A stretch of DNA of 51,846 nt, the filler included, from Bipalium vagum (taxonomy: Eukaryota): the NCBI GenBank assembly GCA_037834085.1. It is 3 parts of 3 records of this genome, joined end to end, with 100 filler letters (N's around TTAATTAATTAA, not from the genome) between each part and the next. Parts side by side here need not be neighbours in the genome. Positions count along the whole stretch, not along the records: positions 1 to 16,346 come from JBBMKC010115275.1; 2 more parts are not named here. One strand, 5' to 3'. The translations under genes were made by a program, and so were the position numbers. The notes beneath the pieces are model-generated. The model was given only the letters and a program-made list of their open reading frames with translations. It did no database searches and was not told where the DNA came from. Below are positions 1 through 51,846 of this stretch, one piece after another. The first letter of the stretch is position 1. Every line of letters begins with the position of its first letter.

Positions 1-377
1 GCATGTCGTTTGCAATATGCAGACTGTTTCTCCATTGATACAGAAAACTGTTTCTGATGTCTACTGGAAACTCTCTCCCCACCTCCGTCCAATATCGTAA
101 AAAACCAACAAACAAAAGATCAGACTGTTGTTCTTTCCTGATCCTGTCCAGCCGTCCATCCGCGAAACTCATCTGGCTAATGTATCTGGTCTTCGGCTTT
201 TCAACTTTTTCCTGTTCATGTTTTGTCTGACACTGAGAACATACGATACGAGAACATTCTGGACAATCCATCGGCATTGCTGTGGTCTTCGCCTTTCAGG
301 TATCTCAAATCAAAGTTAAATTTGGACAGATTTGCCAGCTAGGTTTGAAACTGTGGACTGATTGGATATTTTGTAGT
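1..377 (-). mobile_element. Ty3/gypsy-type LTR retrotransposon pol fragment (C-terminal end of RNase H), degraded
   Basis: The minus-strand translation ...QFQT*LANLSKFNFDLRYLKGEDHSNADGLSRM resembles the gypsy RNase H end motif (W..L..F.F.I.Y..G..H.NAD.LSR). It contains an in-frame stop and is cut at 377 by a TGTT-starting segment. Confidence 0.7.
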
Positions 378-1310
378 GTTCAGGAAATAGTAAAAAAAAT
401 AAGAAAAAATAGTAAAAATAGAAAGAAATAAAATAATAATATAAAATTGGAAAAGTAATATATAAGAAAAGTAATATATAAGTAGGAAGGAAAACTAACT
501 AAATTTAAAAATGAGTTTAAGAAACATATATAAGAAAAAGAAATTATAGGCAAGACGCACAAAACAATAGCACAAAAGCAACGCAAGATCAAACAAATAA
601 AAGCGCAAGAAATCGCAAAAGAAATCGCACAAGAAATCGCACAAAACAATCGTAAAGCGAAAAATCGTACAGAATTAACGTAACGACCGCAAGAGAGAAC
701 GCACAGACGGCAAAAGAACAATCGCATCAGAAAAGTCCAAAGGAAAATTATCGTCAACAGATAACCAGGCACATTAACAGCAGTCAACCAAGCAGGAAGC
801 AATTAATTTAATCAAGTTCAATCTGACAAGATCTGTCAGTTAATTGTTTCTCAATCCGGTAATTAAAACAAGTAATCCAATTCCCAGAGACAGTAATTGC
901 CCCGAACAGCAGGCCTATAAAAGGAGATCATATCGACATAAAAAAGAGAGAAAAGAAAGAAAAGAAAAAGAAAAAGAGAAAACGAAAAGAAAACGAAAAA
1001 GAGAAAAAAGACAGAACAGGAATTCCACCATATTCGAATTTACGGACAAAACAGATATTCATTCGTAAACGTTCAAAGTGCGAGTTTCAGCAGACATTCA
1101 GCAGTCAAACATTCGGCAGGAGAATCAATGTGCGAACCAAATTTTTATGCCCTTTTTGTTGTAAAAGTAAAAATTATTTTTTTGTTCACTTGTTATAATA
1201 TTTTATAACAAAGTAATAAATATATATTTTAATTGAATTTATATTGCGTTATTTGATTTATTTTTATTGTTTAATTCATTTATAAAAGTTAAGTACAAGT
1301 ATTGAAAACA
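378..1310 (+). mobile_element. LTR-like segment interrupting the gypsy pol fragment (right boundary uncertain)
   Basis: It starts with TGTT and is A/G-skewed, with 12-bp tandem units (GAAATCGCACAA, ~608-645), TATAAAAG near 915 and AATAAA near 1215. No TSD was found. Confidence 0.4.
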
Positions 1311-1347
1311 TTTTAGAAGTATTGGTAAAATTTAATTCCTAATAAAG

Positions 1348-1936
1348 TGTTGTAGTTATTGAAATATTTTACATTTCATCATATTCGTAATATAATATAA
1401 CTAGCTTATATCCTAAGGATCATAAGACTAGAACGATTTTAAATAATTATTATAAGCTATCATTATGCTTTTATTAACAAGCGTGTCTTGTCAGACAAGA
1501 CATAGTTTGCATTAATTAAATAAATAAATACTCAGGCCAGGACCTGAGGATCAAGTAATCTTTTTGTTCCTTTTTCTTGTGATTTTTGTCTTTTTCTGTT
1601 CGTATTTCACACGTCAAGTATGGCGGTGAAATATACTTTTATTTTTCACTGAGGACCTCTGAGCCTAAGAGCGAGAGGATTTTTATTAAACAATAATTAT
1701 AATTAATCATTTTAAAAACGAAATATATCAATCAAATTCGATATCACCTTTTGTTACTAATCGATTTACTTTATTATTTCTAAATACAAGTATTAAACCG
1801 AACTCTTTTTCTTTCAGTTAATTTAATTAAATCGAACACAACCTAAAGCAACCTTCAACCGTTAAGACCTAAGAGTTAATTAAGCTCCGATTTTAACATC
1901 TTTCCTTTTTAACATCCCAAACTTAGGATCTTAACA
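1348..1936 (-). mobile_element. Solo LTR-like element, family A (TGTTAAGATCCTAAG...ACAACA)
   Basis: It has TG...CA ends on the minus strand. The 5' end and internal blocks (TAGGTCT.AACGGTT.AAGGTTG, CCTCTCGCTCTTA) recur at 16228 and/or 34662. Confidence 0.6.
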
Positions 1937-2526
1937 ATATCTTAAAAATTTTAAAAAAAATGTGTATCATGTATCAATATTAATGTTATTAAAATTACGT
2001 CGTACCCCACGGATTTCATGCACAGCTACATTCAATGATGAAATTGTGTCTAGATTAATCTTATGTTGACTTTTGTATAGAATCTTAACTCAAAATGTGA
2101 CAGTCAAGAAAAATTAATTGGAAAATCGTTTAAAATAATGAAATGGTTTCACACATTTTAATCGGAAACCGTAGATTACCAAAAATTAAGATGTGGTTGA
2201 ATCAATTAAATTTCAATAAGCAAATAAGAAATATATGACCTGAGATTTGTATTTTTAGAGTAAATCAAATGAGCAGACTTGTGACAGGTTATTTCATTAT
2301 CGTTTAGAATATAATGAATAAGAATATAGCATGAACAGGATGCTAACTTTACATGGACTCAAGAAAGTCATTCCAATATCACAAGGTAAGAGAGAGACAT
2401 AGTTGTATACATTTTTGCTGTGTTGCTAAATAATAGAAAATAAATTGTTATGTATTTAATACAGATTTTCACCAGACAGTTTCAAATTAAGTTTTTAAAA
2501 ATCGTACGGTAAAGCAAATTAAAAAT

Positions 2527-5500
2527 TTAAAACAAGTCTTCAAAATCTAATGAATTTTCTGATGTCACATTTTCTTCGTTATCATCCATAGTGTGGTCTT
2601 CTTCACCAGCTTCTTCTATCTCTTCATTTTCATTGTAACCGGTGTCCATTTCCTTGTATTTGTCGCTTTGATTAAAATTACTTTTCACTTTCAAGCTCTC
2701 TGCCTCTTCATCTTCAGGCATGGCACAGATTTCTTCATAATCTCTTTCCAATTGACAAATTTGTTCTCTGACTTCGGTAAATTCACCTTCCTCCAAACCT
2801 TCGCCGACATACCAATGAACAAATGATCTTTTGGCAAATAAAACATCAAATTTTCGGTCAATTTCACTAAAAGCCTGAGTAATTGCCGACGAATTTGCCA
2901 ACATAGTAACACTTCTCATAGTTTGAGCCATTTCTGAACCGATTACCGAAACGGGAGGTTGACAGCTTATACTCAACTTAAATCCAGTAGGGCACCAATC
3001 CACAAATTGAATGTCTGTTCTGCGTTTAATTTCGAAAACCGCTTCATTGACATCTCTAGGATTAACGTCTCCTCGATATTGTAAGCAGCACGACATATAT
3101 CTGCCAATCGTCACATTGCACCTCACCATTTGGCAGAATGGTTCAAAAATCGCCCTTGTGATTTCTCTAGTACTGATATCCTGGTGCTCGGCTCTTGACT
3201 GAGACAAAATAGGAGCATAGTTTGATAAAGGAAAGTGAATAACGGGATATGGAACTAAATTCGTAACTAATTGAGATAAATCATTGTTCAGAGCATTTTC
3301 AAATCTTAAAGAAACTGTAACGGAACTGAAAACTTGGGCTATTAACCGATTGAGATTGTTGAATGTTGGTCGAGAAATATCAAGACTTAGACCACATATG
3401 TCATATATTGATTCGTTATCCATTAAAATAGTGACATCAGTATGATCTTTTGTCTTTTGAATTGCCATCAATGTGTTGTATGGTTCTACAACAGCTGTTG
3501 ATAATTGAGTTCCAGGGTAAATTACCACCTGAAATTTTGCTCTTTTCGCATAATCGACTGCTAACTTATTTAACAAAAGACTTGTAAAGCCGGATCCAGA
3601 ACCACCCCCATAACTATTGATAATAATAAACCCTTGGAGATTCTCACAATTATAGGCTATTTTTCTTATTCTTTCCATTGTTTGATCAATCATAGTTTTA
3701 CCAATTGTATAATATCCTCTAGCAAAATTGTTTGCAGCATCTTCAGATCCTGATATTAATTGATCAGGATGAAATAAATTTCTATATGGTCCAATTCTGA
3801 CTTCGTCTGAACAAGTAAAATTATTTAATCACATGTATTCGGGACATTCGAAATAAATCGGTAATATTTTCTTATTTTTATTAAACGTCTTATTTTTGTG
3901 AAGTCTCTTTTACCTTAATTTGTTTAGCAAAGCTACTTTTGTTGTGGAGAAAGAAGTTTTAGAATTTTAAAATACGAAAGAAGAACACTAATGTTACAAT
4001 CGTTCCACGTTGAGAAAATACCAAAATAAGTCATTGATTGGTTAGGTTATAGCAAGATAACAATTTCGACATTTAATAATTAAATAATTAAAAATAAAAA
4101 ATTTATAAATTTACAACATCGCTAAAACAAATCTGACATGAAACATTATGACTTTAACATTTAATAAATTATATTCTGTGAATGTTACTGTTTTTACTCA
4201 TGGATAGAAATTATTCACAGTAAATATCAAATTTGACATAAATGTGGACTTTTTGGATTTTGTTTGCTATTTTAAATTAATTTTTTTATTGTTTATGATA
4301 ATTATTTATTTCACCTATTTCTTTATCATTTATTACCTTTTAAATGACTAATATATTTTTATCATTTTTTTTACTTTAGAATTTGAAAGTCGTCATTAAA
4401 ACTTAGTTTATTTAATAGGTCAGCTAACCTCAGCAAATAATGCAGTTGCCGCTAAGATCAACGATCTAAAAAGGAATTTAAAAGGTTTGTATTTATCGAT
4501 GCTATCCTATTATAAATATTAGTAATAGTAATCATTATTAAAATATTGTATTTTATATGATGCCAACCACTGATATTATTAAATACTGGAGTTCGAAATT
4601 CCAGACAATGTTCTTTTTACAGTAAATTTTTATTAATTAGTAGCTCATGTTAATTTTGTGTTGTATTTTTTCTTAGGCACGTACAAAAGTAGAACAAGAA
4701 TTCCATGATCTAACCAGAAAAATTCAGTTATGATCAGAAGATACAATGTCAATAGTCCATTCAAATGAAGATTTTTCTAAAATGCAACACAACCTCTACC
4801 ATTTTGATTTTCAATCTTAATCATATAAGATTAGCACAATTTAATGAGTGCTGTAGACACAAATCAGGCTGAACGCGCTTATTCAAGAGTACCTATTAAC
4901 TTATATTAAGGAGTTTCACAACTTCGATCTTTCCATCAATCAGCTTTAGAGTCACTTATTTAAATCATCACCATCGATATGGTCAGTTGGGGTACTGTCT
5001 TTTTTTAAAAGTCTTCTCTTAGGTATATTTCTCAAATAAGTCGATTCATAATATATATTATAAGTAGTCATTTTGTGAAATTTTAAAAGGCTCAGCTTAC
5101 CAGGAATTGAAGATTCCTTTGAAAACATGAAAAATAATCTTAACCTTTATAAAAATATAAAAACAAAATCAGTTAATAGATAATTAAATATTAAAAATTA
5201 TTTATTAATTTTTAATTACATAATTCATTCAAAAAGTTTCTGGACAAGCCTAAAAAACCTGCTAATTTTTAAAATTTGTATATCATTTAATACTACCAGT
5301 GTGTGAGAGTTACTATTCATTCGTGTGTGTTGATGTATCACATAGTGGTAATATACAACATAGATTTGACTACTTTACTGTAGAGAAGTACTGACTCATA
5401 ATACTGTTGGGTTACCCAAGACACCCACCCGCCAAGATTAGATCAAGGTTCACAAGGAGGGACCGATTTTTGATTAATGATTCAAAAAGGGAATTGACTT

Positions 5501-6935
5501 TCCCTATTTAAAAAACTGGTCTACGACTGATTAGACGTCTGACCAGAACAGTATAAAAGGAGAAGGATTTATCCATAATTTTGCCCGCAATCACGAGAGT
5601 AAATATCTGTAAAATTTTGAAGAAACTCATAACAGTTGATATTCGTTAATATTCGCAAGACTTGCGATAATTCTAAAGAAATGTTCCAATTATGTTATTT
5701 TGCTTGGGATTGTATTTAAGTTCCCCACCAGAGGATTATCTCTGAGCAACTGTGAAGGCCCAGCTGATAGATCGGGAAGCTTGAACGAAGATAAGCCGTA
5801 AAATTATTTTGTTTTGTTTTTCTTTTGACATTATTGATTCTTTATTATTATTAACTATCGCTTATTTTATTTTAAGTAATTTTTTGATTTATTGATTATT
5901 TTACTTTGATTTTTTTAATTAACATTCGGTTTGATTGATTCGACTGACTATTATTTAAGTCATTTGAAACATTTTATACAACGTTTTGATCCCTCTATTG
6001 AGTTTGACGATTTTTTTGTTATTGTTATCACTGTGATTTCGTGTGAGTTATTGTGATATAAATACAAATTATTGCTTTACTGATTGTTGTTATTTTGCAC
6101 CACCTAAGAGTTGGAGTCAGGTTTAGATTTGATATTCTAAATATTGAATAATACTATATGGTAAGACTTAGGTGCCACGAATTGTCACATCAAAGATGAA
6201 GCTAATATTTATAGTACTTCAGTTACTAAATACTCAGGATTAGAAAATAAAACACAAGCTAGGAAAAAAAACGTCGAAAAAACAAAAATAAAACTGAAAA
6301 CTTTTTGAAAGCGGCAACCTTCCTTTAATCGATTTAACTGACTTATTGTGTGGATTATTAATAAATCCACATATCTATAATAAATAATAATAATAATAAT
6401 CTTCACATCTATTCACAGTGATGAAAATTAAATTTCAATAAATAATAAAAGTTAATAAATATGAATTAAAGTATTTTAAAAAACTAATAATATTAAAATA
6501 TTAAATTCATAAATATATAGGACAATGTATCAATTTGTTTTGTTAATTTACAATTTTATTTGTTAATAATTATCTAATTTTATTTTATTCACTCATTTTT
6601 TAACAAAGATTTATAATGATAATTTTAAACTCAAAATATACCTAGAACAGTGGGTTCAAGGTCAATAGAGACACATCTTGGAACATACTGATAACCTCTA
6701 ACTTCTTCAAAAAATGTTCCAAATCCATATTCATTGAGACCCTCTAAATTTTCATTTAGTGTACCACAAGCTTGAATACCATGTTCGATACAAAATAATT
6801 CCCAAGTTGCATTTGAAAGTTGAACTCCGGCTTGACCAACATTCAGACATATTATTTCTCGCTGTATTAGAATTTATTTTTGGTAAATTTCAAGTAAAAA
6901 ATATCCTAACTCACATAAATTGATGAATCAGACAT
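2527..6935 (-). CDS. TUBA: Divergent alpha-tubulin, 3 exons (6935-6915, 6861-6642, 3806-2527), ~506 aa
   Basis: The spliced translation reads MSDSSIY|REIICLNVGQAGVQLSNATWELFCIEHGI...IDLEPTVL|DEVRIGPYRNLFHPDQLISGSEDAANNFARG...GGGSGSG...IQFVDWCPTGFK...FVHWYVGEGLEEGEF. The GT-AG introns are 53 and 2835 nt. An alternative one-codon exon 1 (ATG 6975-6973, donor GTAACC) is also in phase. Confidence 0.93.
4419..5150 (+). pseudogene. Possible decayed tropomyosin-like/coiled-coil exons nested antisense in tubulin intron 2
   Basis: Segments with AG/GT borders read QLTSANNAVAAKINDLKRNLK (4419-4484) and ARTKVEQEFHDLTRKIQL* (from 4677). Further fragments QAERAYSRV and IEDSFENMKNNL follow, in the same order as tropomyosin motifs. 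Confidence 0.3.
5405..6190 (+). mobile_element. Solo LTR-like element in tubulin intron 2 (related to family B; right end approximate)
   Basis: The start TGTTGGGTTACCCAAGACAC resembles the starts at 12766(-) and 38754(+). It has TATAAAAG near 5552 and a T-rich 3' part, and shares block 5430-5532 with 13190-13295(-). Confidence 0.55.
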
Positions 6936-7127
6936 TCTTTAAGAAACAAAGTGTACTAAATTAAATGGTTACCATTTATATTAATCAAATGTAATGATTA
7001 TTTATTTATTTTTAATAAATCAATCTTTCAGTTAATTGAAATATTTCAATTAATTTTTAATCAAATCTTGCACTAATTTTTATATACTTTAAATTCACAC
7101 TGACCATTTTTAAATTTAGAACTTGTA

Positions 7128-8421
7128 TAGTATAACATAAATTCTTGTGAATTTAAAAAACTAATAATTAGTTAATTAATTAATAAACTATAGTAAGTAT
7201 AATAAAAACCAGAACAAGAGTGATTAAAAAAGATATATTTATTCAAAATGTGTTGCCATATCTTTCTAGTACTGAATTTACGCAATTGGTTAGAAATATT
7301 TGCGGTATATTACTGTAATGTTCTTCGATTGCGTTTTTCAGTTCTCATACGGATTGAAAATTTTTGGCATTAACTTTGTTTGATATATGGCCAAAGTCCG
7401 TAATCTACTGGAGTAAAATCTGGATAATAACTTAGTCAAGCAATGGGAATCCTCAATTGATTACACGACTTTCTCAAATTTTTTTTGGAAAGAAACTTTT
7501 GTGATGTTAATGCTGTATGAGGTTCTTGTTGAAAAATACAAATAAAACAAATTTTTACAAATATATACAAATTTTTTTTAGCTTTTAACTCGGAATGATA
7601 TGAGTTTTTATCAGACCCTTAAAACTTTCATCAGTAAAATTTTCGTTAAAAAGAAAGGTGCGATTTTGAAATTTGAAGAGAATCCTGGCCACAGCATAAC
7701 TTTTTTAGGAAATTATTTATAAGAACTTCTAGTTGAAGGTTGAAGTACTCTTCGTGCTGGAGACCAAATCCTATCTGCCTGCTTATTAAGATGAACATTC
7801 AGGTCGAAGGAAGACTCATCAGTGAAAAGAATTCTGTCCAAGAAATCCGTGTATGTTTCAATTTTCTCCAGAAATTTTTCACAGAATTTAAGTCTTTGAT
7901 GAAGTGTAGAAGATGGAACAAAATGTTCATATCTTTTCTGAAACGAAATGAATTTAATTTATTTTTAGAACTCGCTATACAGTTGATTTTGAGATACATG
8001 TACTCAGTGAACGTACAGACGTTATTGGTTTTAATTCTTCGAATAGCATAAATGTTGCATTAAATTTCTTTTCTACTTGGTGGGCTTGTTCCCAACAAAG
8101 ATCCTGTTCTTAAAAACTTGCTAATCAAATATTCTATTGAAGAGTAAGGAATACTTCTTTCCTCTCTATATATTTGTTGTAATGATAATCACGTCGTGTC
8201 TGCATAAAAAACTCACCATGTAAATAATAAAATTTTATGATTAAAAGCTTATCCTCCAATGACAAATCCATTTATAATTCGTGTTGTCATCTAAAACAAA
8301 GTAGTCTGATAAAAAAATACCCTACATTATATACATTTAAAATCTAAAATATCTGTTCAAAAAATATAATTTGAATAAATTATTGAGTTTTTAATTTCAT
8401 AAATATTTATGGGAAATACTA
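7128..8421 (-). mobile_element. Tc1/mariner-superfamily DNA transposon (rosa/maT-like), near full length, transposase pseudogenised
   Basis: It has imperfect ~40-bp TIRs (TAGTATAACATAAATTCTTGTGAATTTAAAAAACTAATAATT versus the reverse complement of 8378-8421) flanked by TA. The minus-strand motifs ILFTDESSFDLN, KVMLWPG, FQQEPH and PDFTPVDYGLW are broken by frameshifts. Confidence 0.8.
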
Positions 8422-9016
8422 TATTATATCATTTAAATCATTTAATATATAACTAATTATTTATTTTTAATAATCATTTTACTAGAAAAACCTTATGAAA
8501 ATATAAACATTCTATAAATTTTTAAAAAAATATTTTATTTCATATTATAAATAATGATTCAAATAAAAGTTTAGAATTATTAGGTTTAAATAAAGAGTTT
8601 AATATAAAATTTTTTTTACATAACTGGAGATAATAAATATAAATAGATAATAAATATAAAAATGCAACTTTATAGCGATTAGAATTTTTCTTTTTTAAAG
8701 ATTAAAATAATCATGAAAAGATAACAATAAACATAGTGACAAAATAAAAAGGTTTAATTTTCGAAATGACTATGAAAAAAAGTTTCAGATATTTATTTAT
8801 ACATAATTTTAAAGATGATTAACAAAGTAAAAAATGAATCTGACAACAATATTGACGAATATTTGTTAAAATACATATTAACTTGTTTACATTTTAATAT
8901 ATTTAATATTTAACATTTTGAACTTATTTAAATATCATTTTGAAGCGTTAAATCTGGAGAATCAATATATAATATTTGCTTTAAAAAGTGAATAATTTAA
9001 AATAATTTTAGACGGC

Positions 9017-9510
9017 ATGGGATTGATATTATAAAATACGGAAATGCGAACAATTTTTTATACGGATGGAAATTAATGCATAATGCATCAGAAGCTGTCG
9101 AAACATCAATTTCGCATTTGGAGAGGGATCAGCTAATGAAAGGACCATTCGGATGTGGTTCAAAAAATTTCAAAATGGTGATCTGACCCGGGTAATTGAA
9201 GAGAGGTGTCGTCATTAGCAACGACGATTTACGAAAACAGATGAAGCTAAATACCAAGCAATCAGTTCGAGAACTAGAAAAAACGTTAGCCGTTAGTTGT
9301 CAGACCATTTCCCGAAATTTGAAAGACATTGGATTGAAAAATAGATGGATCAATGGGCTTCTCATTTATTGAGTAGTTCTCAAAAATCACAGAGATTGAA
9401 AATTTGCCAGATACTGCTGGGCTGAAATGAAAAAGACCCATTTTTAAATCACATAGTCACGTGTGATGAAAAAAGGGTTATTCATTACAATCGTAGACGT
9501 CCGACCAAGC
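9017..9510 (+). mobile_element. Mariner transposase 5' remnant
   Basis: Frameshifted motifs AFGEGSANERTIRMWFKKFQNGD and FLNHIVTCDEK correspond to the HTH and first catalytic D of mariner. Confidence 0.8.
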
Positions 9511-10086
9511 TCCAATTTCTTATTTATAATGTTAAATTAATTTTTTATGTTAAAAAATATTTTATTACCTTAATCTTAAATAAATAAATAAGATAAATAT
9601 CGAAAAACAATTAAAATATTTCATTTAGACTAAAATTAACATTTTCCAAAACCAATCGACTATCTAATTTTTTTTATAATTTAGGAATTTCTTCCAACTA
9701 TTCACCAGGTTTGCAGGTTCACTTTACCAATACCTTTTGAAATTAAAAAACCTATATTTTGGAAATTACTTTATTATTTACCGCAAGATTTTGAAGAGAG
9801 AAATGAGATAATAAGGAATATTTTGAAATTACACTGTTACAGTTAATTAAATTATTTTAACTCTGAAAAGAAATGAAAACAAAATTTTAAAAATGGCAGT
9901 AAGCAAATTATATATCATAATAAAAAATTAAACATTAATAATTATCAAATTTTTTTAAAGTAATGAGTGATTTTTTTATGAAAATTAAATGATAGTGTAT
10001 TTTACTGAAACTTAGTAAAATAAACTTTGATTTAAGTTGCTTGTTTAAATAATAATAATTATACAATTATTTTAAAAAATTATTTT

Positions 10087-10643
10087 ATGGGTAGCGATAG
10101 ATCCAGAAGTGGCAAACGTAATAAATTATAAGTTATTTCTCTTTTATGAATTGTATTTATAAGGTAGACATTCAAGATCTCGTTCAAGAGATAGAAACCG
10201 TGATAAGAAACGCGATAGAGATCGTGATAGAGATAAAAGGAAAGATAGGCGTAAGTCCACGTCAAGAACAAGAAGGAGGCGGTCCCGTGAACGCTTACCA
10301 GATGGTCGCTTAAAAAACTATGTCAGAAGATCCTCTTCAAGTTCTTCCTCAATTGAAAAAGAAAAGAAAGTCGTAGCTGAGAGGAAAAACGAGATGAACG
10401 GTAATTAATTTATTTTCCTAATTTTATTTAGATCTGGGATATTTAGAGAAATCTTTGGAAGGTAAATCCGCCGAAGAAATCGAAATGTTTAAAATTATGG
10501 GTTTTGGGTCATTTGATTCAACAAAAGGAAAACATGTGGATGGAAATGATATTTATGTAGCTGATATACAAAAACGGCGCAAATATCGTCAGTACATGAA
10601 CAGAAGAGGTGGTTTCAATAGGCCTCTTGATCGTGTTGATTAA
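10087..10643 (+). CDS. SNRNP27: U4/U6.U5 tri-snRNP 27 kDa protein, 3 exons (10087-10117, 10164-10400, 10432-10643), 159 aa
   Basis: It has an RS/RD-rich N-terminus and the conserved C-terminus [24 protein letters not shown]...[23 protein letters not shown] introns of 46 and 31 nt restore the frame. Confidence 0.95.
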
Positions 10644-11866
10644 AAAAGTTACTCGACCTTTGTATATAATTCTTTTTATGTATTCAATCATGAATTAAAT
10701 ACATTTTAAATCTTATTCGAGGTAGAAATGGTTTTGAATCCCTTTTTTAAAGGATGAAATTATTAAATTTCATCAAGAATTTATTCTGCAATTATAGGAT
10801 TTAATTTGAATCAAGAAATTATAAAGATTTCTGCGAAAATAACATCGAATAGTCAATATAAAGAATTGACATTAATTGGTCTTTATGATTGATTTCAATT
10901 TTAGTTGAGCATTTTGTTTCCTATTTTTAACCTACAATTAAGTGACATAAGGATATTTCGGAAGAGTTAGCAGACCTTAAAAATCTTGTGATTAATTAAT
11001 CAAGTCTTAAGCTTGATTTAGATGTCTTAGGTAATTATTTAAAATTAATATTGTTTCATAATAAAAAATACCGACAGTAACATCGTGGATAATGTGAAAA
11101 AAAATATTAAATCCAAAGCATCATTTGATTAATAATTTCTAAATTTTATAAAGTTCTAGTTAACAAAATATTGTAAATAAATATCGAAAAAATTAAGGTT
11201 CCAATTTTGAAACGAGAATTTTCAAAAGGGAGTTATTCTGAAAATTAAATCATTGTCAGGTTTTCCGAAATATTTAATCCTCTCAAAATATTTTAAATTG
11301 TAAGTATTGCTATCAACAGTACTATTATAGCGCGGTTAAATATCATCTTTTCAATTATACTGATGTCTTTGTCGCTATTTTTGATATATTAAATATGAGC
11401 ATAACTTCTTTTAAATTTGCAAAAGAATATGTTAAGGATACATAAATAAAATTATATTAAAAATCAAAATTTGGTGTAATCTGCATAGGCTGTTTTTAAA
11501 TTAAATAAACATTGCTTATTTTTTATTCTTCATTGAAATATACTTTAAAATTTTTCTTGTATATTCAAGATTTTCTGATACATTTTGAGCACCCCTAAAT
11601 TTTATTCAACATTTCTTTGATTTTAAACCGGCTTTTTTCATTCCGCATCAGTGATTTCTATTAACATAACAGAGACGAATAGAGAAAAAATATCGAAACA
11701 ACGAAATTAACTCGTTATTATCATACTTTATAGATGAGATAATTTATTCATTTTTTCTACTGAGAATATTTTAAAATGAAAAAAATGGTTTTATATTATT
11801 CATATTGCTATTTTACTTAACTGAAACTTTTGCTCGAAATCGGTAACTCCTCACTATTAAATGCAA

Positions 11867-12766
11867 TGTTCGTTTTATTATTACCGTCACAAATTTAAAT
11901 TGAATCAAAACTTCCACAATAATAATAAAACTTCCACAATTGAATAAAACCTTATGTATTCCCACCCAAAATTGAATCAAAACAATCACAGTAAAACTTT
12001 ATTAAAGTGCAAAACTGAATCGTTTACATGAATCACAAAAATTATAATCAATACTAATCAAAAAGTAAAACCTGATCCAGTGTCCGAAAAATCAACTCTC
12101 TTTAATGAATGAATTTTAATAATTTATGATTAAGAACAATATTTATTATAAATATAATGAAGTTCAAAAGAATATTAAAAATTAAGAACAAAAATAAAAA
12201 TAAATCAAGAGTGTCCTCACCCGGAGAGACAATGGATCCCCGGGTCATCCTCTACGTCCTTCTCATGACACCTATAGATTCTCAAGTACGCTGGGTCCCA
12301 TTGTTAAATCCTTTTGCATTGTCATCATACATGGACATAAATGAAATTACTGAAATAAATGGTAATGTTTTTCCAACGGCTTCTGACAAAAAAAACTTCC
12401 CTGAAACTATAATAATAATCTTCACGCCATCTAACCTCTTCTCTCTTGCAAACTGTAATGGTAACCTTTTCGTCTATGAGCAGTTTTCCAAAAACAACAA
12501 TGAACAATAATTATTTCGACTTTTTTCCTGATGGCTTTCTGGAAATAGTTGTTATTTCTTTATATAGTCGTAGAGATTTGTCTACGATCACCAATCTCTA
12601 CGCTTTAATACTAGCATATATTAACATTTTAACGGCGAGATTCTGATATATTATTTTTGGTAATATTTCAATAAGAGTTTATATTGTTAATTAATATTAT
12701 TATTAGCAATTCTATATTATTATTAATCCCAATTTTCTATGGTTTGTGCCTTTGGCAAACCCAACA
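11867..12766 (-). mobile_element. Solo LTR-like element, family B
   Basis: The minus strand starts TGTTGGGTTTGCCAAAGGCAC and ends AACA. Internal blocks GGACCCAG...AATCTATAGG and ACCCGGGATCCATTG...GTGAGG match 39118-39200, and 20-bp tandem units lie at ~11900-11990. Confidence 0.6.
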
Positions 12767-12836
12767 TTCGAATGAAGCCAGATTATTTTTAGTAACAATT
12801 TTTCAAAGTCACATTTTCTTTATTTTAGATCACTTC

Positions 12837-13406
12837 TGTAAATTGGTTTCATAAACCTATTTTGATTTCACCTATTTTCTAATTTTTAAGGGTAAATATA
12901 ATAAAGAAGATATATGAAAGAAACCATAACACGTGTTTTAAAGAGTGTTTATTATCCGGTTAATTAATGAAAATAAGATCGCAACTGAAGTCGCAACATA
13001 GAAAACACCGACCGCTGTTGGCTAAGGATAAAATGGTTGATACCATTAATGGAAAAAATTTGATATGCAGTGAGAGAATAAATTTAGTCGAGACGGGAAG
13101 AATGGCTTTGTGTACTATTCAGTTATGACCACCATATTTATTCAGGAAAGGAATGAGGCATTTAGTAAATGTTTCTGACACTTTCCATGAAAATCAGTCG
13201 TAGACCAGTTTGATTAATGGACAATGTCGATATCCTTTTAAGATCATTAATTCTAAATGTGTCCCTCCTTTCTGACCCTGATCAAATCTTGGCAATTTAG
13301 CTTCGTCATTGTCCAGTTTCTTTAAAGATCTGAAATCTGCTTTCCCTCCATCCTTGAGAAGATATGAAAAAGAGAATTTTGGAAAACTGGCGAACTCTAT
13401 GCCACA
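12837..13406 (-). mobile_element. Solo LTR-like element (TGTGG...TTACA)
   Basis: It has TG...CA ends and AATAAA near the 3' end. A ~100-bp block (GCCAAGATT.GATCA.GG...AAGGAGGGAC...AAACTGGTCTACGACTGATT) is shared with 5430-5532. Confidence 0.5.
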
Positions 13407-14179
13407 GAATTTCTTAAGTTTTAAATAATCAGAGATGTGCCATTAAATATCAGTAACTCAGTTATTAAATTTGCTTCACTTTTTCCGAAATTTGAATAAA
13501 TATTAGTTTAATTTAACTCAGATTTTTTCTGTAATTAATTTTTAAGTGCAAATTCAATAACCTGGTACTTAAGTGCTTTAAATTTTTATTTAGTTAGAAA
13601 GTTCAATTATATTTGTATATTTAGTAGGATATAAAATTGTCTCACAGTATTTAATTAGAATCTACCATGGTTTTTTCGAAGTTCCTTACTCAATTTAAAA
13701 AAGTAATTACAAGAAATGTATAGAATGGATAATGCAGATACGCCTAGAGCTTCAAACGTATAAAGAACATCCCAGTGATGACAGAACTCTAGTAGAGGTA
13801 GTAATTCGGATATTTTCCCGAGGTGGTAGTAAGGTTAAAGACTGAGAATTAAGGTATGCAAAAGCTGACATCAAGAAAATTTATGCAACTATCCAAAACA
13901 AATCAGTTAAATATTATTTTGATCCGTCTAAATCATGTCAGTGAATTTAATTATCCAGATAACGTAAATTTTTTTGTTTTCTAAGAAACTTTTTATAAAT
14001 AATTAAATACTATTAGAATTTGACTTTTGAAGATTAAAATAATAAGTATATTTTAAAGTTATAATATTTTCGAATATTTGAAATATTACAAAACTCTTGA
14101 TCATTTAGCTCTGACTTATTGTAGAAAAACGATAAACAGTAATTTACAAAATCCAATTCAATAACAGAAATAAAACAGT

Positions 14180-14721
14180 TTAATTATCAAACATAAAACT
14201 GATATCAGCATTATTTGCAAGCTCTCTATCAATTAAATCTAAGTCGTTAGCGATATCATCTTGCAATTCCAAAATGCAACATTCTATCTTTTGTCTTTTG
14301 ATAATGTTTTCCTTTTTCACCTTATCCGTAGTTTCTTCTAGCCACTGGAAATCACCTAAGATCAATAATTGTTTTATTTCTGAAACAATTCGCAACAATG
14401 ACTCAGCGTGAAATACCTTATTAAAGAATTAACGATAAAAAAAATTGATCAGACTAAACCATATTTGCCGATCGGACATTCATTTCATAGCTATCCATTT
14501 CTGCTTGAGTATAGGGATTTATTTTATCTCTTCTTTCACCACCATCTTTAATATCAATCTGTCATTCATTAAAATAAATGTATAAGAAAAGTTACTTTCG
14601 ATCTTGCTAAAATAAAATCAAAATTATCCAATAAGCTTTTGATGCTATAACTATATCTTTGCTTTAGATTATATAAATATGAATCTTTTTTCGTATTTGA
14701 TGAAATTCGGTTATGAGCCAT
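14180..14721 (-). CDS. MED22: Mediator subunit 22, 3 exons (14721-14596, 14558-14460, 14416-14180), 153 aa
   Basis: The spliced translation ...SIKSLLDNFDFILARSK|IDI...TQAEMDSYEMNVRSANM|VFHAESLLRIVSEIKQLLILGDF matches MED22 motifs (IKS..DNF, YEM.VR.AN, ESL.++VS.+KQ.LIL.DF). The introns are 37 and 43 nt. Confidence 0.92.
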
Positions 14722-14790
14722 AATAAAATATTATTTAAACAACTTAACTATTAAACAAATTAATTAAATTTTTAATATTACAGGTTTATG

Positions 14791-14857
14791 CAGAAATATA
14801 TAGAAAAATATTCAACATATATAGAAAATTATTCAGAAATATATAGAAAAAATATTC
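14791..14857. repeat. Three tandem ~22-bp units just upstream of the MED22 start
   Basis: The units read CAGAAATATATAGAAAAATATT / CAACATATATAGAAAATTATT / CAGAAATATATAGAAAAAATATTC. Confidence 0.75.
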
Positions 14858-16227
14858 GATTTTTTCTATTTAAATTTGAACACATTTTAGTCAGCCAAAA
14901 ATATCAGCTGCACGGTTGCTATTAAAATGTCAGGTTTCATTGTTTTTTCATCTGTTTTTTATTAAATCAAATTTACAGGAATTTTTTGCTTCGAAATCGA
15001 AGACGGATCTTTCAATGGACTTTATTAGTGACAAGCTATGCAATCATTTCGATCAAAATCAATACAAACAGTACAAACATTTTACCATATAAATTAATTA
15101 AATAAAAAATTTATTTATCATTACAAAATTTATTATTAAAATATTAGAAAATTCTTGTGATTTTATGTAGCCAATTGATTCAGTAAAGCCAGAAACACCA
15201 AAATTGAATAATCAACATTAAATTTTTTTAAATTATTTAATATTTATGTCTTTCAATTTTATTATAACCTGCTCAAAAATAAAATGCTGTATCTTCAATT
15301 AAAGCTCCAATAGACCGGATAAACTTGTAGAAACATGTCTACCATCATCATAGCATAGAAAGATGCAGATAGACCAAGTTACTCAAAACTTGCTGCTGGT
15401 GTTTTTATCTTTGAGTTCTCTTTCAAAGCTGGTAGTAATATTTGAAATAGAGTGTTCAGGAAAAGACCCTCATCGGCCAACAGGAGTCAGATTGCAATCA
15501 GAAAATTTATGTATATCTGTCTTAGTCATCAGTAAGTTGCATTGATCTGGTACGGAGTCTGTGTGTAGATTCACTTATGGGTTGCTCAAATGAAATTCGA
15601 AGATAAATTGAACAAACTGGACAGGAGAATTGGCTGGTTCAAAAGTGGTTAAACATTCAGTTATTATTTGCTTCGTTTATTTTTCCTTCATCTGTTATCG
15701 AATAAAGTTTTTGAAAGTTTTTTAATATTTATTTCTTTTTTTTATTTTGACTGTATAGCAAACGAACAAAAAAAAACACTGAAGTCAGAGGGAAATAATA
15801 GATAGTGAGAACCAGGATTAAAAATAAAATTTTGTTAATATACTGTCGAATATTTACACCATATCGTGTCTCTTCATATTTAATAAGCATAATGTATAAT
15901 AGTGTTAGGTTTCTAAAAAAATGATGTAACTGATTATTGATTTTAGATGGGTTAAGAAGATCGAAATTGAACTTTTATGTTTATCAAGTTTACTGGATTA
16001 AGAATATCGATAATGGGGTTCCTAGGAACTTAAAATTGAACATATATAAATTCAGAAGGGTTTAGTGCGCGTATGTTCGGAGTTAAAATTCGAATATCAA
16101 TAAAAATGTTGATTACAAAACTTTGAACTTTTAAAACTTTAAAAATGATTTAAATAAAAAATATCGATTACAAAACGGTAAACTTTTAAAAACTTTTTAA
16201 ATGATCAACTAAATTAACAAATTGTTT

Positions 16228-16346
16228 TGTTAAGATCCTAAGTTGATGGACAAAAAGGAATTTCAAATATCGGAGCGTGTATATGACTTAGGTCTCAACG
16301 GTTGAAGGTTGCTTTTGCTCGTGTTCGTCTTTAATTAAAATTCACT
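16228..16346 (+). mobile_element. Family A LTR-like 5' end running into the assembly gap
   Basis: TGTTAAGATCCTAAG...TAGGTCTCAACGGTTGAAGGTTG is shared with 1936(-) and 34662(+). Confidence 0.65.
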
Positions 16347-16446
16347 NNNNNNNNNNNNNNNNNNNNNNNNNNNNNNNNNNNNNNNNNNNNTTAATTAATT
16401 AANNNNNNNNNNNNNNNNNNNNNNNNNNNNNNNNNNNNNNNNNNNN
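16347..16446. other. Assembly gap with artificial spacer
   Basis: It consists of 44 N + TTAATTAATTAA + 44 N, the same layout as 34915-35014. Confidence 0.97.
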
Positions 16447-16528
16447 AATAAAATCAAAATAAATTGTATTTATTAAATATATATTTAAAAACTCTTACTC
16501 ATTTTTTGTAATTTTGTATTTTTTTGTT

Positions 16529-16627
16529 GTATAACACGCAGCCGTGTATAACACGCTGATATAATTTTTCAAAAATACTTAGTTTTTTCTTGTATAACAC
16601 GCGTGTTATACACAGGGCTTTAGGGTA
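16529..16627. mobile_element. Terminal/subterminal end of a Tc2/pogo-like DNA transposon or MITE
   Basis: TGTATAACACGC occurs three times, including the perfect 22-bp palindrome TGTATAACACGCGTGTTATACA (16591-16612), and the segment ends ...TTTAGGG-TA. The other end is probably lost in the gap. Confidence 0.5.
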
Positions 16628-16789
16628 ATTAATTATTTATTATAATTATTATATTTATTATAATTACCATTTAATTGTTATTATGATTAAAATATATATA
16701 ATTATAATTGATGTCTTAATCTCCGTTAACAATTTATTGAATAACAGTGTGGAAATAATTATAAATCCACATAAAATTTTTAAAATGTA

Positions 16790-17669
16790 GAAATGTGAAA
16801 TTATTATGATGTATGGCTACCATTTTTTGTAATTAATTCGAAAACCAATTTTTTCAAACACTTAGCCAAATTTTTCAGAATCACCGGTTTAATTGACAGA
16901 GAAAAATTGTTTGCCATTTTCATACACTCGCCTGAATAAAATGCCCCATAAATCTACCATTGGGTTCAGATCCGGCTACAGACAAACCAATCAAGCAAGT
17001 TTATATTTTTCTCAGAAAACAATGATTTGGTGAGTCTAGATGTATGGACCACAGCGATGTCTTGCAGAAATATTAAATTTTCTTCTAATAAATCCCTTCC
17101 ATTTTGAGATAATCCAGTTTTCAAAACTAAGTTGAAATCTCTGCTAATAGAAGCTGTCGTTTATTGACAATATTTCGATCGATTGCCACCATTAAAAATA
17201 TTTTTAAATCGTGCAAAAAACATCGCAAACCGTCTGGTCCTAATTAAATTTTTCTAATCTGAAAAAATTACGCTTTTCAATTTTTTTATTCCATTTTATG
17301 TACTTCTATCCGAAATCAAGTCAAAAATAATTTTGATTTCTGCAAATATTTTCGCCATTTTACGATTTTTTCTTAGTAGCCAAAATTATTCGAACACGCC
17401 TGGTAGATACCGGAAGGTTCATTAATATACGATTTTTAGATGTTACGAAACGATTATTTATAGCTTTTCTAAAAATTCCTCGCTTTTCGCACTCTGATAT
17501 CGTAGGCTTTCGGCCTTTTCTTTTGATGGTTCCATTAGTAGAGCGTAATTTCAAGTATGCATTCACAACTTTTATTTATCTCAATTATCTTCCTATTTCC
17601 AAGTCCAGATTTTCTCAAAATGTTGTTTTTTACTCTTTCTGAGACAGTTAATTTAGTTCCTCGTGGCAT
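16790..17669 (-). mobile_element. Tc3/Tc1-like (DD34E-type) transposase pseudogene
   Basis: It starts MPRGTKLTVSER, followed by degenerate VIFSD.KKFN..GPDG, FLQDIAVVHTSR and LNPMVDLWGILFRRVYENGKQF motifs, with many frameshifts. Confidence 0.8.
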
Positions 17670-17799
17670 TTTATTTCTATTTATATGTATGTAGTGTATT
17701 CAAAAGTAGTAGTGTATACTTTAAACAACGATAATTTTTACAATTATTAAATTATTGATTGGAAAATTTTATATTCTGATAGATGATTAATTAAGCTTT

Positions 17800-18300
17800 A
17801 ATTTCATGTATAACGAGGTAATTTTTGGTAGAAATGAGCGATAATTATTCAGGATAGAACCAACCGAATAATTGAATATTTCCAAGGAATTAATAGAAAT
17901 CGTAAATTGACAATTACCATTTTTCCGCAAATGTGCCAGTAAGATCGATACAAGGCATATTAAAGCGATTTATAGATAAAGATAGATAGAATATATAAAG
18001 AAATCTGTTCGTCCAAAAACAATAAATACCAAAAGAAACCAAAATAGGGTGAGATTGGTGAAAATTGGATATTAATTATATTAGTGTCCACAGAATAAAA
18101 CAGACTCGGTTTGAAAATATACATTAAAAAGAAGAAACCAAAGTATATCAAGAATTAAGAGAACGAAAAGGGAGCAAGTATATTTACAATAAAGTAGTAC
18201 AATCTGGTGGAAATTTTATTTGTGTCATGGATGATGAGACTTATGTATTAGCAGATCCAAACCAAGTTACAGGAAAAGAATTTTACTCAGAAATACCTGT
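17800..18300 (+). mobile_element. DD37E-like Tc1/mariner transposase remnant
   Basis: The segment GNFICVMDDETYVLADPNQVTGKEFYSE contains the MDDETY motif typical of DD37E elements. Confidence 0.65.
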
Positions 18301-18521
18301 GATTTTTAAAAATAACAACCAGTTTATCTTTGAAAAAATTTTTAAGTGAGTGAAGGTTAATGATTGACCGAAGTGTTTTTGAAAAAAATAACTACCTGAC
18401 TCGAAATATGATCGCAACAAATAAATTTTGCTAATATTTTTGTTTCTTTATGTATCCATCTAATTTGTTTTAATATGAATAACTTTATTAACATTGACAT
18501 TTTAGTTTTAATTAAAGTTTT

Positions 18522-19175
18522 GGACGAATTTAATATGACAACCCGTGTAGAAAATATAAATCAAGTATAAGAGCAACTTCTTGATTTCAAATCAATATAA
18601 AAATACGAATAAAGGTAATAATTATTAATATTTTATTTTATTTATTTAGGCTATTTATGTTTGGGCATGTAGAAGATAATTTTTCTGAAATTAAACAAGA
18701 ATACAAGGTATCAGCCCCAGTTTACATTAAACTTAAAGAAATTCTAACTTTACAGATAAAAGAATATTGGATAACCAATCCCATAAGATTAGGTGGCCCT
18801 GGTCAAACTGTGCAATGTGATGAAACAAAAATAATTCACAATGTCAAAGCTCACAGAAGAATGCCCATTGCACCAACTTGAGTTTTAACCATTATTGACA
18901 CTTCTTTTAAACAAGCAGATGTAGAAAGCTACAATAAAAAGTTAAAAAGAAAAATATAAGATTTTCAAGGAATAGATGAAGACAAAAGAGAAGATTGTAT
19001 CGAAGAGTTTACGTTCTTAGACTAGTTCAAAGAAAATTCATTTAATAAAATATTTTTACTGTTTGTCAGTGTTGTTAGATTGGTTGCATAATATGGTTGT
19101 CAGATTAAATTTATTGTATAATGGGGTTGACAAATTTAATTATTGTTTGACGGGGTTGTGAGATTTAATTCGTCC
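18522..19175 (+). mobile_element. Merlin (IS1595/ISXO2-like) DNA transposon, internally deleted
   Basis: The TIRs (GGACGAATT.AAT.T.ACAACCC) are flanked by a perfect 8-bp TSD AAAGTTTT (18514-18521, 19176-19183). Transposase motifs are LGGPGQTVQCDETK and VESYN, and ~30-bp subterminal repeats lie at the right end. Confidence 0.9.
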
Positions 19176-19269
19176 AAAGTTTTTATAACAAGAATTTGCT
19201 TATATAAAAAACATTGTATAATATATAATAAAATTAATTAAACTTGGAAGCAATTCCAACAACATATTC

Positions 19270-20140
19270 CAATAGTGAATGACACACGAAAAGAGACGGA
19301 GTTGCTATGGGATCAACACTGGCTTCTTTATTTATGGATAACTTAGAAAAGAAAATAAACGTCTTCAATGTAAATAGACTACTGGTGTATAAACAGTATG
19401 TTGAAGATGTAATTCTAATATTTAAAAAGTAAAAAATTAATCTATTCCTAGAATACATGAATAATCTCCATCCTAATATAAAACTCGTTACATTGTATTG
19501 AAAAAGAAAATGAAAATTATCATTCTTAAATGTATTATTAATAAAAGACCAACAAAAAAAATAGATTAAAAACATCAATTTGCATTTACAGCATATCGAC
19601 ATTTAATTGAAAGAACTTAAAAGGTTAAAAATAATCCTTAACCAAAAGTTATTGTGGATAAGTTTATGAATAACAAAGAATCCAGTAAAGAAAGAAAAAA
19701 ATGAATATAAAAACATTATTAAGATTCCCTTTTTCATATGGATTCAAAAGTTTTAAAAGTAAAATATTGAGTACCATAAATAAAGAAGGCCTAAAAGTAA
19801 TCTCTGTAACTGTGAAGAAGAGAAATTTCTGTAAAAAATAAACAGACTCCAAAACCAACGCAAGCTAATATCGTGTAAAAAATTCAATGTCATTGATGTG
19901 GTTATCTATACATAGGGGGACACAACGACATCTCAAAACTCGAATTAGTGAGCATTTCCAAAAAAAGAACAAGAGTATTGAATTGAATAGTTGCAAAGAA
20001 ATTTAGGAAAAGAAATTGTTATTGTAAATATACGAATGAAAATGAATTTTGTATAGTAATTAGCAAATTTGATAATGACGAAGAACGAAAAATATGCCAA
20101 TCATAAGTAATTAAAAAACTGAAACCAGAAATTAATTCAC
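19270..20140 (+). mobile_element. Penelope-like retroelement remnant (RT + GIY-YIG endonuclease)
   Basis: Degraded RT motifs are GVAMGSTLASLFMDNLEK, YVEDV and MNNLHPNIKL. Downstream, NIV.KIQC..CGYLYIG..QRHLKTRISEH matches a GIY-YIG endonuclease. Confidence 0.8.
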
Positions 20141-20499
20141 AAAATGGAGAAAGCAGAAATCAATGGATGATTAATGTTTTCTTTAATTAATATTTTCCAA
20201 AAAATATCAATAAAATTGCAATAAAAAATTTTAAAAATTCGAATTTTTTAGAAGAAAATTAATTTTCTTTAATTTTAAAAATATTCATATTTAAAACGTT
20301 TTTTTACTTTTATCCAATAGTAATGAAGATAATTTATAAAAATCATGATACTGATATTATTTGATGATAATTCATTATATTACAGTTGACTGAAGATCTG
20401 AAAGAACGAGGAATATTTTTATAAGTAAAATTTTGTTTTTTCGAAGATATTTGTTAAAAGGTGTGAGATTATAAATCAAAAAGTTAAAATTTTGATTTT

Positions 20500-21349
20500 A
20501 TAATTGAATTGTCTAGTTTGTTAACCGCACAAACTCTTTAAAATCAAATAATACGTAAGTTTGAAATATTTTATTGACCGAACCACAATATCACACAATA
20601 ATATGTAATAATTGTCAATACGTTTCATGAAACTGCAATAGAACCTTTAGATTATTACCATGAAGAATATCGAATTAATACTTATAATTGAAAAATCAAT
20701 AATATAAATCGAATATTTGTATAAGAAAATTTATAAATAGTGTAATTGATATAATTATCACGATAAATCAAAAAGTAATAATTATTTGATATGCTAATAA
20801 AAACAGTATCTTACTCATCCATTTATTTATTGGCGACTTTTAAAATGGTTATTTTTCGTGTACAGCTTGATTGGAATCCGAGGTTGATCCAATATAATAA
20901 CCATCAATATAAATTTGCAAATTAATTACCCAAACCCTATAAACGCTTCAATATTGGTAAGCTGTATAATAATTATCTTTACAAATGTATCCGAAACCCT
21001 TTAATTACTCTTTAACAATTGCACTTTAAACCTTTAATAAAAATGTCTTAAATCACTTTTCTTTAATAACGATTTGATCCTTAAATAAGTATTCGCCTTA
21101 AAGTCACTCTTTCTACTTTCTGAGCTGTCTGAGAACTCCTAGGTATATAGGTGTACCCTAATCTTGTCAGTCTGGTAACATATTTCCATGACTGACAAAA
21201 TTGATTTATTGTTTACTCAAATAATCACTATAATAATCTCTTGATTAGAGAATTAAATAAATATCTTTGACAATTTTTTTTTATTTATTATATAATAATA
21301 TATTATTTATTATAATTATTAATTAAAAATTTTATTTATTACCCTTACA
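20500..21349 (-). mobile_element. Probable solo LTR-like element (left boundary uncertain)
   Basis: The minus strand starts TGTAAGGG and has a TATATA box near 21145 and AATAAA near 20825. No second copy is present in the window. Confidence 0.35.
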
Positions 21350-21966
21350 AATTTGACCATATGGTTTCACAATTAAAAATTCTGAATATGTGTGAAATTA
21401 ACATGAAAAAATATTTTAATAGCGTTGATTATTCAAAAGTCAATTAAAATATTGTAACATTTTCCTAGTAAAAATAAAATTTTACCTATTAATGACAGCC
21501 AAAAATAGTTTTTCTTGTAAAAAAGATTAAATAAAATACGGAACGAAAAGTTATTATAATTTTCTATCACAAACCTTCATTTCCAAATTTTTAAAAATTC
21601 TTAATTGCTTTTTGTAATTACGGAACTTAAAATGAAAGATTCACTTATTAATACGGAAAAAATAACTTTTTGACTCTCCTTAACAGTTTGAAGTGTTTTT
21701 ATTCTTATCAAATTTAATGGTCCTCCTCTAAAACGAAATTACATTAAACTCCGATTTTAGATCGTCTGTTGCCAAGAAATTAAATGATTTTCATCAATCT
21801 CTAGATATTAAGAAAATCTAATCCAGATTGAACGAAACTAACAAAACTTGAAATCAGTGCATCAACTTGATTCATTTTCAGGGAACATTATCCTAAAATG
21901 TGTCACTGTTGGATAAAATCAAAGTATAATCACAAAATATATTTTAAGAAAATCTTTTTCTTCAAA

Positions 21967-24026
21967 TCAATATGTTAAAGTGTCTGCCAGATCAGCATTG
22001 GTACGTATAATGGCTTTTCGAGGTTTTCTTCTACTCACTACAGGCTTTTTCAGAACTGGAAGGCGTTTAGCATCAGATCCATCGCTTTTCACAGGTTCCA
22101 CTTGAAGTTTTTCTTCAATAGTACTCATCGGGATATTTTCAATATTGATCGAGTGGAATAAGTTTACGAAAGAAGAACAATCTAAATCCAATGTTTCGTG
22201 TGTACACACATTTAAAAAAGGTTCCAAAATACATTAATCGATATTACCCCCCATGTCAGAGAACATATCATCTGTGATTTTATGGATCAAAATCGTATTT
22301 TGATCTCTTTTACGAACAATTCGAGTTAGCTTATTTTGAGATTCCAATTTCCTAACCGATACATCTCCCTTTTTATAGGACTCGAGAACGTCCGAAAGTA
22401 AAATACTTGGAAGACCTTCGTCAAAATGCTTTTTTAAAAGTTCCGAAAGATCAGTTCGTGATTTGATGTCGTAAAGCGGTTTGAATTTATATTTACCGTT
22501 TTCTACTTCGATTTTGGAGTTGTTTGCAAAAAACTTGTTGGAAATAAAACATGAAAGATTAAATTTAAAAAGATCTGGTGAAAAAATTGAATAAGTTGTA
22601 ATAGCTTAAATCGACGTTTAAAAACTTGCTAACATACTAAGTTTGAAGTTTTTATTTTTTATCTTAATAAATTTTACTATAATTCAATAACATAATTTCT
22701 TCCAATACATTTGACTTATCCGTTAAATTACTGATTAATCAACGAAATCACTAGTTCAACTTTTAATATGGAATTTTATTTCTTATATATTTGGGCTCAA
22801 CTCTGACCACATATAATCGGTTATGTTGAGATTAAATTGTTACAATAATATTATTGATTTTATCTTTCTTTTAAGGTAATTTATTATAAAAGCAATTAGC
22901 ATCAGAGTTTAAATAATATTAATTAATTCATCTATTTCAGTCACTTATATAAGTTATATTATATATTAAGAATATTATATACATGATTATTATTATTTAC
23001 TGTATGTTTATGACTTTTAAATTTAAATTTTCTAGGGATGATTTGACTCTTTATTTCAAAAAATGATAATTTATATATTTTTCTCATTGAATTTTATTTC
23101 AAAGATGCTGTAGATAATTTATACAATTGGTAAATATTAATTTTTAATTTTCTAATTTCTTTGAGTAAATCTGTGATTTTTTTGCAATTTTAGATAAAGC
23201 ATAAATCAAGATTAAAATAAGTAATTAGGATACCATTAATTTTGTGGGCTCCCTTGCAGCACTGACATAACAATTATTTTTTTAAAAAATTGAAACACCT
23301 CATTTTTCATTCATAAAAAATAGAATTCTGACTCGACGCACTCGAATGAACCGGGTACTTAATCTAAGAAATACTGTTTTATATCCAAGAAAAATGTTTC
23401 AATTTGAACTAAAGTGAGTTATTTTAAAATTTTAATTCAAGTTAAATATACAAAAAATTTCAATAATTCTTAAATTATTTCACTTTCAAATTCCAGTTAC
23501 ATTAATCGAAAAAATTATTTCCGGAATTTTTTGTTAATTCAAAATTGATTTTAATATACTACTGCATATACCTTGAACTTCTTAATAACACTAAAAATGT
23601 TAAACATTAAATGTTAACATTTTTTAATAAGTAATAATGAAAATATCAAAAAATAAAAAAACAAGTTACTTCAAGTTCCAAGTATTTCACAATATCAGTT
23701 GGAAAGCGCTCATTCATTTCAGACATTATCTCGTAAACAGATATTGGAAATCTGTCTCCTTTTAAATGACGTTCTTTCAAGTATCGCATTACTCGTGTTT
23801 GTATTCCAAAACTTCCTGAACGAACAGTTGAACCGGGGATCGGTGGCTTTGTAGTAGACTTTGTTTCCTTTTTTTTAGACACGAGAGGTAGACTGTCGTT
23901 ATCATCTTCATATGGTCGCTTTTTAGATTCAAAGGGCTGGTTAATGGAAGTTTTGCTTTCATTTAATTTTTCAATTCTATTACTCATTAACAATCGACGC
24001 ATCCGAATAGCATCATCCTTAGACAT
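21967..24026 (-). CDS. GTF2E2: General transcription factor IIE subunit beta, 3 exons (24026-23670, 22533-22248, 22181-21967), 285 aa
   Basis: Motifs are FGIQTRVMRYLKERHLKGDRFPISVYEI, ELE|FFANNSKIEVENGKYKFKPLYDIK and FVNLFHSINI...basic tail RTNADL. The introns are 1136 and 66 nt, and the second removes an in-frame TAA. Confidence 0.88.
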
Positions 24027-24469
24027 TCTCTAAAATTTTGAATTTGATCTAATTTATTTTAATAATTAAGTTTAAAATAATTAATAAAAAAGTAAAATAG
24101 AATTAAGTTAAATTACATTTTAGGCTTATATAATAAAAATTTATTAGTTTTGAAATAATATTTAAACAAATTCAATAAACTCAAAAATTCACTATTAAAT
24201 ATTAATTTATTATCAAAATAGTTTTAATTCATTTTATTGAATAAATAAAAAAGTAAAACCTTTAGAAATTTTAAATTTTATACAAATTTTGACACTTTAA
24301 CTTATTTGAAACATTTTAAGCCAGTGAAATTATTACAGTAGAATATTCAATACTAATTTCTTCAAATATTTAATTTTTAAAATAAATATTTTTGAAAGAA
24401 CTTAATTTTCATTGTTTATGATTTCGCATTTTTTTACTTTTGCGAATTTTAAACTATTTTTATGTTGAA

Positions 24470-26540
24470 GTTTGCACCAAGTCCATGGTTAGTCGCTGTA
24501 AAATGAAAACCAGACTCCAATAAACGGGCCTGTCCGGGTCAGTCCATTGCCAAAACCTTCTCGTGGTGGAGTTGTTAACCTGAATAGGGACCAACTTGGC
24601 TGTAGTTAGGGTTGGGGGATACGCTGGTTGATAGCCGCGTAAAAGCCGACCCAGGGATAGGGTGGTTACAGGGGGCGCATCGACCCTGTAATCACCTGAA
24701 ACACGTACTCGGTTTTGGCAGGGTACACAACTTCGTGCATTCATGGAAAGTTCACTACTATTAATTTAGCAAGCATTCATGGGCGTTCAAGACAAAGACG
24801 AGTCTGAAGCGTCGCACGGAGTTGAGGTTCGGTGTACGATCTGCCCAAGGGTCTGCAAAGGCCTGCGGGGTTTGGGGGTGCATATGGCACGCGACAGAAA
24901 GCAAGGAAAAATTCCGGTTAAGACATCGTAAGAGCTACCGTTGAAAGAGAATCCTCTTTCAACTCTGAGCCGGTTGTTGGTGATGCGGCCACTATACCAG
25001 TGGTCGTGTCATCTCCGCCGGCAATGAAGGAAAAAGTTGTAAAGAGGAGAAACGTCACGAAAGACGAAATAGCCGGCTTTATTCAGGTCGAGGCGCGTCT
25101 GAAAGTACAGGGCGTTCAGGTTATCACTTCGGAGATGCTTGGGCGGATCTGTGGCAGGACGGGTAAGTGCATCACGTTTAACCGAAAGGGGACTGATTAC
25201 CAAGTTGCTTTGGAGAAGGCGATTTGTGATTTACAGACCGAAGAGAGAAGGAAGGCAAACCTCGCGCGCGATGACCTTGATATTTTACCTGGAAGTCTAG
25301 AGATATTAGACGGCAAGTGGACGACGGATGCGGGATTCTTGGAATTCCTACGATCGATGAAGAAGTCGACTAATGACGATAAGTGGGGCGAGAACCTACT
25401 TGACGAGGCGATCGATGTTCCCGGTAGGTTGAGTGAGCCGGTAGAACAACAGGCCACAGTGTTAGTAGCGTCATATAGTAAGGCGGGTAAGCAGAGAACG
25501 AGATGGGAATGCCAACCATTTGAGGAAAATCCAGGGGAACGTAAGAGGGTGCGGAGAAAACGGTATCGGCTTTGGCTGTTCCGGAATATCCAAGCTCTAT
25601 CTCAGATCGACAGAGCGAAGGCCGCACGGCTGGTATGCGATGATGAAACGGAGCGGGTCTATGTTGACACTCCCAATGTCGATCTGTCTTCCCTGACCGA
25701 TTATTGGAAGGCTGAGTTTGAGCAGCTCTCTGACCCTGAGTTGAGTGTTAGTAATAAACCATCGGACGAATGGTTAGGGTCTCCCATAACTCCTGAGGAG
25801 TTAAGAATGGGGCTGAAGCTTACGCCTAATCGAACTGCATGTGGCCCGGATGGGCTGTCTGCGAGACTGGTGAAGATCATACCAGACAGAGTTCTGCTGA
25901 AGAGGGTGAACCTGTATCTGATTGGGAGTTTCCTTCCGAAGATTCTCAAGGACGCGAGAACGGTGCTCATTCCGAAAGTTCAATCCCCTACTCACGGAAG
26001 TGACTTCCGACCTATATCGATCTGCTCCGTTATTGCACGAATCCCTAATAAGATCCTTGCCAGGCGAATCTCTACGGGGGTTCAACGAGCAGAAGGGGTT
26101 CTTACCTCCGGACGGTTGCCTTGAGAATATCTCAAAACTGAAAGGTATTATGGATAGGGCAAAGACCGACTCTGGTAGAGTCTATTTAGCGTTTCTAGAC
26201 ATGAAGAACGCGTTCGGATCCGTAAATCATGGGTCGCTCATCTGGGCGGCGAGGGAAAGAGGAATCCCGGAAAGGGAGATTAAGTATGTCACCTGTAATT
26301 ACAGTGGTGCGATAACGCTAGTTAACGGGGTTATCGTAGTAATCAACCGAGGGGTGAAACAGGGAGACCTATTGTCACCAGTCATGTTTAACAACGTCAT
26401 GGAATCTGCAATTAGTACGGTTAGAGAGCGCATGCTAGGACCTTTGCTGGGGGAGGTAACTCCAATCCTGGCCTATGCGGACGATATAGTTGTTTTCGGA
26501 ACTACCGAACAATATATCAGTAATAGATTCTCCGACCTCT
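24470..26540 (+). mobile_element. R2-clade non-LTR retrotransposon, 5'-intact and 3'-truncated, frameshifted
   Basis: This GC-rich island encodes a zinc finger CTICPRVCKGLRGLGVH (ORF 24779-24931) and a Myb-like KRRNVTKDE...EARL...GRTGKCI...Y. RT motifs are TACGPDG, ARTVLIPK, FRPISI, QKGF, AFLDMKNAFGSV, GVKQGD and AYADD (26471-26485). It ends before the endonuclease. Confidence 0.9.
24513..24600 (+). ncRNA. Candidate HDV-like self-cleaving ribozyme in the R2 5' UTR
   Basis: P1 is GACTCC(24513-18)/GGAGTT(24568-73) with G1-U; P2 is GCCAA/TTGGC; P3 is ACC/GGT closing L3 TTCTCGT. GT follows P1', P4 is CCT-GAAT-AGG, and J4/2 is CCAA with putative catalytic C24591. Confidence 0.6.
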
Positions 26541-26812
26541 TTTTATATTATTTGCAGAGAACTAATTGTCTAGATTACCGACTTTATCGGTTAAATTATG
26601 AAAATAGTTTTGTTCTTTGACATTAGGCTATTTAATACTTCATCCCCAGAATTGTATTTATGTTATCTATAACATAATCATTTACGATAAGAGTTATTTT
26701 TTGAATACAATAAACTCTCAAAAGATAATCTGGAACTATTTCCAAGCCTATTTATAAAATTAAATGAAAAACTACTTCAAAGATCATAATTTATTAAATA
26801 TACATTAAAACA

Positions 26813-29165
26813 TTAATCTACGACACTAATGTCATTATAATTGAGAATCTTCCTAGAATAATACGATCGTCCAGTTTTCATATTCCTATTACCGAAATCT
26901 GCACGACCGTCATCTTTCCTGTAGCTGTTCTCTTTTCTCATATTTCGCGAAAATGTCAATGAATCAATACTATGGCCTTGATCAAACGATTTGTCTGATT
27001 TGAAAATCCGACATTGATTTTGATTGGGTCGATTAGAATGATGTTCTGGAAGTTGAGGTCGACGAGGATCCAGAATATAATTGTTGAAGAACTGCACGGT
27101 TTGTTTGACATTATCAACTCGATCATTGTATTTATTGAAAATGTGCTTTCTTACATACTCGGGCCCCTTAAACTTTTTCCCAGATAAGGGACATAGCCAC
27201 TTTTCACTGGATATTTCCTTAGTGTTGTCAGTGATAAACTTTTCAACAGCTTCATCAATATTTCTAACACCGAGCCTGGTTGCGACTTCAAAGTCCAAAT
27301 TATCGATCGAATCTAAAACCAATTCGGTTTTCGTTTCGAAACATTTCATATAATTTTCCAACTGGGCCTGACTCAAACGTTGATCAGGATACATCAAGTT
27401 TCCACGAGCATGAACGAGACCACATCGATTAGGCAATTGGTCCTCAATGTCGTACTCCGTATTGGAATAATAATCATATGAGTGCACAATTCTTAAATAC
27501 AACACCAATCGATCTAGAACCTGTGATAATTCATGGTCTTCGTCTAGCCGAATGTTTGACGGATCACTGCCACCGGTAATCGCTAAATTATTACTGATGT
27601 CACCACCAAGATACGCTTCCTCTTCATAACTGCCTTCATCGACCAGATGCTCAGTAATATTCAACAAAAGTGGGTTCACGTCATCCAAAGGAATCGCTCT
27701 CTGGTCTTCTGTTCCAGAGGAAGATGGTTCCCAAAGATGTCTTCGTTTATCAAATCGAACGACTAATTTTGCTGCATATTTGACATCTTGACGCATCACT
27801 GCCCGGTGATTCGTTACGGGATCAATGGGTCTAATTCTTTGCACAATTTCCTTGTTAATTACTGCACCAAGATCGATATCCATCAGTGGCGCTTTGTTCA
27901 GTTGCCACACGATGTTGTTAATGTCACTACTTCGCTCAAATGTAATCCACCCTCGTCGGAGAAAGTTTCGTTCGGGCATTGGGTCTTGCAATGCCATTCG
28001 TAAATATCCGGGAAATGGTTTTGCAAGCTGCAATTAAAATAAGATCAGGAAATAAATCAATATATAAAAATCAATACTTCTTCAATTTGAGACCGAAACA
28101 CACTTGGATGGATATTTCGTAAGAATATCGAGCAAGTTTTATGTAAAGGCCTTGGATCAATACAATCTTCAGTTAGTAAATCATCATTCATGCATTCTTC
28201 GACAGGCTCCGGTTCAGGTGTCAATTCTTTTTTCAGAATGTTCTTTGTGGATTTCCTTTTTCTTTTTTCGTTATCCTTAGAAAATATTTGATTTGTCTCT
28301 GTTTTATCCGAAATAATCTCAACGTCACTATCGTCAGGACTCGAAGTGTGAAAGTCATCCCAATTCAAACCATTCATATCATTCTGAAAATTATTGTTAA
28401 TCACTAATTAAAATTATTTTCATCAATAGACTGATTTACTTTCATATTGATCTTAATTTCTGTTCGTTGAGGTGATTCATAATTGTAAACGCGCTTCTCC
28501 AATACTTTAAGATCATTTTCATTGCCGCCTTCCAGTAGAATTGATACTGAAGTGATACTGTACATTAATTTTCTACTTAGAACATGAAAGCAAACTTACA
28601 GGAATCAAACAATTTAACCAATGCATCTTGACAATTGATATGTACCGAAACATCATGCAAATAATTATGTTCATAGAGCCACATGAATGCTTTTCGACGA
28701 TTTTCGACAGATTCCAATCGTTTTGTTTCCTTAGTGTTTGTATAATCAGGATGATATTTCTCCATAAACCATTCTTCGTCTTTGTGAGCTTCAAAAAACG
28801 ATTGCAACTGTTCGCAAGCAAATGATTCTTTATACTCATTATATTTGCGCATCGCATCTTCAACTAGAATGTTGTCATCTTGTTGATTTAGAAAATGTTT
28901 GAATAATAGCATTGGTGGCTGAGTTATTACATTAGTCAATTGGTCATTGTCATCTGTCTTGTTTTTAATGGAATGGTTTGATTTCTGTCTTTTTAATAAT
29001 GGCTCTTCCATCAATGTATCACTTATATAAGATCTTTTGGAAATTGGTTTTGTTAAAGAATTACCTACAGTTTATTTATGGTAAAATTATCACAAATATT
29101 ACAAGTAAACCTCGAGTTTGATCGGTTTTACGCCAATCAAGTATATCTGATTCAGAATCACTCAT
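26813..29165 (-). CDS. SRRT: Serrate RNA effector / ARS2, 5 exons (29165-29111, 29064-28600, 28546-28440, 28383-28078, 28027-26813), 715 aa
   Basis: Motifs are QPPMLLFKHFL, FFEAHKDEEWFMEKYHP, LEGGNENDLKVL, PRPLHKTCSIFLRNIHP, RRGWITF, YLRIVHSYDYY and WLCPLSGKKFKGPE. GT-AG introns of 46, 53, 56 and 50 nt give a continuous frame. Confidence 0.95.
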
Positions 29166-29966
29166 TTTATTTATTCAGAATATATTAAATAAATTACATA
29201 AACATAATTAAAAATTTACGAGTTAATAATACTGAGACAATTATATCTAAATCAAAATATCAAAATTGATATAATATACAAATTAGACATCAATTAATTT
29301 TAAAACAAATTTCATTTATTAAACTTAATAGTAAATATTTATAGTGAAAAATTTTAGTCTCTAACATCTTAAAATGTTTCATAAAAATTTCAGTTAAGTT
29401 AATTTAAAATATATTTAATTAGAGATAAAATTCATAGTAAATAATTTCATTTATCTTTTATCTCTTTTTAAAGATCATTTGACATATATCAAATTTTGTA
29501 AATTGTAGATTTTTTTTACTAAGGTGGAATACCAAGAAAATTTTTGGACCAGTAAGTATTAACTTATTACTAAGAATCTGGACATTTCTCATCTTCAGCA
29601 TTGATGAAACTCGTCTCGGTAAACTTCTCAACCGAAGGTTTTCATTAACGTTTGGGCTGGTATGAATATTTTTACCATTTTGACAGTGGATTTAACAAAC
29701 AATCAATAAATTTGATAGGAAACCATATTTACTTATTTCATATCAGTCACCATCGTGTTTTGCTTTTCATTACTTCATGAAAACTTTTTATTAGCAACAA
29801 TTATCTTTTATCATCCTTTAGAACTTAATATTATACACTAGTTCTAAACTAATTGATATATAAATTACACATTATCCATAAACTACACGACTTACGTCTT
29901 TTAAAATTTATGACACAATCTTTATGAACATAATTGATTGAAAAAAATAATTGACAAAATAAAGTT

Positions 29967-31245
29967 CAATGGTTTGAAACAAAGTTTCTGGACAAAAATT
30001 ATTTATAAAATAAATATTATTACATAATTATTGACTTCTATAATAATGTATATTTATTTATAGATAAGTTGTCTAAATAAACTATATTTCAGCTTACATT
30101 TCAATATATAAAATTTCCGAAAAATAAAATATAAATTGACATCTGTTACGAGAACACGTATGTCTTCTATTATTTTCTGATTACAAATCAGGTTTAAATA
30201 CTGGTCGATTCAGGAATTATTTCTTGGTTTACGACATATGAATGGTTTTCAAAATTCCGGAATGGGGAACTTGACCTTCAAGATAAACAAAGAATTGGTC
30301 AACCGTCAATTATCGACGATGACCTATTTCTGTCTCTGTCTAAAAATTTCCACATGTAACATCATGCTAGATTGCTAAGTTAATTGACGGTAGTCATACC
30401 ATGATTTAACGTTATTTGCATGTTTTTGGGAAAGTCATCAAACTTGACGTGTGGTTCACATATCAACTGACCAACCTCAATAGTTAACAGCGCATTGACA
30501 TATGGAAGATGCTATTATTCAAAAAAAGTCGGTATGATTGATTGTATAAAATTGTAACGGCTTATGAAAAGTAACGTTACTAGTCCAACATTTCACGCAA
30601 AAAAAGCTGATTGAACAAGTGTACAAATCCACAACCAAGTCATGACAAAGGTTGACTGACACCAAGAAAAGATAATTGTTTCTGTGTGGTGGAGTATGAA
30701 TAGTGTCATTGATTGGAAAATGTTAGGTCGAAATCAAATCGCAAATGCCGAATTATACTGTCAACAATAGCATCCTGCGTCAGATGCGATCGCACGAAAA
30801 TGTCCAGAAATGAAAAAAATAATAATACTCCGCCATAATGCTAGACCACATATTGGTCATTTCACCCATGAAAAAATTCTTCAGTTGGAGTGGAAAGTTC
30901 TTATACATCCACCTTATTCAACAGATTTTGCTCAGACAGAATTCCATTTATTCTGGGCTATGCAGAACTACCTAAATTCTAAGACGTTCTTAAATAATAA
31001 TGAATCGAAAGCAGCATTGGTGATTTTTTTAAAGTAAAACAATGTCTTTTTATAACCAGCGGATAAGTGATCTGCCACGTCGTTGGAAGCAAGTGATAGA
31101 GAACAATGACAATTATATAACTGACTGATATCTATTTTATTGTTGTTATATTACATTGTTTTATAAATTTTTAATTTGATAACCGTCTTATATTCATTTT
31201 TTCAATGAATAAATTTTGTAAGGAAACTTTGCTTCCAACACAATA
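29967..31245 (+). mobile_element. Mariner (DD34D) element, degraded
   Basis: It has imperfect TIRs (GTTTGAAACAAAGTTTC versus GTTGGAAGCAAAGTTTC on the reverse strand). Motifs are WFSKFRNGE, KIVTAYEK, HNARPH and HPPYSTDFAQTEFHLF. Confidence 0.85.
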
Positions 31246-31527
31246 GTTATAAATAATTGAATAATCGAAAATATTTATTTTTTGAAGTCATAATTTTATG
31301 AATTTACATTTTAATTTTTTTCAAATTATTATAATAGTAAACAATAGAAATTATAAATCACAAGACACAACAAAAGAACCTTTATAGTTTTAAGATCACC
31401 CATTCATCACAGAATCTTTAAATTCCTTTCACAGAAGACGAGTCAGTTTTAGTTTTCGAGTTTTCAATAATTATCGTATTAAAATTATTACCTTAAGCTT
31501 ACACTTTTTGTTAGTTTGATTTTATTA

Positions 31528-32775
31528 TAAGGTTGTAACATAAATTCGTACCTTTTTTATAGCTAAAAATCAAACACAATATGAAGAAATTTATACATTT
31601 ATTTAATATATATGTTCCATAACCTTTAGCCATCTTTGAGGAAGCTTTAGCAACCCATTCACCAAGAATTTATAATTTTTTCGCCTATGTATCGGTCCAG
31701 TTCGTTTTTACAGTCTTCTGAATTTTTGAAATTTTTTTCAGTAAGAAAATTTTTAAGGAATCTGAATAAATGAAAATAGGAAGGTTCCAGGTCAAACAAA
31801 TATGGTGGGTAATTTAGTTGTTCCCAACCAAGTTTTGCGATTTTTTGCTGTGTCATCAAAGACACGCAAGGAAAACAATAGCCTTCCGATACGCTAACGA
31901 AACTCTCTTCTAATATATTGCAGCTTTTAATCGATTCAACTGAGAACAAAATTTGATAAAATTTTAGGTCTGACCTTGTGAAAGGAGTTCATAAATTATT
32001 AAACCACTGGAATCCCACCAAATTAAGAGTATGGTTTTCTTTGAATGTAATTCCGCTATTTTTGTGGATTTTGTAGTTCATTTGATTTAGACAAAGACCT
32101 TTTACTTTTCAGATTCTAAAAACGACTTATTTTCATCGTCCGCATCTTTTAGATGGGTCGGCTTTGTTTCTTAAAAGTAAGGAACTACAAATGGAAACAA
32201 GAGCCATTAATTGCTTCTCAGTCAATTGATGATGTATCCAAAGATCATAACGATCGATGTACCCCAGTATCTTCAAAAGCCTTGACACCCTCATATTGAG
32301 TATCTTGAGTCTTTCCGAGATGGATCTTGTTGTGGAATTGGAATCCTTTTCAATTATTGATTCTATGGAATCATCATCCATGATAAGAGGCCTATCACAA
32401 CGCTTCCTATCTTATAAATCAAACATACCGCTTTTTAACTGCAAAAATCACCTGCACACTGAGCTCTTGGACACTGAATCATCTCCATATACGACGCAAA
32501 TCTTCCTCATTGTCTCCAAATAACTTTTACCTTTCTGGTAATAAAATAACAAGATTTCTAAAACTCATTTTAATTTTTTTGTTTCATTTTAAAATTATAT
32601 TAAATAATTTAAATCTTAAAAAATTAAATCGATAATTTTTTCAATTGATGCGTTGAAACAATAAATTTCAGAAAATGTATAGATATCTATTTATATGTTT
32701 ATTCAAGATATATGTCTCTTTATGATGTTAAAAAACAATTGTATAAAAACTCTACGATTTTATGCTACAACACAA
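31528..32775 (-). mobile_element. Mariner (DD34D) element, degraded
   Basis: TA-flanked TIRs read GTTGTAACATAAATTCGTA / GTTGTAGCATAAAATCGTA. Motifs are WIHHQLTEKQ and LGWEQLNYPPYLFDLEPSYFHLFR. Confidence 0.88.
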
Positions 32776-33059
32776 TATTTAGCTAAAGGAATTGGTTTAA
32801 AATTTTTTTTCGTTTATCATTTTTCTTTTTAAATTAAATTTTTTTAAAATTAAATTAATATTTCAAAAAATATACAGATTTAATTTTTTGCAATTATCAA
32901 TTGCTTAACATTTCAGCAACAGTAATATAAATAAAAAGTTGTAAATAGTTATATATAAATAGTTAAGCACATTCTGGAAGATTTTTAGTTCTCCAAAATC
33001 GATATGACTGAACGAGGAAAAGACATTGGTGTTAGAATTTAGAAAACCAAAAACTTTTT

Positions 33060-33450
33060 CTTTAAGTTTTTTAAAGGTCTTTAAAATAGATGATATTTGT
33101 AATGTTGAGAAATGATATTTGTACCTGAAGAAAGAAACTATAAGATTATTCTAACAGTAATAGAATTATGAACAAAATATACTTTTTTTTCTTTTAAAAA
33201 TAAAACGGGAAAATCTGTAACAGATGCTTTTGATAAAATATTTGAAGATTACCTAAGAAAACCTAATAAATTTGGTTGATAAAGGTACTGAATTTTAAAG
33301 AAACATCTGGGGATTTCTGTGATGCTAATGAAATAGAACTTTTTTCAACTAAAATAAGGGAAAAGATTTAATAAAAATTGGAAGAAAATGATGTTTAAAA
33401 TTTTTCGGAATAAGTAAACAGAAAATGGTTACATCTTTTACTTCAAAAAT
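33060..33450 (+). mobile_element. Polinton/Maverick-type retroviral-like integrase remnant
   Basis: The frameshifted segment NYKIILTVIEL.TKY...LKNKTGKSVTDAFDKIF...RKPNK..VDKGTEF...LFSTK matches the Polinton integrase pattern. Confidence 0.7.
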
Positions 33451-34661
33451 TAATTTTTATAAAAAAAAAAGATCAACTTGTATTTAAAGTTTATAACCTT
33501 AAATATTTATTTATATATAATTTTTTTAAAGGTTGTTCAAAATTTTGATAATTATTTATTTTTCATATTGGTTTATTAAATTTTGAAGATTGGTTTGATA
33601 TTATTATTAAAAATATAATTAAAATAAAATTAAAAAAAATTAACTAAAAAACATTGACCGTTTTTAATTAATTACTATATGCTTATAACTATTTGCATAG
33701 AAATTTTTAAATTTCAATCTATTATTTAAGATATTTATGTATGTGATCTAGATCAAAATTAAATTCTCTATCTCCTAGTATGATTTTCATTTTGATCCAA
33801 TCATTATTTCCGATCAAATTATTGATTTATCGTAATATCTCAGAAAATAAATTTAATGATAATTTTTTTTTATAATGATAATTATCAGTATATGATTCTC
33901 TATCTCACCACATAAGCATTTCCATACCAAGATTCATTGCTTCAATAAGATATTGACTTTTACATCTATTTTTTAACGATTTTTAACGCTTAACAACCTT
34001 TTTCTATAAGAGATATTGAGTTGAAATTTTATGGGTTTAAAGATTTGACTAAAGTAAAATAAATCTCACAGATTTTTTAGTTTTGAATATATTATTGATT
34101 TTAGAATTCAAGTGTCGCTTAATTAAACAGAAAATAAAATATTTAAAATTTTATTGAAGAAATGTTAAACTACATACAATTCGACCCTTAATATCTCGTT
34201 GAAACTTTATTATAGAAACTTCATAGTGCTTTTTCAAATGAGACATTTTTCATTTTTATTGGATAAATATTTTTTGTTTAATTAAAACAATAAAGTTCAA
34301 AATATAATATTTATTTCTTTATTATTAATTATAAAAAAATAAATAACTGAAATAACTGAAGCAAAATTAAAAAGTATTATTGATAAAGGAAAATCGAATT
34401 ATATAACTTTTAATGATAAACAATATTATTTAATAAAATATTAAAAAAAAATTTTTCAAAATTAGAAGTTAGAAATGGGAATATTTCAAATCCACTTATT
34501 GATCAATTAGAAGCACAGAAAATTAAAAACTTTATGTTGTTTTATAGGACTCCCTTGGAATTCATGAGTTAAAACTATAAGTTAAATTTGTACTTCATCT
34601 ATTTTAATTATGTTATAGTTCATAATATTAATAATAAACTAAAGAAAAATAATATCAATAG

Positions 34662-34914
34662 TGTTAAGATCCTAAGAGGGTGAATAAAGTGATGTTAAAT
34701 GATGGAGCTTAAGTTTAGCCTAGGTCTCAACGGTTTAAGGTTGTAATAGGTTGTGTTCGATAAGGTTATTTAAATACACTGAGATAACGATATAGGTTTA
34801 ATACTTTTATTAAAATCGAATTAAAATTTGAGATTACAAATGAGTGATACCAATTCTGACCGAATATGATTTTATTAATTACCGTTATTATTTATAAAAA
34901 CCCTCTCGCTCTTA
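34662..34914 (+). mobile_element. Family A LTR-like 5' part running into the assembly gap
   Basis: TGTTAAGATCCTAAG...TATAAAAACCCTCTCGCTCTTA is collinear with the copy at 1936-1667(-). Confidence 0.7.
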
Positions 34915-35014
34915 NNNNNNNNNNNNNNNNNNNNNNNNNNNNNNNNNNNNNNNNNNNNTTAATTAATTAANNNNNNNNNNNNNNNNNNNNNNNNNNNNNN
35001 NNNNNNNNNNNNNN
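34915..35014. other. Assembly gap with artificial spacer
   Basis: It consists of 44 N + TTAATTAATTAA + 44 N. Confidence 0.97.
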
Positions 35015-35061
<47 letters not shown>

Positions 35062-35088
35062 GAATAATAATAATAATAATAATAATAA
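35015..35088. repeat. (AAT)n microsatellite
   Basis: This is a nearly pure AAT run with one AAG interruption. Confidence 0.95.
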
Positions 35089-37155
35089 AAGATATTTAAA
35101 TATTAATATAAATTGTGCTTAATTTGATTTAACAGATCGATACAATACAGATTGCGTATTTTGTATCCAATTTTCAATGAAATAACATTTATTATATATT
35201 AATGTTCCATTATATGATAAAGACCTACCACGTTAGAATATCTGAAAAAACAATAACTCTCACAATCACAATAAAGGCAAAGGATTTTTTAATTATTTCC
35301 TCATTTAACGGAAAGCAATAAAAAATATTGAATTTTAAAGCAAGTCGCAGTAATCAATAATAATTTTATCACAAATAAAAAAGTTTATTCTTTTGGTGTT
35401 GTACTTAATTCGTCTGAAACGTAGCGCCTCTAGAATTATTTCCAAGTTCCAGAACTTTATTTTTAATTAAACTCTTTATTTTATTTTTTGATATTTGTGG
35501 GAGATTTGACATAATCCATTCCAACTGTTGGAAATAATCAAATATTCTATCCACAGAATCTTGCCATGGTGAAGGAGGCTTTCACATCTCATCTGCAACA
35601 GACGATGAGTTTTGTTAAAGACTTCATTGAAAGTCACTAAATTCTTCTTGGAAATTATGTTTGTAACACTCTCTTTAAACAATCTTAAATAAAGTCTTTT
35701 TTCTTTTTCTCCGAAAAATCACATTGTCTAGAAAATGTGGTATAAAGAAACTTAAATATGTTTCAGAGAATCGAAATCACATTACATCCTTATTCATTCA
35801 TCAAAGTATTATAAAAAATATCAGACTTTATTAATATTTTCCACCTTTTTATATCCACTTTATACATTGGAAAGATTCAAGTCGTTGTACTGTAATCAGA
35901 AAGAAATTAGAACTCCATAGTCAAAGTACTTCATTCACTTCTTATCATTATCATTATATCATATAAATAACCATATACCATTATAAATGATTATAATAAT
36001 ATTAATTTTACACTGTTCCATCATCGGTTTACAGAAAGAGATAATATTGTGTTACCACAGACGAAGAATCGTTAAATATGAAATAGGAAATATATATTTC
36101 CGGTATCCCATGTATTGATTTCATTTCAGAGATATTTCAATTGTTTTTTATCATTATAATTTATGCATGTTAATCATTTTCAGATATACGTACATGTTTA
36201 TTATGGCACCAAATTGTTTGTATAATATGTTTGATTCGACTCCTCAACCAATGTCGCAAATCTGCAATATATTGACTTCGATTATTCTTTCGGCACTTAA
36301 TTTTGCTATTATGATCTTCCTTTACACTACTGTACGAGGCCAAAAAGAACATGGATCCACAGTTTCATTTCATTATGAATTTCTATCGTTTTGGTATTCA
36401 TTCAATGAAAAATTCAATTTCAATTGTTCCTTTTCCATTAGCATAATTAAAACCAATTATTTTTATACTCCACACGCAATATAATAATAATGTATAATGA
36501 CACAGTTACTGATCCACTATACAAATGACCTTCAATAATCAAATGACACACTTTCAAGAACCTTTCGACCTGAAGGATCTCCTCGGAGTTGTGAACGTAA
36601 ATTTTTCTATAGTCCTCCATTTGTATACAATTTGCTATATTATGCAAAATCAATATTTTATAAAAGCATCTCCCTCCAGCTTCTGGTGAGCGATCAGACG
36701 CTTTCCTGACTTTGTGACCGAGACAATTTCAGCGAAGGCAAACTAATCACCGAATTTTGTATAACGGTACAGAGATTATTTTATTGATTTATTACACGAA
36801 AAAAATATTTCCCGTAAAAAATATTTCTATAATTAAAGCATTTAAAAATAAATTAAAATATTTATAATAATTTTATTAAAATTGTATTTTTTTTGTTTTT
36901 TGTTCCAATCCGTATCAACCCAGAACCCGGGTGTCAAAGTACATTCAAATATATTTTGTAATCAATAATTTTAACAATACTTAATTAATAATTAATTATT
37001 TATTAACTATTGATAATATCTTTTAATATTACTTTTGTTTAGCTTAATCAATGGATGGAAATAATAATAATAATAATTACCTGCCTAATGTTTATAGTAA
37101 TATTTTTCTTTATATATATTACATTATACCTGTGAGATATATTGAAAATTAGTCA

Positions 37156-37227
37156 GGAGATGTATGTCAGCGGTCAGAGAAGTGCATGCGCATGTGAAGG
37201 TCCCGGGTTCGAATCCCGGTATCTCCG
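37156..37227 (+). pseudogene. tRNA-like sequence (tRNA-Ala-derived pseudogene or SINE head)
   Basis: The acceptor stem GGAGATG/TATCTCC and T arm CCGGG-TTCGAAT-CCCGG are intact, and TTTT follows shortly downstream. The D stem is mismatched and there is no canonical 5-7-5 anticodon arm. Confidence 0.7.
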
Positions 37228-38753
37228 ATTAATTTTCAATTAACAACACCAAAGCTTCTTAATACCTTAAATAGAGCTTTTCCTAAAATATTATTTACCT
37301 GAAGGAACTAAGAAATTCGTAATAACACTTTCTGGTATGAAAAATTAACGGTATGGCGAGCTTCATATTCACAGAGCTCCTTGGTGAGCAGAAATAAGAA
37401 AGAGGGAAAAAAGTTTGAATTGATAAAATGAGAAACATTATCGTATTTCGGGGACCTCCGCAACTTGAATGTAAGCTCTATTATCTCTTTTTCTCAGATT
37501 TGATTTTTCAAATTGATTTTGAATCTAATTAAATATTTTGATTTCAGTTTTGATCAAATAATTTGGTGTTGATTAAAGAGAATTGATTAATTTTGATCTC
37601 TCTTACACTTTCATCTAACCAATCTCAAATATATTGATATTTATGTATTGATACTTAGTCAAACCATCTGACCTCTCATGAAAACTTGGTTGTATGTAAG
37701 AACTTTGTTAATGGCACCACAATGATATTACAATATTTCCAAATCTCAAGTACCTTCCACCAAGTGATACATTGGCCATTTCTCGACTCTATTGATAATA
37801 GTAAATATGATAGAATATTTAAGCAAGTAATGTTCAGACCACTTAACTTGCAGTTTAGTTTTATCCATCATAGGAAAACATTGTCGAAAAAATCAAACAC
37901 AGCTTCACAATAAATCTTAATTTGTTACACCAGATTAACAAAGACATAATCTCTGGTTGCAAAATCGTGGAAAAAGCAACTTTAAATCATTTCAGTTGAA
38001 ACGACTCAATCCATAAAACTTTCGTAAAATAAAATAGTATTAATATAAACAAAGACAACGAAATCAAATTCCAGGAAAATAAAATAAATGAAATCTCACC
38101 GAGATTGGTAAAATAAAATTCATTCCTGGACTGCCAATCAAGTACCTATGGTTTGCTAGTAGGCAGTCGAACCCCACACGTATAATAACTTTTACTTATT
38201 TCAATTCCGGTCCCTTGTTTCTCTGTCGGAGATCCTACGGTAACTCGTCATTTGTCAATCTCAATCTGGACCTGAACTCTTTCCTTGATTGACATTCTCA
38301 TCATGTGTGCCATTTGTCAAACTTAAATGAAACAAAAACCTAAACTATTCCCCTCTACACTGATGACAGGTTTTCAAAACTTTCTCGACCATCTGAAATA
38401 AATCATAAAGTTTCTGATTTTGTGAAGTAACTGGTGATCTATTTTTACAGAATTTTCTAAAGAAACCCAATCAATCCGCTTGTTTGTTTGTTAATTATTG
38501 TTTGTTTTTTATTATTACCTTTAATACTTGGCATATTCCTACCAGAATACCTAATTACCTCATTTGCCGGTGCTCTGCTAAATTTAAAAATTGATCAAAT
38601 AAAATAATCTTTATAATATTTTTAGTTAGGATTTCTAAAATAAATATTATTTTTTTCATTTTTTAAAATCGGTTTCGAACATTCACCAATGAAATTAAAA
38701 TGTTCAGTAAAATTCAAAAACTATGTCTGCTTTAGTGGTAGCTCAAAATATAA

Positions 38754-39577
38754 TGTTAGGTTAGCTAAAGGCACGAACCGAAGAAGCCACTAGGGGTCTG
38801 ATTTTATAAAAATAATAAAACGACTTTTAATAATAATTATACAATAATAAAAAATATATTGATAAAAAAGGTAATAACTAAAATTGATTTTATCCACCGA
38901 AATTAGGGCCGGAAAATTAATATAGTTTATTTTTAGAGATACTATGGGAAATAAACTTTCTGACAGTAGAGATTAGTCGTCGTCTGCAGTATCTCTATTT
39001 CTATAAGTCAGAATTTCTTCAGTAATTGCCTGAGAAAGGCACTTTTTTTAAGATTCTCTGTAAGTTTTTAGTACTGTTTATGTAGCATGATTATGAAATG
39101 GTTTCGTTTATTCGAAAGGACCCAAGGACTTTAGAAATCAATAGGCGACCGTTCAGGGTCTAGCTGCCAACCCGAGGATCAATTGATAACTCTGATGAGG
39201 CTATTATTGATTGTTTATTCATTTTCTTTTGCTTATTATTTTAAAAATTAATTTAAACATTTTTTTACTTTATTGATCATCAATTATCTTCTTTCATTAA
39301 TTCATAAAATTAATTAATCTTCATTATGACCTAAGACATTGATTGTAATTTTGTATTTTATGCAGACATTGTTTTATTGTGATTTAAAGACAATGAATTC
39401 TTATTTATTGATATTTTGTTTTGTGGTAAAAATAAAGGTTATTGAGATTAATTTGATTCTTAGAGTAAAGTATATTTTGATTGTTTTCATTCATGAACAC
39501 AGTAATAACTATTATTAATAAATGAGGGATCTGTAAATTAGCGATTATAAAGTTATATTTTCAGTATAATATTAACA
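38754..39577 (+). mobile_element. Solo LTR-like element, family B
   Basis: It starts TGTTAGGTTAGCTAAAGGCAC and shares internal blocks with 11867-12766(-). It has AATAAA and ends TTAACA; the right end is approximate. Confidence 0.6.
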
Positions 39578-42500
39578 ATATTCTGATTTACGTTATCCAT
39601 AATTTTTTTATAATTTCTTCATTATTGATTTTATTTTCAAGTAAAAAAAGAATATCCTTACATTTTGATTTCACAGCGTTAGTAACTACCACAATATCCC
39701 TATTGTTTGAATTGATTAGGTTTAAGTTTAATGTAATATTTATTTATGAAAATAATTAAATAGTTGAAAAGTGCTTTCCTTTATTTATTATTATTTAGAT
39801 AAATTAACTATTTATTTTAATTATGATTTTAATTAATTATTTATTTTAAAATCGTTAATTTTAATATTTATTCAATTATTTTTTAAAATCAATTTTATTA
39901 ATTTATATTTAACTTTAAATTATGATTTTGTTTAATTCATTACTTTACGATTTATAATATTTAGTTTTTAATATTAATTTAAATTAATCCTTCCACAAAG
40001 ACTTCCATCAAATCTATTATATTACCATTTCATAAATAATTATTTATAATTAGCAGTTTTTTATCTCTTTTTTATCTTATATAACCTTCGTAATATAATT
40101 ATTGTATTTTCTACAAATATTTTTTATTTTCTATTCGTCCATGAACTTAATATTTCAGTATTATTAACAAATAATAATATAATATAATATAAACAAAAAT
40201 ATAATTCTTATTATTTTCCATTTGAAGAAGGATAATAATAAAGGTAATATTTTTTTATTTTATAATCATTAACTTGCTTACTAATATATGCATCCATTAT
40301 TTTTGTTCTCAATTAACCCTAACCTCTTCCAGTAATAGTAAAAGTAATGAATATAAATTCAAATGGATAAAGTTTGCCTGTATCTTTTTTCTTAAAATTA
40401 ATTACATTAATTTCAACTGTTAATGTACTTCCGGAATGAAAAACTCAAAAATTTTTATTAAACAATAAAGTACTTTTGGATTGTAACAGACCATGTGATG
40501 AATTATTTTGTTTTAATTAACGCTTATTACATAACACTAAAAACGATCAGCATAATCGATGCTACTTTAGACTTGTGATTATGTTTTTATGACTCATGTT
40601 TATATGATCTATACTTAACAAATGTCATACGACGTGTACATAAAGTTTGGTGCAAGAAGTATGTCTACTAAAAGAAAATAAAATTGACATTTTATTTGAT
40701 TAGAACATCTTTAGTTCCATTTCCATGATTTTTTACAAACAAGCGAGCTGTGATCCTCTTCAGAAATGGTGTGTTTTCTATCTTCGCTGCTGTCCTGTTC
40801 TCTTTATTCGTTAAATGGAGAACTGTTTAGACTTAATTCAGAAAGTTACATTATGAAATTATAAAAATGATCATTTCACGCAAGAAAATTTATTATTAAT
40901 GAGTGGGGAAATGGTCATCATTTAGCATTTCATAATAAGAACTAGGCTATTAAACACTACGATATTTTGACAGTTCCGGTAAGAAATTGTTAAAACTTAC
41001 ATTCAGAAGTACAAATTCTCTAAACTCAAAACATTACTGTCACAGGGTACTTATTAATATATATGAAGAGAATTTTTAAATTTTATTAATATTCATATTA
41101 TTATTATTTATATTAATATTATTATTATTTATTATTATTATTTATTATTACTATTTTATTAACATTATTCATAACATTTATTAATAAAATGTCATTATTA
41201 CTGTTATTATTACGGTTATTGTTATAGTTCCTGCTGCTGTTATTGTTATCACGATGACCTCTGGAAGTAACTGATTGACAGTTCATTAAAACAAACTGGC
41301 ATGTGATAAATTGTCAGCTGAAATGAACATGATCGTTAATAATTTATATTTTACAAAAAAACTTTTAGTGATCCCAATTTTTGTAAGTTTCTTAGTAGAC
41401 CTAAAGTAAAATCTTAGACCAAGTGATTATAATTATATTAATCAATGATACCTATTTATGTATTGATTACCAATAACCGATAGGTTGCTGAAAATTCGAT
41501 AATAAAAATGAAATAATTCGAATTTTTATTTAAAAATAATCTTTGCAAAATTACATAATCTCTTGAAAATCCAATTTGCTCGATTCAGTGTTTCTCAAAT
41601 AATGTTATTATACCTTTGAAATGCAAATCGTAAGGTCTGTTAAATTATATCTACTAGTTACACTTTATTGTAAAAGCTTACTATATTTTTACACATATAA
41701 TAATAATAATAAATTTATATATTATATTTATATTTATTTTATCATATTCTGTAATAATTTCAGTGTCTTTCACCTCAGTAATTAAATCCATAAAGAGTTC
41801 TTATTTATGTTTGATATTTGGTATTATACATCCTTTTGATTAACAATTGTTAAATTAATAACTGATCAAGTTCTTATGGCTCTCACTATCAATTATATTA
41901 AGTCAGTAAAATACAAGTCACATCACAATGACCATCAAATCTATTCTGGTATTTTTCATTAATTACAAGAGCTTACAAAATTAACAACAAGGCCAAGGTT
42001 ATTTATTATTTGTTGGTAATAACACTTGTCTATTTAAGATAAAATGAAAAGGAAGAAAGAGAAGAATCTTTGATTATTAAAAATTGTGTATTATTTTGGT
42101 ATGGGACAAAAATAGAATGTACCACTAAATGTTATATAAAAGCTAAAGGACTTTTGAGGAAACTAAATTAAAAAATCTTTCTGTCTCGAGAACTCCACAA
42201 TACCCTTAGATCCGACATGTTAAGATTCCATGCAAATAATCTTTTTATAAAGTAATATAAAGCAATTTGCAGCATGATTCTCTTCTCATCCATTCCTTGT
42301 ACATAGGGATAATTTATAAATGATTTTCGAAAATGTTTACGTAATTTTCCTCTTCACATAAATCAGATTGTTCTCAGGACTCGTACGGAGCTCGGAAAGT
42401 CACAGTTGGAAAAAGAAAATAATAAATACTGAAATATGTTAAATTAATTACAGTAATGACATTGGTGTCATGATTAATATTTGCTCATCCTGAAACACGT

Positions 42501-43199
42501 ACTACGGAGGCAAACGTGTCTCAGAATAAAATTGACGTAGCAAATTAGGAAAGATGAGCGAAAATTAGCGAAAGCAGGCTAATTGCAGGAAGATCGTTGG
42601 GTTTTAAGAAGTAAGTCTCAACACTTCAAAAGGACTGAAATATTACAGCTCTATTTTGCCATGAAAAATAGAACTGGTTCAGTTATTCGTATCGAGTTTG
42701 GTTTCAGACTCCTTTGGATAACATTAGTAATAATGAAAAAAGAGTATATATTTGTCTTTTTAACAATTTTGACTGAAATTTCCTAATTGGGTAAGCATAG
42801 CAGAAGAAGAAGAATGTGAAGGCCTACGACTACACGTTATGATTAATCACATTTCAAAATTCTATTAGAAATAATGATTAGGTCGTTTCAATAACCTTTT
42901 ACTTTCTTTTTTTATTTATTTACCTTATTTACTTAAATTTACTTTCCTAAATGCTTCTTCTCATTAAAACTTGACGTTGAAGCGTATAAAATGGCATTTT
43001 TGAATCGATTTTTTATGTGAACATTACGTAAGAGAATGACTAAATATTTTTATTTGTTAAAATAAGCTCTATCAGTTTCATGAGAGTTCTATCAGCGCTT
43101 GCAGGTGCATAAATCCCAGATGTAGAGAAATCTTGATTTTTACGTTCAGAAAAATATCCCATAGCATATTTCATGTCTGCTTGATCAGCAAATTCGTGT

Positions 43200-43420
43200 A
43201 AATTTCTAAAAATCAATTATTATTATTAATGTTTTTCGATACATTTTATAGCCCAAAGCTGTTTTTGGTTTACCACGAGGATCATTTATGATGGAGTGGT
43301 TTGTATCAGCTAAATTGTGCAAACCAGTTTCTAACAGTGATTAGAAATTGGCCCATTTTCACTCACTTTCCAATACTTAAATATAAAACTCATTTCTTCA
43401 ATATTCATGTTTTTAGAGAA
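43200..43420 (-). mobile_element. Short mariner HTH remnant
   Basis: The minus strand reads TVRNWFAQF...INDPRGKPKT. Confidence 0.4.
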
Positions 43421-43779
43421 ACTTTAAATCTTCTCATCATTTCTGAAATTTTGCACTTAGGAGATATTTATATTATTAATTATTTAAATAATTCAGTCAT
43501 CAAAATTTAAAGAGCCACTTATTTTATTTTTCTGTTATACGAAAATTCAAAACTGCTCCTGACAATTAATAGGAAAATATTTTAAAAATAGTAATTTAAT
43601 GTATCATTTATTTTATGAAAATCAAAAGAGGTTATATTATATTATAAATACGTATAATAATAAATAAATACTTATATCTCAAAATTGTTGAGTTTTATAA
43701 TTCTTAATATTATATATAATTATAATAAATTAGGTTTTTTGCTTAAAAAATGGTATTTATGCTGTTAATAAATTTGCAT

Positions 43780-43925
43780 CAAAATAATAAATAACATAAA
43801 TAAATAAAAGGATGAGATAAATAAACAAATAAAATAAATGAATAAAATAAATAAATAAACACAATAAATAAATATATAAATAAAATAAAATAAATAAATT
43901 TAAAATAAATAAGTAAAATAAAATA
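43780..43925. repeat. Low-complexity (AAAT/AAAAT)n tract
   Basis: Degenerate AAATA repeats are directly visible. Confidence 0.8.
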
Positions 43926-46900
43926 TTGTCATTTAATTAATTATAATTATTAATATTTTAAAAATTAGTAATAATTTTAAAAATCAATTATTATTGTTTT
44001 TTTGATAAATAATGATATCTCAAAGTTTTATTTTAATGATTTTTTTGCATTTTAAATCAATAAATCTTGATTTTAATTATTCATAACAGGCACAACATAA
44101 CTATAATTTTAAAATTCTAGAAAGCAGCATGATGAACAGTTATATAACAGTTCTTCATAAAAATTATATTATTACTTTCAGGTTCTTTTTTTTAATTGAG
44201 TATTGTTAAGAACTAAGGTTTCCAGTGTTTCATATAATAATGCTCCTATCAAGAAATGAAATTCCATTACAGACATCGATCAAAGTTCAATGTAATCATT
44301 TATTTTTTATCTCTGATATTTCATAATACCCTTTGCTCTCGAAGTGAAAACTATTTTTTCTACCAAGATATCTCTAGCAGACCTAACTCAGAATTTAACT
44401 ATTAATAATAATTATTTCAAAATTTAATTTCAATGCAAAGAAAGAAGAGAAAACTAAAAGAATAAAAATGTCATCCTTTTTTCGCTTGCTGAAATATCAC
44501 TGTGAAATATAACTGAATAAGAGCTCAATAAAGCGTACCTTATTTGTTTTCAACCATTTTATGAATATGAAAATACTTTTTGTCAACAAAACGATTTTGT
44601 CTCATCTCTCAATGTACATATGCAATGATAGATTGACGTTCAAATATTAAACAACCATCACGTTAAATAAAACTCTCATACTTTAAAACAAAGTTGATCT
44701 ACAAACCCGTTGACTTTATAACAAAATATAAATGTTGGTTTTAGAAATGTAACCGGATCAAGGTTTTGACAGCTAATGTCAACATCAGATCAGATAAAAG
44801 TGAAAGATAGTAAATATTATTTTACTCCTAACAAGATTTTGAGTGGCCTAATCACCGTGACAAGCTAAAACAAAAGTAACAAAAAACCACATAAGTTATA
44901 AGGGTAATTAATTAATTATGAGACTTTATAATTAGGTTATGTACAAGAGAATTTTATTTCCACGTAAAATGATTGAGACTAAATGTAAAAAAGGTTTTAT
45001 TAAAAAAATTTAATAAAAATGGAAAATAATTAAGGAATTTCAGAACAATTTTTTATTTAAAATTCTTTTTGCAATTCAATTCCAACTTTTTATTCACAAA
45101 CTTAAAACGATACCGATTAACGTTAAACAAAAAAAAGAAGACTTAAATTTGATTTCATCGATTTTTCTTTCTTTAATTTCTGTTTATATCATAAAAATTA
45201 ATAATACGACATTTTCACATTATTATAATATTGATTTCTAAAAATTGATTAAAAGTTCAAGTCTGTTAGCTTAGCTATATAATAAACAGTTAAATAATGA
45301 CATTTGAGGAGATTCCTTTCTAACAACTTTCATTGTATTAATGGGTAATAACTTTTAATGTAATTCTATTAATACTGAAATTTCTTAGAGTAAATAATAT
45401 TTATACTATTATAATATATAATATAATATAATATAATAATTATTATAAAAGACATTTTTATACACAAATCTAATCGAAATTCTAAAGAAAAAAGTATTTT
45501 TGGAATGCCAATGGGTGCACAATGGTAATTTTTTGAAAAAATCAGTTCAGGATTCAGCGTATCACAGAAATTAGCTTATAATAGAATCGATAAATATAAA
45601 AATAATTAAATTTCTAAAAAAATCGTTTTATTTGCCAAATTCTTACGTTAGCCAACCGTCCTGTTGTGCTCGTTTTATTTTTGTGAGTTGACTGAAATTT
45701 AACTGAAATATTAGAACATTTATAAACTAGTTGACGATCTTCTCCTATTCATTTAATATAATATAATAATATTGTGGCAAAGGAGTCAAATCACTTTGAA
45801 ACGAAGTAATCTAATAAGCTTCTCATCCCACATTATCATTTCAATCTAAAAATATTTATTTATTAAAGAAGTATTTATATTATGGAAATATTTACTCTGA
45901 TGTGAGGAGAATACACCTATCCCTTATGCAGTAATTCCAGTGAAAACAAATCTTTATTTTAATATATTAAGTGGATTTTTACAACAATTTCGATTTTCCG
46001 ATTTCGCTTATTTCTATTAATTCTCTTTTTATTTATTATACTCAACCGAAGAGGTCAAGTAACATGTGAGACCTGAATGAAAAATATGAACATTTTCATC
46101 TTGACAACATCTCTAATCATTTGACTTTTGGATTGATTATTCCTGTTAAATTTTGTAGGTATTAAAAGTTTAATCTATTGCACATAAGTTAATTAACGTT
46201 ATTTTTTAATATTAGATAATATATTATTAATATATTGATTGATCGAGTTATGGAATTTCACCCTTATTTTCTATTTAGATATTAAAAAACCAATAAATCA
46301 ATAAAATCTAAATATTTAATCAAAAAAAGAATTTAAATATAAATTTTTAAAATATTTTCTCATCATTTTTTTCACACTAAAACGCTCTATCATATTTCAA
46401 TTACGTACGTTTTCATTCCCCAACGTAATAATATGCATTATTAATATAATATGATTATAAACTCCCACGGTGCACTGTTCAAGAACTAAGTTCAACATTT
46501 TAATAATAGTACATGTTTCATTGATTTTCATATATATAATAATATAAATTAAATATCTCGATTAAAAAATATTTCATGTCACACACAATTGGAACACTTG
46601 ACCAATTTGACATTTTTCAGATTTATTTATTATTAATAAAAAAAATTCAATATGAATTCATTCAATTACTTTTAATTTTAATTTAATCTCCAGAGACACC
46701 AGCTTAAATTCGATGAAAATATTTTTTAAAAAATTGTCCAAAAAACCAATCTTGATTTTCCATATTTTTATTTTTAGTTTAAATTAAAACAAAACAATTT
46801 TTGTAAAACGTCTTATAATATCAGAACGAGTCTCTGTCTAAAACTTATTAAATTTACAATTTTTATTTTATTTAAAATAAAAAAATAAGAGGATTTCCAT

Positions 46901-48779
46901 AGTTAAGTCTAAAGATTAAAACAAAGCAATTTTATTGGATATAAATTTAATATATCACGAGTGGGAAAATGTTTCAGGTTTATAAATATTTACTTTATTT
47001 TAGGCAATTGGTAACAATCCTAATACAGATCAAAATTGCCCTGAATCGATCTTGGCGCGGTTAATTTTTGCTATGTTAATTTATTACTTTTCTCTAGCTT
47101 TTCATTGATCACATATTGTATTAACTTGAAACCAGTAATTATTTTCTGTTGTTAGCTCTACAATCGATTCACCAGATCATTATATGTTTTGTTATTTTAT
47201 TTTTTTCCATTACCTTAATCCCTAGATTCTAAAAGCGGTCTGAACATTTTATTTTTAATCTGTTTTTTATGTTACTAGAAATTCACTTCAGACTTCATTA
47301 ATTTTAATAGTTCAAAAACATACTAGAAACATAAAAGAACAATGGCTCTTTACAATAAATGGAAATTATGGGCAAACTTTTCTGCACCTAAAGCAAGATT
47401 AGCTAGAAAAAAGTTCGCGACATATTGTTTTATTATTTACATTATCAATACTTTTTACCTTTAATAGTTATGGCTCTTATGGAGAACAGCATATTAATTA
47501 CTTTTGCATTTTAGCCTAATTAAAGAACAAAAAGTATAATTTTATTTTGAGTGTTTCTCTTGCAAGAGCAACTCAAACATTTTAAAATCGAATTTTTCCT
47601 TTTTTCTTAATGACATTGTCCATACTGTGATAGATGAAATTTTGTTTATCTTGCACTATTGATCCGAATATCGGTTCATTAGATCTTTCTCATTTTTCAA
47701 CGCTGAAAAATTTGTTTTTTATTTCATTTTATTTTTTCATTATTTATTAATATAATTAAGACATTATATATATTTTCATTTTATAAACATTAAAAAAAGA
47801 ATTTATAATTATTTCTTAAAAATATCAAATGATGTTTACATGGTACCATTTATAATGTTAGCTTAAAAATATGAGTTTAATAACTTTGATAAAAATAGGC
47901 GGTCGAAAATGTTTGGCGCGAAAGGTGTAATATTACATAATTTAAATATAAACTGTAAAAATAATTTAGAATTTACTTCAACACCAGCACAATAAATTAA
48001 TCAATATAACAATGGTAATCTATATATAATCTGTTTCGATTCTATAAATATTATTGAAATTATTATTATAATTCATAATTTTCTTTTTATAAAGCCTCAT
48101 TAATTTTGTTTACTATTTTTAATGCTATTTCCTTTCGTTCTTCATGCTGGTGAATGCAACGGATCAGACTTCATTTGCAGAGCAATTGGTTTTTTTTTTC
48201 ATAATAAACATTTATTTTTTGGAAACTTAATTAAGATCGTTATCACTGAGTTCAATTTATAATTTCACGATTGAATCTATTTTTAATTTTATTTTTACAC
48301 TATAATAAACTTAAACAAAAAGTTTTTGTTGTTTTCCATTATGAAAACGGAAAATATTCATTTTTATGGTTTATTTCCCAGAACAATTTCAACGAATAAT
48401 TCATCAAAAAAAATTAATTAACACAGACATTTAAAGAGGATATAATTCTGTTGGGAAACTACTTTTGATTTGTTAGAAACGAAAGAAAAAACCTGATAAT
48501 TATTTCCCATTTAATTTCAACTAATGTCTGCAAAAACTGGAATTCCAAAATTATACCTAACTATTGGGCGGGAGAAATTGTTTTTCTCAATTTGATAAGA
48601 CAATTGAAGTTGAATAGAAACAGTATAATAAAAATATTTATTTAGGCCACAAATTCACCTTTTACATAGATAATCGATAATTGTTAATAGAGATATTTTA
48701 TCATTGAAAAATTTCCTAGATTTTTCCATAAACTTTTTCGTGTTGATGAAAGTTCTGCAGAGATCTAAGTAAATAATAA

Positions 48780-49110
48780 TCCAACGGTGGATACATCAAT
48801 AATTCCCAATCAAACTCGTTTAATATTTGCTGGGACTTGAGCGATGTGTGCGGTATGGCCTTGTCCTACGGAAACTGCTTATATGTCGATCTATTTTTAT
48901 TTCGGTAAAGATGTCATCAATATTTTTCAATGACTGGTCACCCAGATTTAGGTGCGTCTTCGGCATCGAAAAGTCAGAATTAAATCAATATTTCTGTCAT
49001 CTCCATAAATTTAGAAAATGTTTTCTCGAAGCTAGTGTAACTTTGCTGTTGTTATAGTAAAAATATCCAAATTATTCTTTTGATTTTGTGCTTAGTTTTC
49101 TTAAGAATCG
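48780..49110 (-). mobile_element. Internally deleted mariner remnant
   Basis: FDAEDAPKSG*PVIE...EIKIDRHISS is joined directly to RPYRTS...EFDWELLMYPP. Confidence 0.7.
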
Positions 49111-49340
49111 TACAAATTTAAAAAGGGACAACGTCATTGAAATATCCGTACGTACTGGATCCAGGATACTTACTCAAAACTTTTATTTTCAAATTTTCGC
49201 AAAAAATATAATACTGAATTTTTTATGAAATATGAAAAAAGTGCCCACCCGATATCACCTGACAGACATAAAAAACGTGAGATTTTTAATAAATAAATAA
49301 AACTGAACTATACCAACACAATGACAAAAACCAGACTAAC

Positions 49341-49542
49341 GTGTATATCGAACTCCATATTTCATTTCGTGCATATATTCCAATTCGGTTTTGGAACCGT
49401 TCAGATTGATGACGGACGACTGTTTGAGAACGGATCCAAAGACATTTTGGATCAAAAGACAAAATACCAGAGAAAAGTGAATTTGGCTGCTGAACTGATG
49501 GAATCGATGGAACATTATTGATCGCTGCGCTGAAAAATGCAT
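49341..49542 (-). CDS. Possible first coding exon of an unknown secreted/membrane protein
   Basis: The translation M...MFHRFHQFSSQIHFSLVFCLLIQNVFG-SVLKQSSVINLNGSKTELEYMHEMKYGVRYT has a signal-peptide-like segment and ends at a good donor (C|GTTAGT at 49340). Downstream exons were not resolved. Confidence 0.35.
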
Positions 49543-49624
49543 GCCTGCTCGAATGAACACAGAACCGATTCACTGATATAAAATAGCTGATCGAGTCGTA
49601 TTTGTCAAGGGCTGGTTGCAATTC

Positions 49625-49850
49625 GCATTCCTATTGGCTGACGACAGCCACTGAATAATGCCGTTGTGGAGTGACGTAGTCGTGCTGTTGTCATAATGAT
49701 TATTTTCACAATGTTTACCAATTCATTTGCCGCTCCTGATAACCATTGTCGCTTGACAGTGACGTTCTCGACTTGGTCGCTGACGAATAATTATTGCAGC
49801 TGACAACTTTCGCCAATCAGCTGCCGGCTTTTGTCATCGTATCTGTGTGA
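49625..49850. promoter_or_regulatory. GC/CpG-elevated block with clustered transcription-factor-like motifs
   Basis: ATTGG/CCAAT (x3), TGACGT (x2), TGACAG and CAGCTG (x2) occur within ~220 bp in otherwise very AT-rich DNA. No long ORF spans the block. Confidence 0.4.
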
Positions 49851-50819
49851 CACAAAAAATATAAATAAATTTTGTATATATAATATATACATATTTGATG
49901 TATACATAATTAATTGAAAATTAATACTGTTCACTGAGATGTGGACTACCTCTTCTGGAAAGTAAATAATGAAATATTTATTCTCATTAAACAGTTTCTC
50001 AATGGACCTGGTTAGTGATAAATGAATATTATGACAAAAGTAATAAAAGTACACAAGAAATTATTGATAAATAATAAATCGGTCTGGTAATCACCAATGT
50101 TGGATATGTTGTTCCTTGTGATGTCCGATGTTGTTGTTTTGATAGAATTGATGTTAATAACGGATATCTCGTCTGTATACTCTTGTTATATATGAATTAG
50201 TTTTGTTGATGAAGTCTTTAGTGTCTGAAAATATTAATTAATAAGATTATAACTATCACACAGTTTTCAGTATTAACTTGTGGCGTTTATGAAATTCTGT
50301 AGGAAAAATGATTTTTTTTCATTATAGTAATGTTTTCTCCCTTATCTTTTGAACTACCCTACATTCGGAGTCTGGCAGAACAAAGTTTCTGTACATTAAG
50401 AAATCCTTAAGATTATAGAGAGACAAGATTTTTTTAGAAGTGAAGAATTATTAAAAGAATGAAATCTTACGGAATATCAATTATAAAATCGTCCCTTGTG
50501 ATATTTTAAGGTATCTATAGCCCGTTTAAAAGAATATCTTAGAATGAATCGATGACATTATTGTTGTATTTAGTGAAAGAAACTTTGGAAAGGATGTGGA
50601 ATACATTGGTTCTTGTGGATATGATCGGTTCAGATGTCTTAGATTTAGTTAAAAACAGTTTATTTTAAATTATTCTTTTCGGATACTCACTAATTATCAC
50701 TCACATATGTAGAGCCTATCTAATTCTACTTATATTTATTAAGATTTCACTTATGTAATGTCCAAATACGTAATAAACAAAAAAAAATAAAACTCCAATA
50801 AAATTTGTATTTAATTAAA

Positions 50820-51200
50820 ATATTCACCATTGGATTCTACATATTTCCCCCATCTAGACGCTATTTTCAGAATTTCACTTGCATAAAATCTGAATTTCTG
50901 GAGTCCATAAATTCGGATATGGCAATTTCGACATCAACCTAATCATCAATAATTCATTGAAGCAAGAAATTATCCAATTTGTTTAAAAATGGTGATCGGT
51001 CTGGTGACTAAGGCGGATGTGGTAAAATTTCAATATTTTATTTCACCTTTTATATAGTCTTCTTTGCCAAGTGATTGTACATTGTCATGCAACATAACAT
51101 AATGATATTTATTTGTAAGACAATTAGGTCCGAATTCGTTATCTTTTTGCAATTCATGGTTTTTATGATATGATTCTTCAATTTTCCCTTACAAAAATTG
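50820..51200 (-). mobile_element. Mariner transposase 3' remnant
   Basis: Motifs are MLHDNVQS, EILPHPP*SPD, KQLDNFL and SRWGKYVESNGEYF. Confidence 0.8.
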
Positions 51201-51846
51201 ATCAGTCATCATTCATCATCTATTTCTAGCATTTATTATATGTCATTCATTGTCAGCATTCTGGCAACCATCCCTAATCATTATACCCGCAACGATTTTA
51301 TTAATTAAAACACAATTTATGATCAATTGCGCAACCAAAGAAAGATAAGTCAGTTTCAAATTATCAAACCTATGGGTGAGGATGTATTTAGTGCAGTACA
51401 TATAAATTAAGGGAGAACAAGATTTCAAAATTAATAATTTCCCAAAAATTTTAATAGTTAAAAATATTTTAAAAGGGTTAAATTAATTCAGATATTTAAA
51501 ATAATAAAATTTAGAACCGCTTAATAATTTGTTTTAATTCAGAAAAGAAAAACGGCAATTAACTGAAAAAATCAATAATTCTACAGGCGTCAAAGTCAAA
51601 ATAAACATGAAATCAATTTTAAACCAAAATTAATTAGGATTTACGGAGTTTGCTGAAGACTTTTTGATAGGATTTGGATTTCTTTACTTTTCATGAAGAT
51701 ATTTTTCGAAAAGTAGGCAAAAATGATTATAATAATGATAATAAAAAATGATTAACAAAGTTAATAATATGTTCAATATTTAGGGTATCAAATTTAAACC
51801 TGACTCCAAAATCTTAGGTGGTACAAATCAAAACAATCAGTAAAGC

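Follow-up and report, generated by a model that had tools for sequence, protein, structure and literature searches.

The window, a stretch of 51,846 nucleotides (filler included) from Bipalium vagum, was analyzed by strand translation and Pfam searches, which revealed a tubulin encoded on its minus strand. Exon 2 and exon 3 served as separate queries in every search. The features of the gene, in the direction of transcription, are as follows.

6975-6973, minus strand: alternative exon 1, consisting of the ATG only, with a weak donor (GTAACC)
6915-6935, minus strand: coding part of the candidate exon 1, ATG plus six codons (Met-Ser-Asp-Ser-Ser-Ile-Tyr)
6862-6914, minus strand: candidate intron 1 of 53 bases (GTGAGT...acag), read from the sequence
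6642-6861, minus strand: exon 2, covering codons 2-75 of alpha plus one base of codon 76
3807-6641, minus strand: intron 2, 2835 bases, phase 1, between the codons for alpha residues 75 and 76
2530-3806, minus strand: coding part of exon 3, alpha residues 76 to the end, in an open frame
3244-3312, minus strand: remodelled segment of the T7 loop and helix H8, alpha residues 241-263
3271-3273, minus strand: codon CAA, encoding Gln at the alpha-tubulin E254 position
2530-2727, minus strand: C-terminal tail, 66 residues past the DYEEI motif
2530-2574, minus strand: last 15 codons of the tail, conserved with respect to the nearest relative
2527-2529, minus strand: stop codon TAA, ending exon 3

The frame of exon 3 is open over 425 codons, from position 3806 to the stop. 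The acceptor of intron 2 (..ttgttcag before AC, with cag at 3809-3807 and ag at 3808-3807) and the donor of exon 2 (CTAG before gtatat, with G and GT meeting at 6642/6641 in phase 1) are both canonical, and joining the two exons restores Asp-Glu-Val-Arg, alpha residues 76-79. Dozens of paralogs split the Pfam profile at the same intron. The statement in the first-pass annotation that the open reading frame and splice sites are intact was thus borne out. The gene is single copy in its own assembly, where the best other DNA match reaches 66% identity.

Exon 2 begins with Arg-Glu-Ile-Ile-Cys directly past an acag acceptor, and two possible first exons lie upstream. The candidate of ATG plus six codons has a consensus GTGAGT donor and would place a short N-terminal extension ahead of Arg-Glu-Ile-Ile; a short extension at the N-terminus is likewise seen in the close relative L001. 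The paralog L041 has an ATG-only first exon followed by a 48-base intron, close in size to the 53-base candidate intron here, and this structure reproduces the N-terminus of the cDNA-derived protein A7M6D9 (P0136). The exon 1 at 6935-6915 is tentatively favored over the ATG-only candidate, and the predicted protein would comprise about 500-506 residues. As modelled, the window gene is one of three exons with good splice sites and an intact third-exon frame, its first exon being a candidate only.

The encoded protein belongs to the alpha-tubulins. Exon 3 matched Pfam Tubulin (PF00091, 1.6e-37) and Tubulin_C (PF03953, 2e-38), and exon 2 matched the start of the Tubulin domain (5.2e-12). The window protein is 57-59% identical to canonical alpha copies of the same genome and 33-36% identical to the beta copies, its core aligns with canonical alpha without indels, alpha-specific insertions such as the eight-residue insert of the S9-S10 loop are present, and maximum-likelihood trees placed it within alpha. 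The structural GTP site is intact (D98, A99, A100, N101, S140, G143, G144, G146, T179, E183, N206, and N228); among the tabulated GTP-binding positions only T145S and Y224F differ, both conservatively, and exon 2 retains the T1 loop GQAG and Asp69/Glu71. Because the alpha fold, the alpha-specific insertions, and the residues of the structural GTP site are kept, the predicted protein should still fold, bind GTP, and pair with beta-tubulin.

A phmmer search against PDB chains was used for fixing the residue numbering. The top matches were all alpha-tubulin chains (8snb_AA and approximately 150 others, E about 1e-153), and the alignment at 59% identity was gapless across residues 77-445. The residue mapping is therefore fixed: exon-3 residue i corresponds to alpha residue i+76, and Gln178 of exon 3 aligns on E254. 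This result confirmed the earlier reading of the CAA codon at 3273-3271 as Gln in place of E254. The first-pass annotation had also listed V250N, F255L, and Q256V as neighboring changes; all three are present, together with D245E, G246N, and T253S, so that with E254Q seven positions of the loop differ from canonical alpha. The range that it gave for the motif, 3262-3300, lies within the motif and falls short of its full 23 residues, which extend over 3312-3244. N249 and D251 are retained. Of the catalytic T7/H8 pair, D251 is present and E254 is replaced; residue 253 is Ser, and no other acidic residue occurs in 252-256. Judged from its sequence, the window protein is an alpha-tubulin by descent and predicted fold that lacks the catalytic glutamate.

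To place this substitution among the other tubulins of the animal, the AT-rich genome assembly (440 Mb in 272,664 contigs) was searched. The Pfam Tubulin profile yielded more than 150 exon-level matches, and some tubulin loci contain stops. Of the 69 loci taken into the census, 57 had an undisrupted exon-3 frame of 300 codons or more, and at least 50 of these were alpha-like, a lower bound. Canonical copies and several divergent groups carry Glu at position 254. Gln occurs in at least 15 genes, the window gene included, and the exon-3 frame is open in all 15. In a second group, of 11 genes, the residue is Val, Ile, or Ala (for one row, the choice between Ile and a gap varies with the alignment), and single genes have Thr, Asp, Ile, or Ser.

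Two maximum-likelihood trees were computed (IQ-TREE, LG+C20 PMSF, quick search, beta-tubulin outgroup, with SH-aLRT as the sole support measure). All planarian Gln sequences fell into one clade, with support of 94 in the first tree and 96 in the second. In the second tree, this clade holds 29 alpha-tubulin paralogs and orthologs, 28 with Gln and one with His, including Schmidtea polychroa Q7Z1L8, Dugesia ryukyuensis A7M6D9, and several unnamed proteins from public assemblies. The rows nearest to the window protein are L002 and L001 (97, 99-100); L002 is 81% identical to it overall and 89% in the core. The window protein shares the clade context TNL(V/I)P(Y/F)P with Gln254 and has a long noncanonical tail. 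Throughout the clade, the binding residues for the GTP of alpha itself are conserved. On this topology, one change to Gln would suffice. The Val/Ile group forms a separate clade (97-99), which indicates at least two losses of the catalytic Glu. Within the Gln clade, approximately half of the members have Asp at 253, and one subclade (L032, L035, L036, P0125, and Q7Z1L8) additionally has Asn at 251.

These data bear on whether the Gln codon is real. An error at one base, with GAA as the true codon, would be conceivable in an assembly as highly fragmented as this one. However, Gln is found in 28 independent homologs drawn from several assemblies, this one included, with two named database entries among them, six neighboring residues are changed as well, and the contig set of one public run, possibly the source sample, contains 0.99 of the 31-mers sampled from 2400-7000. 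Because 28 of the 29 clade members carry Gln, encoded at 11 loci by CAA and at 6 by CAG, the base-error reading was rejected; we assign it practically no probability. The use of both codons also indicates that Gln was maintained through synonymous turnover. The first-pass annotation had proposed examining orthologs for a retained Glu; the relatives keep Gln instead.

The strength of selection was estimated by Nei-Gojobori counting of dN and pS. Between the window gene and L002, pS was 0.80, which is past the Jukes-Cantor limit, so that dN/dS can be used for this pair only as an upper-bound argument; dN was 0.12 overall; the 359-codon core gave 0.07 and the tail 0.44. Other pairs of the clade that allow an estimate gave dN/dS of 0.08-0.14. 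With synonymous sites saturated and a core dN of 0.07, the window gene is under strong purifying selection, and the ratio is far below the value near 1 that had been named beforehand as evidence against a functional gene.

This constraint is difficult to reconcile with a duplicate that is decaying or drifting neutrally, a pseudogene in the making. Such a fate is suggested by the very large family to which the gene belongs, given the number of Pfam matches and the loci interrupted by stops. The window gene itself, however, has its long open frame and intact splice sites, its core has changed little while synonymous sites became saturated, Gln has outlasted the turnover of its codon, and the GTP-binding residues are conserved. 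Selection, codon turnover, and the kept GTP-binding residues together argue against both a pseudogene and a base error; we rejected the former as well and regard it as very improbable, if slightly less so than the latter.

Two further observations concern transcription of the clade. The clade member P0290 is a full-length protein of 476 residues on a 1460-base contig without an intron, and the L001 contig likewise has no intron. Contigs of this kind are expected of spliced mRNA and suggest, indirectly, that clade members are transcribed. In the contig search with the window gene's own ORF as the query, no contig encoding it was found, and the search of public sequencing runs turned up one contig set and no RNA run.

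Canonical alpha-tubulin has a short acidic tail ending in Tyr or Phe, a Lys40 acetylation site, and an N-terminal MRE(C/I) motif. In the canonical E254 copies of this genome, the tail measures 14-18 residues and mostly ends in EEY, whereas tails in the Gln and Val/Ile clades range from 40 to approximately 290 residues. The tail of the window protein, 66 residues long with 24 acidic residues and 4 basic ones, has Phe at its end. Its last 15 residues are identical to those of L002 at 14 of 15 positions, whereas the rest of the tail is approximately 45% identical; the conserved end is a possible C-terminal recognition motif. The K40 loop, encoded by exon 2, contains no lysine. A long acidic tail with a conserved end, the lack of Lys40, and a probably altered N-terminus suggest that this isotype would have separate readers and regulation.

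The consequence of losing Glu254 can be judged from work on other tubulins. In the lattice, alpha E254 and D251 together complete the GTPase site of the underlying beta subunit, and QM/MM simulation identified E254 as the catalytic base (PMC10319017). Microtubules of recombinant human alpha-E254Q retain GTP, undergo no catastrophes, bind EB3 along the lattice, and are mildly curved (PMC11893814). The E254A and E254N mutants are inactive as well, and their lattices are expanded (PMC8764682). Since human alpha-E254Q is hydrolysis-deficient, a natural hydrolysis-blocking alpha isotype appears to be the likeliest reading of the window gene. We consider it probable that the gene is a functional, single-copy, divergent alpha isotype that blocks hydrolysis, from a clade in which Glu254 changed to Gln once and was then kept through many duplications. 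A built-in hydrolysis-deficient subunit had been proposed at the outset; with the substitution real, the gene intact and constrained, and human E254Q hydrolysis-dead, that proposal would be the most economical one, and the part that changed is that the gene is one member of a large Gln254 group and not a single odd paralog. The accompanying suggestions, use in very stable structures or a non-lattice role, are both tentative.

Under the hydrolysis-blocking reading, a dimer that joins the protofilament with Gln254 would be unable to deprotonate the lytic water next to the GTP of the underlying beta subunit. That GTP would be left unhydrolyzed, and by analogy with the published E254 mutants, each longitudinal contact made by a dimer of the window protein would block hydrolysis in this manner. 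The lattice would then be held in a stable, expanded, EB-binding GTP state without catastrophes; in mixed lattices, the dimers would form GTP islands favoring rescue. The most likely use may be in long-lived microtubule arrays of specialized cells. Male germ cells are a speculative first guess, based on the S. polychroa gene, which is reportedly testis-specific.

The measurements on E254Q come from human tubulin, and with seven differences within 245-256 the present protein may behave differently. An ordinary dynamic isotype would be one in which hydrolysis is kept by compensation (through D251, a neighboring carboxylate, or a water wire) and Gln merely tunes the rate. D251, the second residue implicated in catalysis, is retained here together with N249. 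The Asp at 253 in many clade members could conceivably compensate, and the milder substitution E254D slows hydrolysis without abolishing it, as mentioned in PMC10319017. The window protein itself, however, has Ser253 and no other acid nearby; human tubulin also has D251, and yet its E254Q lattice keeps GTP (PMC11893814); and the replacement of D251 by Asn in one subclade argues that catalysis is not being preserved. We therefore regard an ordinary dynamic isotype as unlikely.

Only slightly more credible, in our assessment, is a role outside the lattice or at its ends, in which the protein pairs with beta-tubulin and acts substoichiometrically. As a plus-end stabilizer, it would lock the GTP of the terminal beta subunit; alternatively, it could serve in nucleation or as a template, buffer beta-tubulin, or help to build a nonmicrotubule structure, for instance the central core in the 9+'1' axoneme of flatworm sperm. 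Seven positions are changed on the T7/H8 surface, which meets the next dimer, the tails are long and very diverse among paralogs, and the presence of at least 15 Gln paralogs and 11 with Val, Ile, or Ala suggests specialized uses. Pure E254Q lattices are curved in vitro (PMC11893814), so a lattice made exclusively of such dimers may be unfavorable. Against this role, the core is 57-59% identical to canonical alpha with no indels, purifying selection acts across the whole core, as expected of a subunit that fits the lattice on all sides, and nothing in this analysis points to a specific alternative partner.

We compared the window protein with known systems. The UniProt entries Q7Z1L8 and A7M6D9, planarian divergent alpha-tubulins, are the nearest to it by descent: they belong to the same clade and have Gln254, an alpha-type core, and long noncanonical tails. 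They represent other paralog groups, however, at 56-57% identity to the window protein; A7M6D9 is 91% identical to the paralog L041, other paralogs group with Q7Z1L8, and the subgroup of the window protein, L002, and L001 is without a named member. By these protein relationships, the genome would most likely be placed among the dugesiid planarians. Q7Z1L8 also has Asn at 251, where the window protein has Asp. We found no discussion of position 254 in either protein in the open-access literature.

By mechanism, the nearest system is the engineered human alpha-E254Q, in which the same residue, aligned without gaps, is replaced in the same way. It was made in the laboratory as a point mutation of alpha-1B that left the rest canonical, whereas the planarian change is natural and ancient and is accompanied by six further loop changes, the 66-residue tail, the lack of Lys40, and approximately 41% overall divergence.

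At the intradimer interface, beta-tubulin carries Lys254 in place of the Glu of alpha, and alpha-bound GTP is never hydrolyzed; beta copies of this genome read ..DLRKL... It offers a precedent in nature for the silencing of a tubulin GTPase site through replacement of the T7/H8 carboxylate. The window protein nevertheless differs from beta-tubulin in being clearly alpha, as the identities given above indicate.

The nearest parallel in nature is coccidian alpha3-tubulin, in which D251 and E254 are replaced by Thr and Gln/His, the C-terminal tail is very long, and the N-terminal regulatory MREI motif contains an insertion; slow or no GAP activity and polymer stabilization have been proposed for it (PMC10056924). 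Gln, a long tail, and, provided that the exon-1 model holds, a modified N-terminus are features of the window protein too. In contrast, the planarian protein keeps D251, and alpha3-tubulin is one gene as opposed to many planarian paralogs. Because the apicomplexan lineage is unrelated, its origin is independent of the planarian clade. The pairing of catalytic-residue loss with a long tail and (probably so in the planarian case) a changed N-terminus suggests a recurring evolutionary recipe for stable microtubules.

Since coccidian alpha3-tubulin is published, the concept of a natural alpha isotype without E254 is not new. In the open literature searched, we found no flatworm report of an alpha-tubulin without the catalytic Glu and no report of a large duplicated clade with the exact E254Q under strong constraint. 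Publications on planarian testis markers, TTBK, and the Fasciola genome contained no mention of these genes. The planarian genes add a second independent case beside the apicomplexan one, a natural E254Q family that has been under purifying selection long enough for synonymous saturation.

What the GTP lattice is like, and whether microtubules in the GTP state are ever maintained by cells, is an active question, which has been studied through nucleotide analogues and engineered E254 mutants. If the hydrolysis-blocking reading is true, these genes would supply physiological hydrolysis-blocking tubulins that can be purified, imaged, and knocked down in a tractable animal, and they would permit a test of the in vivo use of the GTP lattice. 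More tentatively, and with somewhat less than even confidence, we suggest that natural GTPase-dead alpha-tubulins arose and underwent massive duplication in planarians and possibly in flatworms at large (the Gln clade and the Val/Ile clade, with long tails of their own). Some of their arrays would then be permanent GTP-state lattices, with stability and readers set by the choice of isotype rather than by MAPs or modifications. The size of the alpha-like family is itself notable for studies of the tubulin code.

The distribution of the substitution beyond planarians was examined with a profile search of 1.84 billion cluster representatives. Among the best 150, residue 254 was Glu in 86, Gln in 9, Asp in 11, and Val in 3, with other residues in the remainder. 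Among those Gln clusters, two have named members, which come from Fasciolopsis buski (a fluke) and Sparganum proliferum (a tapeworm). In the second tree, the fluke and tapeworm proteins have long branches and stand at open forks relative to the planarian clade. A search of the protein atlas returned generic tubulin clusters only, the top one of which was commonest in Platyhelminthes.

We searched the organism's own genome assembly (G000) outside the window and identified a very large tubulin family (loci L003-L072). More than 150 exon-level matches to the Pfam Tubulin domain were found, and at least 50 alpha-like exon-3 frames were intact; most of the alpha-like loci shared an intron at codon 76. 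The beta-like loci numbered approximately 10, and their diversity was far below that of the alpha-like loci.

The trees revealed that, in addition to the Gln-254 clade that contains the window gene, in a separate second clade of alpha-tubulin paralogs, E254 is replaced by Val, Ile, or Ala (support, 97-99). This clade comprises the G000 loci L042, L043, L044, L050, L053, L055, L057, L060, L061, L064, and L067, the tails of which are 44-290 residues long, and it lost the catalytic glutamate independently. Within the Gln-254 group, one subclade, comprising the G000 loci L032, L035, and L036 and the proteins P0124 (S. polychroa) and P0125, also exhibited a replacement of D251 by Asn on top of Gln-254; therefore, this subclade has an amide side chain at each of the two positions implicated in catalysis. 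Parasitic flatworms likewise possessed divergent alpha-tubulins in which residue 254 is Gln, namely P0286 of Fasciolopsis buski (KAA0189647.1) and P0263 of Sparganum proliferum (BHF84084.1); judging from the tree, their origin may be either shared with or separate from that of the planarian clade.

We further compared the window protein with its two nearest relatives, L001 and L002. L001 is a 677-residue open reading frame on an intron-less ENA assembly contig of 2431 bases, and represents either a transcript or a retrocopy. It was 68% identical to the window protein; its core was divergent beyond approximately residue 375, and its Ser/Lys-rich tail comprised 239 residues. The comparison with L002 revealed a near-identical segment at the end of the tail:

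2530-2574, minus strand: final 15 tail residues of the window alpha-tubulin, terminating in Asp-Leu-Phe

Outside these residues, the tails of the window protein and L002 were approximately 45% identical. The final 15 residues may constitute a recognition motif for tail-binding proteins.

Three further features were identified in the window:

about 7250-8320, minus strand: broken reading frames upstream of the tubulin gene
10455-10643, plus strand: open reading frame for the conserved C-terminal domain SNRNP27 (Pfam PF08648, 4.5e-29)
14183-14398, minus strand: open reading frame weakly matching the Med22 subunit of Mediator (PF06179, E 1.8e-5)

The broken frames look like the remnant of a Tc1/mariner-type transposase, and a Pfam search of short pieces of them yielded no match. 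The Med22 match scored 25.4 bits, slightly below the cut-off of 26 bits. The SNRNP27 frame probably forms the final exon of a gene encoding the U4/U6.U5 tri-snRNP 27 kDa protein.

What the first reader, a model, noticed from the sequence alone, without database searches (positions are those of the whole stretch)
24513..24600. HDV-like ribozyme fold in the R2 5' UTR with a CPEB3-like single-pair P1.1
Seen: all HDV-like elements occur in order - P1 (6 bp, G1-U), a 30-nt J1/2, P2, P3 ACC/GGT, L3 TTCTCGT, GT, a short P4 and J4/2 CCAA. Established: R2 elements use HDV-like ribozymes to cut themselves out of rRNA co-transcripts, and the AAAACC-TYCTCGT-GGT core resembles those. Deviations are a 6-bp rather than 7-bp P1, a one-pair P1.1 and an A-C mismatch at the P2/P3 junction, so it may be a slow variant or a decayed copy. 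Predicted cleavage is 5' of G24513.
Basis: partly seen in the sequence, partly recalled or inferred. Interest (0 to 1): 0.7.

Follow-up and report, generated by a model that had tools for sequence, protein, structure and literature searches.

The report
Self-cutting RNA of a stray R2
This is the front end of a broken copy of an R2 jumping gene; it folds on paper into a known type of self-cutting RNA that likely trims the element's transcript, and this R2 family, unusually, sits mostly outside its normal ribosomal-RNA landing site.

Summary
Real, of a known kind, with one uncommon twist. The HDV-like fold at 24513-24605 is there and far beyond chance (only hit in the window; 0 of 2000 and 0 of 5000 shuffles). 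It heads a dead, 3'-truncated R2 copy (24513-26510). Among 57 distinct genomic copies, 30 begin exactly at the predicted G1 and 8 one base later, with unrelated flanks: a genomic footprint of the predicted cut. A sister R2 lineage in the same genome, intact and inserted in 28S, keeps the same core with compensatory changes in P1, P2 and P4, and shows that the P1 5' strand descends from 28S position -13. Cleavage itself is untested.

The parts
24513..24605 (+). HDV-like ribozyme fold, whole; G24513 = G1, predicted cut immediately 5' of it
   Evidence: descriptor; copies start here; pair counts
24513..24518 (+). P1 5' strand (GACTCC), 5 of 6 identical to host 28S positions -13 to -8; inferred to be captured rRNA sequence
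24519..24543 (+). J1/2 with a predicted hairpin (24524-24543, -5.6 kcal/mol); sister lineage has a different hairpin at the same place
24544..24554 (+). P2 5' strand (core 24549-24554, extension 24544-24548)
24555..24567 (+). P3 (ACC/GGT) and L3 TTCTCGT (U20 U21 C22 U23 C24 G25 U26 in HDV numbering, numbering recalled)
   Evidence: R2 core CCUCCUCGUGG quoted in PMC5035012
24568..24575 (+). P1 3' strand GGAGTT, then G24574 (pairs C24560, single P1.1 pair) and U24575 (U.U with U24559)
24579..24588 (+). P4 hairpin, 3 bp + GAAT loop; U-A to C-G compensatory change in 7 of 29 copies
24590..24594 (+). J4/2 ACCAA, predicted catalytic C24591; 24593 is A or G across copies
   Evidence: catalytic role inferred from HDV/R2 homology
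24595..24605 (+). P2 3' strand; C24595 and A24604 are decay changes of this copy (family T and G)
24513..26510 (+). R2 retrotransposon copy: 5' end intact, ORF broken into three frames, cut off just after the RT YADD motif (no thumb, endonuclease or 3' UTR); about 93% identical to its closest copies
24830..24892 (+). single N-terminal CCHH zinc finger (R2D-like architecture)
   Evidence: weak Pfam zf-C2H2 hits below cut-off
25922..26510 (+). reverse transcriptase fragment, best solved relatives are R2 proteins

Best explanation
The sequence is the 5' end of an R2 retrotransposon and folds as an HDV-like double pseudoknot that likely cuts the RNA just before G24513, giving the element's RNA its 5' end, while this particular copy is a dead, partly decayed insertion outside rDNA. 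Shown: the fold, the R2 identity, 5' boundaries at G1, compensatory pairing between two lineages, 28S and non-28S junctions. Inferred: source copies are transcribed by read-through (from 28S, possibly also from host genes); the ribozyme cuts co-transcriptionally with C24591 as catalytic base and Mg2+; the R2 protein reverse-transcribes the cut RNA at the 28S site or, often, elsewhere, so full-length copies begin at G1. The P1 5' strand was captured from 28S position -13 and then co-drifted with P1', so the ribozyme no longer needs rRNA upstream. This copy probably still cleaves but less well than the family form (about 0.6), because two P2 pairs are lost.
For: Unique descriptor hit, 0/2000 and 0/5000 shuffles. 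30 of 57 copies start at G1, 8 at +2; among 33 copies with a near-intact P1, upstream columns have at most 55% of one base while +2 to +6 and +8 are 97-100%; 5' flanks of 54 copies share sequence only in three small groups. Family protein matches Bombyx R2 (8GH6) at 217 bits over RT, linker, zinc knuckle and endonuclease. 4 of 44 3' junctions lie at the canonical 28S site, confirmed by Rfam LSU alignment. Sister lineage (49% aa identity, FastTree support 1.0 with a third lineage): intact 1061-aa ORF, 5' junction in 28S, 3' end joined to the 28S site; 7-bp P1 starting at 28S -13; 5 of 7 of its dispersed copies with a printed flank start at exactly that G. Across lineages 97% of cells pair against 28-52% for slid partners, with two-sided changes in P1, P2 and P4.
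Against: No cleavage assay and no RNA data. Rfam finds no ribozyme family here. Covariation rests on few events: within the family only one P4 pair and one single-copy P2 pair change on both sides; across lineages each change is essentially one event and P3 shows none. 19 of 57 copies start at +3 to +17. A7/G7 could also pair with U24567, so a 7-bp P1 / 2-bp P3 misfold competes. Non-pseudoknot MFE folds give other structures, also with the upstream flank. No intact ORF of the window's own family was seen (longest open frame 500 aa among the matches).
Confidence: 0.86

Rival explanations
1. The 5' ends at G1 come from an internal promoter whose start site coincides with G1 (as with Pr77 of L1Tc, which is promoter and ribozyme at once); the fold is vestigial or secondary.
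For: Dispersed copies need some promoter; L1Tc carries both functions in its first 77 nt (PMC3383444, search-listing abstract).
Against: In the sister lineage the dispersed copies start inside 28S-derived sequence at -13, a known R2 ribozyme cut position (jewel wasp, PMC3774820 passage); R2s are described as lacking an internal promoter (PMC13188248 passage); pairing is kept by compensatory changes.
Confidence: 0.08
2. The family's ribozyme works, but dispersed copies are not real off-target insertions: they were moved out of rDNA by recombination or are assembly chimeras.
For: The assembly is very fragmented (272,664 contigs) and rDNA collapses; some degenerate 28S pieces with R2 inside exist (L076, L122).
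Against: Four copies with both ends on one contig (L159, L161, L162, L168) have non-rDNA sequence at both junctions and A-rich tails; 40 of 44 3' flanks are non-28S and nearly all differ from each other; contigs of public run X1 show the same boundary at 24510-24530 (X1 may be the sample the genome came from).
Confidence: 0.04
3. Chance fold in a GC-rich 5' UTR.
For: No Rfam hit; the descriptor was written after seeing the site.
Against: Shuffles 0/2000 and 0/5000; boundary at G1; conservation of the core in a lineage only 49% identical at protein level while J1/2 and P4 diverged.
Confidence: 0.02

Closest known systems
R2 HDV-like ribozymes (Eickbush et al. 2013, PMC3774820; sections 15-18 read)
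   Same: 5' position, P3/L3 core, 6-7 bp P1, catalytic C in J4/2; -13 cut position known (jewel wasp); internalisation of a 28S-derived P1 proposed there (Fig. 8 model, sea squirt B and C).
   Different: Here the P1 5' strand is already element-encoded and changed together with P1' (U-A to C-G, one pair shorter), and most copies lie outside rDNA.
Non-specific or relaxed R2 families: R2NS-1_SMed, R2NS-1_CSi, R2-1_CGi (Kojima et al. 2016, PMC5035012; passages and S1 Fig read); BLAG1-6 (PMC7650587, passages)
   Same: R2 lineages with copies outside 28S; R2-1_CGi has one 28S and one non-28S junction; R2NS-1_SMed is R2D clade from a planarian.
   Different: This family shows both 28S and many dispersed junctions (4 of 44); the passages read say nothing on ribozymes of those families; no sequence comparison with R2NS-1_SMed was possible.
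CPEB3 ribozyme (PMC4836649, PMC9901934; passages)
   Same: P1.1 of one G-C pair plus a U.U pair.
   Different: CPEB3 is a single intronic mammalian locus; no homology implied, only the same motif state.
L1TcRz of Trypanosoma cruzi L1Tc (PMC3185411; passages)
   Same: Self-contained HDV-like ribozyme at +1 of a dispersed non-LTR element, single-pair P1.1, fast cleavage.
   Different: L1Tc is an APE-type element with an internal promoter; this is an RLE-type R2.

Membership tests
HDV-like ribozyme | Nested double pseudoknot P1, P2, P3, P1.1, P4 in order | tested here: met
HDV-like ribozyme | G1 paired with U or C; P1 of 6-7 bp; 3-bp P3; 7-nt L3 | tested here: met
   G1.U in 45, G1-C in 12 of 57 copies at the P1' end; P1 6 bp here, 7 bp in sister lineage
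HDV-like ribozyme | Catalytic C in J4/2 followed by N-R-A (motif recalled) | tested here: met
   C at 24591 in 46 of 54 copies reaching it (some rows shifted by deletions), R = A 38 / G 10
HDV-like ribozyme | Compensatory base changes in helices | tested here: inconclusive
   Two-sided changes in P1 (1 pair), P2 (3) and P4 (1) across two lineages, none in P3; few independent events
HDV-like ribozyme | Mg2+-dependent self-cleavage 5' of G1 | not testable with these tools
   indirect only: 30 of 57 copies start at G1
R2 retrotransposon | Single ORF: N-terminal zinc finger(s)/Myb, RT, zinc knuckle, restriction-like endonuclease; R2 as closest relatives | tested here: met
   Myb domain read by eye, not tested by a profile
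R2 retrotransposon | Insertion at the 28S AAGG/TAGC site | tested here: inconclusive
   met by 4 of 44 family 3' junctions and by the sister lineage; not met by the window copy and 40 of 44 junctions
R2NS (fully non-specific R2) | No copy at the 28S site | tested here: not met
   L076, L115, L118, L122 end at the 28S site

The most novel reading that the evidence does not exclude
An R2 caught leaving rDNA: having captured its P1 strand from 28S, its ribozyme is self-contained, so dispersed copies can cut themselves out of ordinary host transcripts and serve as new source elements, which would make ribozyme autonomy a step in the loss of target specificity.
Probability: 0.3. Interest if true: 0.65.

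Novelty: new member of a known kind. Interest (0 to 1): 0.42.

Why it matters
The ribozyme is ordinary for R2, but the genome is a natural experiment. Dozens of dispersed copies record the RNA's 5' end at base resolution and fall on the predicted cut; two sister lineages show the before and after of the published model in which rRNA-derived P1 becomes part of the element; and an R2 protein that inserts both at 28S and elsewhere, next to an intact sister protein, gives a pair for asking what sets R2 target specificity, a live question for R2-based gene insertion. In searches I found no paper describing ribozymes of dispersed R2 families; Ruminski 2011 and Repbase were not available, so this is not proof of absence.

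Tried and rejected
Rfam, gathering and E-value modes: no HDV/CPEB3 hit. A source copy with no P1.1 pair: 6 of 57 copies have T at 24574, but in a tree of 42 copies with enough length the 6 included are scattered and share no other derived column, so recurrent change is more likely. Target-site duplications: none of 4 or more bases at the junction in 4 full-length dispersed copies. Second-site consensus: no clear motif after the A tail, tail ends are ambiguous. A full-length 5' junction of the window's own family in 28S: not found; rDNA is collapsed in this assembly, so this stays open. Expression: no RNA holder listed. Host identity: the neighbouring ARS2 protein gives only animal hits at 49% or less among proteins of 712 aa and longer, so the host was not placed by my calls; the Atlas did not hold the sequence. 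First homologue search with the short RT piece was uninformative. The published S. mediterranea R2 row in PMC13188248 Table S2 looks different at its 5' end by eye (cells cut, supplementary files 13-16 not searched). Ruminski 2011 (PMC3308841) not held; figures of PMC3774820, including the active-site variants of Fig. 6A, not visible. Earlier-findings look-ups by sequence and by words gave nothing.

Full report
Observation. The window is a pack of three stretches; the finding lies in the second, G000 contig C28481. GC jumps from about 20% to about 49% at 24.5 kb and falls back after 26.5 kb. A descriptor for the HDV fold (G1 paired to a pyrimidine, P1 6-7 bp, P2 at least 5 of 6, P3 3 bp, L3 TYCNCGY, G after P1', CNRA before P2'; motif recalled, and written after seeing the site) hits only 24513 on either strand of the window, 0 of 2000 dinucleotide shuffles of the element and 0 of 5000 of a 300-nt region. 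Rfam has no matching family.

What carries it. Downstream lie one CCHH finger, a Myb-like stretch (by eye) and an RT, broken over three frames and ending at 26510 just after YADD. Other copies continue through thumb, linker, zinc knuckle and endonuclease to a 3' UTR and an A-rich tail. A 500-aa open stretch of one copy matches Bombyx R2 (8GH6) at 217 bits, other R2 structures at 123-127 bits and LINE-1 at about 21. So the element is an R2, and the window copy is dead.

The 5' boundary marks the cut. Searches of the own genome returned 40 scored matches each (lower bounds). Among all loci held, 57 distinct copies keep the core; 30 begin at G1, 8 at +2 and 19 at +3 to +17 (the exemplars start at G1, so this call cannot show earlier starts). 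That nothing of the family lies upstream is shown separately: in 33 copies with at most one mismatch in P1, upstream columns reach at most 55% of one base while +2 to +6 and +8 are 97-100% conserved, and the 5' flanks of 54 copies are unrelated except three groups that share a flank. Contigs of public run X1 show the same step at 24510-24530 (summed depth 23 to over 1400; not a copy number, and X1 may be the source sample).

P1 of 6 bp: R2 P1 is 'typically 6 or 7 bp' (PMC3774820 section 16). One-pair P1.1: U at 24559 in 54, G at 24574 in 49 and U at 24575 in 55 of 57 copies; CPEB3 has one G-C plus U.U (PMC4836649, PMC9901934, passages) and L1TcRz has one pair and is fast (PMC3185411, passages). 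A-C at the top of P2: A-U in 28 of 29 aligned copies, the window copy being the exception (L107, outside that set, also has C); a second private change, A24604, breaks the P2 extension; P2 duplex energy is -7.3 against -11.8 kcal/mol for copy L008. So the mismatch is decay, the rest is lineage design.

Pairing across copies. In 29 copies (those of 54 with near-intact P1 and enough 3' sequence) 91% of cells pair against 32-51% for slid partners; one P4 pair changes U-A to C-G in 7 copies, which is probably one event; four rows are misregistered in P1 by the A run. A protein search found sister lineages with open frames of 1061 and 991 aa at 49% and 47% identity, grouping with the window family at support 1.0. 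The 1061-aa element has its 5' junction in 28S and its 3' end joined to the 28S site. Its ribozyme has the same P3, L3, GT and ACCAA, a perfect 7-bp P1 that starts at 28S position -13, and different J1/2 and P4. On 9 of 57 window-family and 5 of 10 sister copies, 97% of cells pair (slid controls 28-52%), with two-sided changes in P1 (C-G / U-A), P2 and P4 and none in P3; these are few independent events.

Origin of P1. Host 28S reads GACTCTC at -13 to -7; the sister element begins GACTCTTTTAAG, a slightly changed copy of 28S -13 to -2; the window family begins GACTCC. Five of 7 dispersed sister copies with a printed flank begin at exactly this G and 2 lack 3-4 bases, so they were copied from RNA that began inside 28S-derived sequence, which self-cleavage explains best. 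Eickbush et al. report a -13 cut in a jewel wasp R2 and propose that 28S-derived P1 can be propagated and internalised (PMC3774820, passages and sections 17 part 1 and 18). The two lineages look like two stages of that model; this step is inference.

Target site. Of 44 distinct 3' junctions, 4 are at the canonical 28S site (L076, confirmed by Rfam LSU, L115, L118, L122) and 40 are not; two of the four came only from a 28S-aimed search, two of the 40 share a flank, and collapsed rDNA undercounts 28S copies. Four copies with both ends on one contig have non-rDNA sequence on both sides and no duplication. The family therefore keeps the R2 site but is mostly dispersed. Precedents: R2NS-1_SMed and R2NS-1_CSi (no 28S copies) and R2-1_CGi (mixed) (PMC5035012, passages and S1 Fig), BLAG elements (PMC7650587, passages). 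Earlier AI notes call this genome a planarian; my own check placed it only among animals.

Mechanism and verdict. Shown: fold, R2 identity, boundary at G1, cross-lineage pairing, mixed targets. Inferred: read-through transcription, Mg2+-dependent cleavage by C24591, reverse transcription of the cut RNA at 28S or off-target. Not shown: activity, expression, or that dispersed copies are sources. The ribozyme is a new member of a known kind; the relaxed targeting with a captured P1 is the part worth following. Interest 0.42.

Noticed in passing
L232 (G000:C200135) with L127; L233 (C205983) with L126: Two further R2 lineages with open frames of 1061 and 991 aa whose 3' ends join the 28S site; the first has a complete ribozyme and at least 7 dispersed relatives.
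   Followed up: yes
L114, L128-L142: Many other inserts at the same 28S spot but four bases upstream (before TAAGG), several with long T-rich (GTTTTT)n tails: other 28S-specific elements, possibly NeSL-clade as described for planarians (PMC5035012 passage); not classified.
   Followed up: no
L144/L116 versus L143: Two 28S types in the assembly; one reads CTCTTCAGG rather than the usual CTCTTAAGG just upstream of the R2 site, a changed target that could bear on R2 specificity; the other may be a second rDNA type or a contaminant.
   Followed up: no
L122 (G000:C57485): A 28S copy holding about 500 nt of other sequence followed by a short 5'-truncated piece of this R2, i.e. stacked inserts at the target.
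   Followed up: partly
window 26813-29071 (-) and 23670-24026 (-): The R2 sits between a SERRATE/ARS2 gene (Pfam) ending about 300 nt beyond the element on the opposite strand, and a divergent gene whose first exon resembles TFIIE-beta by recall (no Pfam hit).
   Followed up: partly
L003 and L024: Copies of two different subfamilies share about 380 nt of 96%-identical upstream flank: two insertions in the same repeat, or conversion.
   Followed up: no
window 37156-37227 (+); 2527-3828 (-): A weak tRNA-like match (Rfam 34 bits) and a tubulin ORF in other stretches of the pack.
   Followed up: no
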